Assembly: GCA_963662285.2 (NCBI GenBank)
Contig: CAXXMV010000006.1
Location: 608,001 to 672,000, forward strand
DNA length: 64,000 bases
Direction: 5' to 3'
DNA from: a bacterium
Lineage (GTDB): Bacteria; Hinthialibacterota; Hinthialibacteria; Hinthialibacterales; Hinthialibacteraceae
Below the pieces are notes generated by a model. The model did no database searches. It was not told where the DNA came from and worked only from the letters and a program-made list of their open reading frames with translations. The position numbers and the translations under genes are program-made. Shown here piece by piece: positions 1 to 64,000 of the stretch (position 1 is its first letter; each line of letters begins with the position of its first letter).

Positions 1-1440
1 CAGCACCCTACAATAGTATGGTTTCGACGAGACCTTCGTGTATCTGATAATCCCGCTCTGGTTGAAGCAATCAGCCGGGGGATGCCGATAGTTCCAGTTT
101 TTATCTGGTCGCCGGAAGACGAATGTGACTGGCCTCCCGGCGCGGGAAGCCGATGGTGGTTGCATCATTCATTGCAAAGTTTGGATAATGATCTAAAGAA
201 ACTGGGCTCCCGTCTTATCGTTCGACAGGGCAACTCAATGGATGAGTTGCAGAATCTGATCATCGAGACCGGCGCTGGAGCGCTTTATTGGAACCGGCGT
301 TATGAACCGTCTCTGGTAGCGCGGGGAGCGGAGATTAAATCTGAGTTCAGGTCTCAACGAATTGAGGTTGAAAGTTTTAATGGTTCTCTATTATATGAGC
401 CGTGGGGAGTTTTGAGCAACCTGGAAAAACCAATTAAAATATTTAATGATTTTTGGAAAGCATGCATCAAACTTCCTGAACCGTCGCCTCCAATTTCATC
501 GCCGCGCGAAATCACCGCTCCGGCAAAATGGCCGAAATCTGTTCCGGTTGAGCAACTTGATCTATTAGGTGAAATCGATAGAATTTCCGGTTTCCGCACT
601 TCCTGGACTCCTGGAGTACATGCCGCTCACGAACAACTGGATCGTTTACTGGTTGAAACCTTGGCTCATTATAAGGAAGACCATGATCATCCTGATCATC
701 AAGGCGTATCCCGTCTATCACCGCATCTGAATTTTGGAGAGATCAGCCCCCGGCAGATTCTTCATGCCGTATTGGATTACATCCAACCAGATAAGAAAGG
801 CGCCAACAACGCCTGGGCTTTTTTACGCCAATTGGGAAGACGTGAATTCTCGCATCATCTGCTGTTTCATTATCCTTTTGTTTCTGATCAACCAATGGAT
901 TCAGCATTCTCCAATTTTCCTTGGATAGATGATAATGAACTTTTGAATGCGTGGCGTGAAGGACGAACCGGATATCCTTTTGTTGACGCCGGAATGAGGG
1001 AACTATGGCATACGGGTTGGATAAATAACCGGGTGCGCATGACGGTGGCGTCATTTCTGGTCAAAGATTTACTGATACCCTGGCAAAAAGGGGCAAGTTG
1101 GTTTTGGGAAACTCTGGTTGACGCTAATTTAGCCAATAACGCCATGGGATGGCAATGGGTGGCGGGTTGCTGCGCTGACGCCTCGCCCTATTATCATATC
1201 TTTAATCCGGTGATCCAGGGTGAACGGTTTGATCCGGATGGCAACTATGTCAGGCATTGGATTCCGGAACTGGCCTATTTACCCAATGACTGGATTCATA
1301 AACCCTGGGAAGCGCCTCCTCTTATGCTGGCTGAGGCTAATGTTGAACTGGGAACAAATTACCCTGACCGGATTGTGGATCATGCCATAGCGCGTAAATC
1401 GGCGCTTTATAGTTATGAAGCAATATCAAAGGGGAACTAG
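1..1440 (+). CDS. phrB: Photolyase/cryptochrome family protein (class III CPD photolyase-like), 5' end outside the window
   Basis: Frame 1 is open from base 1 (QHPTIVWFRRDLRVSDNPAL, the photolyase N-terminal motif); SRLSPHLNFGEIS, GRTGYPFVDAGMREL, NRVRM, GWQW, FNPVIQGERFDPDG. Confidence 0.92.
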   Translation, partial: QHPTIVWFRRDLRVSDNPALVEAISRGMPIVPVFIWSPEDECDWPPGAGSRWWLHHSLQSLDNDLKKLGSRLIVRQGNSMDELQNLIIETGAGALYWNRRYEPSLVARGAEIKSEFRSQRIEVESFNGSLLYEPWGVLSNLEKPIKIFNDFWKACIKLPEPSPPISSPREITAPAKWPKSVPVEQLDLLGEIDRISGFRTSWTPGVHAAHEQLDRLLVETLAHYKEDHDHPDHQGVSRLSPHLNFGEISPRQILHAVLDYIQPDKKGANNAWAFLRQLGRREFSHHLLFHYPFVSDQPMDSAFSNFPWIDDNELLNAWREGRTGYPFVDAGMRELWHTGWINNRVRMTVASFLVKDLLIPWQKGASWFWETLVDANLANNAMGWQWVAGCCADASPYYHIFNPVIQGERFDPDGNYVRHWIPELAYLPNDWIHKPWEAPPLMLAEANVELGTNYPDRIVDHAIARKSALYSYEAISKGN

Positions 1441-1637
1441 GTTAACAGAGTTGCTTATAAAAGTAGGTTGATCTTTTTCCCCTCAGTCCTTGATATGCAA
1501 TTACCATTCTTACATACTATAAGATTGTGACAATTGAATAGGATTAGAGAAGTTTATATAGAAAAAACCTTTTTAATTGTCATGATGTAATTGTGCATCG
1601 GCACGAAATTTAATATACCAATTTAAAGAGGAGACGG

Positions 1638-2741
1638 TTGATGTTGAAGAAACTATCGGTTTTATTAATCGTAGCGGCTATTGGTCTGACCTGTGTTCCA
1701 GCTTTCGCGGCTGACTCAGATGCGGATAAATATGTAGGCTATTGGGCGCTGGATCTTCCCGGCGGCGGCGCTGGTTGGTTGGGCGTAGTTAAAGCATATG
1801 ACGCCCAGGGACGGGCTTATCTGGATGCAGGCATCCTGTGGGGCGGCGGAAGCGTTGTACCGGTTGATGCAGCCTTTTTGGATCCGGATGGTAAACTTGC
1901 CTTAACGCGCAACCGTACAGTTAATCGCGGCGACAAAGGCGTAATTCGTGAAGTTCGCACTGATGGTAGTTTTGTCCGTGAGAATCATCTTATCGCGCAG
2001 CAAAACAAGAATCGCTCTCATACATTCGTCGAATTACTTTTGGCTTCAGTTGATGGTAATTATATGGAATTGACCCGCATGACCCCTTCGCCTACTCTCA
2101 ACAGAGAAATGAGAATTGAAAAATTTTCTGGTAAACGCATTAAGGATTTACCCGCCCCGCCAGACCTGAGTAAAGTACGTTACGGCGATGCCATTGAACT
2201 GTTTAATGGCAAAAACCTGGATGGATGGAAACTGACCAATCCACGCAGCGTCAGCGGATGGTTTGTTGAAGACGGCGTTTTGAACAACGATCCAAAGCAG
2301 GAAAAAGGCAAGCCGCACGTTAATTACGGTAATATTCGTACTGAAGCAGAATTTGAAGATTTCAATCTTAAACTGGAAGCCCGCGTCCCTGCAGGTGGAA
2401 ACAGCGGCATTTATCTGCGAGGAATCTATGAAGTACAGGTTATGGAGAGTTACGGTTTACCTATAGACCCGCATCACATGGGCGCCGTATATAGCCGCAT
2501 CGCTCCACGCGTAGCAGCAGAAAGACCTGCCGGCGAATGGCAGACGGTTGATATCACGCTTTGCGACCGTCATGTAACAGTTATTCTTAATGGCGCTAAA
2601 ATTATTGATAACGAACCTCTACTGGGTTGCACAGGCGGCGCGTTGACCTCAGATGAATTTCGTCCAGGCCCCATATATCTTCAGGGCGATCACACCGGCG
2701 TAAGTTACCGTAATGTTGTTCTTACTCCAATCATTAAATAA
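1638..2741 (+). CDS. Secreted DUF1080 (3-keto-disaccharide hydrolase-like) protein
   Basis: Signal peptide ending AFA-A; LFNGKNLDGW, GNSGIYLRG-YEVQV, GEWQ, GPIYLQGDH; RBS GAGGAG upstream (start 1638 or 1641). Confidence 0.88.
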   Translation: MMLKKLSVLLIVAAIGLTCVPAFAADSDADKYVGYWALDLPGGGAGWLGVVKAYDAQGRAYLDAGILWGGGSVVPVDAAFLDPDGKLALTRNRTVNRGDKGVIREVRTDGSFVRENHLIAQQNKNRSHTFVELLLASVDGNYMELTRMTPSPTLNREMRIEKFSGKRIKDLPAPPDLSKVRYGDAIELFNGKNLDGWKLTNPRSVSGWFVEDGVLNNDPKQEKGKPHVNYGNIRTEAEFEDFNLKLEARVPAGGNSGIYLRGIYEVQVMESYGLPIDPHHMGAVYSRIAPRVAAERPAGEWQTVDITLCDRHVTVILNGAKIIDNEPLLGCTGGALTSDEFRPGPIYLQGDHTGVSYRNVVLTPIIK

Positions 2742-2780
2742 TGCATCGCTTGATTTGATTTTAATTTATGCATAACTAAT

Positions 2781-2812
2781 AGGAGACTGTCGAAAGGCGG
2801 TCTCCTTTATTC
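2781..2812 (+). terminator. Probable intrinsic terminator
   Basis: AGGAGACTGTC-GAAA-GGCGGTCTCCT hairpin followed by TTATT. Confidence 0.65.
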
Positions 2813-2906
2813 TATTGTGAAATAAATTCAAATAATCGTTGATTTGATTATTGATTGAAGATTTAGTGTATTATATCTCAAACAAAATATCTGGAGTAAT
2901 TAAAAG

Positions 2907-3959
2907 ATGAAGCAGCAAGAAGGTAAGTGGGAGCAGCGCTGGCATCCTTTGTGGCGCGAATGGGTGGTTTACGCCGCTCATCGCAACCAACGTCCCTGGA
3001 GTGGTGAAGAGGCGCCTCAAGCCAAGGTTGCGCCGGATTATGATCCGGGTTGTTATCTCTGTCCGGGAAATGCGCGGGTGCATGGCGCCACTAATCCAGA
3101 CTATCAAGGCGTTTATATATTTGATAACGATCATCCCGTGGTAGGGCTGGATTCGCCTGTAATTTCCGGGGATCGTCTGGCATCCGCCGCCGGGCTTTAC
3201 CGCCGCTGTAAAGCGGATGGCATTGCGCGGGTGGTCTGTTATGATCCACGGCATAATGTGACGCTATCTGAGATGCCTCTTGGTAAAGTGACTCCGGTTT
3301 TTATAGCATGGCGTGAGCAGGTGCGTGAACTGCAACAGATTCACAACATTAATTTTGTTCATATTTTCGAGAATAAGGGCGAGATAGTCGGCGTTTCCAA
3401 TCCTCATCCCCATTGTCAGATTTATTCCACAAATTTTTGTTTCAGGCATGTTGAAAAAGAACTGGAATCCGCAGAGCAATATAAAAAAGAGACAGGCCAA
3501 AATCTTTTTGCGGCGGTGATTGATGCTGAGCAATCTGAAGAAATCCGTATTATTGCGCAGAATGAACATGCCATCGCCTTCATTCCATTCTTTGCGCGGT
3601 ACGCTTATGAAATTCTGATCTTTCCCAAACGTCGTCATGCCAACCTCATCACTATGTCTGATGAAGAACTGAATGGCATGGCTGGCGTATTTCAAGAAGT
3701 GACGCGCCGTTTCGATACTCTATTTTCAATGAGGTTTCCTTATGTGATGTCTATACTACAATCCCCGGTGGATGATGGGGATTATAGGGATTATCACCTG
3801 CATTTTTTGATGCAGCCTCCTTTGCGTCAGCCGGGATTGCAGAAATACCTGGCTGGACCGGAAATCGGCGGCGGTAATTTTATGGCGGATACCATGCCGG
3901 AAGAGAAAGCGGCTGAACTACGCGCGGTGGATTTGGCGAATTTTCAGGAATTGGAATAA
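2907..3959 (+). CDS. galT: Galactose-1-phosphate uridylyltransferase (GalT family)
   Basis: RNQRPW, YDPGCYLCPGN, FENKGEIVGVSNPHPHCQ (HPH nucleophile motif). Confidence 0.93.
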   Translation: MKQQEGKWEQRWHPLWREWVVYAAHRNQRPWSGEEAPQAKVAPDYDPGCYLCPGNARVHGATNPDYQGVYIFDNDHPVVGLDSPVISGDRLASAAGLYRRCKADGIARVVCYDPRHNVTLSEMPLGKVTPVFIAWREQVRELQQIHNINFVHIFENKGEIVGVSNPHPHCQIYSTNFCFRHVEKELESAEQYKKETGQNLFAAVIDAEQSEEIRIIAQNEHAIAFIPFFARYAYEILIFPKRRHANLITMSDEELNGMAGVFQEVTRRFDTLFSMRFPYVMSILQSPVDDGDYRDYHLHFLMQPPLRQPGLQKYLAGPEIGGGNFMADTMPEEKAAELRAVDLANFQELE

Positions 3960-3962
3960 CTT

Positions 3963-4973
3963 ATGAATCATGAACAGATTAAAGATATTTTATTAGAGAT
4001 TGGACGTCAGGTTTGCGAACATGTCCATCATGCATTGAAGCATCAGTCGATGGAGCAACGAACCTCGGTTCATGAGGAGACTGAGGAAGATACGATTTAT
4101 TCCATCGACCGTGATGTTGAATCGATCATCGTTCCTGAACTGGGCAAGTATGCTGAGTCCCTTGGAGGCATCATCCTTATAGCTGAGGGTATAGGCGATG
4201 AGGATTGCGTTGTTATTCCTGAAGGATTGCATCCTGATAAAGCCGCCATACGCATTATTATGGACCCTATAGATGGAACCAGGGGCATAATGTATGACAA
4301 ACGATCCGCCTTTTATCTGGCTGGAGCGTCTCCCAATACCAACAAAAATCCTTCATTGCAAGATATAGAAATTGCAGTTATGGTGGAACTTCCTACTTCG
4401 CGCAGTATGTTAAGCGACTCTTTCTGGGCGGTTCGGGGCCAAGGGGCGCATCGTTTCACCCGCGATCTGCATACCGGGCAATGCATGGATTGTCATATAT
4501 CTCCGTCAAAATCAAAAACCATCCTGGGTGGATTCGCCCAGATCAGCCGTTTCTTCCCGCCGGGCAAGGATATACTTGCTCAAATCGAGGAAGAGATGAT
4601 TAATGAGCTTTTTCCCGATCCTCCAACCCGACGGGCGATTATCTTTGAAGATCAATACATCTCCACGGGCGGACAACTCTATGAAATCCTAACAGGACAT
4701 GACCGCTTCACGGCTGATTTACGAGCCAGCCTATACCGACGTTTTACATTAGAGAACCGTTGGATAGGATTAACCTGTCATCCCTATGATGTAAGCGCCC
4801 ACCTGATCGGTACGGAAGCGGGCGTTATCATTACCGATGCGGAAGGACAGCCGCTTGATCCTCCAATGGATACGTGCAGTCCGGTGGATTGGATAGTCTA
4901 CGCCAATCAGTCAATCAGGGATGAGGTTGAGACGGTTTTACACAATCTTCTGCGAAAACATAAACTGCTATGA
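3963..4973 (+). CDS. Inositol monophosphatase/FIG-superfamily sugar phosphatase
   Basis: DPIDGT metal-binding motif, AVRGQGA, HPYDVSA...EAGVIITD..G; starts 3 bp after the galT stop. Confidence 0.8.
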   Translation: MNHEQIKDILLEIGRQVCEHVHHALKHQSMEQRTSVHEETEEDTIYSIDRDVESIIVPELGKYAESLGGIILIAEGIGDEDCVVIPEGLHPDKAAIRIIMDPIDGTRGIMYDKRSAFYLAGASPNTNKNPSLQDIEIAVMVELPTSRSMLSDSFWAVRGQGAHRFTRDLHTGQCMDCHISPSKSKTILGGFAQISRFFPPGKDILAQIEEEMINELFPDPPTRRAIIFEDQYISTGGQLYEILTGHDRFTADLRASLYRRFTLENRWIGLTCHPYDVSAHLIGTEAGVIITDAEGQPLDPPMDTCSPVDWIVYANQSIRDEVETVLHNLLRKHKLL

Positions 4974-4986
4974 ACGGGGAGAAATA

Positions 4987-6405
4987 ATGATTATGAATTT
5001 GAATGATTTTTTTGATGCAGGGAAAACGATTTATCATGCTTCGGCGCCGGGGCGGCTGGATGTTATGGGAGGCATAGCGGATTATTCGGGTTCACTGGTT
5101 CTGCAAATGCCTATTGAACAATGCGCCAACGCATGGCTTGCTTTGCGTGATGACGGTTGCGTCCGGGTGCGCAGCGCATCAGTGGAAGCGTTGGGATTGC
5201 AAGCAGAAATTAATGTTGAACTTAAGAAATTTTTTGAAAATGGGAATCTGCTTGATTATGCTGAATGCTGCAAAACGTTTTCCGCAATTAAAGGAGGCGA
5301 GTGGTCGGCCTATGCTATTGGATGCGTCCTGGTATTGATCAAAGAGAAGGGAATTGAAATTCCCGGAGTTGATATCCTGATCCAGTCGGATGTTCCCATA
5401 GGCAAAGGCGTTTCATCTTCGGCTGCCATTGAGGTGGCGGTCATGTCCGCTTTAGCGGAAGCATGTCAACTCGATCTTGATCCTGTCGAACTTCCCCTGC
5501 TGGCTCAGATAGTTGAAAACCGGGTGGTCGGCGCTCCATGCGGCATTATGGATCAGCTGGCCTCATACCTGGGGATGGAGAATCGTCTGCTGCCTATCCT
5601 TTGTCAGCCGGTTCAGGTGTTTGATCCCATCTGTATACCAGAGCCTATACGTTTTGTGGGCATAGACAGCGGCGTGCGTCATGCAGTCAGTGGAGCGTCG
5701 TATAGCGATGTGCGCACTGCTGCATATATGGGATATTCAATCATAGCGCTCAATGAAGGCGCCGGAGTAGGTGATATTACTAATGCGAAAGCGTCATGCG
5801 ATTGGTCAGCGCTTCCCTATGGTGGATATCTGGCCAATATTGACGTCTCGCTGTTTGAATCCCGTTTTCAATCACTGCTGCCAATCCGGATTAGTGGAAA
5901 AGAATTTCTTGATAGATATGGTGATATCATAGATTCGATAACCTCGGTTGATCCTGATAATCAATATGCGGTGCAAACCTGCGCCGCGCATCCGGTTTAT
6001 GAAAACCACCGGGTCAACTCTTTCATGCAGATGCTGAAAACTTTGGCTGAACAGGATGCTTCATCGATCCAAATTCCCAAAATATTAAGGATGTTGGGCG
6101 ACTTTATGTTTCAGTCGCATTCCAGTTATTCGGCTTGCGGCCTGGGATGTGAGGGGACGGATGACATCGTTACCGCCGTTTGTGATTCGGGAATTAAGTC
6201 AGGCGTATATGGAGCGAAAATCACAGGAGGAGGCAGTGGTGGAACCGTTTGCGTGTTATGCGAGGATCAAGCAGGCCTGGAGACTGCGCAACGCATCGCG
6301 CAAGAATACTCGGATAAAAAAGGCATTGATCCGTTTCTATTCATCGGCAGTGGTCAGGGCGCCCGCTCTAAAGGCGTAAAAACAATAGCGAATGATAGGT
6401 TCTAA
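4987..6405 (+). CDS. GHMP sugar kinase, galactokinase/L-arabinokinase-like
   Basis: APGRLDVMGGIADYSGSLVLQMPI, PIGKGVSSSAA (GHMP motif), CGIMDQ, GAKITGGGSGG; ATG at 4987 with GGGGAG upstream is preferred over 4921. Confidence 0.88.
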   Translation: MIMNLNDFFDAGKTIYHASAPGRLDVMGGIADYSGSLVLQMPIEQCANAWLALRDDGCVRVRSASVEALGLQAEINVELKKFFENGNLLDYAECCKTFSAIKGGEWSAYAIGCVLVLIKEKGIEIPGVDILIQSDVPIGKGVSSSAAIEVAVMSALAEACQLDLDPVELPLLAQIVENRVVGAPCGIMDQLASYLGMENRLLPILCQPVQVFDPICIPEPIRFVGIDSGVRHAVSGASYSDVRTAAYMGYSIIALNEGAGVGDITNAKASCDWSALPYGGYLANIDVSLFESRFQSLLPIRISGKEFLDRYGDIIDSITSVDPDNQYAVQTCAAHPVYENHRVNSFMQMLKTLAEQDASSIQIPKILRMLGDFMFQSHSSYSACGLGCEGTDDIVTAVCDSGIKSGVYGAKITGGGSGGTVCVLCEDQAGLETAQRIAQEYSDKKGIDPFLFIGSGQGARSKGVKTIANDRF

Positions 6406-6455
6406 AATCTCTTCTTTTCAGTATACTTTATTTACTTGATAGGAGTCTATTATCG

Positions 6456-7433
6456 ATGAATAAGAGAAATGATGACCACTCATTTTCCCGGCGCGTCTTT
6501 TTACATGGCGCCCTATCGGCCAGTTTATTGCCGCTGGCGTCATTTGCTTCAAACTCTTTATCTGCCAATTCCGATAGCAGAAAATCCCGCGTTATCGTGG
6601 TTAGAGACGCGAAGGCATTGGATAAAGATAACAAAGCCTGCGCAACAACAATCAATCAGATGTTGGAGAATGGTCTTCTGGCTTTAACAGGTTACAATAA
6701 TCCGATGCAGGCTTGGGGATATCTTTTCTCTAAAACCGAGCGTATATCAATAAAATCTAATATAAGTCTTGCATCAGTTCATAGGGATATCCATTCAGCA
6801 TTATTGTATGGACTTGCATCCTCTGGCATAGCGGAAGATCAAATCAGGATATGGGATAGAAACCGGGGTGGACTGGGACTGTCGCAGGCGGATGCTTCAG
6901 GTTGGAACTGGGCGCCTGGTTATGGTGCGGGGGGTATTAGCAGGGCTGTTGAGTGGGCGGATGGATTGATCAATGCTCCAAGATTGAAAAGTCATGAGTT
7001 GTCCGTGATGTCGGGGGCGCTGAAAAATTGGGTGGGCGCTGTTACCAATATCAATTGCCGTGATGAAAATGTTGTTTTTCCAATCCACGCCAACCATTGC
7101 GCTGATGTTGGCATGATAAACGCGTTGCCGGTAGTTCAGCGGAAATGCCGCTTGATTGTAGTAGACGCATTATTGCCGTTGTTCCACGATATGGATAACC
7201 AAAAGCCGTGGGCTTATAAAGGTCTGGTGATAGGGACTGATCCAGCGGCGGTTGATAGCGTCTGTTGGAGAATACTGCAAGGCTGCCGTAGAAAAACCAG
7301 TGGTGAACTGAATGGTTATAGAGAGATGCCTTTGCATATCTCAAATGCGGAAGCCAAGTATGGTTTAGGGAATTGCGGCTATGACCGTATAGAAACCGAA
7401 TTGATTGGTTGGTCTGAAGATTGCTTCATTTAA
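6456..7433 (+). CDS. Tat-exported DUF362 domain protein
   Basis: SRRVFL Tat motif; IKSN, LINAPRLKSH, SGALKNWVG, DPAAVD. Confidence 0.75.
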   Translation: MNKRNDDHSFSRRVFLHGALSASLLPLASFASNSLSANSDSRKSRVIVVRDAKALDKDNKACATTINQMLENGLLALTGYNNPMQAWGYLFSKTERISIKSNISLASVHRDIHSALLYGLASSGIAEDQIRIWDRNRGGLGLSQADASGWNWAPGYGAGGISRAVEWADGLINAPRLKSHELSVMSGALKNWVGAVTNINCRDENVVFPIHANHCADVGMINALPVVQRKCRLIVVDALLPLFHDMDNQKPWAYKGLVIGTDPAAVDSVCWRILQGCRRKTSGELNGYREMPLHISNAEAKYGLGNCGYDRIETELIGWSEDCFI

Positions 7434-7459
7434 GTTAGAGCGATTCTATGTTGATCTCT

Positions 7460-8113
7460 CTAAACGATGGATTCGTTATGAACCCACTCGAATGCTTTCA
7501 TCAGCAGTTCGTTGGTGTTTTGCAGATTTAGTTTTTCTTTGACGCGGGTGCGGTAGGTTTCGATAGTTTTTATGCTGAGATGCAGCTGATCCGCTATCTG
7601 GCGCGTGGTGTATCCCTGCCCGATTAATCTGAATACATCCAACTCACGGTCGCTTAATATATCCATATCGGAAGTGGAAGCATTCAATGAGGAGCCGGAT
7701 ACCTTATGCAGTATTTTAGAAAGGATGCTGTCGCTGACATACATTTCACCTTTCAAAACTTTGCGTAGAGCGAACATGATTTGATCGGTCAGTTCTCTCT
7801 TCATGATATAGCCATTAGCGCCGGCTTTGAGCGCACGTTCAGCGAAAAGGGATTCTTCATGAAGCGAGATGACCAGTACGGGAAGGTTTCCAACTTGAGC
7901 ACGGATATTCTTGATAAGGTCGATTCCGTTGGTTCCCCCTAAATGTATATCTACAATCACAACATCCGGTTTAAGTGAATTAACTTTTTCAAATGCAGTA
8001 TGCGTATCTCCTGCTTCGTCGCATACGATTAAATCATCTTCTTGATCAATGAGTTGTTTTAACCCATGACGTACGATAGGATGATCATCGACCAGCAATA
8101 CTTTTTTTCTCAT
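7460..8113 (-). CDS. NarL/LuxR-family response regulator
   Basis: VDDHPIVRHG, DVVIVD receiver; LSDRELDVF...LHLSIKTIETYR LuxR HTH. Confidence 0.93.
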   Translation of the reverse strand: MRKKVLLVDDHPIVRHGLKQLIDQEDDLIVCDEAGDTHTAFEKVNSLKPDVVIVDIHLGGTNGIDLIKNIRAQVGNLPVLVISLHEESLFAERALKAGANGYIMKRELTDQIMFALRKVLKGEMYVSDSILSKILHKVSGSSLNASTSDMDILSDRELDVFRLIGQGYTTRQIADQLHLSIKTIETYRTRVKEKLNLQNTNELLMKAFEWVHNESIV

Positions 8114-8614
8114 TGCTTATAGTCTCTAACTGTAGAATATAATATCGGATGAATACAACAAGAAACCTATCTCGAAACAGAATTGCTGGCGGGAAAAAGT
8201 AGTATTGATCAGTCCAATTCACCCAAGAAAGAACTAATCCAGATAAAAAATAACAATTCAAATACTAGAGCGGTTCTCAAAATCATGTTCAATTATTGTC
8301 GCATTTGATCTTCGGAAAATCCGATCTATTACGGTTTTTTCGAAACGCAAATAAGAACGTTATTATGCAAACCACCTAAATTAAAATGACGCCAGAATAT
8401 CTAAATTATATTAGCATTAATCATAAAGTGTAGAGATAATAATCCGATTTTTAAGATTATATATAAAGAAATATAATAGAGAATTATGATGAGTTTCTCT
8501 ATATTGCACTATTTGTTAAAGATAATTGGCTCAAACAAGAAAAAAAACTTCCGGGAAAAACAAGCATATGAATTAACAAAGCCTGAAAATAAACGAGTTT
8601 GAATATCCAGATGA

Positions 8615-8953
8615 TTAAAGCATCATTTTATCAAGCGCTTCGAATTCAGAGGGGAAAATTTTGAAAACTTTATCGAGTTGAACAACTTGGAACAATTCCT
8701 CAATTTGAGCATTTAACGCGCAAAAAGCAAAAATGCCTTTTTGGCTCTCAACACTTTTTTGGCATTCAACCAGAGTTCGGATGCCGGAACTGCTTAAATA
8801 TTCCAGGTTAGAAAAATCAAGCAGAATCTTGGTTGCGCCATCCTGGATATTTTTCTTTACAATAGAACTGAACTCATTAAGCGCATTGAAATCCATTCGC
8901 CCATGAGGTTGGATGATAGTTATGTCTGATTCGGTTCGTACATCAATCTTCAT
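8615..8953 (-). CDS. STAS-domain anti-sigma-factor antagonist (RsbV/SpoIIAA-like)
   Basis: GRMD, ILLDFSNLEYLSSSGI phospho-Ser motif. Confidence 0.9.
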   Translation of the reverse strand: MKIDVRTESDITIIQPHGRMDFNALNEFSSIVKKNIQDGATKILLDFSNLEYLSSSGIRTLVECQKSVESQKGIFAFCALNAQIEELFQVVQLDKVFKIFPSEFEALDKMML

Positions 8954-9137
8954 CTGTCGTTTCCTAACTCAATATATGATATGGATGATAAATAAAAGAG
9001 TTTCTCATTAATTCATGAATACTTGCCAACATAACGTAATAGTTTATAACATTTTAACGTTATTTTAGAAGCTTACAACACCTGGAACGCATTTCCATAT
9101 ATTTATAAACAGCATTTTTTGAAAACATTGGATTGCT

Positions 9138-10331
9138 TCAAGTCCTGATTTTGGGGAATGTTAGGCTTTGTTTTAGAGTATGCTGGTTTGAAAATCGCTC
9201 CAATATTTCGAAAGTCAGTAAGGTTAAATCATCAGTTGGCTCGATATTGCGGAAATTTTCAACCTGTTTAAAGATTATATCTATCATTTCCTTGGGCGGA
9301 TGATCTATGGCTTGATAAATGATATCCAAAAATCTTTCCGGGCCGAGTATATCGCCATCTTCCTTCCTGGATTCAATAAAACCATCGGTATAGAGAATGA
9401 TTCTATCACCAAAATTTATTGGAATAGTTAACTGGCTGGATTGATCAAGCGATGCTTCTTGAAGACCGATGGGCAGTATTTGCGAGGCTATGCAATCAAT
9501 CTTCTTCTCTTTATTACGCCAGATAAGAATGTCTGGATGGCCGGCGTTTACTAAAGTTAATTGTCCATTTTGGATATCAATCAAGATTAAGGCCATTGTG
9601 CAAAAAAGCCCGGTCATACTAAATTGTTCTAAAGAAATATTATTGATTTGTTCAATAATTCGGTATGGCGCATGAGATTGAACAAACAAATCAGTTAATT
9701 GGTAATGAATCATGGAGGCTATTAAGGCTGCCGAAACTCCATGCCCGGTGACATCGTATAACGCTGCGATCAATGAACCATCGTCATATTGCCTGGTGGT
9801 TAGATAGTCTCCACCGATTTCAATCAGCGGTTCATAACGCAAGTTCATTCTTATATGGCCATCATCAAATTCGTAGGGCAGCATACACTGTTGAACTCTG
9901 GTAGCTAAGTGCAGATCATTTTTTAGTTGTTTTTCGTGTTCGTGAACTTTTCTTTCTAATTCAGATTGTTTTAAGACTCTTTGAATTATCTGAAGCAAAT
10001 AATCAAAATTGACTGGCTTGGTTATAAAATCGGACGCTCCGAGTTTCATGGCGTCAACGGCGCGATCGATAGTGGCGAAAGCAGTCATTATGATGATGGG
10101 GATATCTATTTCGCGTTTTTTGCATTCACGCAATAATTCCATACCATCCATCTCCGGCATTTGTATATCGCTTAGAATGGCATCGGGATTATGATGGTCG
10201 AGCATTGTTAAGGCGGTTTCACCATTTTCGGCGCTAATGGTTGATAAGCCTGCCTTTTTTGCAAACTTGCATAATAAGAGACGAATCTCTTCTTCATCAT
10301 CTACAATTAAAAGAAGAGGTGATTTGTTCAT
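9138..10331 (-). CDS. Receiver + PP2C/SpoIIE phosphatase (RsbU/RsbP-like)
   Basis: N-terminal REC (VDDE, SDIQMP, KP); IGGDY, DVTGHG, NAGH, LYTDG, DDLT. Confidence 0.92.
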   Translation of the reverse strand: MNKSPLLLIVDDEEEIRLLLCKFAKKAGLSTISAENGETALTMLDHHNPDAILSDIQMPEMDGMELLRECKKREIDIPIIIMTAFATIDRAVDAMKLGASDFITKPVNFDYLLQIIQRVLKQSELERKVHEHEKQLKNDLHLATRVQQCMLPYEFDDGHIRMNLRYEPLIEIGGDYLTTRQYDDGSLIAALYDVTGHGVSAALIASMIHYQLTDLFVQSHAPYRIIEQINNISLEQFSMTGLFCTMALILIDIQNGQLTLVNAGHPDILIWRNKEKKIDCIASQILPIGLQEASLDQSSQLTIPINFGDRIILYTDGFIESRKEDGDILGPERFLDIIYQAIDHPPKEMIDIIFKQVENFRNIEPTDDLTLLTFEILERFSNQHTLKQSLTFPKIRT

Positions 10332-10479
10332 TTGGCGCTTCCTCTGCGGTGTGATGAATTAGCATTAAATAATATAACAATATTCTCCCATGCAAAATAT
10401 GAGTTTGTAAGATAACTCATCAGTGATGGTTAAAAAAACTGCGGAGGATTTATGTTGAATTTCACGAATTCCACCGTAG

Positions 10480-10505
10480 TATCTACTATCTACTATCTAC
10501 TATCT
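10480..10505. repeat. Heptamer tandem repeat (TATCTAC)x3.7
   Basis: TATCTAC TATCTAC TATCTAC TATCT in the intergenic region. Confidence 0.8.
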
Positions 10506-10770
10506 CATATTTTCATCATATTGAATACGGTTCCCATTCAGGTTGTTCAAGATATTTATTTGCTTCATCATTTACAAAAACTTTGTTTACTGATTGATTA
10601 TAGTGATTATTACGAAATTATAAAATTTAATATTCGGATAAACCACTAAATAGTATTTGCTATTATTGCCAGTAGGTTTTATTATAAATGTAGTGATAAT
10701 TATTAGAAATAAATGTACGTTCAACCATTGATTTGTTGTGGACGGTTATAAAAAGGAGAACAGTATAATC

Positions 10771-11808
10771 ATGCAATCAAATAGAAGAAATTTTATACGA
10801 ACTGCTTTTGCGGGAGGCGCCGCCGCTGCTTTTATTAAACCTTCATTCGCTTTGCAGAGCAGCATGCAAAACAAGAATAAAGCGAGCATTTCAGTTGGCG
10901 ACGATCATACCCAAAACATTATTAATTCCTTAAAACCGCAAGCACAGCAAATAAAAGCAGCTATTGCAAACCGCAAAGTGATAATCAAACCCAACAATGT
11001 CTCTATCACCACTCAATTAAGCGCCACCCACGCTGATAGTTTGACTGGTATAGTTGAATTCCTTAAATCAATCTGTGTTTCTACCAATGATATGGTGATC
11101 GCTGAATCAGCCGCCAGCGGTCCGACTTTGGAAGGTTTTGAGAATTATGGTTATAACAAAATAAATAAAAAATATGGCGTTGATCTGGTCGATTTAGATC
11201 AGGAGCCTATCCAGAGAGTGCATGTTATCAGCGATGAGACTTTCCATCCGGTGTTTGTCAGGATGTCAAAACTACTGCTTGATCCTGAAACATTTGTGAT
11301 CTCCGCCGCTGTTATGAAAACTCATGACCGGGTTGTTACTACATTGTCGCTTAAAAATATCATCTTTGGCGCTCCAATCAAAGATGTAGGTTTCCGTTGG
11401 GGTGGAGATAGTAAAAAAGGCGCCCGTAATGATAAGCCGCTAGCGCATGGCGGCGGTTTTAAAGGCGTCAATTACAACCTCTTCCAACTGGCGCCGAAAC
11501 TTGGTCCTGATCTGGCCGTGATTGACGGCTTCCAGGGCATGGAAGGCAACGGGCCGGTCGGTGGAACTCCAGTCGATCATAAAATCGCCGTCTCCAGCCT
11601 GCATTGGTATTCGGCGGACCGTACGGCGCTGGAACTGATGGGCATCGATGTCGCCGATGTCGGGTATATGAACTACTGCGCTCAAGCCGGTATGGGTGAA
11701 ATTGATGTCAACAAGATTGAACAGTTAGGCGAACCAATAAAGGGCAATATCAAAAAATATAAATTGTCCACCAGTTTTGAAAAGCAGTTGATGTGGAAGG
11801 AAACTTGA
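10771..11808 (+). CDS. Tat-exported DUF362 domain protein
   Basis: NRRNFI Tat motif after AAGGAG RBS; IIKPN, KTH...TLSLKN, IDGFQGMEGNGP. Confidence 0.85.
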   Translation: MQSNRRNFIRTAFAGGAAAAFIKPSFALQSSMQNKNKASISVGDDHTQNIINSLKPQAQQIKAAIANRKVIIKPNNVSITTQLSATHADSLTGIVEFLKSICVSTNDMVIAESAASGPTLEGFENYGYNKINKKYGVDLVDLDQEPIQRVHVISDETFHPVFVRMSKLLLDPETFVISAAVMKTHDRVVTTLSLKNIIFGAPIKDVGFRWGGDSKKGARNDKPLAHGGGFKGVNYNLFQLAPKLGPDLAVIDGFQGMEGNGPVGGTPVDHKIAVSSLHWYSADRTALELMGIDVADVGYMNYCAQAGMGEIDVNKIEQLGEPIKGNIKKYKLSTSFEKQLMWKET

Positions 11809-11822
11809 TTTTAATTATTCTT

Positions 11823-11856
11823 GGTGGGCTACGCTTTCGCTTTTAGCCCACCCTAC
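11823..11856 (-). repeat. GTAG-type REP (family B)
   Basis: Minus strand GTAGGGTGGGCTAAAAGCGAAAGCGTAGCCCACC; related copies at ~55358-55381, 55449-55462, 59721-59750, 61455-61484. Confidence 0.8.
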
Positions 11857-11868
11857 GCGTAGGCGTGT

Positions 11869-13569
11869 TTAATCAATCAATTTCACGTCCACATATTGCA
11901 TACCTGTATTCTTATCGCCTTGATTGATCCATGCCTCCAGACGCGCTGAGCCTGCGGGTAAATTAACTGTTTGCAAAGTGCATTCTTCATCGCCTTTGCG
12001 TAACTCTTGTTTCAGAATCACGTTGCGCAGTTTGAAATAACCGACCGCGTCTGATTGCAATGGATGGAATCTCAACCGGATGTCGTATTTGGCGGTCTTT
12101 AATATTTCCACTTCCCAATAGCCAATGGAATCCTTGCCCCATCCCGCGTCCGGGCCGCGCCAATCCTGGGGAGTCAATATGGTTGGATTTTCCTTGGGTG
12201 AACCTATATGTATCCTCGGTGGAGCATAACCTCTTTCGCCGGATACATCCCTGAACCATTCCAGGTATTCATCACGCATTTGGGCAACCATCTTTGGATT
12301 ATCATCCGCGATATCAGTCTTCTCATAGGGGTCGTTTTGGATATCGTAGAGTTCCACTCCATTGATCAGTTTGTATTTCTGGCTGCGAACTGCGCAATCG
12401 CGGAAACGTTCGGGAACGTCGCCGCGATGCCATTGGAAGAATAGGTTCCTGTCATCCCATTTAGGCGAATCTTGAGTCAGTAAGGGCATCAGGCTTCTAC
12501 CGTCTAATGCGACATTATCAGGTTTTTTGATTCCACATGCGTCAAGGATAGTGGGCGCAACATCGATATGGGCGGCGATGCGGTCTGAATTATTGCCCGG
12601 CTTTAATTTGTTGGGCCAGCGGATAAAGAATGGAACGCGGATGCCTCCTTCATAGACTTGACCTTTTCTACCCCGTAAGCCTGCGGTATAGCGTTTTTGT
12701 TTCGGGCCATTGTCGGTTAGAAAGATAACGATGGTATTCTCTTCCAGGTTCAGGCGCTTCAACGCAGCTAGTAGTTTACCCAGGTTGTCATCAATATTCT
12801 CAACCATGCCATAGACTTTGGCGGTTGTATCATCGAGACCCATATCACGGTATGGTTTGACGTATTTTTCGTCGATCTGTAATGGCGTATGGGGCGCGTT
12901 GGTCGCCAGATAAGTAAAGAAGGGTTGGTCTTTATTATTTTCTATGAAATCAATGGCGGCGTCAGTGAAAATATCGGTGCAATAGCCTTTGAAGGTTTTG
13001 AACCGTCCGTTGTGTAACAACTCTGGATCATCATACTTGCTGCCGGGAGGGTTAGCTGGTTGGGCTAGACCGCCTCCCATGTGGATTAGATATTCATCGA
13101 ATCCCTGGTCGTCGGGTCGCATAGGGACATTATCGCCTAAATGCCATTTGCCGAATATTCCGGTTTTGTATCCCGCCGCGCTCAGCATTTCCGCTATAGT
13201 GGTCTCTTCGCCGTGCATCATGGCGCGGCCTAAATAAGTATCGATGGCGCCGGTGCGGTAATTGTATCGCCCGGTCATCAGGCTGGCGCGGGTGGGGGCG
13301 CAAACCGGACATACGTAGAATTGGGTCATAACGGCGCTCTGCTTGGATAGGGCGTCCATGTGGGGAGTGTGGATTTTATCGTTGCCATGAACGCCGATGT
13401 CGCCATATCCCTGATCGTCGGTCATTATCAATACGACATTAGGACGTTTACTATTATCGTCTGCACTGAAAACGGATGGACACGCCGCTGCTCCAAGACC
13501 GCTGGCTATAAGGGAAGTGAAAGCTCTTCGGTTCAATAATGGGTGTTGACTGGTTTTAATATTACTCAT
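11869..13569 (-). CDS. Tat-exported arylsulfatase (formylglycine-dependent)
   Basis: NRRAF Tat; PNVVLIMTDDQG, CAPTRASLMTG, GKWHLG, YEGGIRVP. Confidence 0.93.
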   Translation of the reverse strand: MSNIKTSQHPLLNRRAFTSLIASGLGAAACPSVFSADDNSKRPNVVLIMTDDQGYGDIGVHGNDKIHTPHMDALSKQSAVMTQFYVCPVCAPTRASLMTGRYNYRTGAIDTYLGRAMMHGEETTIAEMLSAAGYKTGIFGKWHLGDNVPMRPDDQGFDEYLIHMGGGLAQPANPPGSKYDDPELLHNGRFKTFKGYCTDIFTDAAIDFIENNKDQPFFTYLATNAPHTPLQIDEKYVKPYRDMGLDDTTAKVYGMVENIDDNLGKLLAALKRLNLEENTIVIFLTDNGPKQKRYTAGLRGRKGQVYEGGIRVPFFIRWPNKLKPGNNSDRIAAHIDVAPTILDACGIKKPDNVALDGRSLMPLLTQDSPKWDDRNLFFQWHRGDVPERFRDCAVRSQKYKLINGVELYDIQNDPYEKTDIADDNPKMVAQMRDEYLEWFRDVSGERGYAPPRIHIGSPKENPTILTPQDWRGPDAGWGKDSIGYWEVEILKTAKYDIRLRFHPLQSDAVGYFKLRNVILKQELRKGDEECTLQTVNLPAGSARLEAWINQGDKNTGMQYVDVKLID

Positions 13570-13663
13570 CAGTTTTCTCCGAATTAACGTATTTTATTAT
13601 GACAACTACTCTCAGTTTATTCGATCATTATAAGACATGATAGATGAGAAGAATGATAAAAAT

Positions 13664-13695
13664 AAATCCCTTGCCGGATTATCAGCAAGGGATTT
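13664..13695 (-). terminator. Probable intrinsic terminator of the DUF1080 gene
   Basis: AAATCCCTTGC...GCAAGGGATTT stem followed by a T-rich tract on the minus strand. Confidence 0.6.
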
Positions 13696-13720
13696 CGATG
13701 ATTCTTATTTGAATATGTGA

Positions 13721-14860
13721 TTAAAATTCAATAATGCGAATATCTTTCCAATAGGTGACCATTTCGATGCCTTTATGGATTTGAAATGCGAATATGCCTT
13801 TTTTGCGGGTGGGATCGTTGTGTTCGATGGTCTTGATGCCATTGATGAATAATTCGACATCGGGTCCGATAGCAGTGATTTCATAAGTGTTCCAACCTTC
13901 CAGGTCGAGAATCTTGCTGCTGTCGAATTTCGGTTTAACCAGGATGCCTTTTTCGCTTTGGTCATATAGGTGGCCGGTGATCCAATCGCTGCTGGGATCG
14001 ATATCAGCCTGGAAGCCATGCACCATATCATCTACCGCCCAACTACGGAATTGGATGCCGGAATTGCCTGAGGCAATTTTGAATTGCAGTGAGCAATGAA
14101 AATTGCTGTATTCTTTTTCAGAAAGCAACCAACCGTATCCACCTTTATCGGACTCGCCTTTGATTGTTTTATCAGCAATAGACCATATCGAATCGCCTAG
14201 AGTCTTCCATCCGGTCAGGCTTTTGCCGTCGAACATTGATACCCAATCCTGTTTATTAGGGATTTCCAGAATACGCAGGTCGGTCCATTCCATAGATGAT
14301 TCGGGTGATGTAACCATTTGTAAGGCGATGATGCCTTTTTTGTCGCCTTTAGGATCGTTATGGCTTATCATTAACTGACCGTTTACTTTGATTTCGATCC
14401 GGTCGCCGATCGCCGTAATTTCGTAGGTGTTCCATTGGTCTTTTTTGAAAACTTTGTTTGCCGTGATTTTGGTCGCTTTCAGCATTCCCCGGCCATTCTC
14501 TTCTACCAGCGATCCTGTAGCCGTTGGGCGTCCCGGATCGAGATTGCATTGATAGCCGATCATCTTGCCATCTTCTACTCGACTGCGAACCTGGATGCCG
14601 CTGTTGCCGCCGCTCCATTTGAAACGGGCGCGAAAGACGAAATCGGAATAACTTTTTTCAGTAAGCAGCCATCCCATTTGGTCGCCAACGCCATTTACTT
14701 TTATAGCGCCGTCTTCCACCTTCCATTCAGGCGATCCTAGTACTTTCCAGCCGTCAAGGTTCTCGCCGTTGAATAGAGGCTGCCAGATGCCAGCGTAACC
14801 TGCATTGGCAATAACGATTGATGTAATAAGTCCTACCAATAATGTTCGTACAAATTTCAT
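13721..14860 (-). CDS. Secreted tandem DUF1080 domain protein
   Basis: Start MKFVRTLL (signal peptide); two repeats of LFNG/FDG..L.GW, NSGIQ.RS, WNTYEITAIG, KG..A.Q. Confidence 0.88.
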   Translation of the reverse strand: MKFVRTLLVGLITSIVIANAGYAGIWQPLFNGENLDGWKVLGSPEWKVEDGAIKVNGVGDQMGWLLTEKSYSDFVFRARFKWSGGNSGIQVRSRVEDGKMIGYQCNLDPGRPTATGSLVEENGRGMLKATKITANKVFKKDQWNTYEITAIGDRIEIKVNGQLMISHNDPKGDKKGIIALQMVTSPESSMEWTDLRILEIPNKQDWVSMFDGKSLTGWKTLGDSIWSIADKTIKGESDKGGYGWLLSEKEYSNFHCSLQFKIASGNSGIQFRSWAVDDMVHGFQADIDPSSDWITGHLYDQSEKGILVKPKFDSSKILDLEGWNTYEITAIGPDVELFINGIKTIEHNDPTRKKGIFAFQIHKGIEMVTYWKDIRIIEF

Positions 14861-14991
14861 GATTTTCTCCCACAAGAAAATAGAGTTATTTATATAACGA
14901 TACACCAAATACTACGATTTTTCCAAGCCGTACCTTGCAAATTGGATGCAATAAATTTATTTCAATAGATAGTATATGTTGCTTGTATAAT

Positions 14992-16650
14992 CTAATCTTT
15001 GATAATTGTGATGCGTTGGTTTAAGGCAGGGTGGGGGATTGTCTGGGCTTTTTTATGGCGCCAGTAGATAGTCAACTCATCGATTGCATTTATCTCGCCA
15101 AAACCGAAATGCATGATCTGGGAATTCTGGGATAGGTAGCCCGATCCACCATCGATGCTTCGCGACCAGGTCTTGTCGCCATTTTTGGCGACTACCCGCA
15201 CGCTATAAATTTGAGCCGATAGACCATCCAGTTTAACTTGCAGCCAGTTTCCCTTTTCTGACTGGTTTTCTAATAAAACCGGGGTGGAATCCATGCAGTT
15301 GATGACTATATCCATGTCCCCGTCATTATCATAATCGAGCAAGGCCGATCCCCGTCCTGATTTACTGGCAATATTTACTGGCAACGCGGTTTTGGATATA
15401 TCATTGAAACGTTTGCCGTCATTTCGGTATATAGAGGCGCCTTGAGCGTAGCGCGGACTTTTATCAAGGTTATCAACTTGAGGATAAACATGTCCATTGG
15501 CGGTGTAGATATCCAGCCAGCCATCCGCATCGAAATCGCAGAAACCGCTGCCCCAGGTCACCCGCTTAAGGGTCGCGCCAAACAGACCAGCGAAGGCGGT
15601 CTCATCGCTCAGGACGCCATCGCCCTGGTTCTGGTAGAGCATATCTGATTCGCGTTCATAGGATGTAATCAGCAGATCGAAGAAGCCGTCGTTATTGTAG
15701 TCGCCCGCGCTGACACCCATGCTGGCCCCGCCGCGTCCACTGTCGGAGAATCCCCCGCCTGATAGAAAACTGAGGTCTTCGAAAACTCCGGCGCCGTTGT
15801 TTTGTAGAATATGGTTGTAGGTTGAATCGTTGGTCACATATAAGTCCGGGTCGCCGTCGTTTTCCATGTCAAAAAACACTGATCCCATAGCACGTCCACG
15901 GGATACGTTGATCATTGCTTTGGCGGAAGCATTTTGGAATTTCCCCGTTCCGTCATTGAGGTAGAGCAGGTCGCGTTGTGAATCCAGGGCCATTGGCCCC
16001 ATCAAAACTTTTTGCCCCAGGTATATGGCGTAAAGTTTGCCATGTACCTGGGGATCGAATTCAACGTAATTGCCCACGAATAGGTCCAGGTCGCCATCGT
16101 TATCCACATCCACGAAACAGGCGGATGCGGCGTATTGGTCGTTTTCTAAACCACAAGCGGCGGTGGCTTCGTGGAAGGTTCCATCGCCGTTATTTTTGTA
16201 GAGCGTATTTGCTCCATAGTTGCCGACGAAAAGGTCCAGCCAGCCATCGTTATCAATGTCGCCGAATATGGCGCACATTCCGAAGCCCAGGTCGCCCACT
16301 CCTGCGCTGGCGGTAACATCGGTGAAGATGCCGCCATCGTTGCGGAAAAGAGTGTTTTGGTATTGTTCATCGGATTGGTCGTATTGCGGTCTGCCATTGA
16401 CGAAGTAGATGTCATCGTCTCCGTCATTGTCATAGTCGGCCACGGCCACGCCTGAACCCATCGCATCGATAATCCAGCGTTTATCAAGGTTGCCTAATCT
16501 ATGGTGGAATCCATCCAAACCCACGGCTTTTGTTTTATCAATAAAAAGAATCGATCCGCAATATCCATTACTATAAGATAACAGGATAATTATCCATGAT
16601 AATATTTTTGAGACGCCCTGTGAAATATACTCACATGATATTGTTTTCAT
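14992..16650 (-). CDS. CRTAC1 family protein (FG-GAP/VCBS repeats + ASPIC/UnbV)
   Basis: Repeated DxDNDGxxD motifs; C-terminal GSGYLSQNSQIMHFGFG. Confidence 0.9.
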   Translation of the reverse strand: MKTISCEYISQGVSKILSWIIILLSYSNGYCGSILFIDKTKAVGLDGFHHRLGNLDKRWIIDAMGSGVAVADYDNDGDDDIYFVNGRPQYDQSDEQYQNTLFRNDGGIFTDVTASAGVGDLGFGMCAIFGDIDNDGWLDLFVGNYGANTLYKNNGDGTFHEATAACGLENDQYAASACFVDVDNDGDLDLFVGNYVEFDPQVHGKLYAIYLGQKVLMGPMALDSQRDLLYLNDGTGKFQNASAKAMINVSRGRAMGSVFFDMENDGDPDLYVTNDSTYNHILQNNGAGVFEDLSFLSGGGFSDSGRGGASMGVSAGDYNNDGFFDLLITSYERESDMLYQNQGDGVLSDETAFAGLFGATLKRVTWGSGFCDFDADGWLDIYTANGHVYPQVDNLDKSPRYAQGASIYRNDGKRFNDISKTALPVNIASKSGRGSALLDYDNDGDMDIVINCMDSTPVLLENQSEKGNWLQVKLDGLSAQIYSVRVVAKNGDKTWSRSIDGGSGYLSQNSQIMHFGFGEINAIDELTIYWRHKKAQTIPHPALNQRITIIKD

Positions 16651-16712
16651 TAAGATTTAGAACAACAATGAATTCAAAGAATTTTATTTACAGACTTTTA
16701 TTATTGTTATTC

Positions 16713-18359
16713 TTATTGCTCTTTAATGGAACCTAAGCGCTTCTCCCATTCAGGGTTAACTTTTCGGGCGAATACCCTGGCGGGGTGAGTTGGATCTAGT
16801 TCTTTTAGGAAGAAATTCATACCCTCCCGGTGACGCCTCTCCAAATCGCCTTTCAACCAGCGCAGATATTTCAGGAACCGTTCGTCATCCCAATCCGAGC
16901 GATGGCTTTTGAATATTAAAATGTAGGCCGGTTCATCGAAGGGAACTTCATATCCGGTAGGGATATTTTTGCCAAAATGATACAGAGTTCCCGGTTTCAT
17001 CAATTTGCGTTGTCCGGCGCGGCATAAAACCCATTTGCCTTTGACCGTGAAAATAAGGCTTTCAGAACTGTGGGCGTGTTCGGGCGTGTATTGCCCGGGG
17101 ATCATTTCAATATAATGGGCTTGCGATTCCGCAGCTTTCATCAATGGTCCGATGCGTCCTTCAACCGTATCGATCCCGGGACATTCCGATGGATCGGTGA
17201 CATCATAAATAATCTGTACGCCGCCCCAACTCTTGGTCGTCTCATCGAACGGGATGTCTAAGGGGAAGCGTTCTTTTAACCAGGAAATTATTTGGATATA
17301 AAATTCTTCGCTATACGGACGTGCGAAACTGGAAAAATCGAAGCGCTCTTTTATCCTATCCCCGGCTTCATCGGCGGATAACTGGAAATTATGATCAGCT
17401 GATGCAACCGTGAACCATGACGCATCCGTATTTCCCGCTTCTTTCATGATCTCAACAGCCTTTTGGTGGTCGCCGAGGGGAACGTTCATATCCAGTTCGC
17501 CTTGAATGGCTAAGGCCGGTTTTTGGATATAGCGATACAACTCGCCTGGTTCGTTGGCTAATTCTTCCCGCTTACGTTCGAGTCCCATTACCCACTCTTT
17601 ATCATCCAGCGTAAAGCAAAAGGTAGCCTCTCCCACCTGTGCGGACTTAAACATTTCCTCATAACCATAGCCCAGGCGCAGATCATGGAAGGCGTTTTGT
17701 TTAGCCCAACTCATGTTTTCTGTACTTTGTTCAGCCCAGTCTTTCAGGCGTCCAAAATTATAAGCATATAATTCCGGAGAAGTGCTGCTCAGCCCTCCCA
17801 GGAACAAATAGCCATCCGCCAGTAATTTATCCTTGGCGGCCAGGCAAGCCAGATAAGCCCCGGCGCTTTCTCCGGCGACAATTACTGATAATACATTTGT
17901 TTTACGACGTGCAAATAATATGGCCGCTTTCAGATCATTGGCCTGATCCTGATAGGTTACAGCGCCAGAAGATTTTGATGATTTCCCGAATCCGCGTTTA
18001 TCAAAGCGCAAGGTTGCGTATCCCGCATCGTTTAACTGATCGGATAAACGTTTGATTGCGTCACGCCTGGTGATGCCATTTCGAAGCAAACACTCCCCAT
18101 CCCGCGTATGAGATAGCGTTCCACCCGCCATGACAATGCAATGATAAGGCCCGTCGCCATCGGGCAGACTCATCGTCGCAGCAATCGTTATATCCTTTTG
18201 CGAAGTGAAAGTTACGTCGAGAATCTTGGTCCCCGAAGGATTCCCGTGATCGTGGTGTCGGTGTGAATAAGCTGTTGGTGCGCAATAGAAAGTGATTACA
18301 GCCAGCAACCATATACCACTCAATGACGGTGTTACTATTTTCATAAATTTATTACTCAT
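16713..18359 (-). CDS. Secreted alpha/beta hydrolase fused to a C-terminal cupin
   Basis: RFDKRGFGKS, GESAG nucleophile elbow, QGELD, DHNF; cupin PGQYTPEHAHSSE. Confidence 0.75.
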   Translation of the reverse strand: MSNKFMKIVTPSLSGIWLLAVITFYCAPTAYSHRHHDHGNPSGTKILDVTFTSQKDITIAATMSLPDGDGPYHCIVMAGGTLSHTRDGECLLRNGITRRDAIKRLSDQLNDAGYATLRFDKRGFGKSSKSSGAVTYQDQANDLKAAILFARRKTNVLSVIVAGESAGAYLACLAAKDKLLADGYLFLGGLSSTSPELYAYNFGRLKDWAEQSTENMSWAKQNAFHDLRLGYGYEEMFKSAQVGEATFCFTLDDKEWVMGLERKREELANEPGELYRYIQKPALAIQGELDMNVPLGDHQKAVEIMKEAGNTDASWFTVASADHNFQLSADEAGDRIKERFDFSSFARPYSEEFYIQIISWLKERFPLDIPFDETTKSWGGVQIIYDVTDPSECPGIDTVEGRIGPLMKAAESQAHYIEMIPGQYTPEHAHSSESLIFTVKGKWVLCRAGQRKLMKPGTLYHFGKNIPTGYEVPFDEPAYILIFKSHRSDWDDERFLKYLRWLKGDLERRHREGMNFFLKELDPTHPARVFARKVNPEWEKRLGSIKEQ

Positions 18360-18453
18360 TTGATATAGAGGCCTTCTCTCGGATTGAAATTCTGCGTAGT
18401 ATTACGTTTATGAATATCGTAATACTAATCTAGACAAAAGAAAAGAGGTTAGA

Positions 18454-19725
18454 ATGAAATTGCGGAGTATTTGTCAAAGTTTAATGTTGAGCGCAATCGT
18501 AGTAAGCAGTTTGGTAGCGGCAAGTCAGGCCTATGGTTCATCAGGTGTGGATGGCTACCATTATAGGTTGCAAATGTTGTCATTACCTGATTTTGTCGGT
18601 GAAGGGAGATTGTTGTTGGATCCAGAGTTAGCAGTGGGCAACTGGTTTGGCGGAGGCCTGCAAATCGGCGATTGGAATCGCGACGGCAATATGGATATCT
18701 TTGTTTCGTCGTTTTTGGCCGATCCAGACGGGGTTTCAAACGCTGGGGCTATCTATGTTTTCCTGGGACCGGATTTTGAAGAAACCGAAAGAATCACCGC
18801 TCTACCGGAACCGGAAGAAAATGATAATTTCGGTATGCAAATAGAGTTTCAGGATATGAATAACGACAATATATCCGATTTAGTAGTTACAGGATTGCGC
18901 AGCCAGTATGTTCCCGACAATGAGAATGAGGCGGTTCTGAATCAAGCCGGAAGTTTCAGGGTTGTCTGGGGTCCGGATTATACTGAAGGACTTCGGTTTT
19001 TCGACGAGTATCCCGAAGCCAGCGCATGTTTAGGGCGGGGTTTAGAAGTCGCTGATTTTAACCAGGATGGTCAACTAGACATCGCGATTGGCGCAATCAA
19101 TGCTTATGGTAATATGGGTAAAGTAATTCTACGTTTTGGTCCGGATTTCACCGAACAGCAGGAATTGTTTTCTGATTATGTTGAACTGGGGATGCGTTTT
19201 GGCGCCAATCTGGGAGTGGGGGACTGGAACGGTGATGGAGTGACTGATCTCTTTATCGGAGCCGACAAAGCATGCAGCGAATCTGGTTTGAATAAAGCTG
19301 GTCATGTTCAAGTCTGGTACGGTCCGCAATATAAAGAAGAAGACGTGACCTATTTAGAAGAACAGCAACCTGAGGCGGATAACAATTTCGGGGCGGCCAT
19401 CGATTTTGGCGATATTACAGGCGACGGCGTACCTGATCTAGTCGTTGGAAAAAGCGGCGCCCAATGGCAAGGCAAGAGCTGGGTTGGTCAAGTGGTTATT
19501 TATCCCGGACCGGATTACGTTCAAGAAATTAAATTGGATTCACCACTTAAAGACGAGAATTCCATATTTGGTTCCGAAATAGCTATCGCCGACGTCAATG
19601 CGGATGGAATCAATGATCTAGTCGTTGGCGAATATTACGCAACGGTGGACGGAAATAGCAGTGCAGGAAGAGCATGGCTGTTTTTAGGCGTTAAAACCAA
19701 TGTTTCTCAATGGGAAATGTATTAG
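18454..19725 (+). CDS. Secreted FG-GAP (integrin-alpha-like) beta-propeller protein
   Basis: Signal peptide; about six FG...GDxNxDGxxD(L/I)..G..AG.V.V..GP repeats. Confidence 0.85.
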   Translation: MKLRSICQSLMLSAIVVSSLVAASQAYGSSGVDGYHYRLQMLSLPDFVGEGRLLLDPELAVGNWFGGGLQIGDWNRDGNMDIFVSSFLADPDGVSNAGAIYVFLGPDFEETERITALPEPEENDNFGMQIEFQDMNNDNISDLVVTGLRSQYVPDNENEAVLNQAGSFRVVWGPDYTEGLRFFDEYPEASACLGRGLEVADFNQDGQLDIAIGAINAYGNMGKVILRFGPDFTEQQELFSDYVELGMRFGANLGVGDWNGDGVTDLFIGADKACSESGLNKAGHVQVWYGPQYKEEDVTYLEEQQPEADNNFGAAIDFGDITGDGVPDLVVGKSGAQWQGKSWVGQVVIYPGPDYVQEIKLDSPLKDENSIFGSEIAIADVNADGINDLVVGEYYATVDGNSSAGRAWLFLGVKTNVSQWEMY

Positions 19726-19811
19726 CGTAAAGGCTTTCCCAAAATTATAGAATTTTCATAACATAAAATTATTGCATAACGATATCTTTTTAGCTCAAAG
19801 ATAGTTCACCA

Positions 19812-19839
19812 GAAAGGCGGGGCTTAGGCCCCGCCTTTC
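19812..19839. terminator. Bidirectional terminator between convergent genes
   Basis: GAAAGGCGGGGC-TTAG-GCCCCGCCTTTC. Confidence 0.7.
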
Positions 19840-19862
19840 AATGCAAGATATTTGATAATCAA

Positions 19863-21020
19863 TTAAGTAGTCGAGCCAACTTCTTCCCAGGTAATCATAC
19901 CGGGGCCGTAGCTGTTCTGGTCGCGGCGGAACATGGCTTTTTCGGCCATGAGAGTCATCAATGTCGCGATGCGGGCGGTCTCGGCGTTGCTGGTGGGAGT
20001 CTTGCCGGATTTGCAGCAATCAGCGAATTCGATCAATTCGCCGCGTACTGAATCATCGCCCCAGCTGGGGTTCTTGTCCGATACCTGACGCGGCTCTTCG
20101 CCGCGCACGTAAATGGTTCCCTTGAGCAGATCGACGCCGCCGTTGGTTCCCATGACCCATGATTTTTCTCCGGTAAAGGCATCGGGAACGCCATGCAGGT
20201 GAGTGTAAGATAAAATCGCTCCATTGGGGAAATGCCATGAGACGGCGCTCATGTTTTCGGCTTGATGGCGGAAAGGTTTTTTGTAATCAAAAGTGATTGA
20301 TCCAACCGCCAGGCAGTGGGTAGGAGCGATGCTGCCCATAACCCAGCTCATCAAATCCATGTGATGGCAGGCTTGTTCGTTTAACTTGCCGCCGGACATA
20401 TCCACGTTGCCAACCCAGCCGCCAACCTGTCCGGTTCCACCCCAATGCCATTGACCCTGCATAAAGGTGACGTCGCCGATTTGTCCATCATGGATGGCTT
20501 GAACGCCAGCCCGGTAGCCGATGTCTGATCTGCGTTGGAAAGCGACTTGATAGATGCCTTTGGCTTTGCGGGCGGCGGTGGTTACGGCGTCAACATTTTT
20601 GATGTTGGCGTCCATGCATTTTTCGCTTAGGCAGTTCAATCCCGATTCCAGCACGGGAACAACCACTTTAGCGTGGTTGCCGACTTCGGTGGCTACCACA
20701 ACGCCATCCAATTGTTCTTTAGCGATCATTTCACGAAAATCGGTGTAGGTGTTGATTTTACGGTCTTGATCTTCTTTGACGTATTCGGCGACTTGATCAG
20801 CTTTTCTCTGGATTAAATCGCATGACGCAACCAGTTCGATGCTGTCAACCGTTAAAGCGCGGCGCGCCAGATATGAACCGCGACCTCCGCAGCCGATCCA
20901 GGCCAGTCTGACTTTATCATTAGCTCCGATTACGCGTTTTGATGATGCTAAAGCCAATGTTGATGCTCCCACTACGGATGATTGCAAGAAACTCCTACGT
21001 GTAAAATTGGTGTTCCCCAT
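19863..21020 (-). CDS. Tat-exported Gfo/Idh/MocA oxidoreductase
   Basis: TRRSFL Tat; GANDKV, IGCGGRG, EK motif, EQACHHMD. Confidence 0.9.
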   Translation of the reverse strand: MGNTNFTRRSFLQSSVVGASTLALASSKRVIGANDKVRLAWIGCGGRGSYLARRALTVDSIELVASCDLIQRKADQVAEYVKEDQDRKINTYTDFREMIAKEQLDGVVVATEVGNHAKVVVPVLESGLNCLSEKCMDANIKNVDAVTTAARKAKGIYQVAFQRRSDIGYRAGVQAIHDGQIGDVTFMQGQWHWGGTGQVGGWVGNVDMSGGKLNEQACHHMDLMSWVMGSIAPTHCLAVGSITFDYKKPFRHQAENMSAVSWHFPNGAILSYTHLHGVPDAFTGEKSWVMGTNGGVDLLKGTIYVRGEEPRQVSDKNPSWGDDSVRGELIEFADCCKSGKTPTSNAETARIATLMTLMAEKAMFRRDQNSYGPGMITWEEVGSTT

Positions 21021-21143
21021 GGTTTTTTATCCCTTCTCTTATTATATTAATTCGCATTAATCCATCTCATACCTTTCTAACAATACCACTGCTTTACCTG
21101 AAAATCTATTCCAGCTGGAGTGATAATATTCGTTACTGGTTAT

Positions 21144-23864
21144 TTATGGACATTGAATGACCAAGCCTTCGGCGCTTGGTTGCACTCCGTTTACTAACGT
21201 CAATATTTTGTTGCTATTCTCATCAAAGGCTTTAAGATCGTAGGTATAGTTCAGGGGAATGCCGGACATTAGGAACTGGCCGTCGATCCCGGTTGGGGCT
21301 TGTGATGTAAGGCCTTTACCCCAGGGAAGCTGGGTCATGATCCAGACTCCTTGCTTGGGGATTCCATTGCTATCTTGAACCACGCCTGTCAAATATCCGG
21401 CTTTTTTTAAGGTGATCTCTACATACAAATCGGGACTATCATCTGAAGGTATATCCAATAGAAAATACTCGTTGTGGTATTCGGATATATACTTGGAACC
21501 CAAAAGTTCAAATTCGACCTCTCTCCATGGACTAAACGTGCTTAGCGTGATTTTACCGGGTTTTACGCCATTTATCACAAACGTTCCATCTTCAGACGGG
21601 GTAGCCGGAAACTTGAAATTATCTTGCGTCGCCGAAACGCTGATTCCATCAAGCGAGCCGTTATCCTCTGTTTTAATGATCCCGTTGATTCTCTTGGTGA
21701 ATAAGCTAGTATTCAATGTGATTTTAAGATCAGCGTGTTCTTCGCCAATATGAAAAGTAACGGGAATTTCGCCTTGCCCCAATGGAATGATCTTATCCTG
21801 AAGCACAGAAAAACCGGATTCTCCTGAAGGAGTGTATGGTATTACCTGAATCAGATTAGCCACAATATGGAAAGTGAATTCATATTGTTCCGGATCCACT
21901 CCTGCCGGGATTATGAGATCAAACTTGCCATCCTCATCGGTTGTAGGCGGTTGCGGTCCCAGCGTTTTGACCAATAATGGATTCTTACCGCGACGGTCTT
22001 CGATAGTCAATATCGCTCCTGGAACAGGTCTATTATTCTCATCGACCACCTGGCCTGTAAAGCGGGTGCGGGCAATTGGCGTGACTGGATACTCCAATCC
22101 TTCCACATCCTTATCATCAACAACAAATTCAAGATGCGGGATATTTGGAAGAGCCCCATTAGCACCAATAATGAAACGTATTGGGTGAGGCGCAAATTCC
22201 ATGTTTTCATCATAATCCAGATAGGATTTCAGCCAGTACGTTCCAGGATACACTTTGGTGAAAACGAAATTGCCTTCCGCATCAGTTTTAACTACTCCAT
22301 GAATGTAATTATTGGTGCTGTACATTTTCATTAATTCAACGGGGAAATCAGCTACGCCGGAATTATTATCTTTGCGTACAACCTTTCCAGAGACGGAGAA
22401 GCCAGCGTCTATTCGAACGGTGAAATTGTGACATGCGTTCTCGATTGTGACATTCTGTATAATGGTGGAAGCGGAATATTCTTCTGGGATTTGTGTTTTC
22501 ATCCGGTATGTTCCCCACTGGACAGGTTTTAGAATTACCATTCCTGTATTATCAGTGCTTCCTGAATAGATGCCTTTTCCCTTAGTAGCGGGGTTGCCGT
22601 CGGGAATCAAACTCACTTGCGCATTCTCAACCGCCCGGCCAAATGTCTCTTTAACGTGTTCAAGACCTGCCTTCTCTACATTCACAAAAACACGGCTGGA
22701 ATTAGAAATAGATAGTTTGGTATGCGCCTGGGTGGGAAGAAATGGCGCAATTATACTTCTCTGGCTGGCTTTACAGGCTTGAATGTAATAAATACCCGGC
22801 GCAAGACCTGTAAATATACATTGACCGTTGTTATCAGTTTTGCCTTGTTTGATCAATGTCCTCTCAGTTGGAACGGGGGGCATTCTAATATGGGAAAAAC
22901 ACTCTTTCCCTTCGTGAATAAAGCGGATCATTACTCTTTCCCACGAGGAAGAATATGTTTTTTCGGCCAACGAAAGAATATCCCAAATTCGCAGATTCGG
23001 GGAGGTTGGATTGGACATAGGCGTGTATTTGATCAACGCCTGTTTCATGACGTCCCGGTTCTCCGTCCAGCGGTTCGCTCCCCAGTTACATGAGTCCACA
23101 CCCGTGATCAGGTCATTAATAAAAGGTCTTAAACTGTATCCCTGGAAATATTTATTTTGCGCATCGGGTATCACTTTTTTGGGAATGGATGCAACGCGCA
23201 AAGCACCATGATCACGAGCGATAATAACGGTATCATAGGGAGTCGACTGATTTAATCCTTCAACTAAAACAGGAGTTTTGTTTCTTAAAGGTCTAGGCGG
23301 AGCATTTCCTTTCCAGAGGTAAACCTCCGCTCCGGGGCATGGAATTTTTTTATCTTTATCTGCATAGATAGTTACTCCATGGGAACTGGTATACTCCAAA
23401 ATGATAGAATATTCCCCGGTCTTGGATGGATCAAACGTTTCTGTAGCGGAAGAATATTCATCCGCCGAGGCGACCAGTTCGCAGGATTTTATTGGAATGT
23501 CTTCATGACGGAACAGACCGCCGTAAAAGGTATGTTGATTGCCTTGCAGAGTAATCACGCCCTTCTTCACAGGTTCACCCAGTGCATCCACAATCCGGAT
23601 GCGCAGGGCGCTTGGCAGCGGCGGCTTGGTGGAAGATTCGATAATGTTTGGCGCTGCGGTTGGCGGAATCGAAGCGTCAGTCGGTTGATTAACTGTTTGA
23701 GTATTGTTCTGAACTATGGGTTGAAACGGTTTGGAGGAAATCCTGACATTCGGTCCTGGAGGAAAGGGGCCTGTGGCATCTGGTTTGTCAGGCCAGAATA
23801 AAAAAGTTATGCAAAATACCAGAATTGTTACTACAGCGAGTAATATCCAGCATGACCTACTCAT
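21144..23864 (-). CDS. Membrane-anchored protein with carboxypeptidase-regulatory/Cna-B-like beta-sandwich repeats
   Basis: N-terminal TM segment, Pro-rich linker, repeated G.VVD..G.PV.GA and TD..G.F....L.PG.Y motifs. Confidence 0.7.
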   Translation of the reverse strand: MSRSCWILLAVVTILVFCITFLFWPDKPDATGPFPPGPNVRISSKPFQPIVQNNTQTVNQPTDASIPPTAAPNIIESSTKPPLPSALRIRIVDALGEPVKKGVITLQGNQHTFYGGLFRHEDIPIKSCELVASADEYSSATETFDPSKTGEYSIILEYTSSHGVTIYADKDKKIPCPGAEVYLWKGNAPPRPLRNKTPVLVEGLNQSTPYDTVIIARDHGALRVASIPKKVIPDAQNKYFQGYSLRPFINDLITGVDSCNWGANRWTENRDVMKQALIKYTPMSNPTSPNLRIWDILSLAEKTYSSSWERVMIRFIHEGKECFSHIRMPPVPTERTLIKQGKTDNNGQCIFTGLAPGIYYIQACKASQRSIIAPFLPTQAHTKLSISNSSRVFVNVEKAGLEHVKETFGRAVENAQVSLIPDGNPATKGKGIYSGSTDNTGMVILKPVQWGTYRMKTQIPEEYSASTIIQNVTIENACHNFTVRIDAGFSVSGKVVRKDNNSGVADFPVELMKMYSTNNYIHGVVKTDAEGNFVFTKVYPGTYWLKSYLDYDENMEFAPHPIRFIIGANGALPNIPHLEFVVDDKDVEGLEYPVTPIARTRFTGQVVDENNRPVPGAILTIEDRRGKNPLLVKTLGPQPPTTDEDGKFDLIIPAGVDPEQYEFTFHIVANLIQVIPYTPSGESGFSVLQDKIIPLGQGEIPVTFHIGEEHADLKITLNTSLFTKRINGIIKTEDNGSLDGISVSATQDNFKFPATPSEDGTFVINGVKPGKITLSTFSPWREVEFELLGSKYISEYHNEYFLLDIPSDDSPDLYVEITLKKAGYLTGVVQDSNGIPKQGVWIMTQLPWGKGLTSQAPTGIDGQFLMSGIPLNYTYDLKAFDENSNKILTLVNGVQPSAEGLVIQCP

Positions 23865-23957
23865 AGGAAAATCTCCTGGATGGAAGATGTATTAAGCGTC
23901 TATGATAGATTAACGATGGTTCAGTGTTATTTGATTAGTCTCCCTGCAAAGAATCTT

Positions 23958-24725
23958 CTAATATGGAAACGTTTCATTCATCTCCGCATCGGCCAATTCT
24001 TTAATATATTGCGAGATTCTATCAACCGCTGTATTGACGATCAATTCCCCTTTAGCGGCGGTGGCTTTTTTAGGGTTGCCAACACCCGAATTGGTAGTAA
24101 CGATATGCCAGGGGCGGGTGATTTGCGCCCAGCCTTTATTGATTGCGTCAAACTGTGATTGCTTCACCGCCCCGTCATCGGCGGCGGCCATTGCGACCAG
24201 TTCTGGATAGAGATAGAGCGCAACGCTGGTCTCCATCTCTTCAGCATGATCTCCACCGGGATGATCGAGCAGGTCATCATACAGGTCGCATGGTACTTTC
24301 CACCATTCTACCAGGCTCAAAAATACTTCTGTTTGACCATAAAGTTCACGCAGGGTATTCTTAAATCCATTACCGCCATGCCCGTTAAGGATGATCATTT
24401 TCCTTATGCCATGCGCTTCAACCGACTTGACCAGATCGCGTATCATCAGATCGAGCGTGGATGGATTGACCGACATGGTCATGGGAAAACCCATCAGGTT
24501 GCTATCCACGCCATAGGGCAGGCATGGCAGCAGAGCAACCTTGGCGCCCAGTTCATAGGCGCGTTGGCAAATTAGATCGCCCACTCTTTCAGTGGTCAAA
24601 GAGTCATTGCCATAGGGTAGGTGAAGGTTATGAGGCTCGGTGGCGCCTATGGGAAGCACCACTACTTCATAAGGATTATCTTTGACGAAGTTATAATTAG
24701 TATCAAGCAATTTCCAAGGTTTCAA
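23958..24725 (-). CDS. Creatininase/creatinine amidohydrolase family protein
   Basis: LPIGATEPHNLHLPYGND, NGHGGN, DHAEEMETS; probable TTG start at 24725 after GGAGG. Confidence 0.88.
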   Translation of the reverse strand: MKPWKLLDTNYNFVKDNPYEVVVLPIGATEPHNLHLPYGNDSLTTERVGDLICQRAYELGAKVALLPCLPYGVDSNLMGFPMTMSVNPSTLDLMIRDLVKSVEAHGIRKMIILNGHGGNGFKNTLRELYGQTEVFLSLVEWWKVPCDLYDDLLDHPGGDHAEEMETSVALYLYPELVAMAAADDGAVKQSQFDAINKGWAQITRPWHIVTTNSGVGNPKKATAAKGELIVNTAVDRISQYIKELADAEMNETFPY

Positions 24726-25233
24726 GATAACGCCTCCAGGCGGCTTCGATTTGATCAAGGCAATCCCTAAATGAATATTGCGCCGTGTCGATCTCTACAT
24801 CGGCGGCGGATTGATACATGGGAGTGCGTTCTTCAAGCACTTCGATTATCTCATCAGTAGTCGATTTGGCGCCGGTTAAAGACGGCCTGTTCTGATCGCC
24901 GCCGATGCGCCGGGCGATAGTGACCGGATCGGCTTGCAACCAGACCACGAAACCCTTGCGCTTCAGGAATTGCATATTTTGTTCACGGGTGACGACGCCC
25001 CCGCCGCAGTCTATGATTACGCCGCTCTTATTACTCAACTCTTCGGCCAGTTTTTGTTCTGCATCGCGGAATGAGGGCCAGCCATTTTTTTCTACATACG
25101 CGGCGATCTTTTCGCCAAAGCGTTCTTCGAGCATGGCGTCCATGTGATGTACAGGCATTCCCAGTCTTTTACCCATTGAGTTACTGAGAGTTGATTTGCC
25201 GGTTCCTCTATATCCAATTAATACCAGATTCAT
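24703..25233 (-). CDS. aroK: Shikimate kinase
   Basis: LIGYRGTGKST P-loop, FRDAE, CGGG, RPSL, R.PMY; ATG overlaps the aroE stop (TAATG). Confidence 0.92.
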   Translation of the reverse strand: MNLVLIGYRGTGKSTLSNSMGKRLGMPVHHMDAMLEERFGEKIAAYVEKNGWPSFRDAEQKLAEELSNKSGVIIDCGGGVVTREQNMQFLKRKGFVVWLQADPVTIARRIGGDQNRPSLTGAKSTTDEIIEVLEERTPMYQSAADVEIDTAQYSFRDCLDQIEAAWRRYLETLEIA

Positions 25234-26096
25234 TATCGTCCCAAAGCGCTTTCCACCGCATGCAGCATGACGTCGACTGGCGGTTGTTTTTCTGTCCATA
25301 AACGAAACTGTTCGGCGCCCTGGTTGACGAACATGGGCACGCCGTTGATGATCCGGGCTGAGCGTTTTTCCGCCCGCTGCAAGAGAAGGGTTTTGGCCGG
25401 ATTGTATATTACATCGAAGACCAAGTGACGTTCGGACAGCATCGATTCTTCAACCAGGCACTCATCCACCTTGGGAGACATGCCGATAGGAGTTGTGTTG
25501 ATGATTATATCGGATTGGCTTAATACATTGCTTATATCATCAGGTTTCAGCGATGCGGCGGTAATGGGAATTTCGGTGCATTTTCGGATATCATCAATTA
25601 AATCCTGAGCCATTTGCTTGTCTTCATCTCTGTGCAGGAAAGCAATATTCCTGGGTGAGCGTTCGCAGGCTATAGTAAAAGCAACTCCCCGCGCCGCTCC
25701 TCCGACGCCTAAAAAGGCGATGCTTTTGCCATCGGTTTTATCCAGTTTTTCAATGGCGTTGAGCGCTCCAAAACCATCCGTATTGGTTCCAATCAGGCGC
25801 CCGTTGTTATTGGTGACAGTATTGACGGCGCCGATCCGCTTGGCTAAAGGCGTGATTTCATCAAGGTATTTCATTACCTCAACTTTATGTGGAATGGTAA
25901 CGGAAAGCCCTTTTACGCCGAAACCTCGAACGCCTTCAATGGCTTGTCCCACGTCTTTGACATTAAAAGCGACGTAGGCGAAATCCAATCCAAGCGCCTG
26001 GAAAGCGGCGTTATGCATCAGTGGTGATAGAGAATGCTCGATGGGATCGCCGATGACGGCGCAGACTTTGGTTGATCCTTTGATAGCAAGATTCAT
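25233..26096 (-). CDS. aroE: Shikimate dehydrogenase
   Basis: GDPIEHSLSP, SVTIPHK, GAVNT, NTDG, GVGGAARG, NTTPIGM, QGAEQF. Confidence 0.95.
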   Translation of the reverse strand: MNLAIKGSTKVCAVIGDPIEHSLSPLMHNAAFQALGLDFAYVAFNVKDVGQAIEGVRGFGVKGLSVTIPHKVEVMKYLDEITPLAKRIGAVNTVTNNNGRLIGTNTDGFGALNAIEKLDKTDGKSIAFLGVGGAARGVAFTIACERSPRNIAFLHRDEDKQMAQDLIDDIRKCTEIPITAASLKPDDISNVLSQSDIIINTTPIGMSPKVDECLVEESMLSERHLVFDVIYNPAKTLLLQRAEKRSARIINGVPMFVNQGAEQFRLWTEKQPPVDVMLHAVESALGR

Positions 26097-26210
26097 ATTT
26101 AATAATCCCCTGGGGCAAAATTAAGCAATGGTGTAAACCATTGAACGCACGTAGTATGTAGAATAGGTCAGTCTTTGTGCGATGACAAATTGTAAATGAG
26201 TTCATTAAAT

Positions 26211-26243
26211 AAAAAAACCCCAGGATAATCTCCATGGGGTTTT
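26211..26243 (-). terminator. Probable rpoD terminator
   Basis: AAAACCCCA...TGGGGTTTT stem followed by a T-tract on the minus strand. Confidence 0.6.
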
Positions 26244-26273
26244 GATGTTATCAAAAAAAAAAACGAGAATTAA

Positions 26274-28037
26274 TCATTCAACAAAGTCGCGCAGTTTTTT
26301 GCTGCGAATGGGATGACGCAATTTACGCAAAGCTTTGGTTTCTATTTGGCGGACGCGCTCACGGGTGACGCCGAAACGGTTGCCGACTTCTTCAAGAGTT
26401 CGTTCATAACCATCGCAAATGCCGAAACGTAAACGCAGCACCGATTCTTCGCGTTCGGTTAAGGTTTTGAGCACAATTTCCAACTGCTCATCCATGATGT
26501 GATCTGACGTACAGAGAGAAGGTGATGTAATTGATTTGTCTTCAATAAAGTCGCCGAAATGGGTATCGCCTTCATCGCCAACCGGCATCTCCAGGGATAT
26601 GGGTTGTTGAGCGATTTTGAATACGCCTTGCACCTTATCGACCGGCAGACAAATATGTAGGGCAATTTCGTCCGGAGTAGGTTCACGTCCGTATTCCTGC
26701 ACCAGTTTCCTCGATATACGGGACATCTTGTTTATGGTTTCGATCATGTGAACCGGGATGCGAATGGTTCTGGCCTGATCGGCGATAGCGCGGGTTACTG
26801 CTTGTCTGATCCACCAGGTTGCGTAGGTGCTGAACTTGTAACCCCGCCGGTATTCAAATTTATCAACCGCACGCATCAAGCCAATGTTGCCTTCCTGGAT
26901 CAAGTCAAGAAATTGCAAACCACGGTTGGTGTAGTTTTTCGCTATAGAAACGACCAGACGGAGATTGGCTTTAACCACATCCATCTTGGCTAAATGGGCG
27001 ATGTTCTCCCCATCTTTGATCATATCGGCGATTTTTTCGAGTTTGTCCAGAGGATCCTCTAGTTCTTTTTTGCATCGCGCCAAACGGTCGGCGGCGCGGG
27101 TAAGTTTTTTACAGATTGCGATCAATTCATCGCGACTTTTGCCGGTGCGTTTTTCCAACTCGCTTTTACCAAAACTGGTATAGCGTAGTTTTTTAAATAG
27201 ATCTGCAATTTCAGGGAATTTTATATCAAGATTTTTTTCAACAGTCTGGATATCCCATTGTGAATCAACAATCCTATTATGAATCGTAAGAATCTTTTTG
27301 GCGATTTTGCCTATTACTTCATGATCGATTCTCATAGAGATGAGAAGATTGCCAAGGTGAATTTTTTTACCGATAATTTTGGGTCGGTTTTGTTTGGCGC
27401 TTTTACGTTCTAATTTCTGAATATCGAGGTGTTCGTTCTCTAATTGAGTAAGTTTATCGCGTAAGTCTTTGATGATGTTTATGCGGTCTTCTTCATCAAA
27501 ATCTTCTTTAAGATCGAAATTCTGAATAATCTGTTCAACGCGCGAGTTTTTGTGTTCCAGATTCTCTACGATTGACTTGATTTCTTTAAGAGCGCTGTTG
27601 CTCAGAGCGAGCGCCCGGCAAATCTTAAAATGGCCTGACTCGATCTTTTTGGCGAGTTCGATTTCCTGTTCGCGATCCAATAGCGGAACGCGTCCCATTT
27701 CGCGTAGATACAGCCGTACCGGATCATCTACCTTGGATCGCTCTTCTACGACTGTTATCTGCTCTTGTTCCGGCTCCTGCTCGCTATTAACCACAGAAAG
27801 TGTCTTTATCGGGCTTTCGGAACGGGCAAGTTCAGATAACTCTTCGACGACTGGTATATCAAGATCATGCATAACTATGAACATATCGTCGAGGTCATCG
27901 ACGCTCATAGTCTCATCAGTGATCATTTGGTTAACATCGTCGAATGTCAGGCGGCCATTTCTCTCCCCAAGTTCAATTAATTTTTTAAATTTCGCGCTTT
28001 GTTGCTGTCGTTCTGCACTAGCTGCTTGCTTTATCAT
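26274..28037 (-). CDS. rpoD: RNA polymerase sigma factor RpoD (group 1 sigma70)
   Basis: Region 1.1, [53 protein letters not shown]. Confidence 0.96.
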
Positions 28038-28361
28038 AAAAACATTCTCCCAAAAGGCAATAATTAGATATTATAACCTCTAGACAATGAAATGATCTGT
28101 TGTGATATGAGACCAATCAAACGCGAATAGCAAATTATAGGGCGCCTATAATTTGGGGGATTAAGAAGATATGCGGTTAAACGACGAGCGTGATAACCGT
28201 AAAAAGATAGACGTGTCTTCTCCCGAAACACATCCCATTTCAATATAAAAAAACTAAATAGAATCACAAGATTCTCTCCGAACGTCTAAGGTGCGTGTAG
28301 TTCATTGAGAAAGAATAAATGAAGTATAGTCACGAGTTTAAAAACAAGCAAGAGTTTTATG

Positions 28362-29414
28362 TCAGGTTTTCAATCTCCTCAAACATTCGTCTATAACCTT
28401 ACAGGTGAATTCATCAGTTGAACAACTGCCCCCCAAGTCTGGAGTTGATTCACCATCAACCAGAATCTTCAAAGTTGCGTCTCTTAATTGCTCACCAAGA
28501 GTATTTTCTCCCAATGCTTCGAATAGCAGCGATACCGCAATAATGATGGCTGTTGGATTACAGATGTTCTTGCCCGCAATATCCGGCGCCGTGCCTCCAG
28601 CAGGATCAAACATGGCCAGACGAATCGATCCATCTGGATTGAAAGAATAATTACCGCTTCCTCCTATACCTAACGATCCGACCAGTCCACACGCCATATC
28701 TGACAAAAAGTCGCCGTATTCGTTTAGAACTACTATCACGCCATAATCAGATGGCGTGATAATTATTTTGGCCAACAGCGCATCGAAGAGCTCTTTGCGA
28801 TGGATTACTTCAGGAAACTCCTTTGACATATCATTGATTACATCTTGGAATAAACCATCGGTGACGGACTGGATTGTATATTTTGAAGCTGAGGTCAATT
28901 CTTTCTTTTTGGATTGGGCCAGTTTGTATGCAAAACGAGACGCTTCTTCGCAAGGCTTTCTCTCCACTACCCGGATAGATACTGCAGCATCGTCTCCTAT
29001 CATTCTACCGGGATCTTCATAAGTGCCTCCGGTTGCAATACGGACGATATCAAAATCTATTGGTTGGTTGAAATTTGTTTTTACGCCAGGGATGGAAACC
29101 ACCGGTCGATGAATCACGCTGAAGTTGCATATTCGGCGCAGGATGGCATTGGGGCTTTCTAATTCAGTAACGGTTGGATATTTGATCGCAAATTTGGTTT
29201 GGTTTATGAATTCTTCTGCTTCATCGTATACTTTTCTTCCATTTATCTTGCGGTTTTCAAGGCTTAAATCAACCTGTTGCAATTCAACATCTATTGGCAA
29301 TTCCTGCATGATAGTGTGGACGCAATGACTTAGTTCTGGTCCAATACCGTCGCCTAAAAACTCTGAAATGACATAGGACATTTTTTTCACCGAATTAGAT
29401 TCAATTTTATTCAC
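28362..29414 (-). CDS. Isocitrate/isopropylmalate (beta-decarboxylating) dehydrogenase family
   Basis: GDGIGPE, SPNAILR, NEYGDFLSD, GTAPDIAGKNICNP; true start may be MSYVI. Confidence 0.85.
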   Translation of the reverse strand: MNKIESNSVKKMSYVISEFLGDGIGPELSHCVHTIMQELPIDVELQQVDLSLENRKINGRKVYDEAEEFINQTKFAIKYPTVTELESPNAILRRICNFSVIHRPVVSIPGVKTNFNQPIDFDIVRIATGGTYEDPGRMIGDDAAVSIRVVERKPCEEASRFAYKLAQSKKKELTSASKYTIQSVTDGLFQDVINDMSKEFPEVIHRKELFDALLAKIIITPSDYGVIVVLNEYGDFLSDMACGLVGSLGIGGSGNYSFNPDGSIRLAMFDPAGGTAPDIAGKNICNPTAIIIAVSLLFEALGENTLGEQLRDATLKILVDGESTPDLGGSCSTDEFTCKVIDECLRRLKT

Positions 29415-29501
29415 CCCTATATTTTACTTGAAAATCCAGATATATGACTATACCAAATTCTGAATCGCTTGGGTTGTTGTCTGAAAAGCAACAGTCAACC
29501 T

Positions 29502-31019
29502 TTAGCGGTGGTTAGATGAAGCGCTCTGAACCGGCAGCGGGAAGACGCCGTAGGATGATTTATAGCGGGGCAGCAAGTTAATTACGCGACCGGCAGGAGA
29601 GATCACTCCCGTAATTCCAGTATTGGCTGCACGGACAACATAGAGACCGTTTTCCGCCGCTCTAAAACAGCATTGGCTAAGATGCTGTTCTAATCCAGCT
29701 GATCTTTTATACCATGCGTCGTTAGTGATATTGACAAAAAATTCCGCGCCTTGCTTTTTGGCATGACGCCATAACTGAGGCAGGGTGGATTCAAAGCAGA
29801 TGGTTACGGCGAAACGCATTCCGTTTCTTAATTTGAATATGGTTATTTCTGCGCCGGGTTGAAAGATTCCCGCGCCCGATTCTTCAATCAGCGTCTCAAT
29901 CAAATTGAAGGGCCAATATTTTCCCAAAGGTATCCATTCACCAAAAGGCACCAGATGGTTCTTGGCGTATGAAGGAACCGATGAGATATCGATTGTGCTG
30001 CCTTTTAAGTCAAAAGAATTGCCTGGAGAAAACAGGTAGGCTTTATTCCAGAATTTCCATTTTTTATCTGTGGTATATAAACCACTGACCGAACCGATAA
30101 GCAGTTCTACATCGAACCTGTCAGCGAACTGCTGGATTTGAGTCACTCCTTCCGGCCAATATTCCAGCGGCATGGTGATAGTGCTTTCAGGCCAGACAAT
30201 CAGATCGGGCGATTGATTGATTGATTGTCCAGATAATGACAGGTAGGTTTCCAGGGTTTTTTCCACTGTTGCGGTCTCTTTTTCATGCTGCTCAAAACCG
30301 CCCTGGATTAACGCCACGCGTAGAGGTTTGCTGGTGGCAGAGTTATTTGAATTGCTGTTGATGGCGAATATTCCATAAATTCCGATGAGCACCAATAAAC
30401 CCAAAAATCCCGCTAAAAATATTTTTTGAAAACGCATCCGGGCGGAAGATATGATTTCAGATGAGGCATTAATTCTTCGACAGACTGACCATCGACAGAT
30501 GCCATCCGCAATGGAAGCGTTCAATCCGACAATAATGAAAGAAAGCCCTGGAACTCCAATCCAAAATACCGAAGTCATCATCACCGTATTGGGATAAAAA
30601 CTATGCCCCAGGTAGCCCCAGGCAAAAGATAGTGGACCCAATGATCGTATATACTCAACCATAAACCAGATCAATCCAGCTATAGGAATCCAAAACGAAT
30701 AACGTTTGCACCAACCAATAGCCATGCATTGGCATGATTGGTAAACCGATAAAACAATTACCAGGGTCAGCATGCCGCCAGTAGTTACATGATGAAGCCA
30801 GTAGAGTAGACCGAGATGAAAGGTGATGCCGAACAGCAATCCCATCTCGGCATTGATGCGCAACCGATCAGGTTGCAATCGAGTTAAAAGGGGAATCAGA
30901 GCTACAAAAACAATGGGGGGAAAATGGAAAGGTGGAAAAGCAGAAACCAGAAGGACGCCGGATAGAAAGGCGGCCAAGGCGTCACTCCAATGAAGGTTCG
31001 GCGTCAAGTTGTGAATCAT
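29502..31019 (-). CDS. lnt: Apolipoprotein N-acyltransferase
   Basis: TM N-terminus; QG, WPES, K.HLVPFGE, ICFES, TNDAW, RAAENG, RAANTGIT; start uncertain (31019-31082). Confidence 0.93.
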   Translation of the reverse strand: MIHNLTPNLHWSDALAAFLSGVLLVSAFPPFHFPPIVFVALIPLLTRLQPDRLRINAEMGLLFGITFHLGLLYWLHHVTTGGMLTLVIVLSVYQSCQCMAIGWCKRYSFWIPIAGLIWFMVEYIRSLGPLSFAWGYLGHSFYPNTVMMTSVFWIGVPGLSFIIVGLNASIADGICRWSVCRRINASSEIISSARMRFQKIFLAGFLGLLVLIGIYGIFAINSNSNNSATSKPLRVALIQGGFEQHEKETATVEKTLETYLSLSGQSINQSPDLIVWPESTITMPLEYWPEGVTQIQQFADRFDVELLIGSVSGLYTTDKKWKFWNKAYLFSPGNSFDLKGSTIDISSVPSYAKNHLVPFGEWIPLGKYWPFNLIETLIEESGAGIFQPGAEITIFKLRNGMRFAVTICFESTLPQLWRHAKKQGAEFFVNITNDAWYKRSAGLEQHLSQCCFRAAENGLYVVRAANTGITGVISPAGRVINLLPRYKSSYGVFPLPVQSASSNHR

Positions 31020-31200
31020 CTTCATCAATAAGGATTTCATCACTGATTTTATAGTCTCCCGAAAACCAACTGTTGAGATCAACCATCTTACAATGTTTGC
31101 TGCAAAAAGGATAATAAGGATGATCCTTATCTTCTATAAAGGACTTCCCACATGTTCTGCATAAAGATATTTGCGCATCAGCTTTGGTTTTTTTTTCCAT
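30982..31200 (-). CDS. yacG: DNA gyrase inhibitor YacG
   Basis: CRTCGK...YPFCSKHCKMVDLNSW. Confidence 0.9.
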   Translation of the reverse strand: MEKKTKADAQISLCRTCGKSFIEDKDHPYYPFCSKHCKMVDLNSWFSGDYKISDEILIDEDDSQLDAEPSLE

Positions 31201-31332
31201 GACTTTAACTCCTGATCATTATTCTAATCAACCGCCTTCTTACGAAAAGAGAAAGAGCGCTAATTTTTTCATAATAAGTAAAAATTTAAGGTATAATGAT
31301 AATATAAGGTCCTTCACCAAAGGAGGCGAATC

Positions 31333-31599
31333 ATGATGAGATATGAAGAAGTTTTACTTTGGGCGCTGGTTGTTTTGTTGGTGGTTTTTTCATTAACGAC
31401 TGGACGGGAGTTGTTCAGATTCATAAAAAGTGGTTTTCGTCATGCAATCAACGTGTGGAAATGGCAGCCTTTTGTCGGCTTCATTTCAGGTGATGTAAAA
31501 AAGCGTAAACATCATAACGCAGCAGAATCTGAAATGGGAATGCATTACCACCAAGGAAGCAAAAAACATACCTTTCCAAAAGCACGTAGAATTACCTGA
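31333..31599 (+). CDS. Small membrane-anchored hypothetical protein
   Basis: Strong RBS AAGGAGG; hydrophobic N-terminal helix; followed by a hairpin. Confidence 0.6.
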   Translation: MMRYEEVLLWALVVLLVVFSLTTGRELFRFIKSGFRHAINVWKWQPFVGFISGDVKKRKHHNAAESEMGMHYHQGSKKHTFPKARRIT

Positions 31600-31629
31600 T
31601 TTTATTAGATTTCAAGTTATAGAGCGAGC

Positions 31630-31670
31630 AAACAGCGATTCTATCGAATGAGTAGGGTCGCTGTTTTGTT
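31630..31670 (+). terminator. Probable terminator
   Basis: AAACAGCGATTCTA...TAGGGTCGCTGTTT, then TGTT. Confidence 0.55.
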
Positions 31671-31766
31671 ATGAATAACAATATGGATTATTTAATTATG
31701 TCTTAACAATCAGGTGATTAGATGATAGTGTTTAAAAACATAATTTTTATTCTTAAGAGGAAACTA

Positions 31767-34700
31767 ATGAAAACAATCTTCCGGTTCGCTTGCATTTTTT
31801 CAATAATATTGGCGCTAGGTTCATATTCGGCGTCAGGTGAAAACTGGCCTTCCTATCTAAAAGATAACGCAAGGAGCGGCATCAGCGCAGATACATTCCA
31901 GACGCCCCTTAAATCAAATTGGATATTCCAGTCGCCCAACCAACCAAATCCTGCATGGCCTGCGCCAGCTCCACGGGATTTCTGGCATAAAATCAGGGAA
32001 ATCCGGCCATTGGTAACTTATGACCGCGCTTTTCAAACCGTTGCGGTTGATGGAACGGTTTATTTTGGTTCATCAGCGGATGATAAAGTATATGCTCTGA
32101 ATCAGGAAACCGGCAAAGTGCGATGGACGTTTTTCACTGGCGGCCCGGTTCGTCTGGCGCCGACCATATACAAAAATAAAGTTTATTTCGGCAGCGATGA
32201 TGGTTACGCCTATTGCCTTAATTGCAAGGATGGATCGCTGGTATGGAAGACGCGTCCCGTACCTATAGATCATCGTCAGCCAGGCAATGGTCGCATGATT
32301 TCACTGTGGCCTATCCGCACGGGAATCACTATCTATGATAATACGGCTTATTGTTTCGCTGGACTGTTTCCTGTGCAAGGCGTTTTTCTTTGCGCGCTGG
32401 ATGTTGAAGATGGCTCTATTTTAATGAAAAAGCAGGTAGAGGAAGAGGGCGTATCTCCCAGCGGATATTTGCTGGCTTCCCAAGACCGTATCATAACTCC
32501 AACCGGGCGTACCACTCCCGCTTTTTTTAATCGTAGAGACGGTAGTTTTATGGGGTATTTTGATGATCTAGGCGGCGCCTTTGCATTACTATCAGAAGAC
32601 GACAGCGTGTTTCATGAATCAGGTAGAAACACCAATCAAATCAGTTTGTCTGATTTGAAAACCAAAGAACGCATCGCTACGTTTGACGGATTGCGGATTA
32701 TCGTTGATGGTGATATGGCTTATTTGATGTCGAAAACGCAGATTTATTCTATCAACCGGACGCGGTATATCGATTTATCCAAGCAAAAAAATGCTCTTTC
32801 CAAACGCGCCAATGAAATTGGCGAACTTCTAAAAAAAGCCCGTCGTAGTCAAAGCAATATAAACGCTGAAGAACTCACTAGTGAATTACGTGCTGGGAAA
32901 GTTAAAATTGCAGAGATTGATAAAGATATGAAAGGTTGCGTCCGCTGGTCGCGCATCGGTTCTTTCCCTTACGTCATGATAAAATCCGCTAACCTGTTGT
33001 TTGCCGGCGGCGACGACATTGTCTCTGCATTTGATACGGAGACCGGCGAAGAGGTTTGGACCGATACTGTAATCGGTAGAGTTTATGGACTTACCGTTGC
33101 TAATGGCAATCTGATAGTAAGCACTGATAAAGGTTTTATTTACTCATACAGCAACCGAAGCCAGAGGCAGGGCGTTGTCGTATCCTATACCGATGATGAT
33201 CCCTATCCCCAGGATGAATATTCCGAAATCTATTCCACAGTTGCCCAACGCATCATTGAAGAAAGCGGCGTAGATAAAGGTTATTGCCTGATTCTGGGAT
33301 GCAAGACGGGGCGCCTGGCTTATGAAATCGCCAAACGAACCGAACTAAGAGTTATCGGACTAAGCGATAATGCTGACGATGTTGCTTTAGCGCGGGATAA
33401 ATTAGATAAAGCTGGTTGGTATGGCAACCGGATAGAAATTCATCATGGATCGCTTGAGAATCCTCCTTATGTACAATACTTCGCCAACCTCATTATTTCT
33501 GAATCCGCCATCTTTTCTGGAAAAATTACTACTCCAGTGGATCAAGTGTATCGTATGTTGCGTCCCTGTGGTGGATTCGCCTGTCTGGGGCAACTCGATG
33601 ATTCAGCTCAGCAGGATTTCGCTTATAATCCATCAGCCATTCGCAATTGGTTCTCATCGGCTGAGAATAGCGGCTGGAACACTATTGAAGATAATGGAAC
33701 CTGGGCTGCCTATAGGCGTGGAGTGGTTCCCGGAAGCGGTGAATGGACTCACCTGTATGCAGAACCGGGTAATAGCGTTTGCAGCCAAGACGCAGTTTAT
33801 GGCAAGATGGGTATACAATGGTATGGACAGCCCGGACCTCGATATATCATAGATCGCCATAATCGCCCTATGTCTCCCCTCTTCAAAAATGGCAGATTAT
33901 TCGTTAACGCCAGCGACCGTATTATCGCCGTCGATGCATATAATGGGGCTTATCTGTGGGAACTTGAAGTTCCTATGTCACGACGCATTGGGGCGCTCAA
34001 AGATTGCGGACAAACTACTGTGGCCGATGATTACGTCTATATTGCAGCCAAGAATGAATGTCATGCCATAGACGTCGAAAGCGGCAAAATTAAATTCAGC
34101 ATGAAAGTGCCTCCATCTGACAAAAACGAAACGCTGGACTGGGGATATAACGCTCTGGTCGGCGACCAGATTTTTGGCAGTGGAACCAAAGTCGGCGCCT
34201 CTTTCTACGAAATTAGTGAAAATTCATGCAATCTTTTAGAAGGCGACTTCCGTGAGATGATTCTCTGCGATATTCTCTTTTCTCTGGATCGGTATACCGG
34301 AGAAACTCTTTGGACTTATGAAGACGGCGTCATCTTCAATAACACCATAACTATCGGTGATGGTAAGTTTTTCTTTGTCGTCAGCCATAATGAAGAGACT
34401 GTTTCCGACCCCGATGGACGCATCTCGCCGCATAAGTTCTGCGCCAGCCAAACAACTTTAATCGCTTTGGATATGAAGACTGGCAAGGTTGTTTGGGAAA
34501 CGCCCTACGATTTTCCTTTCCAACAGATAATGTATTTATGTTTTTCTGATGGAAAAGTTATAGTATCCGGGAGTTATAACATAGATAAAAACGTCCATTA
34601 TGGACTGTATGCTTTCTCGTCCGCCGACGGAGATTTTCAATGGAATAACAGTTATAAAGGCGACTCCATCGGCGGTGAACATGGCGAACAGTGGCAGCAT

Positions 34701-35045
34701 CCCGTCATCATCGGCGACACAGTCTACAATCGGCCCTACGCCTTTGATCTGCACAGCGGCGAGAAGAAATTATATGAACTAGACCGTGGCGGCCATGGAT
34801 GTGGAGGTCTCTCGGCATCCGCCTCAAACATGTTCGGACGCGGACGCCATCCCCGCATGTATGAAATAGAGGGTGAAAAAGAGAGCGGAACTGCGCTTAC
34901 CCTGGTTAACCGTCCGGGATGCTGGATCAACATCATTCCCGTCGGTGGGCTAATCCTGCTGCCGGAATCAAGTTCAGGATGCACCTGCAACTTCCCCATG
35001 CAGATGTCGGTGGCCTTTTCACCTTTGGAAGTACAACTTAACTGA
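31767..35045 (+). CDS. Secreted PQQ-like (BamB-type) beta-propeller protein with central SAM-methyltransferase-like domain
   Basis: Signal peptide; WPSY..DNARSG; repeated VYFGS.DG/TG...W; GYCLILG...RMLRPCGG; WTH.Y; C-terminal RPGCW...SGCTC. Confidence 0.8.
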   Translation: MKTIFRFACIFSIILALGSYSASGENWPSYLKDNARSGISADTFQTPLKSNWIFQSPNQPNPAWPAPAPRDFWHKIREIRPLVTYDRAFQTVAVDGTVYFGSSADDKVYALNQETGKVRWTFFTGGPVRLAPTIYKNKVYFGSDDGYAYCLNCKDGSLVWKTRPVPIDHRQPGNGRMISLWPIRTGITIYDNTAYCFAGLFPVQGVFLCALDVEDGSILMKKQVEEEGVSPSGYLLASQDRIITPTGRTTPAFFNRRDGSFMGYFDDLGGAFALLSEDDSVFHESGRNTNQISLSDLKTKERIATFDGLRIIVDGDMAYLMSKTQIYSINRTRYIDLSKQKNALSKRANEIGELLKKARRSQSNINAEELTSELRAGKVKIAEIDKDMKGCVRWSRIGSFPYVMIKSANLLFAGGDDIVSAFDTETGEEVWTDTVIGRVYGLTVANGNLIVSTDKGFIYSYSNRSQRQGVVVSYTDDDPYPQDEYSEIYSTVAQRIIEESGVDKGYCLILGCKTGRLAYEIAKRTELRVIGLSDNADDVALARDKLDKAGWYGNRIEIHHGSLENPPYVQYFANLIISESAIFSGKITTPVDQVYRMLRPCGGFACLGQLDDSAQQDFAYNPSAIRNWFSSAENSGWNTIEDNGTWAAYRRGVVPGSGEWTHLYAEPGNSVCSQDAVYGKMGIQWYGQPGPRYIIDRHNRPMSPLFKNGRLFVNASDRIIAVDAYNGAYLWELEVPMSRRIGALKDCGQTTVADDYVYIAAKNECHAIDVESGKIKFSMKVPPSDKNETLDWGYNALVGDQIFGSGTKVGASFYEISENSCNLLEGDFREMILCDILFSLDRYTGETLWTYEDGVIFNNTITIGDGKFFFVVSHNEETVSDPDGRISPHKFCASQTTLIALDMKTGKVVWETPYDFPFQQIMYLCFSDGKVIVSGSYNIDKNVHYGLYAFSSADGDFQWNNSYKGDSIGGEHGEQWQHPVIIGDTVYNRPYAFDLHSGEKKLYELDRGGHGCGGLSASASNMFGRGRHPRMYEIEGEKESGTALTLVNRPGCWINIIPVGGLILLPESSSGCTCNFPMQMSVAFSPLEVQLN

Positions 35046-35074
35046 GGGCTATAATAACACTCGTATAATCAATC

Positions 35075-35110
35075 AAGCGGTTGCCGGAATGTTCTGGCAA
35101 CCGCTTTTTT
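35075..35110 (+). terminator. Intrinsic terminator
   Basis: AAGCGGTTGCCGGAA-TG-TTCTGGCAACCGC then T6. Confidence 0.8.
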
Positions 35111-35237
35111 CATGCAAAGAATTAATGTTTCCTGAAAAATAAATATGAGTAAACTCAACTTTTCTATTGACACTGTACAGGTTTTGAGATATAAAATGAG
35201 TGTACTCATAAATAAGAGACTATAGGAGGATGGGAGG

Positions 35238-35957
35238 ATGGTTAAGAAAAGCACGGTTAAAAAGAAAAGCGCAGCCAAAATCAAAAGTTCAGTTAAGAAA
35301 ACGCAGTCCAAAGATTCTCACAGCGATAATAAGAAAACCGGAAACCGGGAGAAGAAAAAGGAGCAGACTAAAGCACGCATCCTTCAATCAGCTTTGGAAT
35401 TATTCAGAAAGAAAGGTTTTTATAAGACCACTACCAAGGAAATATCCAAACGGTCAAATATCGCCGAAGGCACCTTGTTCAATTATTTTAAGACCAAGGA
35501 GGATTTAGCGCTCTATTTCTTCGAGATGGAAATTCAAAACTGCATCGACTGGTTTCATCAGGATGATTATATCAAAAGCGCGCCGCTGCCGGAAAAATTA
35601 TTCGCAGTAACCATGCATAGCCTTGACCGCTTTGAACCATACCAGGAATTTATCGGCGCTGTCTATCTACGCGCCTTTGAACCGTCATCCAAACTAAGTC
35701 CGCTCAGTCTGGATATCCAGGAACTGCGACTGAAAAACTTAAAGTTTATCCGAGGTATCCTCAATGAAGCGGAAGAGAAAGAAGAGATTCCTCCCTTGGG
35801 CGATTTCGGCGCCTATGCCTTGGGCCTCGGCTATCTGGGGATATTGACCTATTGGTTGAACGATAAATCTGAAGGCAAAGAAAACACTATAGCGCTCTTG
35901 GATCGTTCACTCAAAGTGGCGCACCATTTCTTGAATAAAGGGGGGTGGGACTGGTGA
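35238..35957 (+). CDS. TetR/AcrR-family regulator with COQ9-like C-terminal region
   Basis: [16 protein letters not shown].....[19 protein letters not shown]; [19 protein letters not shown]. Confidence 0.88.
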
Positions 35958-37261
35958 AACATGATCAACCAACTACAACATTAAACCGCGCCTTAAAAAT
36001 GGGAAATCTAGGCTTTCGTATTGCCGGAAGTTATTTAAGTTATCAAACCCAGAATGCATTTCTGGATTCTGAGGGGCGCAAGGCCAACCGTAAATCGTTT
36101 GAGCAGAAGAGCGCCAAAAAAATTCGGGAAGAATTTCAGTCGTTGCGCGGCCCCATCATGAAATTGGGGCAGACCCTCAGTATGCAATCATATCTGCTTT
36201 CGGAGGATTTTGTGCAGGAACTGACCGAACTGCAAATGCACGCTCCACCCATGCACCCGACCTTGATGCGCACCCAATTCAAAAAATCGCTGGGGAAATA
36301 TCCGGAAGAAATATTCGCCAAATTTGATATGGATCCATTCGCCGCCGCTTCGCTGGGGCAGGTGCATTATGCTGTGACCCATGAAGGCGATGAGGTCGCG
36401 GTGAAGATTCAATATCCCGCTATCCGTCAGGCGATTAAGAACGATTTTCTTCTTCTGCGCTCAGTTACATATCCCATAAGAATTACAAAACTGGTTAACA
36501 AAGCGATGCTGCAAGAGATAGAGGATGGAATCCTCAAAGAGACTGATTATTATAATGAGGCCAGGAATATTGAAAATTTCCAAGAGGGATTAAAGGAACT
36601 TGATTTTGTAAGCGTTCCACGGGTGTTTTCTGACTATTCATCAGATAAAGTACTCACCATGTCTCTGGTCAGAGGCGATTTTCTGGAAGAATGGCTGCAA
36701 AAGAATCCAAGTCAGGAAAAGCGCAACCATCTCGGAAACCGCTTGTTTGAATTATTCTTCTATCAATTTATATATAAGAATATTGTCCATGCCGATCCCC
36801 ATCCGGGCAACTATTTTTATGACGATGAGGGCAATATAACCTTGATCGATTTCGGCTGCGTGAAATATATGTCTGACCGGATCGTTAATTTCGTGAAATT
36901 GATGATTAAGCGATCCTGGCTCCATGACGAAGAAGAATTTATCAATCTCATACAAACCATTTTCGGAAAAAAAACTGATCCCGATAATCCCAAAGACCGG
37001 GAACTTATGAACTCGTTTATCGAGTACAACCAAATAATTCTACCAATGGAAGGTCAAGAACAGGAAGTCGATTTTAGTACGCCAAAATTGTTTGATAAGA
37101 TTGGTGGGATATGGAATGATTCCCTGAGACGCAAGTTGCCCGATCCAGAATTCTTCTTTCTATGCCGCGCAGAATTAGGACTCTTCAATGTCCTTTATAA
37201 ACTGGGCGCCAAACTAAAGACCACCGAAATCTGGGATAGAATCAAAAATCAGTATGATTAG
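35954..37261 (+). CDS. ABC1/UbiB (COQ8/ADCK-like) atypical kinase
   Basis: KLGQ (KxGQ), [30 protein letters not shown]; GTG start overlaps the TetR TGA (GTGA). Confidence 0.92.
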
Positions 37262-37289
37262 AGCACCTCAGAGGGTTCTGAACAATGTT

Positions 37290-37550
37290 CTAATAAACTT
37301 TGTTATGAGTTCCGACCAAGATGAATTCGACGAGTTCGTAATTGCTATCCTCTTTAAATATTAAGCGCAAGTTTCCGCCAGCGGAAATGGCGTGATATCC
37401 CTGTAATTCGCCTTTAAGCGCGTGGTTTCGGAGTTGCTGGTTGTGAGGATTTTCTCGAAAAATATTGATTGCTTCATTAATTCTGACTTGTTGCTTTTGA
37501 GTGAGTTTTGCAAAAGCCTTGTCAAAATTTTTGTTATAAAGAATCTCCAT
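37290..37550 (-). CDS. Type II toxin, RelE/YafQ-family mRNA interferase
   Basis: 86 aa; LRNHALKG, LRLIF, VGTHNKVY. Confidence 0.85.
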   Translation of the reverse strand: MEILYNKNFDKAFAKLTQKQQVRINEAINIFRENPHNQQLRNHALKGELQGYHAISAGGNLRLIFKEDSNYELVEFILVGTHNKVY

Positions 37551-37814
37551 TTAGGATTTTCTCATCAGTCTTTGTAGATGTTCGTTTGCTTCTTTGCCAA
37601 CAAAGGGCCCACTCATATTGATTCCCTGTTTGGCTTCTTCACCAGCTTTAAGAATTTTGGCGATGTCTTCTGGAGAATAGTTCTCCTCTTCAATATATTC
37701 TTCTTCCTCTTCAGTGGACGCCACAAATTCAATGACGATCTGTTTCTGATCGGGGGCGAGTTTTTTGAATCCTTCAATATATTCAGCAGCGGTTTCCATA
37801 TTTATTGTCTCCAT
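37551..37814 (-). CDS. Putative antitoxin (acidic)
   Basis: Very acidic 87-aa ORF abutting the toxin start (TAA-ATG). Confidence 0.7.
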   Translation of the reverse strand: METINMETAAEYIEGFKKLAPDQKQIVIEFVASTEEEEEYIEEENYSPEDIAKILKAGEEAKQGINMSGPFVGKEANEHLQRLMRKS

Positions 37815-37876
37815 CTTAGTGGTTATTATCTCATATTAACTCGAATTTGTCAATAAAATACGACCGTCAGAGCGAT

Positions 37877-37970
37877 GGGTGCCAAGGGTAAGGACGCATT
37901 GCGTCCAGCCCTTGATCAAACCACCTATTATAAGGTTAGGGTGATTATAAAATAAATTGGATGACCTTTT
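37877..37970 (+). repeat. REP family A long variant with conserved flank
   Basis: GGGTGCCAAGGGTAAGGACGCATTGCGTCCAGCCCTTGATCAAACCACCTATTATAA; a near copy lies on the minus strand at ~55175-55248. Confidence 0.75.
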
Positions 37971-38056
37971 CTTATTATTCCCCTATAACTACTGTACAAG
38001 TTTGTTGTATATTTGTTCAATTATCTTGATGAATAAATATTAAGGGGATACCGAAA

Positions 38057-38797
38057 ATGGTTACTAAAAAGAAACTACAAACTATCGTTGGAGAAATCAG
38101 GACGTTCTGCGCAGAAAATGGTGATGAGCGCGTCATCAAAAAATACAGCCGCTATTTCACCGAAGGTTATGATGCTTATGGCCTGACGCGCGAAATCTAT
38201 GAAGCGCAGCGCGATAAGTTTGTTGAAGCATACAAAGATTCTCTTGGTTTAGATGGTTTTCTAAAATTAGGAGATATTCTGATCCAGAGTGGTAAATATG
38301 AAGAAGCCTCGTTTGCTATATCGTTCATTACTCCATATAAATCTGAATTCACTGCTGAAACTTTTCAATATCTTGGGACATGGCTGGAAAATGGGATTTG
38401 CAACTGGGGGCATACCGACGTCCTTTGCGGCCTTCTTCTCTCACATTTCCTGGAAAACAATATTGTAAAACTGGATGACTTATCATCATGGCGGGAATCT
38501 TCCTCAAAATGGAAAAGAAGAGCCGTTCCGGTTGCGATGATCGCCTTGATAAACAAATCACGTAGTTTTAAGAAATTAATTGACTTTATTGATCCCATGA
38601 TGATGGATGACCAACGTTTCGTCCAGCAAGGTTTGGGTTGGTTTCTACGTGAAATGTGGAAAAAACAACCTGAACCTGTTGAGTCTTTTCTGTTGAAATG
38701 GAAAAACTCGGCGCCCCGCAAAATCTTCCAATATGCAACAGAGAAAATGTCCCCGGAAGAGAAGGAGCGATTCAGGAAGGATAAAAAAGCTAAGTAG
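38057..38797 (+). CDS. DNA alkylation repair protein (AlkD-like HEAT-repeat glycosylase)
   Basis: NWGHTD, W.RR, D.RFVQQGLGWFLRE, YATEK. Confidence 0.82.
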   Translation: MVTKKKLQTIVGEIRTFCAENGDERVIKKYSRYFTEGYDAYGLTREIYEAQRDKFVEAYKDSLGLDGFLKLGDILIQSGKYEEASFAISFITPYKSEFTAETFQYLGTWLENGICNWGHTDVLCGLLLSHFLENNIVKLDDLSSWRESSSKWKRRAVPVAMIALINKSRSFKKLIDFIDPMMMDDQRFVQQGLGWFLREMWKKQPEPVESFLLKWKNSAPRKIFQYATEKMSPEEKERFRKDKKAK

Positions 38798-38851
38798 AAC
38801 GATAGTCAAAAATTTGTTTGTTATTATTAATTTCTATGAAAATATCAATAC

Positions 38852-38884
38852 GGGTGCCAAGGGCAGCGTCCTTTCTGCCCTTGA
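38852..38884 (+). repeat. REP family A (left arm of a REPIN interrupted by IS5)
   Basis: GGGTGCCAAGGGCAGCGTCCTTTCTGCCCTTGA; matches 43760-43790 from GTGCC onward. Confidence 0.85.
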
Positions 38885-38990
38885 CGGCAAATAGAGAGGA
38901 ACTGAATAATTTCTATGATTATTTATCTTTTTTTATAGAATTTTTGAAATATGAAATATGGCTCCAACTGCTAAAGCTTTAAAGTATTTA

Positions 38991-40750
38991 GGGCTTGCTG
39001 AAAAACGTTTTCAACTACCGAAGATTATAATCTTCGGTAGTGACTCAGGGCGATGTACGAACGGGATCACTGCCGAATGAACTTTGATTGCTGAAAAAAT
39101 TGATCCAGCGTCTCCATTTTGATTTGATAAGCGTTTGAAGCGCCTCTTGTATTACCTCAATCCACAAATCGATAAACAAAAAGAACCGATTTAAATTACC
39201 CAGTCGTGAAATCTTATGCAGATTCATTACGAACAGGTTCAATCCGATAACCGTCAGTGAGGTTTCTGCCAGTTTAGCCATGATTCTCGCCAAGCCGAAG
39301 CGACGTTTTCCCTCTCCAAATTTTCCTTCAATGGCAACACGATCTATTTCATCTTGCCGGGCGAGTTGCTTTTGTTCCCGGCGAATGATTTTATCTTTGA
39401 CGGGACGTCCCATCGCTGGGCCGGATATTCTAATACCATATTTTTTGCAATAATCCCTATTACTTTTGTTCCGGTAAATTTGATCTACATGAACCGATTC
39501 AGGAAAGAAACCAAAATGGTGGCGAAAGTTTTTTATCGTTTGAATCAAATCTGTTGACTCGTTGAAATTGTTCCAATCAATTCTTTCCATAAACGCGAAT
39601 CCATTGACCAGACTGAGATTTAGTTTTGCGCCAAACTCCGTCTCGGCATTGGCTTTGCCGCGTTTAATGGGACGCACATACGGAAACCAAATACTGACAA
39701 TCCTGTCAGCAATACGCTTTTGTTTCGAGTCATACATGATTTTTTGTTGTCGATATAATTCGCTGATCACCAACAGCGCCCGATAGAGGTTCCGTTTCAA
39801 AACACCTAGGGAAACAGTCTGCGAGAGAGTTTTTATATGCGCCAGATTTCTATTCACATAACCCAATTGTTTACGAATGGCTCGACGAATTACTTTGTAT
39901 GGATTTCTTTTTTTCTTGGAGATAGCAAGATATTCTTTACGTGCATTTTCACGATAGGTACGTGGTTTCTTGCTGCCGTCCGGGCGTTCCTGATGGAGCC
40001 GATCAATTATCGCTTCCGTTTTTTCACGCGCTTCGTTGAGTAAATTCAAATCGGTGGGGTAACGAATATCGGCTGGAGTGCAAGTCGCATCGATCAATAA
40101 CTTGCCCCGGTTCTCAACCTCGAAAGTTTCATTGCCATCCTTATTGGACGTCGATTCATCTGATAACTTCATGGAATCTTTTGGAACGTCATCATCTTCA
40201 TCTGATGATTTATCATCTTTGGGTTTCGCCGCCGCCAAGGTCATCGCTTCGTTAATTTTATTCATCGATTCGACGGGAAAACGTTTGCGGAAATGAACCA
40301 TCATGGAAGCATCAAAAGGTTCTCCGGTTTGAAAACCGTCCAATCCGATAAAAAACTGGAGATAAGGATTTTCACGGATCTGTTCGACAGTTTCACGATC
40401 TGATGCTTTGAGTTCTTCTTTGATAACCAAAGAGCCAAATGCCATTCGGGCGGTCAGAGCCGGACAACCAGTCGTCGAGCCGCTTAACTTATTTTTGTAT
40501 TCACGCTCAACCACCTCCCAGGGAATCATGGCCGCTTTTTTCACCCAGCGATTATCGGGATCAAGATAACCGCCAAAGGGCAAACCAAATTCGGGAAACA
40601 TCGGAGTAAAAGAGTCGTTTTTATACATCTTTATCCACTCTCAAGTGCAAAGGTTTTAAGGGTTTTATGTAATTCCCCTTGCAGGATTCATAGAATGAGT
40701 GTAGCATAAACTATTCATTTGTCAAGACTTCCATCTAAAACAGCAAGCCC
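38991..40750 (-). mobile_element. IS5-family insertion sequence, 1760 bp
   Basis: Terminal IRs GGGCTTGCTG / CAGCAAGCCC, TA on both flanks, single transposase ORF. Confidence 0.88.
39045..40628 (-). CDS. IS5-family DDE transposase
   Basis: ENPYLQFFIG, FDASMMVHFRKR, LLIDAT, YPTD, EFGAK, D.IY, R.AIEGKFG.GKR. Confidence 0.93.
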   Translation of the reverse strand: MYKNDSFTPMFPEFGLPFGGYLDPDNRWVKKAAMIPWEVVEREYKNKLSGSTTGCPALTARMAFGSLVIKEELKASDRETVEQIRENPYLQFFIGLDGFQTGEPFDASMMVHFRKRFPVESMNKINEAMTLAAAKPKDDKSSDEDDDVPKDSMKLSDESTSNKDGNETFEVENRGKLLIDATCTPADIRYPTDLNLLNEAREKTEAIIDRLHQERPDGSKKPRTYRENARKEYLAISKKKRNPYKVIRRAIRKQLGYVNRNLAHIKTLSQTVSLGVLKRNLYRALLVISELYRQQKIMYDSKQKRIADRIVSIWFPYVRPIKRGKANAETEFGAKLNLSLVNGFAFMERIDWNNFNESTDLIQTIKNFRHHFGFFPESVHVDQIYRNKSNRDYCKKYGIRISGPAMGRPVKDKIIRREQKQLARQDEIDRVAIEGKFGEGKRRFGLARIMAKLAETSLTVIGLNLFVMNLHKISRLGNLNRFFLFIDLWIEVIQEALQTLIKSKWRRWINFFSNQSSFGSDPVRTSP

Positions 40751-40811
40751 TATTTATAAATTTGTTTATTGAGTGAATCGTTGATGACAATTATAAAAAA
40801 GGTGAACTCAT

Positions 40812-40844
40812 TCAAGGGCAGAAAATACACTGCCCTTGCCACCC
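40812..40844 (-). repeat. REP family A (right arm)
   Basis: TCAAGGGCAGAAAATACACTGCCCTTGCCACCC; identical to 43921-43953. Confidence 0.85.
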
Positions 40845-40873
40845 TTCATTGCTTAACGATTTTATTGAATCCG

Positions 40874-41995
40874 TTAAACTTCTGATGCTTCCCGCGCCAA
40901 TTCGTGACGAAGACGCAACTGCCCGCAGGCGGCGTCGATGTTCCGTCCCCGGCTATAGCGAACCGTTACATCGAATTTCCCATCCCGCAGGCAGTGCTTA
41001 AAATCTTGAATCTTCTTTGTAGATGATGGTTGGAACTCTGAGTCTAATACAGGATTGAATGGAATTAAGTTGACGTGACATTTGATGCCATCGCAGAATT
41101 TCTTGAGACGTTGGGCGTCTTTGTCTGAATCGTTAATCCCGTCAAGCATCATGTATTCAAATGATATTCTCCGGCCATTACTGCGTTGATATTCCTGAAC
41201 GGCATCGCGCAGTTGATCCAATTGATAAACCTTGGCAATCGGCATGAGTTTCGCCCGGATATTATTATCGGCGCTGTTCAAAGATACCGCCAATTTAACT
41301 TTCCATCTTTCGCGGGCCATGCGGTAAATCTCTGGAACAAGACCAACGGTGGAAATTGTTATGCGCCGGGGCGACATAGCCAAACCGGATTTGGATGTAA
41401 TGATTTCTATCGCCGTGCGTAATGAATCCAGGTTATGCAGTGGTTCTCCGGTTCCCATGAATACCACACGCGAGACGTCGCGCCCCATTCGTTTGAAAGC
41501 CAGAATTTGTGATATGATTTCTGATGGAGGCATATTGCGCTTGAAGCCGGCTTGTCCTGATGCGCAGAAACGGCAAGCGAACTGGCATCCAACCTGGGTA
41601 GTTAAGCAAACCGTGTAGCCTTCAATATCATTCAAATTGCAACTTTTGATTTTGCCGGTTTTGGGATTGGTCTTCACTTCCGATGAATATCGGGGCATCA
41701 ATACTGCTTCAACAAATTCATCATCGTTTAGTCGAAAAAGGAATTTTTCTGTATTATCACATGTATCTTTCTGTTTAGAATGAATCGGCAGTTCATTTAA
41801 GGAAAATGAAGCGCTTAATTCATCTCTAAGTTTGTTAGAGAGATCGGTCATATCAGAAATTGTCTTGACGCCGCGATGGAACAGCCACTGTGTTATCTGC
41901 TTGGAACGGTATGCCGGATGACCATGATCAATCAACCAGTTATTAATATTATCCGGTGTGCAATCGAGAATTGAGTTTTGGGGTTTGTTAGACAT
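40874..41995 (-). CDS. rlmN: 23S rRNA m2A2503/tRNA methyltransferase RlmN
   Basis: TQVGCQFACRFCASG radical-SAM motif, VFMG.GEP, ITIST.G, FEY, NLIPFN, IDAACGQL. Confidence 0.95.
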   Translation of the reverse strand: MSNKPQNSILDCTPDNINNWLIDHGHPAYRSKQITQWLFHRGVKTISDMTDLSNKLRDELSASFSLNELPIHSKQKDTCDNTEKFLFRLNDDEFVEAVLMPRYSSEVKTNPKTGKIKSCNLNDIEGYTVCLTTQVGCQFACRFCASGQAGFKRNMPPSEIISQILAFKRMGRDVSRVVFMGTGEPLHNLDSLRTAIEIITSKSGLAMSPRRITISTVGLVPEIYRMARERWKVKLAVSLNSADNNIRAKLMPIAKVYQLDQLRDAVQEYQRSNGRRISFEYMMLDGINDSDKDAQRLKKFCDGIKCHVNLIPFNPVLDSEFQPSSTKKIQDFKHCLRDGKFDVTVRYSRGRNIDAACGQLRLRHELAREASEV

Positions 41996-42059
41996 ACGCC
42001 TCTTGCTTTTAAATGTATTTGTATAAAGGTATAATGTTATTTAAGATTGAAAAGTCAAC

Positions 42060-42164
42060 TAGAGCGATTACCTTTATAAAGTTAACCATAATGGTTATTC
42101 ATTATTTTCTGACCTATAGAGGCTAACAACCGCATTGACGTACGTTATTTTGAAAATCGCTCTA
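42060..42164. repeat. Candidate MITE with TAGAGCGATT terminal inverted repeats
   Basis: TAGAGCGATT (42060-69) ... AATCGCTCTA (42155-64); a similar end at 8266-8290. Confidence 0.45.
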
Positions 42165-42226
42165 ACCGTATAGTTTAACCGTTATAATTATTTAATAAAT
42201 CTATTCAAGAAACTGGTACAAGTAAT

Positions 42227-42895
42227 ATGTTTGGTAAAACTATTATCTCAGATTTTAAGTCATGCTTAGAAAATGATCCAGCTGCGCATGGTTTTTGGGG
42301 CGGGCTTGAAATCATATTCACTTATGCTGGTTTTCATGCCATTATTTCTCACAGATTGGCGCATTTTCTTCATGCTAAATTGCATATCCCGTTTATTCCA
42401 AGGCTGATTTCACAAATCAGCCGTTTTTTCACTGGCATTGAAATTCATCCCGGCGCTCAAATAGGCCAAGGCTTCTTTATCGATCATGGAATGGGAGTGG
42501 TTATTGGAGAAACTGCTATTATCGGAGATGGCTGCGTCCTGTTTCAGGGAGTAACCTTAGGTGGAACCGGTAAAGAATCGGGCAAACGCCATCCTACCTT
42601 AGGTGATAATGTCATGGTTAGCGCCGGAGCCAAGGTTTTGGGAAACATCACTCTGGGAGATAATGTCAAAATTGGCGCTCAATCGGTAGTTCTCAATGAT
42701 GTACCTGCTGATTGTACAGTAGTTGGCGTTCCTGGAAGGATTGTTATCAGGGAAGGGCAGAAAGTCAAAAAGAAAGGCGTCGACCTGGATCATATCCATC
42801 TTCCCGACCCAATTATGGAAAAACTGGCTGCTCTAACCAAAGATATAGAAACTATTCACAATGAAATAAAGCAACATCATCCCGAAAATAAATAA
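42227..42895 (+). CDS. cysE: Serine O-acetyltransferase
   Basis: DPAA, TGIEIHPGA, FIDHGMGVVIGET, GVTLGGTGKESGKRHP. Confidence 0.95.
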   Translation: MFGKTIISDFKSCLENDPAAHGFWGGLEIIFTYAGFHAIISHRLAHFLHAKLHIPFIPRLISQISRFFTGIEIHPGAQIGQGFFIDHGMGVVIGETAIIGDGCVLFQGVTLGGTGKESGKRHPTLGDNVMVSAGAKVLGNITLGDNVKIGAQSVVLNDVPADCTVVGVPGRIVIREGQKVKKKGVDLDHIHLPDPIMEKLAALTKDIETIHNEIKQHHPENK

Positions 42896-42905
42896 GTTTC
42901 ACTAA

Positions 42906-43017
42906 TTGTATGTCTAACAAATAATGTCGGTTATCCAAGTCCCCTCTCCCCGCCGGGAGTGGGCTAGGGTGAGGGGGAATTGTAAATACTACCCGGCAAA
43001 ATGAGTTAGACGCACAA
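42906..43017. repeat. REP family C hairpin (CCCCTCTCCC...GGGAG..GGGTGAGGGG) bracketed by an imperfect 28-bp inverted repeat
   Basis: CCAAGTCCCCTCTCCCCGCCGGGAGTGGGCTAGGGTGAGGGGGAAT; flanks 42906-33 and 42990-43017 match 20/28 as inverted repeats. Confidence 0.7.
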
Positions 43018-43049
43018 CAAGTAGTTCTGAAAGGATTTATAGCATAACT

Positions 43050-43649
43050 GTGCGAGACCCACTTTGGATTTCTTTTCCCCGCTGGATTCAGGAGAGTGAT
43101 ATTCCCCGTCTACTTGTAGAACAGACGGGTTTGGAAGGCTGGATAGTCTTCTGTAAATTGGTTGAATTGGATTGTGAAACCAACCTGACTCCTGATTGGT
43201 TTAGTTTTACTGTAGATAAACTGGTTCATTGGACCGGGCTTCAACCAGATTTCATCAACCAGGCATTAAACGGATTAACTAATAAGGGCTGGATTGCCAG
43301 GAATAATATTGAACTGAAAGTGCAGGATGCCCGAATATCGACTCCACTGCCCATAACCATAGATGAAGATGAAATACGCCAGCGCCTGGCGGGGCAGGAA
43401 GTCGGAGGCCGGTTTGTCTTGCGTTATTTGCATAACCTGGGAATGATGGAAAAAGTCGAGCGGGTTATTTTTCTATATCAAATGATTTTCGGCGCCCGGT
43501 TCTCTCCTCGAATTGTGGACGATCTTGAAGAGATCGCCAATACTTACCCTATGGATATCATATACCAGGTTTTCCAGGAAGCTTTCCAAAAAAAAGTAAA
43601 AACTCTATCCTGGGTCAAAACCCATTTACCCGGCGCCGCTGAAGGTTAG
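43050..43649 (+). CDS. Hypothetical protein resembling DnaD/phage replisome-organiser (N-terminal winged HTH, C-terminal DnaD-like helices)
   Basis: wHTH-like L..WTGL.......ALNGL..KGWI; C-terminal YQMIFG..FSP.....LEE....YP.DII...F.EA....VKTLSWV. Confidence 0.5.
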   Translation: MRDPLWISFPRWIQESDIPRLLVEQTGLEGWIVFCKLVELDCETNLTPDWFSFTVDKLVHWTGLQPDFINQALNGLTNKGWIARNNIELKVQDARISTPLPITIDEDEIRQRLAGQEVGGRFVLRYLHNLGMMEKVERVIFLYQMIFGARFSPRIVDDLEEIANTYPMDIIYQVFQEAFQKKVKTLSWVKTHLPGAAEG

Positions 43650-43674
43650 TGCTCTTACCAATAATGTTGGGTAA

Positions 43675-43968
43675 CCAAGTCCCCTCTCCCGCCGGGAGGG
43701 ATGCTGATTTTTACCCAAAAGTTTGGCCAGAATTTATTGCTATGAATAGATCAATAAGAGTGCCAAGGGCAGCGTCCTTTCTGCCCTTGACTGAAAACCT
43801 TGGAAAAACAAAATGAATCTTGATTATTTATAATCCAATTACAGATAAATGATATGGATTTTATTCTGTCTTCAATGTGTATTGTTGATATAAACTATAG
43901 AAATACAAAGGTGAACTAAATCAAGGGCAGAAAATACACTGCCCTTGCCACCCGATGCCGGGAGAGGG
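43675..43968. repeat. Family C REP split by an inverted pair of family A REPs (REPIN)
   Basis: CCCCTCTCCC-GCCGGGAG, then a 258-bp insert containing A arms at 43760-90 and 43921-53, then GCCGGGAG-AGGG. Confidence 0.7.
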
Positions 43969-44130
43969 CGGCTGCGAGAGAATGTGTTAAATATCTGAGT
44001 TATAATAATGCGGATACGAACGTTATAATACAAACCTCTCTAAATCAATTAAAATCGGGATAGAATGTTTGAGGTATTTGTGACATTATTACATTGCAGC
44101 GTTTAACTAAAGTTGATTTGAGAAAAGATC

Positions 44131-44904
44131 ATGAAGAAATTCACTCCAATTGCATCGTCCTTAAACGATGTGGCCGATAGAATCAGTAACCTGGATCACC
44201 TTCCAGACCATGATCCCGATGCCAGCAATTGCCCGCATTGTGATGGTTATGGTCACATTATCGATGAAAATGGCAAAGCCAGGCCATGCATCTGCGTGCG
44301 TAATGAAATTATTAAATCCGGCATCGAAGAAGCGCATATTCCAAATAAATTCAAAGATGCAACCTTGGATTCTTTTGATCCCTACGAATTCATTCTCAAA
44401 CAACGTCTAACTCAAGCCCGGCAATATGTTGAGAATTATTCCACTGACAATGCAAAAGGATTATTTATCTGCGGTACCACCGGAACCGGCAAAACCCATC
44501 TGGCTATCGGTATATTGAAGGGGCTAATTGAAAAAGGTTTCGACGGTGGATTTTTCAATGTCATCGAATTGCTTGATTCGATTCGCTCCTCCTTTGATCC
44601 AAACGCAACTGCGCCGCCAAGAATAAGGTTGACTCAGGAACTTGAACGCCAGATTATCATATTGGATGATTTCGGCGTAGAAAAAACATCCACCTGGGTG
44701 GTTGACCGTCTATACGCCATCATCAACCGGCGCTACCAGGATTGCAAAACCATTATTATCACATCCAATATTCACATGGATAATATCGCGGAACGGGTGG
44801 AAAGACGCCTGGCTTCCAGAATATATGATATGTGCGATGTTCTCGATATTCAGGCGCCTGATTTCCGTCAAAAAAACAATCAGTCTCAAGGTAGGCGCAT
44901 TTAG
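44131..44904 (+). CDS. DnaC/DnaI/IstB-like AAA+ ATPase with N-terminal Zn motif
   Basis: CPHC...CIC; GTTGTGKTHLA Walker A; IILDDFG Walker B; IINRRY, TSN, SRI. Confidence 0.85.
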   Translation: MKKFTPIASSLNDVADRISNLDHLPDHDPDASNCPHCDGYGHIIDENGKARPCICVRNEIIKSGIEEAHIPNKFKDATLDSFDPYEFILKQRLTQARQYVENYSTDNAKGLFICGTTGTGKTHLAIGILKGLIEKGFDGGFFNVIELLDSIRSSFDPNATAPPRIRLTQELERQIIILDDFGVEKTSTWVVDRLYAIINRRYQDCKTIIITSNIHMDNIAERVERRLASRIYDMCDVLDIQAPDFRQKNNQSQGRRI

Positions 44905-44966
44905 CCTTTGTATTTACCATAATCCGTTAATAATTATTTACCGATTCTCAATCAAGAGGAATATTA

Positions 44967-45944
44967 ATGAACGCGAAAAATACCAGTGATTTATCATTAG
45001 GCGAAGTTCGTAAAGCGGTAATTCCCGCAGCCGGATTAGGAACCCGTTTTTTGCCTGCTACTAAAGTTCAACCTAAAGAGATGCTGCCCATCATCGATAA
45101 GCCAACTATTCAATTCGTTATTGAAGAAGTGGTTCAATCCGGCATCACTGATATCCTGATCATCACTGGTAAAGGCAAGCGAGCCATTGAAGATCATTTT
45201 GACCGTTCATGGGAACTGGAAACCTCTCTTTCCTCTTCAGGCAATCAGGAAGCCTATGAAAGCATCACTGAGATATCCAATCTGGTCAATATTCACTATA
45301 TACGTCAAAAGGGAACCAACGGTCTCGGCGACGCCATCTATTACGCCAAGCAACATGTAGCTGGAGAACCTTTTGTGGTGCTGCTCGGAGACACCATAGT
45401 AAGTTCAGAAACTCCATGCACCAAACAACTGCTTGATTTTTACCGGACATGGCGCAGCCCGGTCATTGGAGTCGAATGCGTACCGCGTGATAAAGTAGTC
45501 AATTACGGCATCATTAAAGGTCAGGCGATTGATGACCGGACCTATATAGTTAAGGATTTGATCGAAAAACCATCGGTTAAATCGGCGCCATCAACTATGG
45601 CGGTGGGTGGACGCTATGTACTTACTGCCGATATATTTGATTACCTGGAACGCACTGAACCAGGTAAAAATGGAGAAATTCAACTCACCGACGCTTTACG
45701 CCTGATGTCTCAGGATCAGCGTATCTACGCCCATGAATTCGAAGGCAAGCGGCATGATATCGGCAACCGGCTTGATTACATCAAAACTTCAGTTGAGTTT
45801 GCATTGAAGCGCGATGATTTACGTGAAGATTTTATAAAGTTTCTCCAAAATGAAGTTCCTGAATTGATTCAACCGGGTAATCTTACTAAGAGTCTTCCCC
45901 AAAAAACAAAAAGAACCACCCGCAAAAAAACCAAAGAGAAATAA
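44967..45944 (+). CDS. galU: UTP-glucose-1-phosphate uridylyltransferase
   Basis: KAVIPAAGLGTRFLPATK..PKEMLP, IEKP, GEIQLTDA. Confidence 0.95.
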   Translation: MNAKNTSDLSLGEVRKAVIPAAGLGTRFLPATKVQPKEMLPIIDKPTIQFVIEEVVQSGITDILIITGKGKRAIEDHFDRSWELETSLSSSGNQEAYESITEISNLVNIHYIRQKGTNGLGDAIYYAKQHVAGEPFVVLLGDTIVSSETPCTKQLLDFYRTWRSPVIGVECVPRDKVVNYGIIKGQAIDDRTYIVKDLIEKPSVKSAPSTMAVGGRYVLTADIFDYLERTEPGKNGEIQLTDALRLMSQDQRIYAHEFEGKRHDIGNRLDYIKTSVEFALKRDDLREDFIKFLQNEVPELIQPGNLTKSLPQKTKRTTRKKTKEK

Positions 45945-46099
45945 ATACCGCGAGTAATATATCCCGCTTATAAATGTCAAGCAACCAAGTCCCCTCTCCC
46001 CGCGGGAGTGTAAAGGCCTGGGACATGGGTAACAGGTGTTCGGGGACATAGGTAACACATTTTCTGAGTGTATTCTAGCCTTGAAAGGAGGCGAAGAAT

Positions 46100-47266
46100 A
46101 TGCCCTGGAACGAGGTGGACCTTATGTCTCTGAGAAAAGAATTCGTATTGTTGAGCCAGCAAGAAGAAAGCAACATCAGCCAATTATGTAAACGGTTTGA
46201 TATCAGCCGTAAGACGGGTTACAAATGGATCAAACGGTACAAAGAAGGAGGAGTCGAAAATCTCCAAGACCGTTCCAAAAAACCCAATACTTGCCCTCAT
46301 CAAACAGATAAGTCTATCGAGCAAGCCATTACAGAAAATCGCGAAAAAGGATGGGGAGGACGCAAAATTCGCTCTCGTCTGATTCAATTGGGATACGAAA
46401 ATGTTCCTAGCGCCAGCACTATTACTGCCGTGTTACGCCGACTGGGATTGCTGGATGAAAAGGAAAGTCACAAGCACAAAGCCTATAAGCGTTTTGAAAA
46501 AGATACGCCCAACGAATTGTGGCAAATGGATTTCAAAGGAGATTTTCCCACGCTCAAAGCACGCTGTTATCCGCTCAGCATTCTGGATGATTGCACGCGC
46601 TTTGTTCCCGGATTATTTTCGTGCGCCAATCAGCAAAGGGAAACCGTGCAAGACTCCCTGGAAAGCGTGTTCAGGATGTATGGTATGCCTCGGGCGATGT
46701 TGATGGATAACGGAAGTCCGTGGGGAGGATGCAAAACCTGCGAATACACCAGATTGACAATATGGCTGATACGATTGGGTATTCGCGTGTATCACGGTCG
46801 CCCCTACCATCCGCAAACCCAAGGCAAGGTCGAGCGATTTCACCGGACCTTTAAGCAAGAATTGCTGATAAGGGAATCGTTTGTGGATTTGGAATATTGC
46901 CAAAGGCGGTTTGATGAGTGGCGTTATGAATACAATTTTGAGCGTCCTCACGAAGCCCTGGATATGGATGTCCCGGCTAACCATTATACGTCCAGTCCTT
47001 TTGTTTATCCGGGAAGTTTGCCGGATATCGAGTACGCGCCGGGCAGCATTATCAGGAAGGTGCAACAAGGAGGTCGGGTGGCGTACCGTGGTGAAGATTA
47101 CCGGGTGAGCCGCGCCCTGGTAGGATGCCCGGTTGCCTTGAAACCCGCTATGACCGATGGGATGATGGACGTATATTTTTGCCGACAAAAAATCAAGACG
47201 CTCGATCTGCGTTTGAATGAAATCAAAGAAGATAACTTGGCAATCCAGAAAAAGGCGTCACAATAG
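46100..47266 (+). CDS. IS481-family transposase (rve integrase core)
   Basis: MPW start, ISRKTGYKW HTH, PNELWQMDFKG, DDCTR, DNGSPW, HPQTQGKVERFH, YNFERPH. Confidence 0.95.
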   Translation: MPWNEVDLMSLRKEFVLLSQQEESNISQLCKRFDISRKTGYKWIKRYKEGGVENLQDRSKKPNTCPHQTDKSIEQAITENREKGWGGRKIRSRLIQLGYENVPSASTITAVLRRLGLLDEKESHKHKAYKRFEKDTPNELWQMDFKGDFPTLKARCYPLSILDDCTRFVPGLFSCANQQRETVQDSLESVFRMYGMPRAMLMDNGSPWGGCKTCEYTRLTIWLIRLGIRVYHGRPYHPQTQGKVERFHRTFKQELLIRESFVDLEYCQRRFDEWRYEYNFERPHEALDMDVPANHYTSSPFVYPGSLPDIEYAPGSIIRKVQQGGRVAYRGEDYRVSRALVGCPVALKPAMTDGMMDVYFCRQKIKTLDLRLNEIKEDNLAIQKKASQ

Positions 47267-47267
47267 A

Positions 47268-47391
47268 AATTGGTTGGGCGAAACGGAAGCGGGCGCTGCA
47301 GGAGTGCAACCCGCCAGGGATAGCCGATCCGAGGTGCGAGGGATAATGCAGGAGGTGAAATATTCACCTCCTCCCTCTAAGCCAACCAATT
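47268..47391. ncRNA. Candidate structured RNA in the IS481 3' non-coding region
   Basis: Perfect 10-bp closing stem AATTGGTTGG/CCAACCAATT enclosing two hairpins; not assigned to any family. Confidence 0.5.
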
Positions 47392-47572
47392 ATCCTGAGC
47401 ATCTCTAGATGCCTAAAAAAAAACTCAAACAATAACCTGGGATAAATCCCGGTTTTGATAAAAAACTGTAACCCATGTCCCCGAACATGTGTTACCCATC
47501 TACCCGGTCTGTACAGGGAGAGGGTCAGGGTGAGGGGGGAATCTCCCAACACCCTAACTAATCAATCATCTA

Positions 47573-48823
47573 TCACTTTAGGTTAATGTATTCTGTTCCA
47601 GATTTTACATTATCATTCCGCCAAAAGTCGGCATGATATTCGCCGCCGTCCGAGTTCCATATTTTTGATACGATATCGATATCTCCATCACCGTCCACAT
47701 CGCCGATCTGGGCTTCATGCCATCCGGGGTTATCAATATGGAATACAACTGGTTTAAAGACTGGTTCTTTTTTTGTTCCGGTGTTTTCCCAGATGACTCC
47801 GCGTTCTTTCATGCCTGGAGGGCGCATGGGCAGTTTCCCGCTGCTCATCATATATGTGTCGGGATCTTCCTGTTCACCGCCAAAGATATCCAAATCTCCA
47901 TCACCGTCAAAATCAGCCACGCCCAACGAATGAAATGATCCAGTACCTTCAACATCGCCTTGCGCTACGGGTGGGTCGGATAATTTATGTTGTTTCCATA
48001 TTTGGCCTTTATCCAGATTTTCGATCCAATAGACATGCGAAAAACCTGTGTCGCAATCGCTGTATACAATGTCATTACGTCCGTCATGGTTCAGATCAAC
48101 CACCCAGCTGCGGGCGCTTGTTCCATAAGAGGCTTTAGGAATCAACACATGGGGCCACTGGTGCTGGTTCCATGTACCAACGCCCTGTCCCGGATTTTCG
48201 TACCACAGTCCAGGTAACACTACGTCAGCGTCACCATCGCCATCCAGATCGCCGATGCCGTTCGGGGCGTCGCCGCCATGAAAATCGTGGTCTTCGCAAA
48301 TGCGGTGTTTTTCTAAATTATTGGCCGTATCGAACCAAAAGACGCCTATATCGGCTACTATATCTTTTTTTCCATCGCCATTGATATCGGCGGCTACAAT
48401 GTCGTGCTTGCCGCCATCATAAGAATTTCCGGGCCAGGGCGTATCCGGTTTTTCTTTAAGATTGCCGGGATTTTTGAACCAGACATAGTTCATGGCTACA
48501 TCCAGCCAGCCATCATGGTCTATATCCAATACTGCCGCACCGAGACATTTATCCAGGGTTTTTGCGCTGCCCATAGTATGCTGAATCCATTTATTATCAG
48601 TCACCCGTTCATACCAGTACGCAGTAGCAACCGTGCGCCGGGATAGAGCAATATCCAAATCGCCGTCGCCATCAAAGTCAGCCAGCACCGGCCCGGATGT
48701 ACCCCATTTTTCACCCGGCAAAGGTTTGGCGATAGTGAAATGAGTCCACTGTGATACATCAGCTATTGAGTTAATAGAAAAAACTAAAATGAAAGAGAGA
48801 ATTGATAATAAGCGCATCTTCAT
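47573..48823 (-). CDS. Secreted FG-GAP/VCBS repeat protein
   Basis: Signal peptide; repeated D.DGDGD.D motifs followed by W(Y/F)EN. Confidence 0.85.
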   Translation of the reverse strand: MKMRLLSILSFILVFSINSIADVSQWTHFTIAKPLPGEKWGTSGPVLADFDGDGDLDIALSRRTVATAYWYERVTDNKWIQHTMGSAKTLDKCLGAAVLDIDHDGWLDVAMNYVWFKNPGNLKEKPDTPWPGNSYDGGKHDIVAADINGDGKKDIVADIGVFWFDTANNLEKHRICEDHDFHGGDAPNGIGDLDGDGDADVVLPGLWYENPGQGVGTWNQHQWPHVLIPKASYGTSARSWVVDLNHDGRNDIVYSDCDTGFSHVYWIENLDKGQIWKQHKLSDPPVAQGDVEGTGSFHSLGVADFDGDGDLDIFGGEQEDPDTYMMSSGKLPMRPPGMKERGVIWENTGTKKEPVFKPVVFHIDNPGWHEAQIGDVDGDGDIDIVSKIWNSDGGEYHADFWRNDNVKSGTEYINLK

Positions 48824-48981
48824 TGATTTCGCTCCAATTTGGTTAGATTATACGAATTTATTTATAAATATTGGCATAAATGGAATAACAATGCTACCTC
48901 ATGGAAATGTTATTGATCGAGATGATTGTTATGGTTCTGTTGTTCTTATTGGTAAAGGTCTTTGGGTTATCGTAGATTTAG

Positions 48982-49014
48982 TCAAGGGTAGAAAGGACAC
49001 TACCCTTGGCACCC
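48982..49014 (-). repeat. REP family A copy
   Basis: Minus strand GGGTGCCAAGGGTAGTGTCCTTTCTACCCTTGA. Confidence 0.85.
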
Positions 49015-49080
49015 GTATTTGGCGCCCGCAAGGGGCTGTAGGTGTTAGGGGGGATTTACATGACCAATTGGAAAAGTTAG

Positions 49081-50832
49081 TTAATTAATCTCCACTACCT
49101 TCCCATTTGATTCCATCGTAAATAAATGTGCATCTGGATCAATCATAAGACTCACGCCCCGGTATGGATACGCCTTTTCTGGCCGATAGGTTTCAAAGAA
49201 GGGACTGACTGCGATAGTGAATATCTCTCCCAGGCGATTATATACATACAGTCCACGTCCACGCGGATCAAGTTCCAGGTCTATAGCCATATCCAGGTTA
49301 GTCCAATAAGGCAGCAATGATTTAGCCACTGGCGGCGACTGGTGCGGTATGGAGGGCGATCCGCTGATTTGGTTAGAATGAACCGCGCCATACTGATCCA
49401 GCAGGTAATAACCATTTCCGAATGGTTCCAGTTCCATATCTACGATGGCTGGAATCTTAAACTGTAATTTATTGCTATCAGGAAAGATTTTGGGCTTCTT
49501 ACCTGCAATAATCATCTCGCCATAATTATTGATGATGAAAGCGGCTGAGTTATCAGGTAGAAACTCTATATCTACCGTATGATTATGACCTTCAGGAAAC
49601 GCTGCTATGTTTTCAAGAATTTCCAGCGGCTCAGAGGTCAGTATCTCACCGTTAGTTCGCAGAACTACATAGACTCCATCAACTATTTCCAGATCAATCG
49701 CGTCATTGAAATCTTCAGCTGGAGTCCAGTCGCGCCACAGATATCTTTCGTGGATGATATAAACTCTTCCCCAGCGGTCAAGCGAGTAAAAAGTTTTTGT
49801 TTCGACATCCATCTCCGCGTCCACCCAGACGCGGCTATTTTTTGCGTAATCGGGTCTAGTCTCCGGCATGTCCCACATGAATTCGTAATGCCATAGTTTT
49901 TTGAATAGATCAATATGTTTTGTGGGATAATCGCCAGCTGGAGGCAGGGCGTGGGCGCATAATCTGGGGTCGTTCTTGCGCATCGCCTGATAAGCCATGC
50001 GGTAGCGCATAAAAAACGGCCAATTCAAAAACTTGGGAATATCGCCTTTCACCAAAAGTCGGTCGTATACAAGGTTGTAATTATAAGCGGCTTGATATGG
50101 TTTGCGTTCAGCTCTAGCGATATCCTGGGGGGCGTCATACTTAAAGGGAGTCCACGCCCGTTCCAATCGACCCGCCTGATACCATAAACTCCATGTCTTA
50201 AAATTACCGCCCCAGACGCTCAGCGTTGTGAATCCCAGAATCAATAGTAATGGTATATGGCGCCTGCCCCGTTTCATCTGAGGCATTGATCTGGCAATAA
50301 TCGTTATGCATCCAATAACGGGAAGAACCATAAGCGAAGGAATAATTGAAGAATCCAGCAATGGCGCTTCTTGCCATAATTCAGTATGGGATATGAGTGA
50401 AGCAAGCCCTGCAACCATAAAACCAAAAAACGTTACTATCCAAATAGTCAACAAAAACACTGGATAAGCCCCGCAGGGACATAACTGAACCTTTGGGCGG
50501 TAGATAATCCCTATCAGCAGCAGCATAGGGAAGAGAACCGTCAACCAACCCAGTGAGTCTCCATAGCCGCGCAAAAAACCTAGCCATCCAATTGCATAAG
50601 GTATAGCGCATAACATGGCGGTTAGTAATGTATGGCTTTGTTCCGTCAGCTCCAGGCGCTGGTCATTTAATGCCCGCAGGCTGAGGTAAACGGTTAGAGC
50701 AAGTAGGATCAAATCTTCCTGGAAGGTGGTCTGGAATTGCGGAAGACAAAAAACTGTCAATGGCAGAACTACCGGAATCCACCGGGAGGCCTGTTTCCAA
50801 TCCACTTTTTCCATAAGATTTCCTGAAGCCAT
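49081..50832 (-). CDS. Polytopic membrane protein with C-terminal beta-propeller-like repeats
   Basis: About 7 hydrophobic segments; repeats D(L/I/M)E....G.YLLD.YG.(V/I). Confidence 0.65.
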   Translation of the reverse strand: MASGNLMEKVDWKQASRWIPVVLPLTVFCLPQFQTTFQEDLILLALTVYLSLRALNDQRLELTEQSHTLLTAMLCAIPYAIGWLGFLRGYGDSLGWLTVLFPMLLLIGIIYRPKVQLCPCGAYPVFLLTIWIVTFFGFMVAGLASLISHTELWQEAPLLDSSIIPSLMVLPVIGCITIIARSMPQMKRGRRHIPLLLILGFTTLSVWGGNFKTWSLWYQAGRLERAWTPFKYDAPQDIARAERKPYQAAYNYNLVYDRLLVKGDIPKFLNWPFFMRYRMAYQAMRKNDPRLCAHALPPAGDYPTKHIDLFKKLWHYEFMWDMPETRPDYAKNSRVWVDAEMDVETKTFYSLDRWGRVYIIHERYLWRDWTPAEDFNDAIDLEIVDGVYVVLRTNGEILTSEPLEILENIAAFPEGHNHTVDIEFLPDNSAAFIINNYGEMIIAGKKPKIFPDSNKLQFKIPAIVDMELEPFGNGYYLLDQYGAVHSNQISGSPSIPHQSPPVAKSLLPYWTNLDMAIDLELDPRGRGLYVYNRLGEIFTIAVSPFFETYRPEKAYPYRGVSLMIDPDAHLFTMESNGKVVEIN

Positions 50833-50947
50833 TACTAAAACCTTTCACCATGCTTTATCTGAATTATGTACAATCATACCTTCTTGATAAAGGAGAGGAT
50901 AACGCTATTGGACTTTTTCCTTACAATAATGATTCTAAAATAGTCCT

Positions 50948-51652
50948 ATGAAACAGAAACTTACTCCGGACGGTTCTATCGCTATCCTTATCCCTTGCTA
51001 TAACTGCGGCGACGCAGTTACTGATGTGGTTGATAAATGCAGGCAATATGCAGAGCGAATTCTAACCATTAATGATGGCAGTACGGATAATACGGCGGAA
51101 TGCCTCCAGCAATGCCAGACCGAGTCAATTGGCTGGCGCCATAATAGAGGAAAGGGCGCCGCTTTACGGGATGGATTCGCCCATTTAATACAACAAGATG
51201 ATTGTTCAGCCATCATAACCATCGATAGTGATGGTCAGCATGATCCATCGGATATCAGCCGGTTCGCGCAATTATTTGAGCAGTCAAAGGCCGATATCGT
51301 GGTTGGTTGGAGAAATTTTGATACGCCGGATATCCCCCTCATCCGTCGTTATTCCAATATCTACTCTTCCAGACTAATCGCCGCAATAACCGGCTGTGAT
51401 TTACGCGATTTGCAATGCGGTTACCGTTTGTTTTCTCGTTCCGCTTTGAAGCGCTTGCTTCCACTGATACATTCAGACCGTTACGCCGTTGAAACCGAGA
51501 TGATACTTATGGCGCATAAATTGGGCATGAAAATCGAAGAGACTCCTATTCAATGCATCTATACCGAAGAATCCAGCCAGCGTTCCTCATGGAAGCCATT
51601 GATAGACTCGTGGCATATCGCTAAAGTTGTGGCTCGTCATATTCAGATATAG
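50948..51652 (+). CDS. GT2-family glycosyltransferase (DPM synthase-like)
   Basis: LIPCYN, NDGSTD, NRGKG.A, DSDGQH, D.QCGYR. Confidence 0.9.
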   Translation: MKQKLTPDGSIAILIPCYNCGDAVTDVVDKCRQYAERILTINDGSTDNTAECLQQCQTESIGWRHNRGKGAALRDGFAHLIQQDDCSAIITIDSDGQHDPSDISRFAQLFEQSKADIVVGWRNFDTPDIPLIRRYSNIYSSRLIAAITGCDLRDLQCGYRLFSRSALKRLLPLIHSDRYAVETEMILMAHKLGMKIEETPIQCIYTEESSQRSSWKPLIDSWHIAKVVARHIQI

Positions 51653-51759
51653 TTATCTACATGTTGCTGTTCACTTGTTTCATGCAGTGAAAACGGATAA
51701 TTTCTTTGAGTTAGATTGAAATGTTAATTATTTAATGATATAAAAAGGAGACTTATAAA

Positions 51760-52164
51760 ATGAAAAGCGTTAGATTTTTACTGCCGCTGTTGATTATAGT
51801 TGGTCTGGTCGGCGCCATATCATTTGCCAGCGTTGATTTCAGCAAAGAACAACAGGGACTCTTAAAGCATGTGGTCTGCTTTAAGTTCAAAGAAGATGCC
51901 AAATCAGCTGAAATTGACAAAGTTGTTCAGGCGTTCAAAGACCTGCAACAGAAAATTCCTACCATCATCAATCTTGAATGCGGAACCAATGTCAGCCCGG
52001 AAAACTTAACCCGTGGCTTTACTCATTGCTTCATCCTGACTTTCAAAAGCGCTAAAGACCGTGATGCCTATCTGCTCTATCCCGCCCATAGAGCCTTTGG
52101 CGGCGTGCTTGGCCCGGTTATGGCCAAAGACGGCGTAATGGTTATCGATTTCTGGACAAAATAA
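51760..52164 (+). CDS. Dabb (stress-responsive A/B barrel) protein with signal peptide
   Basis: HVVCFKFK, GTNVSPE, GFTHCF.LTF, Y...PAH, DF. Confidence 0.85.
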   Translation: MKSVRFLLPLLIIVGLVGAISFASVDFSKEQQGLLKHVVCFKFKEDAKSAEIDKVVQAFKDLQQKIPTIINLECGTNVSPENLTRGFTHCFILTFKSAKDRDAYLLYPAHRAFGGVLGPVMAKDGVMVIDFWTK

Positions 52165-52240
52165 TTTATTATCCAAAGTATTGTATGTACAAATAAGATT
52201 TTATATTCATGAAATTTTGGAAATGAGGAGATTTGGAATT

Positions 52241-54994
52241 ATGAAATTACAAAAACGTTATGGAGCGATTTTTCTATCGATTGCCGCAACTATTTTATTG
52301 TCATCAACGGCTTATTGCGGCTCGATTCCACTTCCAGAACATCCACGGCCCGATTTTGTCCGGTCTCAGTGGATCAATCTTAATGGCGTGTGGAAATTTG
52401 AATTCGACGCTAAAGACCGGGGAATCACTGAAGAGTGGTTCAATAAAACCGCTTACACCAAAGAGATTACCGTCCCTTTCCCCTGGGGATCAAAATTATC
52501 CGGCGTCGAAGATGAAGCCGATATCGGTTGGTATACCCGCAAGATATGCATTCCAGAATCATGGAAAGATAACCGGGTTTTCTTGGTCATCGGCGCTTGC
52601 GACTGGCGCACGAGCATCTGGCTGGACGGCGTCAAAATCGGCGAACATCAAGGCGGTTATCTTCCCTTTGAGTTTGAACTGACCAGTCATATCAAGGTCG
52701 GACAGGATCATCAACTGGTGGTTCGCGCTGATGACGTACGGCGTCAGTTTACCCTATACGGCAAACAGGGTTATGGTAACGCCCGCGGCATCTGGCAAAC
52801 CCCATACCTAGAAGCCCGTGGAACCGCTGTGTTGCGCAAAGTTCATTTTTATCCGGATATCGATAATCAAAAGGTTATTGTCAAAGCAGCACTACTCGAA
52901 GCGGCGCCCGGTGATGTAGCGCTGAATATCGATTTTAAGCAGGATGGATTAGCAAAATCAACTCAGACAATTAAAAAGGGAGCGCAGGAGATAGAGTTCG
53001 AAATCCCTATCGTTAAACCCCGCCTCTGGACTTTGGATGATCCATTCTTGTATGAAGTGAGCGTCTCCGTCGAAGGCGATTCATTGATCAAAGATACAGT
53101 AGACGCCTATTTCGGCATGAGAAAAATAAGCGTCGTTAATCTGCCGGGTACTGAATTTCCCTATATCGCGTTAAATAACAAACCGGTTTATATGCAATTA
53201 ACCTTGGATCAGGCCTACCATCCTGATGGTTACTATACCTTCCCCAGCGACGAATTTATGCGCGATGAAATTTTGCGCAGCAAGAGCATCGGTCTCAACG
53301 GAATGCGGGTTCACGTCAAGGTTCCTCTTCCCCGCAAGTTATATTGGGCAGATAAATTGGGCATGTTGATCATGGAAGACCTGCCTAATAGTTGGGGCGC
53401 CCCTGACGAAGATATGCGCCAGGAAGTCGAAACCTCTTTGCCGCAGATGATCGCACGCGATTTCAATCATCCGGCAGTCTTCTCATGGATCATCTTCAAT
53501 GAAACCTGGGGGCTTAAGACCGGGAATAAATATCTTCCCGAAACCCAGCAATGGGTTGTATCAATGTTAAAGAAGGCTAAATCGTTGGATCCAACCCGCC
53601 TGGTTGAAGATAACTCTCCCTGCCTCAATGACCATACCGTCACCGATATCAATACCTGGCATGCCTATAAAGCCGGTTATGAATGGAAGGGGATTTTGGA
53701 TGAGTATTGCGCCAAAACTTTCGAAGGTTCTGAGTGGAATTACGCAAAAGGTTATAAGCAGAACAAGGAACCAATGTTTAATAGCGAGTGCGGCAATGTC
53801 TGGGGTTATGAAGGCAGCACCGGCGATGTTGATTGGAGTTGGGATTACCATCAGATGATGGATCAATTCCGCCGTCATCCCCAATGCAGCGGCTGGCTCT
53901 ATACCGAGCATCATGACGTAATCAATGAATGGAACGGCTACTGGCGTTTTGACCGTTCGGAAAAATTCACCGGATTTGATGAACTGGTTCCGGGCATGAC
54001 TTTACAGGATTTACATTCTCCAGTTTACCTTGCGCTGGCTGACGAATTGTGCAGTACTGTTAAAGCCGGAGAGCGCATCAGCGTTCCCGCTTATCTGTCA
54101 ATTTTCACTGATTCATTCGAGCCGCAGGATTTCACTCTCGAATGGGAGCTGGTTGGTTGGGATGAATTCGGCGGTTTGCATAAACTGGATAAATCATCCA
54201 GAGCCATTGCGGCTGCTCCCTGGATGAACCGGGAACTTGAACCAATCATGGTTACCATGCCTGAGTTCGAATTTCTTACTGTTCTGCGCACCTGTGTCAA
54301 AGATAAAACCGGACAGGTATTGCACCGCAACTTCACTACATTCATGGTTGAAAGCGGCAAAGAATACTGGCATAAAGTCACCATTGATCCATCAAGTTTT
54401 TCTGATGCCAAGTGGTCTCTCAAACAATGGAACGTGCTTGACGGCTTAAAGGTTAATGGCGCCGGCGCCGGATATTTTGAATACAAAATCCCTTGGCCGG
54501 AGAAGATAAATTTGGATGATTATGCTTCCGCCTCGCTTCGTCTTGAAGCATCGGCCAAGCAACTATTCGGCAAGGACAAAGAAGGCCAAAAGAAGGATAC
54601 TAGTGATTACATGACTGGTGGTGGATTGCATGATCCAAGCCAGAACAAGAATTCCTATCCCATGACTGATGAATACGAAACTCCATCTATGGTGAAAATT
54701 ACAGTCGACGGTCAGTCAGTCGGTTCATTCTATCTGAATGATGATCCCGCCGATCATCGCGGCGTCCTATCGTGGAATTCACAAAAACGCGATAAACGGC
54801 TACGCGAAGCCGGATCTTATGGTTATTTGATAAACGCAACTATACCCCAAGATGTATTGCAAAAAGCCTTTAAGAAGAAAGAGATCGTGATTCGTCTTGA
54901 GGTTAGCGAATCTCTAGCGGGCGGCCTAGCCATTTATGGTAAAAGTTTTGGACGCTATCCACTCGACCCGACTCTGGTCTTTAATAAGAAATAG
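52241..54994 (+). CDS. Glycoside hydrolase family 2
   Basis: PEHPRPDF, LNGVW.F, HQGGY.PF, GIWQ, W....P.LY, RDFNHP, NE acid/base, SECG nucleophile; start MKLQKR. Confidence 0.9.
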   Translation: MKLQKRYGAIFLSIAATILLSSTAYCGSIPLPEHPRPDFVRSQWINLNGVWKFEFDAKDRGITEEWFNKTAYTKEITVPFPWGSKLSGVEDEADIGWYTRKICIPESWKDNRVFLVIGACDWRTSIWLDGVKIGEHQGGYLPFEFELTSHIKVGQDHQLVVRADDVRRQFTLYGKQGYGNARGIWQTPYLEARGTAVLRKVHFYPDIDNQKVIVKAALLEAAPGDVALNIDFKQDGLAKSTQTIKKGAQEIEFEIPIVKPRLWTLDDPFLYEVSVSVEGDSLIKDTVDAYFGMRKISVVNLPGTEFPYIALNNKPVYMQLTLDQAYHPDGYYTFPSDEFMRDEILRSKSIGLNGMRVHVKVPLPRKLYWADKLGMLIMEDLPNSWGAPDEDMRQEVETSLPQMIARDFNHPAVFSWIIFNETWGLKTGNKYLPETQQWVVSMLKKAKSLDPTRLVEDNSPCLNDHTVTDINTWHAYKAGYEWKGILDEYCAKTFEGSEWNYAKGYKQNKEPMFNSECGNVWGYEGSTGDVDWSWDYHQMMDQFRRHPQCSGWLYTEHHDVINEWNGYWRFDRSEKFTGFDELVPGMTLQDLHSPVYLALADELCSTVKAGERISVPAYLSIFTDSFEPQDFTLEWELVGWDEFGGLHKLDKSSRAIAAAPWMNRELEPIMVTMPEFEFLTVLRTCVKDKTGQVLHRNFTTFMVESGKEYWHKVTIDPSSFSDAKWSLKQWNVLDGLKVNGAGAGYFEYKIPWPEKINLDDYASASLRLEASAKQLFGKDKEGQKKDTSDYMTGGGLHDPSQNKNSYPMTDEYETPSMVKITVDGQSVGSFYLNDDPADHRGVLSWNSQKRDKRLREAGSYGYLINATIPQDVLQKAFKKKEIVIRLEVSESLAGGLAIYGKSFGRYPLDPTLVFNKK

Positions 54995-55028
54995 TAGATA
55001 GTTTCAATAATCTATATGACTTTAACAT

Positions 55029-55061
55029 CACGACCCTCGCTTAATAAGCGGGGGTCGTGTT
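55029..55061 (+). terminator. Probable terminator
   Basis: CACGACCCTCGCTT-AAT-AAGCGGGGGTCGTG stem, short T tail. Confidence 0.55.
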
Positions 55062-55174
55062 AGTCTATGGGTGTTTTTAAGATATTGTTGAACAGGGCGT
55101 AGGATGGATATGATTTACTGCAATGTTTTTAACTTACTTAAAACTACGTTAAATACCTGACATTGAAAATAAAT

Positions 55175-55462
55175 AAAAGTCATCTAATTTGTTATAATAG
55201 GTGGCTTAATCAAGGGCTGGACACAATGCAGTTTTGCCCTTGGCGCCCGGCGGTTAGATTATGATTATAACATCAATTGAAAAATCCAAGGTTTTGAAAA
55301 CAACCCCCTAACCTCCCCCAGGCTTGGGGGAGGGATCCAACGCTTCAATCTCAGCGCATAGGGTGGGCTAAAAGCGATAGCGGGCGCCAAGGGTAGTGTA
55401 TTTTCTACCCTTGAAAACCACCGACGATTAAACCATAACCAAACGGATGGTGGGCTAAAAGC
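55175..55462. repeat. Mosaic of REP families A, B and C (BIME-like)
   Basis: A long variant (-) 55210-55248, C-like hairpin CCTCCCCCAGGCTTGGGGGAGG ~55312-55333, B half 55358-81, A (+) 55382-55414, B half 55449-62. Confidence 0.75.
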
Positions 55463-55523
55463 AAAACCAAGAATCATTGCTGCAAAGGATAAAAGTAACT
55501 TGAACGATCTAAAGTCTCAAAAC

Positions 55524-56939
55524 ATGGAACCTAATCAAACCACTCCCGCCCGTATTCTGGTTATTGATGATGAAGGCGTAGTCTGTCTCAGCTGCACCAG
55601 AATACTTACTCAAGATGGATATAATATCAAAACCATCCAGAATCCCCGGCTTGGATTAGAAGAAGCCCTGACCGAATCTTATGATGTGATCTTATTGGAT
55701 ATCGTCATGCAGGATATCGACGGCCTGGAGATTCTTAAACAGATCAAACAATCCGGCGCCTTTTCTGAGATTGTCATGATGACCGGATACTCAACCGTAG
55801 AGACCGCCGTGCAGGCCATGAAACTGGGCGCCGCCGATTATATCAGTAAACCTTTCACCCCCGACGAAATGCGGATCGTCGTCAAACGGGTATTAGAACG
55901 CTCGGCTTTGATCCAGGAAAACATCGCCCTACGGAAACGACTCGAAGAACGCAGCGGTTTTGAGGGAATGCTTGGTGAGAGCAAAGCCATGGAAAAAATC
56001 TACTCCATGATCCAACGGGTAGCCCATACCGACGGTACGGTTCTCATTACAGGTGAAAGCGGTACAGGTAAAGAACTTGCGGCCCGCGCCATACATAAAC
56101 TGAGTCCCCGCTGCAATGAAGCCTTTATCCCCTGTGATTGCAGCACCTTAACCCCATCGCTGCTCGAAAGTGAACTCTTCGGACACGTCAAAGGTTCATT
56201 CTCCGGCGCTGTATCAACCAAAAAAGGCCTATTCGAAGCAGCCCATAAGGGAACCCTGTTTCTGGATGAACTATCTAACATCAGCCTCGAAACTCAGGGC
56301 AAACTGTTGCGCGTGTTGGAGACTCATAAAGTCAAGAAAGTGGGCGACGCATCTGAAACCGATGTCGATATTCGCCTGATTGGCGCCACCAACCGCGACC
56401 TCAATGAGATGATCGAAAACAAGGAATTCCGCGAAGACCTCTTCTACCGCATCAACGTTGTACCAATATACATGCCGCCCCTCCGTGAACGCAAAGGCGA
56501 TATCCTTCTGTTGATGATGTACTTTCTGGAGCGGTTCAAAAAGCATAATCCTATTGAAATACAGGGATTCAGCCAAGAGGCCATCCTTCTGATGGAGTCC
56601 TACAAATGGCAGGGTAATGTACGCGAACTCAAAAACATCGTCGAACGCCTGGCCATTTTATGCAACTCAGACCGCATTACTCCCGCAGACCTGCCGCCCG
56701 AAATCCGCAACAATCAAACTATCAAGACGCCGTCATCCATCCCCCAGAAATGGGAAGATTTCAAAGAATATAAGAAACAGGCGCGAGACGCCGCCGTGCA
56801 GGAAATAGAACGCAGTTTCATACTCCAATCGCTCGAACGGAACGATTATAACGTCACCAAAACTGCTGAAGACGTCGGTATGCAACGAACCCAGCTTCAT
56901 GCCCTGGTTTCCAAATATGGATTACAGGACAAAAACTGA
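55524..56939 (+). CDS. NtrC-family sigma54-dependent response regulator (REC-AAA+-HTH)
   Basis: REC; GESGTGKE, ESELFGHVKGSFSGA, GTLFLDE, FREDLFYR, WQGNVREL; Fis-type HTH; start 55500 or 55524. Confidence 0.93.
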   Translation: MEPNQTTPARILVIDDEGVVCLSCTRILTQDGYNIKTIQNPRLGLEEALTESYDVILLDIVMQDIDGLEILKQIKQSGAFSEIVMMTGYSTVETAVQAMKLGAADYISKPFTPDEMRIVVKRVLERSALIQENIALRKRLEERSGFEGMLGESKAMEKIYSMIQRVAHTDGTVLITGESGTGKELAARAIHKLSPRCNEAFIPCDCSTLTPSLLESELFGHVKGSFSGAVSTKKGLFEAAHKGTLFLDELSNISLETQGKLLRVLETHKVKKVGDASETDVDIRLIGATNRDLNEMIENKEFREDLFYRINVVPIYMPPLRERKGDILLLMMYFLERFKKHNPIEIQGFSQEAILLMESYKWQGNVRELKNIVERLAILCNSDRITPADLPPEIRNNQTIKTPSSIPQKWEDFKEYKKQARDAAVQEIERSFILQSLERNDYNVTKTAEDVGMQRTQLHALVSKYGLQDKN

Positions 56940-56959
56940 TTCAGTAGGTAGTGGGGAGT

Positions 56960-57176
56960 GGGGAGCATCGGCTTCTAGCCGGTGCATCAATCCCTTCCTA
57001 ACCGGATTGTTTCTATTGATGTATAACTTTTAATGCTATGAATTATTGTTGGGATCGAATGATATCCAAGGTTTGAAATTTCCAATGGCGTCATGAGGAT
57101 TTTGCATGTGAGGAAGGTATCTTGGCACAAAGGGCTTTGACCGGGGACACATACCGGCTAGAAGCCGATGCTCCCC
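56960..57176. repeat. REPIN/MITE-like element with perfect 24-bp inverted repeat (family D)
   Basis: GGGGAGCATCGGCTTCTAGCCGGT (56960-83) / ACCGGCTAGAAGCCGATGCTCCCC (57153-76). Confidence 0.8.
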
Positions 57177-57215
57177 TTTCTGTCTTTTGGATAATCTCTA
57201 CCTCGCCTTCCTTAC

Positions 57216-57238
57216 AGTGTAAGATTCCTTCATACACT
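57216..57238. promoter_or_regulatory. Candidate upstream activator site for the bEBP
   Basis: AGTGTA-N11-TACACT dyad about 165-185 bp upstream of the -24 box. Confidence 0.4.
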
Positions 57239-57401
57239 TATTCATGGTTTTCCAGCCCGAAACGCTCCAGCATTTAACATCGTTTAACTGACTGCATCTC
57301 TATCTCAACAATATTTTTCATCCAATAAGTCATTACAAATCTTGCTCTTACATATCAACGAATCCATAAATCTCCACTACATCCAACCTGATTTTCCGTT
57401 G

Positions 57402-57418
57402 TTGGCACGATAGATGCA
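57402..57418 (+). promoter_or_regulatory. sigma54 (-24/-12) promoter
   Basis: TTGGCACGATAGATGCA, exact GG-N10-GC spacing, about 75 bp upstream of the next ATG and next to a bEBP gene. Confidence 0.75.
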
Positions 57419-57493
57419 ATTACTGATTGATGTATCAAACATACAAGATGCGCACTCAGTAAAAGACAGGCATCATCTTAAGGAGAGAATATC

Positions 57494-59194
57494 ATGATGA
57501 CGGAACGCAAACTGCTTGTTGTAGATGACGAACCTATTGTCGGACAAAGTTGCAAGCGGATTTTCAACCGGGCTGGTTATCAGGTTGAAGCATGCACTGA
57601 TTCCCGTGAAGGTCTAAACCGGGTAATCGAACAAAACAACTATTCTCTCATTCTGGTGGACATGAAAATGCCTGGTATGGACGGGCTTGAATTCATCACT
57701 GAATTACGTAAAACGCATCCCGATTTACCGGTAATGATTATCACCGGATACGCCAGCGTTCCCTCGGCTACAGCAGCCATGAGACTGGGCGCGTCCGATT
57801 ACCTTCCCAAGCCATTTACGCCCGACGAAATCATTAAAGCCGTCGAACGAATCTTCGCGGAGGAAGATGAGAAAAAACCTGTTATCAAGACTGAAGTCAA
57901 GGCTCTTGCTCCAGCCATTGATCAACAAACAGCTTTGTCTTTATTTGCTTCAATGCAGCATAAAGAAGAGTATAAGCCGCGCGAAAGTGAATTCCATTTT
58001 CATGATGAAGCCTGGCTGCAATTGGAATCGACTGATGATGAAACAAAGGCAGCTACGGTTCGCGTCGGTTCACTGATCGCCGGGTTGGAAAAAGGCGGCA
58101 ATATCAAGGTTCAGCTGCCTAAAAAAGATGACAAAGTTTTCCGGGGGCTGCCCTTGGCCTCATTCACCATGCAAAACGGACTGACATATTCCATTCCGTC
58201 GCCCGTAACGGGAGTCATTCAGCAGGTTAATCCCGATCTGGTCGAGAATCCCCAACTGGCGGCTGACGATCCTTGTGGAGAGGGATGGATTGCCTCGGTT
58301 CTGCCAGACAACCTTACTGAAGAACTCCAGTCATTGAGCAATCGCACTGTTCTTCTGGCCACTAACTGTGAAGCAAACTGGACGCAAACCAAAACCCGCA
58401 TCAACGATCTGGGTTGCAACATCAGAGTGGTCGATTCATATATGGATATCCAAAGGACGCTGGATAAAGAAAATATCCACATGCTGCTGTTCGATGCCAG
58501 CGCGTTCGGCATCAGCGGCCCCAGGCTGATCAGGATCATCAACCAGATGCATCCAGACGTTAAAATCGCCGTGGCCGAAGACAAAGATAACGCCCAGGAA
58601 AAAGCATACCGCTTAAACAAGGTGCTCTATTATTCCGGAGAGAAATTCGACAATCAGGAAATCAGCGAGATTCTTTATTCGGCTTTTCGTCCGGTCAAAC
58701 GTTCAACAAGCGTTGACAGGTCTTCTTCAGACCTGCCCCAGTGGATCAGCCGCTTTCAGATCAAAGACAGCCAAGGTCAAACCGTCACTTTTCTGGCGCC
58801 TGATGAAAAATTAGCCCGCAACAAAGGCTTGGGCTGGATGATGGCTCAAACCCTGCTGCGCACCGGATATCCATTGCAAACCGACTTGACGGCGCGTCCG
58901 GGATCATTCGACGATGTCTTAAAAGCCATCAAGGAGAGCGACAGCGTCTTTATCCTGAAATCGGTTGACGCAAAACGCATCCCCGGAACTTTGGTCAAAA
59001 AGGAAATCAGCGAACCCACCGGAATTATGATCGAAGCGGGTAAAAAAGTAGTGACCTATTTCGTGCAACCCGGCGAGGCTTCTGATAGCGCATTATCCTT
59101 CGAGCCGCATGTCGGCAACGCGCTTTCGCAGTTCCTGGTTTACGAAATGATTTCAGCGCTGAAAAAGAATAATGGACATTATACAAGGCATTAA
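57494..59194 (+). CDS. Receiver + GcvH-like + degenerate receiver multidomain protein
   Basis: REC (VDDE, VDMKMP, TGY, KP); GcvH-like W...VRVG...LP...SPVTGVIQQVN..L..NP.L...DP.GEGWI; RBS AAGGAG. Confidence 0.8.
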   Translation: MMTERKLLVVDDEPIVGQSCKRIFNRAGYQVEACTDSREGLNRVIEQNNYSLILVDMKMPGMDGLEFITELRKTHPDLPVMIITGYASVPSATAAMRLGASDYLPKPFTPDEIIKAVERIFAEEDEKKPVIKTEVKALAPAIDQQTALSLFASMQHKEEYKPRESEFHFHDEAWLQLESTDDETKAATVRVGSLIAGLEKGGNIKVQLPKKDDKVFRGLPLASFTMQNGLTYSIPSPVTGVIQQVNPDLVENPQLAADDPCGEGWIASVLPDNLTEELQSLSNRTVLLATNCEANWTQTKTRINDLGCNIRVVDSYMDIQRTLDKENIHMLLFDASAFGISGPRLIRIINQMHPDVKIAVAEDKDNAQEKAYRLNKVLYYSGEKFDNQEISEILYSAFRPVKRSTSVDRSSSDLPQWISRFQIKDSQGQTVTFLAPDEKLARNKGLGWMMAQTLLRTGYPLQTDLTARPGSFDDVLKAIKESDSVFILKSVDAKRIPGTLVKKEISEPTGIMIEAGKKVVTYFVQPGEASDSALSFEPHVGNALSQFLVYEMISALKKNNGHYTRH

Positions 59195-59260
59195 GTAATA
59201 AATCGGTATCAATCGCCCCCTGCGGCGCATATCCGAAATCTGATCAAAAAGAGGCGCATT

Positions 59261-59572
59261 ATGAGTATGAACGTTTACTACAACTGCGGTATCTGCGGAC
59301 TGTTTGAAGATACCGGCTTCTGGTCTTTCATCAAAGAAAATTACGACGACGCAGAAGTTATATTCGAAGAAGTGGTCGACATGGCCACCCGGTGCAGTAA
59401 AGACCGCCGCTGTCTGGCAAGACGCTTGAAAATGCTGGAAGAAATCTATAACTCCGAAGGCAAACAAGCAAAACAATTAGAAACCCATCGACGCCTGCGG
59501 CAATTACTCGACCAGTATCCATTCGAAATTGAATCTGATCTGAATGAAATAGTTGAATCAATGAAAAATTAA
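59261..59572 (+). CDS. Small hypothetical protein with Cys motifs
   Basis: RBS GAGG; CGIC and C.....C; followed by a terminator. Confidence 0.6.
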   Translation: MSMNVYYNCGICGLFEDTGFWSFIKENYDDAEVIFEEVVDMATRCSKDRRCLARRLKMLEEIYNSEGKQAKQLETHRRLRQLLDQYPFEIESDLNEIVESMKN

Positions 59573-59612
59573 AAAGGACTCATACATCCTTCTGAACACA
59601 TATCGAACACTC

Positions 59613-59648
59613 GCGCTCAGGATTCGCTCCCTGAGCGCACTTTTTTTT
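59613..59648 (+). terminator. Intrinsic terminator
   Basis: GCGCTCAGG...CCTGAGCGC then T8. Confidence 0.8.
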
Positions 59649-59779
59649 GTTTGCGTATATGCACAGTTAATTCAAAACCGATGGGATGCGCTGGCGCTTT
59701 GTCCCATCACACTTCGCTTTGGTGGGTCGGAAAAGCGCGACCCACCCTACTCATTTTTCCATCCCGCTCAGCTGGATGT

Positions 59780-61324
59780 TCATGTATTCTTCTTATAATA
59801 ATCAATAATCTCCTCGCGGTGACTCAGATCTGATGAGGGTACATTGGGTTGATTGATTTGCGGGGCGTTATGATCTACGAATGTTTTTTTCTGACGATAC
59901 TCTTCCGGTTGCCAGGCATTGATTGAATCCGTCAGTTTTTTGATTTCAGCTTTATATTTTGGATTATCATATTGGTTATTCATTTCCAATGGATCTTTTT
60001 GGAGGTCGAAGAACAGGTTCGGGGCATTTTTACGACCTGACTGGATCAGTTTGTGGGTTTTAGTACGAGCCATGACGCTTGTTCTGCCGCTGAAGATTGT
60101 TTCATGACCGGAGTTTGGGCTGTTTAAATCGAATCCCTTCATGCTGATACCCGGTTTGATTCCAGCCGAGGACAGAATGGTTGGCGCCAGGTCGATATTA
60201 TTTACCAGATTTTTGGAAACTGTTCCCGCCTTAAAACTGCCGGGATTCTTGATGATCAAAGGAACCTTGGCCAGGGGATCGTACAAATAATTACCCTTCA
60301 ACAGCATGTGGTGAAATCCCAGATATTCTCCATGGTCGCTGGTGAAAATAATCATAGTATCATCATACATATTTCTCTTTTTCAGCAGTTTAATTATGTT
60401 TCCAATTTGGGCATCGATATGGGATATGGTGGCGTAATAATAGGCCATCACCTTGCGTAAGGCCTTTTTGTTGAGGGTTTTGTTATCAAAATAGCCTTTG
60501 CTGTATTGATAATCATATTCCAGGCAGTCTTCCGTCCAGCCGGGAAGAAGGTTCATTTTGTCAGGATCATACATCTCATTCCAGGGAGCGGGTGGATCAA
60601 AGGGATGATGCGGTTTGATGAATCCAACCATTAGTAAATTGGGAGATGACTCATCCCAACCGTTAATATCTTCAGCCGCCCTATTTCCTACCCAGGTTGT
60701 TGAGTGGTCGGTTTCTTTCAGGTTGGAAACCATTGCTCCGAAACTATCCCGGTATTCCTGAGGTGCGTTTTTACGGTATTCACTGCGCTGGTCAACCAGA
60801 TCATTGCGGTCTACCAAACCATGTTTCATCAGATAGCGGTGATAGTCATCATCCCACCGGCCCGGGCCATCCTGTTCAGACAGGGTCATCTTGTCAAAAC
60901 CGACATCCAGATAGGTGGGAGTGAAATGCATTTTACCGACGGCGCTGGTTTTATATCCTGCTGAACGTAATTGTTTGGGGAATGTATCGATGTCTGGTGA
61001 AAGCGTGCTCCGGTTGTTGAATCCTCCGTGTTGATGGACATACTGGCCGGAAATCAAGGAATAGCGGGATGGCGTGCAAACCGGATATGGGCAAAAACTG
61101 TTCTCGTATTGCACTCCATCGGCTGCCAGTTTATCGATATTAGGGGTTAGCACATCCCGGTTGCCGCAAACCCCTAAACAATCATGGCGATGCTGGTCGA
61201 CATGGAGTAACAGGATATTAGGTTTCTTTTGATCCTGCGTTCTTCCAATTTGGACGCTGGATAGAGACAGGGCGCCTAAACCAGTGTTTCTTATAAAATC
61301 GCGGCGTGAGAATTGGTCTCTCAT
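59780..61324 (-). CDS. Tat-exported sulfatase (choline-sulfatase-like)
   Basis: SRRDFI; PNILLLHVDQHR, CTPSRYS, GKMH, PHHP, SDHG. Confidence 0.92.
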   Translation of the reverse strand: MRDQFSRRDFIRNTGLGALSLSSVQIGRTQDQKKPNILLLHVDQHRHDCLGVCGNRDVLTPNIDKLAADGVQYENSFCPYPVCTPSRYSLISGQYVHQHGGFNNRSTLSPDIDTFPKQLRSAGYKTSAVGKMHFTPTYLDVGFDKMTLSEQDGPGRWDDDYHRYLMKHGLVDRNDLVDQRSEYRKNAPQEYRDSFGAMVSNLKETDHSTTWVGNRAAEDINGWDESSPNLLMVGFIKPHHPFDPPAPWNEMYDPDKMNLLPGWTEDCLEYDYQYSKGYFDNKTLNKKALRKVMAYYYATISHIDAQIGNIIKLLKKRNMYDDTMIIFTSDHGEYLGFHHMLLKGNYLYDPLAKVPLIIKNPGSFKAGTVSKNLVNNIDLAPTILSSAGIKPGISMKGFDLNSPNSGHETIFSGRTSVMARTKTHKLIQSGRKNAPNLFFDLQKDPLEMNNQYDNPKYKAEIKKLTDSINAWQPEEYRQKKTFVDHNAPQINQPNVPSSDLSHREEIIDYYKKNT

Positions 61325-61574
61325 AATGGCTTTTTCCCTTTTATATAAATAAATTGCCTACGGATTGATTAACCTTATTACATTATGCCATTAATTATAG
61401 AGGAAATCTATCATACCTTAGGAGAAATTAGATGGTAGACGTAGGTTGATATTTGGTGGCTACGCTTCGCTTTTAGCCTACCCTGTTGCCTGCTGCTCAA
61501 TGCATTGACATATAATGTCGGTTTATGAGATTATTGGGTTATATAAAAATCCATAGAAATGATTGGGGACAATT

Positions 61575-62810
61575 ATGAGACGATTTATCCTTGCTATGCT
61601 TTTTGTTTTTTGTTCTTCTATTATTCATGCCGCATCGTTGGACTCTCTGGATGCTTTTTGCGGTAAGTATCGTTTAAATGATTTGCTTATTACTATCGCG
61701 CAAGAAGAGGAAAAACTTATTTTTTCCACTCCGTTTATACCAGTAGGATTCCCACTCACCCGTCAATCTGAAACAGTCTTTAATAACGATAACGTCCCTA
61801 TCCTGAATATACCTTTTCAAATCGAATTCAAGAAAGATGAAAATGGCGTATTCCAATCAATGGTATTTAACTTCCAAAACCGGGAGCACACCGCTCAACG
61901 AATGATAATGGGCAACTGGCAGGGCGCCTTTGAATCCGGGCCATACAAGGACCGCGCATTGAACGCCAAGGTTATCGCTTATGGCCAGGGCAAATATCAT
62001 GCGGCTTTTATTATGGATGATAAGACGCGCCTTGAGATTCCAGGCGCCAAAAATCAAAGCAAGACTATCTTCGAGGGAAAAACTGAACTGGCTAAATCCT
62101 ATAACATCAAAGCGGAAATTATTAGCGGACAATTTACGGGAACGCTTAAAGTTGATGATGCTGAATCCAAGTTCAGCCTGCGCCAGGTATTTTTATCATC
62201 ACCAACTCTCGGAATGAAACCTCCTGAAGATGCTGTTGTTTTACTATCAAACAAGAAGACGCCTGATGCTGAACAGTTGCTGAAATATGAATGGAATATC
62301 GCGCCTCATTGGCAATTGGATGACAATGGCGCCATCCGCATTGCAGGCAGCAGCATAAGCACCAAACGAAAATTCGGCGACGCCCAAATTCACCTCGAAT
62401 TCAAGACTCCCTTCATGCCCAACGACCGGGGACAGGCGCGGGGCAACAGCGGCGTCTATATCCAAGAGCGTTATGAGATTCAGGTTCTGGACAGTTTCGG
62501 GCTTGAAGTCAAAGACAATTTATGCGGCGGAATCTACAAATTCGCCGTACCAACCGCCGACGTTTGCCTCCCACCATTGGAATGGCAAACCTACGATATA
62601 ACCTTCAAGGCCCCCCGCTCCGACCAGAATGGAAACATAATCAAAGCCGCCGTTATCACTGTCAAACACAACGGAACCATTATCCATGATAATGTTTTGC
62701 TGAATTATGGCGCCAATAGCAACCTGCCCCTGACAGGCTCAATCCTCCTACAAGACCACAGCATGGACCGCGTGTCTTACCGCAACATGTGGGTTGTTCC
62801 ATTGGATTAA
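61575..62810 (+). CDS. Secreted DUF1080 domain protein with N-terminal extension
   Basis: MRRFIL signal peptide; IHLEF..P, GQARGNSGVY...YEIQVLDS, WQTYDITF, LQDH. Confidence 0.85.
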   Translation: MRRFILAMLFVFCSSIIHAASLDSLDAFCGKYRLNDLLITIAQEEEKLIFSTPFIPVGFPLTRQSETVFNNDNVPILNIPFQIEFKKDENGVFQSMVFNFQNREHTAQRMIMGNWQGAFESGPYKDRALNAKVIAYGQGKYHAAFIMDDKTRLEIPGAKNQSKTIFEGKTELAKSYNIKAEIISGQFTGTLKVDDAESKFSLRQVFLSSPTLGMKPPEDAVVLLSNKKTPDAEQLLKYEWNIAPHWQLDDNGAIRIAGSSISTKRKFGDAQIHLEFKTPFMPNDRGQARGNSGVYIQERYEIQVLDSFGLEVKDNLCGGIYKFAVPTADVCLPPLEWQTYDITFKAPRSDQNGNIIKAAVITVKHNGTIIHDNVLLNYGANSNLPLTGSILLQDHSMDRVSYRNMWVVPLD

Positions 62811-62829
62811 TAATGCATGGTTAATCAGG

Positions 62830-62859
62830 CAGAGTGGGCTGAATGTATAGCCCACTCTG
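62830..62859 (+). terminator. Hairpin, possible terminator
   Basis: CAGAGTGGGCT...AGCCCACTCTG, weak T tail. Confidence 0.45.
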
Positions 62860-62962
62860 TAATAATGTTACCTACAAAAACCAAGGCTTCCAGTTTACAA
62901 CACACCATATTTCATGAGATATTAGATCATTACTGATCTGTTTCTTAAAGGAGATATGGGAT

Positions 62963-64000
62963 ATGTGTTCTTCAGATGATAAACATAGTGGATGTTGTTC
63001 GCGGCGTACTTTTTTGAATACGGCCGCCGGGGCTTCGGTGGGGGGAGTTTTATTGTCGTCCGGGCTTATAGCCAGCAGCGCCTGGGGTGGTGAGACCATT
63101 AAGCCATGCGGTCCGGCGTCTAAATATACAACTACGCTGAAAGCGGCTTTTGTGCGACGTAAGGAAGAGTATGGCATGTGGTGGCCCGGGCAGGTTTATG
63201 ACGGCAAATCGGCTCTGGAAAACTATAAAGAACAGATCATCAAGACGGCTCAGTCTTTAGGCATGAAACTGGACCTGCGTTCCGAACCGATCTATTCGGA
63301 AGAAGAAGCCGATCAATGGACATCGCAGGCCGCGCAGCAGAAACCTGACGGTCTGCTGTTGGTCATGATGGACCGCCAGCAACATGCATGGCCCACCGCC
63401 CGCAAGACGGCTGAGCTGGGCATCCCGACAGTTATCTTCTCTCCCGTCGGAACGTCGTTTACCACCAACACAGATTATTTCGCCAACCGCAAAGGCGTGT
63501 TCGTAAGTTCGACCTCCGATTTCAGCCAGGCGGCGTTTGGTATGAAAATGATCAAAGCTAACGCCAAACTACGCGAGACGCGCTACATCGTCATCAAAGG
63601 CGAGGAACGCAGAGACGCGCAGATAGCCGGCATCGGAACAAGTTTACGCTACATACCCGCCAACACTTTTGCTGAGATATACAACCAGACTCCAGTGACC
63701 AAGGAAGTCAAGCAAATCGCCAGCGAATACCTGCGCAGAGCAAAGAAGGTACATAAGGCCAGTAAGCAGGATGTGATCAATGGCGTTAAGAGTTATGTCG
63801 TGGCGCGCACCATCCTGGAGCGTGAGGAGGGCGACGCGATCACCATGGATTGCCTGGGGGCGTTGCACGATAAGCCTATCAGCCTGCCCTGCATCTCCTG
63901 GTCGCGTATGCTCGATCATGGCATCCCCGCCGCATGTGAGGCCGATCTGGGCGCCGCGGTTACTCATGCGCTGGTTCAATATCTATTCGACCGCCCGGGA
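62963..64000 (+). CDS. Tat-exported protein, distantly L-fucose/L-arabinose-isomerase-like; truncated by the window end and absent from the ORF track
   Basis: AAGGAG RBS; MCSSDDKHSGCCSRRTFLNTAAG; open to the end; DAITMDCLG...PCISWSRMLDHGIPAACEAD. Confidence 0.7.
   Translation, partial: MCSSDDKHSGCCSRRTFLNTAAGASVGGVLLSSGLIASSAWGGETIKPCGPASKYTTTLKAAFVRRKEEYGMWWPGQVYDGKSALENYKEQIIKTAQSLGMKLDLRSEPIYSEEEADQWTSQAAQQKPDGLLLVMMDRQQHAWPTARKTAELGIPTVIFSPVGTSFTTNTDYFANRKGVFVSSTSDFSQAAFGMKMIKANAKLRETRYIVIKGEERRDAQIAGIGTSLRYIPANTFAEIYNQTPVTKEVKQIASEYLRRAKKVHKASKQDVINGVKSYVVARTILEREEGDAITMDCLGALHDKPISLPCISWSRMLDHGIPAACEADLGAAVTHALVQYLFDRPG

Follow-up and report, generated by a model that had tools for sequence, protein, structure and literature searches.

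Does the strongly folded, non-coding DNA behind the transposase gene of an IS481-family insertion sequence encode an RNA and, if so, does that RNA belong to the element that carries it? The question arises from the window analysed here, a stretch of 64,000 nt from the bacterial genome G000, in which a first-pass annotation had listed a series of stems directly downstream of a transposase stop codon and had proposed an IS481-associated RNA with a possible part in transposase regulation or target choice. Comparative analysis identifies the region as a member of a widespread family of structured RNAs that is borne by insertion sequences and is new to Rfam, here named class A. The proposal of the annotation is thus partly supported: the RNA is real, while its association with IS481 elements and its tailoring to a target are not borne out.

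The insertion sequence and its folded 3′ region

The element, here called ISA, runs from TGTAAAGG to TGTACA, and its terminal inverted repeats (TGTAAAGGCC.../...GGTCTGTACA) are bordered by 5-bp target duplications. The right inverted repeat had been placed near 47467; the element in fact extends to 47515. Its transposase, whose TAG stop codon occupies 47264-66, scores 268 bits against NF033577, the IS481 equivalog model (cut-off 224), and is encoded by one ORF without a frameshift. By these features, and by its short target duplication, ISA belongs to the IS481 family.

G000 (7.29 Mb, 8 contigs) contains 18 near-identical copies of ISA. Only seven sites vary among them, one of which is non-coding, a number too small to reveal selection or constraint on the RNA copy of ISA. 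The insertion point lies at the edge between the loop and the right arm of a CCCTCTCCC...GGGAGAGGG palindrome, and, as judged by eye, palindromic flanks and the 5-bp duplication recur in most of the 18 copies. A search of 60 related genomes for an RNA-less progenitor, which would mark the junction at which the RNA entered the element, revealed no close relative of ISA (the best match, in one genome, is 45% identical).

When the 241 nt from 47260 to 47500 were folded, the plus strand gave -80 kcal/mol (z -4.41, with none of 200 shuffles as good) and the minus strand -86.2 kcal/mol (z -3.56). The region folds better than shuffled sequence, and all of the stems listed in the first-pass annotation can be read from its sequence: a 10-bp outer stem with the arms AATTGGTTGG and CCAACCAATT; a hairpin in which GCGGG and CCCGC enclose TGCA, GGAG and TGCA; an apical hairpin, AGGAGGTGAA-ATA-TTCACCTCCT; a hairpin GCATC-TCTA-GATGC at 47399-412; and a last hairpin, reported at about 47434-54, which is present as 47437-52, is followed by TTTT and scores as terminator-like. 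The coordinates of these and other features are collected in Table 1.

Table 1. Features of ISA and of the class A RNA copy that it carries, in window coordinates.
Feature	Position	Strand	Basis or remark
ISA, IS481-family insertion sequence, 1507 bp	46009..47515	+	copies, ends, flanks
Target duplication GGGAG, 5 bp	left 46004..46008; right 47516-47520		flanks ISA
Transposase gene of ISA, 388 aa	46100..47266	+	ORF; rve, rve_3, HTH domains, LZ_Tnp_IS481
Promoter-like TTGGCA-16-CACAAT	47237..47264	+	consensus match; within the last transposase codons, ends 6 nt before the RNA
5′ arm of the ISA-only 10-bp stem	47268..47277	+	pairs with 47382-91; occupies the place of the P1 5′ strand of relatives
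Class A RNA, full-length R2 match (positions 1-166)	47270..47429	+	86.9 bits, E 1.6e-22
P1 remnant, GGC/GCC	47277-79/47323-25	+	flanks the core
Junction J1/2, GAAACGGA	47280..47287	+	nearly invariant in the family
P2, GCGGG/CCCGC	47289..47314 (47289-93/47310-14)	+	alifold, covariation
P3, UGCA/UGCA	47297-300/47305-08	+	GGAG tetraloop 47301-04
Junction J2/1, AGGGAUA	47316..47322	+	nearly invariant
Domain 2	47331..47405	+	fold of the ISA copy; family helices covary
P4a, GAGGUGC/GCAUCUC	47331-37/47399-405	+	
P4b, GGGAUAAU/AUUAUCCU	47340-47/47389-96	+	
P5, apical, AGGAGGUGAA/UUCACCUCCU	47350-59/47363-72	+	
Unpaired 3′ tail, AUGCCU-A9-CUC	47409..47426	+	
Terminator-like hairpin CTGGGA-TAAA-TCCCGG, then TTTTGAT	47437..47459	+	6 bp

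Architecture and covariation of the class A RNA

A blastn search of G000 with the non-coding region returned the 18 copies of ISA and seven further places, which match only positions 11-60 of the region (window 47277-47326) at 78-86% identity. These seven places show compensatory changes in the stems, and they share a second box, ATGCCT-A-run-CTC, about 100 nt downstream. Two covariance models describe the family: R1 for the core (67 positions) and R2 for the full-length RNA (166 positions).

The class A RNA is about 165 nt long and consists of a core, a long interrupted hairpin and an unpaired tail. In the core, P1 is followed by the junction GAAACGGA, by P2, by P3 with its invariant GGAG tetraloop, and by AGGGAUA. 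The interrupted hairpin, or domain 2, is built of P4a, P4b and a variable apical P5, and the unpaired tail reads AUGCCU-A-run-CUC (family consensus AUGCCUnAAAAAACUC). As judged by eye, the 5′ half of domain 2 is both self-complementary and complementary to the 3′ half, which permits alternative folds.

Covariation was scored on alignments that had been fitted to the models (A3 and A6). For the core, on 32 R1 hits, 89.5% of the cells are paired, compared with 75.5% after shuffling, and the covariation score of 0.450, against 0.197 for shuffles, was reached by none of 500 of them (slid controls 0.054-0.095). R2 matches all 82 sources searched. In the resulting model-fitted alignment of 82 sequences, shuffling lowers the share of paired cells from 91.5% to 65.3%, and both sides change in 35 of the 37 pairs; the score of 0.525 compares with 0.148 for shuffles, none of which, in 500, reached it, and with 0.035-0.086 for slid controls. 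The innermost pair of P3 illustrates the pattern, being UA in 61 sequences, GC in 11, CG in 5 and AU in 2. Furthermore, RNAalifold predicts P1 to P5 from an independent MAFFT alignment of 10 sequences, with compensatory changes in 14 of 37 pairs, and gives J2/1 as A(A)GGGAUA. An earlier model of P3, CUCU/AGAG, left 13 of 31 cells unpaired at one pair and was abandoned, RNAalifold giving UGCN/NGCA instead. Across phyla, then, the helices covary and the unpaired nucleotides are almost invariant, in sets of loci that are biased by having been collected through a near-invariant pattern or through one transposase.

The comparative data also separate the stems of the first-pass annotation into those of the family and those of ISA. 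The hairpin GCGGG/CCCGC with its inner TGCN-GGAG-NGCA corresponds to P2 and P3, and the perfect 10-bp apical hairpin at 47350-72 is likewise a family feature. The 10-bp outer stem exists in the sequence but is confined to ISA, and 3 nt of its 3′ arm also belong to the family helix P4b. Similarly, the hairpin at 47399-412 can form, but in competition with the family helix P4a. A further helix that had been suggested, CGGA/TCCG, is not conserved, and its CGGA is part of the invariant junction GAAACGGA.

The modelled strand has many G-U pairs, and from these we infer the strand of class A; that the RNA is transcribed, and where it would begin and end, is read from sequence in the same way.

A search with the 4227 models of Rfam 15 at permissive E-values returned no relevant match, either for the window region or for 34 related loci. 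The top hit there, on the opposite strand, reaches 18.7 bits where the gathering score is 53, so that the region belongs to no Rfam family, and the Rfam HEARO and IS605-orfB models do not match class A. With strong covariation, and with no Rfam family to account for it, the region is well supported as a conserved structured RNA linked to insertion sequences. No description of class A was found in the literature listings and abstracts searched; a passage search of one preprint (10.64898/2026.09.22.753630) gave only a general remark on structure near transposases.

Distribution and genomic context

R1 finds 25 hits in G000, of which 18 lie in ISA, five in ISB, one at an IS21 istB locus and one at C8:756. 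ISB is a second IS481-like element of about 1.83 kb, present in five copies, whose transposase frame contains an in-frame TAA; its RNA motif, in the 3′ non-coding region, reads against the transposase, from the other strand. The IS21-linked locus abuts the istB stop codon, with the RNA convergent to the gene. The copy at C8:756 scores 71.4 bits on R2, stands beside an IS3 right-end box and has a TTGACA-type promoter upstream.

Beyond G000, R1 hits occur in 20 of 101 related genomes; of 35 genomes of the phylum, 17 have one. At least 95 genome-contig stretches contain the exact 31-nt core pattern, and the record titles among the matches listed mention about a dozen phylum-level groups: Acidobacteriota, Bacteroidota, Planctomycetota, Verrucomicrobiota, Cloacimonadota, Hydrogenedentota, Nitrospirota, Armatimonadota and Sumerlaeota, together with delta-proteobacterial groups, Oligosphaera ethanolica and others. 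Two loci are known from the cultured Oligosphaera ethanolica DSM 24202. The exact core pattern had no match in viral contigs, and a type-1 copy had no blastn match among PLSDB plasmids.

The genomic context was surveyed by assigning to Pfam families the ORFs closest to each of 71 distinct loci, 121 in all. A transposase-type neighbour is present at 31 of the 71 loci, the types being rve (23), IstB (3), IS110 (3), ISL3 (1), DUF4372 (1) and reverse transcriptase (1). In all 23 rve cases the RNA lies at the 3′ end of the gene, on the same strand in nine, where the RNA starts 2-57 nt past the stop codon, and convergent in 14. Five Bacteroidota neighbours that Pfam had missed are IS256-family transposases, again with the RNA convergent. 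Class A occurs in IS3, IS481, IS21, IS256 and IS110 contexts, and in either orientation. It is part of the repeated unit in the multi-copy elements ISA and ISB and in an IS3 element of the genome G007, and in such multi-copy elements the RNA gene fills the space that follows the transposase stop codon and precedes the right inverted repeat.

A promoter-like site immediately precedes most copies; in relatives it takes the form of TTGAC-N17-TAnnnT or of Bacteroidota-type motifs, the former standing at the same distance as the promoter-like site of ISA. For a riboswitch or attenuator, which would have a conserved aptamer and an expression platform ahead of a coherent set of genes, the observations are mixed: the core is conserved and domain 2 permits alternative pairings, a U-tract follows P5 in 12 of 55 sequences, and the genes downstream of class A are heterogeneous.

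An IS3 clade with two RNA classes

Class A is often found in one clade of IS3 elements, which score 169 bits on the IS3 model and in which an A-run slippery site separates orfA from orfB. At 27 of 80 loci of this clade the RNA follows orfB and precedes the right repeat, on the transposase strand in all 27. A related motif, class B, occupies the same place in 15 more of the 80 members, a count reached from 17 regex hits of which two were apparently spurious. Its layout is P1, CGGAGGAUA, P2/P3 and GAGCGCCGA, and it has no match in Rfam. Class A or B is thus found in 42 of the 80 members, or about half; others have a short spacer or a zinc-ribbon ORF at that place.

A conserved box downstream of free-standing class A copies was set aside as a candidate, since it is the right inverted repeat of this IS3 clade. 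Of 90 distinct RNA loci, 14 have the box, and its identity means that seemingly free-standing copies, including that at C8:756, are to be read as remnants of right ends.

Probable capture and remodelling of the ISA copy

The suggestion that the RNA is associated with IS481 elements is not supported: the class A core is absent, even at E<=1, from all 80 of the closest homologues of the ISA transposase (38-55% identity), and it is found beside IS3, IS21, IS256 and IS110 genes. Its absence from all 80 relatives implies a recent gain by ISA. The nearest full-length RNA is L037, in a genome of the same bacterial family, with 69% identity over 151 nt. L037 lies in no IS481 element, and yet it shares with the ISA copy a homologous P5, nearly the same apical hairpin and the segment CCAATCCAATTATTC. 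The purine-rich hairpin, which had been likened to the REP-like target of ISA, is therefore inherited rather than tailored to that target.

The ISA copy keeps every invariant motif of the family, namely GAAACGGA, GGAG, AGGGAUA and AUGCCU-A-run-CUC, and so belongs to class A, with a P1 of only 3 bp. The ISA-specific stem, in which the arm AATTGGTTGG pairs with CCAACCAATT, takes 3 nt from P4b. The predicted minimum free energy with this stem is -61.2 kcal/mol, compared with -55.4 kcal/mol for the family-like fold that forms when the arm is blocked. With no proper P1, and with a most stable predicted fold that favours the ISA stem, the ISA copy could be impaired. Promoter-like sites in the ISA region number three, against 2.2 expected in shuffles, and terminator-like sites one, against 2.3 expected, neither kind being commoner than in shuffled sequence.

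We consider it probable that ISA acquired its copy from a lineage that normally resides in the right ends of the IS3 clade. On capture, the copy would have lost the 5′ strand of P1 and its original promoter, and the 10-bp clamp peculiar to ISA would now compete with P4b.

Possible roles of the RNA

With a confidence somewhat better than even, we favour the reading that the 3′ non-coding region of ISA is a captured copy of a self-contained class A small-RNA gene, whose product would be a separately transcribed, trans-acting passenger RNA. Occurrence in either orientation, a promoter-like site of its own and unpaired nucleotides that are invariant across transposase families together argue for a separate RNA that acts in trans, and for a partner other than the transposase. 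The invariant unpaired parts would act on a partner independent of the transposase family, such as a conserved host factor or a nucleic acid. More speculatively, GGA and A-rich motifs could be read as a CsrA or Hfq sponge or as a ribosome-binding-site mimic. The 3′ side may be the only place where an insertion sequence tolerates extra DNA, and a constant 3′ position is what would be expected if that is the only permissive slot.

Strict co-orientation and the persistence of two classes in the IS3 clade fit an IS-specific role in cis better than they fit a mere passenger. Rather tentatively, insertion sequences of the DDE (retroviral-integrase) type may have in classes A and B a functional RNA partner that arose in one IS3 clade, was later borrowed by IS481, IS21, IS256 and IS110 elements, and controls or assists transposition. 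Were that so, the RNA might act, for example, on the circular intermediate, or on a host factor needed by every copy-out-paste-in element. The main rival to the passenger, which we consider unlikely, is an integral cis-acting leader that precedes the transposase gene and is transcribed outward through the right end. Its aptamer-like core and switchable hairpin would control read-through across the right inverted repeat, whether towards flanking genes or, in a circular or tandem transposition intermediate, towards the transposase gene. These IS families are known to move as circles whose junctions carry promoters. Such a leader would account for the position of the IS3-clade RNA, which runs with the transposase just before the right repeat in all 27 cases, and for the frequency with which class A or B fills this spot in the clade; a hairpin without a U-tract follows the tail in the IS3-clade members that were printed out, the halves of domain 2 appear to permit alternative folds, and the arrangement in ISA is also co-directional. 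It is, however, impossible at the 14 of 23 rve-linked loci, and in the IS256, IS21 and ISB cases, where RNA and gene converge. In ISA, moreover, a terminator-like hairpin stands between the RNA and the right repeat, and neither a ligand nor a regulated ORF is evident.

The trans-acting passenger that we favour must also be weighed against explanations that deny the ISA copy a function or give it another one. That this copy is an inert, recently captured and 5′-truncated fragment of a real family, merely carried by the element, seems improbable to us, though it is consistent with the loss of the P1 5′ strand and of the original promoter, which leaves only GGC/GCC, with the predicted diversion of 3 nt from P4b into the ISA-specific stem, with the lack of the RNA in the 80 transposase relatives, and with 18 copies too alike to reveal constraint. 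All of the near-invariant unpaired nucleotides are nevertheless intact, the score of 86.9 bits falls within the family range and exceeds that of the copy at C8:756, and a perfect 10-bp clamp where P1 would be points to replacement and not to decay. More doubtful still is a small selfish hyperparasite that would enter the 3′ ends of insertion sequences, for instance via an RNA intermediate, and then be spread by them. A module of promoter and RNA spanning about 215-300 nt is indeed found in five or more IS families, in either orientation, its tail is A-rich, a 297-nt unit is common to two species of one genus with different flanks, and a reverse transcriptase adjoins the locus L075. But by eye the module has neither terminal repeats nor target duplications of its own, the 297-nt unit stops exactly at the IS3 right-repeat box and so reads as an IS remnant, and the reverse transcriptase is the only one among 121 neighbouring ORFs. 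Least probable of all, in our estimation very much so, is an RNA that guides or helps to choose the insertion site in the manner of bridge or omega RNAs, directing ISA to its REP-like palindromes. ISA does insert very specifically at CCCTCTCCC...GGGAGAGGG palindromes, and its RNA contains CCUCCUCCCUCU at 47366-77, which has 6 nt in common with the target arm. Among eight IS3 elements, a comparison of eight loci only, the longest complementarity between RNA and target averages 7.1 nt for cognate and 6.1 nt (sd 1.0) for non-cognate combinations. Yet the cognate matches of 11 nt and 7 nt lie outside the RNA, between its tail and the right repeat, and the 11-nt match, the longest, arises from an element that sits in the repeat of another element; an 8-nt cognate match, in L282, lies on the 3′ arm of P5. 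Moreover, the purine-rich P5 of ISA is shared with L037, outside IS481 elements, and IS families whose ends and targets differ widely have nearly the same core and tail. No test made here supports guided targeting.

Comparison with known RNAs of insertion sequences

The large DDE families (IS3, IS481, IS21 and IS256) have so far been regarded as protein-only. Class A RNA is associated mainly with DDE transposases, namely the rve proteins of IS3, IS481 and IS21, and also with IS256 transposases. As regards its insertion behaviour, ISA itself resembles REP-targeting insertion sequences such as IS1397, ISKpn1 and examples from the IS110 family, which likewise insert at a fixed site in short GC-rich palindromes with a 5-bp duplication; the likeness concerns the element, which is of the IS481 family, and not its RNA.

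Several orphan motifs in Rfam, among them Transposase-resistance, Acido-Lenti-1 and ROOL/GOLLD, are similarly conserved structured RNAs that are linked to mobile DNA, came from comparative analysis and have no known function; they differ from class A in that no Rfam 15 model matches it. The small RNAs encoded by IS10 (RNA-OUT) and IS200 (art200 and 5′tnpA) are also comparable, some of them being convergent or antisense to the transposase transcript. These are element-specific and target the mRNA of their own transposase, at its 5′ end or ribosome-binding site, whereas class A lies at the 3′ end, in both orientations and nearly unchanged across unrelated IS families.

Omega RNAs or reRNAs of IS200/IS605 elements (TnpB, IscB) resemble class A in being encoded 3′ of a transposon gene and close to the right end. 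However, no TnpB or IscB domain is present among the 121 neighbouring ORFs. In ISA the class A RNA stops about 85 nt short of the right end, and in the IS3 clade it stops tens of nucleotides short; since it ends inside the element, no flanking guide can be attached to it, unlike in omega RNAs. A further parallel may be drawn with the bridge (seek) RNAs of IS110/IS1111 elements, which are likewise structured non-coding RNAs of 150-250 nt that lie in a non-coding end of the element and are conserved with it. Bridge RNAs work with DEDD (IS110-type) recombinases and possess two loops that pair with target and donor. The ISA transposase is instead an rve protein of the IS481 family, an IS110-type neighbour was found at only 3 of 71 loci, and the conserved unpaired parts of class A are invariant and not programmable.

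Omega and bridge RNAs have recently been recognised as working parts of transposition and as useful tools. Class A is more general than IS481, occupying the same slot in elements from several families, and its significance depends on its role. If it is only cargo, it shows clearly how insertion sequences can carry a small-RNA gene from one phylum to another. An action on transposition, or on a conserved host factor, would pose a testable question about the control of very common elements, and should it prove to be a functional partner of DDE transposition, it would constitute a third kind of IS-encoded RNA beside bridge and omega RNAs.

Contents of the IS3-clade slot

The region between orfB and the right inverted repeat, which houses the class A RNA (a structured family of about 165 nt) in some elements of the IS3 clade, can also hold a second conserved structured motif, class B, which 15 of the 80 elements carry at this site. 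Its layout consists of P1, CGGAGGAUA, P2/P3 and GAGCGCCGA, followed by GGCCAAGACCG, and comparison of class B with Rfam returned no match; the motif is apparently kin to the class A RNA. In four further elements (L309, L333, L334 and L337), an insert of 470-530 nt lies between orfB and the right repeat, and a by-eye translation of part of this DNA reads like a putative Cys-rich, zinc-ribbon-type peptide.

Within the class A family itself, the model-fitted alignment shows a U-rich tract after the apical hairpin P5 in 12 of the 55 members whose P5 could be scored. Hairpin and tract together thus form an internal terminator-like signal midway along a conserved RNA. The copy carried by ISA, the IS481-family element of the window, has no U-rich tract after P5.

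A class A copy of the source genome, C8:756, lies beside a right-repeat remnant of the IS3 clade. RNA and remnant are flanked by two ORFs, one of 362 aa that shares their strand and a long one that runs the other way; the long ORF has an apparent Cys-rich motif at its N-terminal end and a P-loop-like segment.

At positions 480-500 of locus L274, an IS3-clade element lies within sequence resembling a second clade element's right inverted repeat, which suggests insertion beside IR-like sequences.

Locations of the features described
Feature	Location	Remarks
Class B loci	L273, L275, L278, L288, L292, L294, L296, L299, L300, L302, L312, L320, L324, L325, L327	3' of orfB
C8:756 RNA and right-repeat remnant	source genome, C8:754000-759000 (L033)	between two ORFs
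ISB, IS481-like, ~1.83 kb	source genome, C6:135485-138184 region (L032)	5 copies; others on C6, C1 (two) and C2
ISA flanks	window 45991-46008 and 47516-47540	palindrome arms around insertion

IS481-like elements and their targets

In ISB, the second IS481-like element, the class A RNA is antisense to the transposase, with a GC hairpin after it. Residue 325 of the transposase frame is followed by an in-frame TAA, beyond which the frame runs on for about 75 codons. At C1:606229-609516 of the source genome, one ISA copy that is missing its first ~20 bp adjoins an ISB copy at the latter's left end, and is a nested or truncated insertion.

The targets of ISA are short palindromes of the form CCCTCTCCC-(3-7 nt)-GGGAGAGGG, and the insertion point is fixed across the 18 copies of the source genome. 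It lies at the edge between the loop and the right arm of the palindrome, with a 5-bp duplication, a pattern that inspection by eye shows in most of these copies. Such target specificity, here in an IS481-family element, is REP-like.
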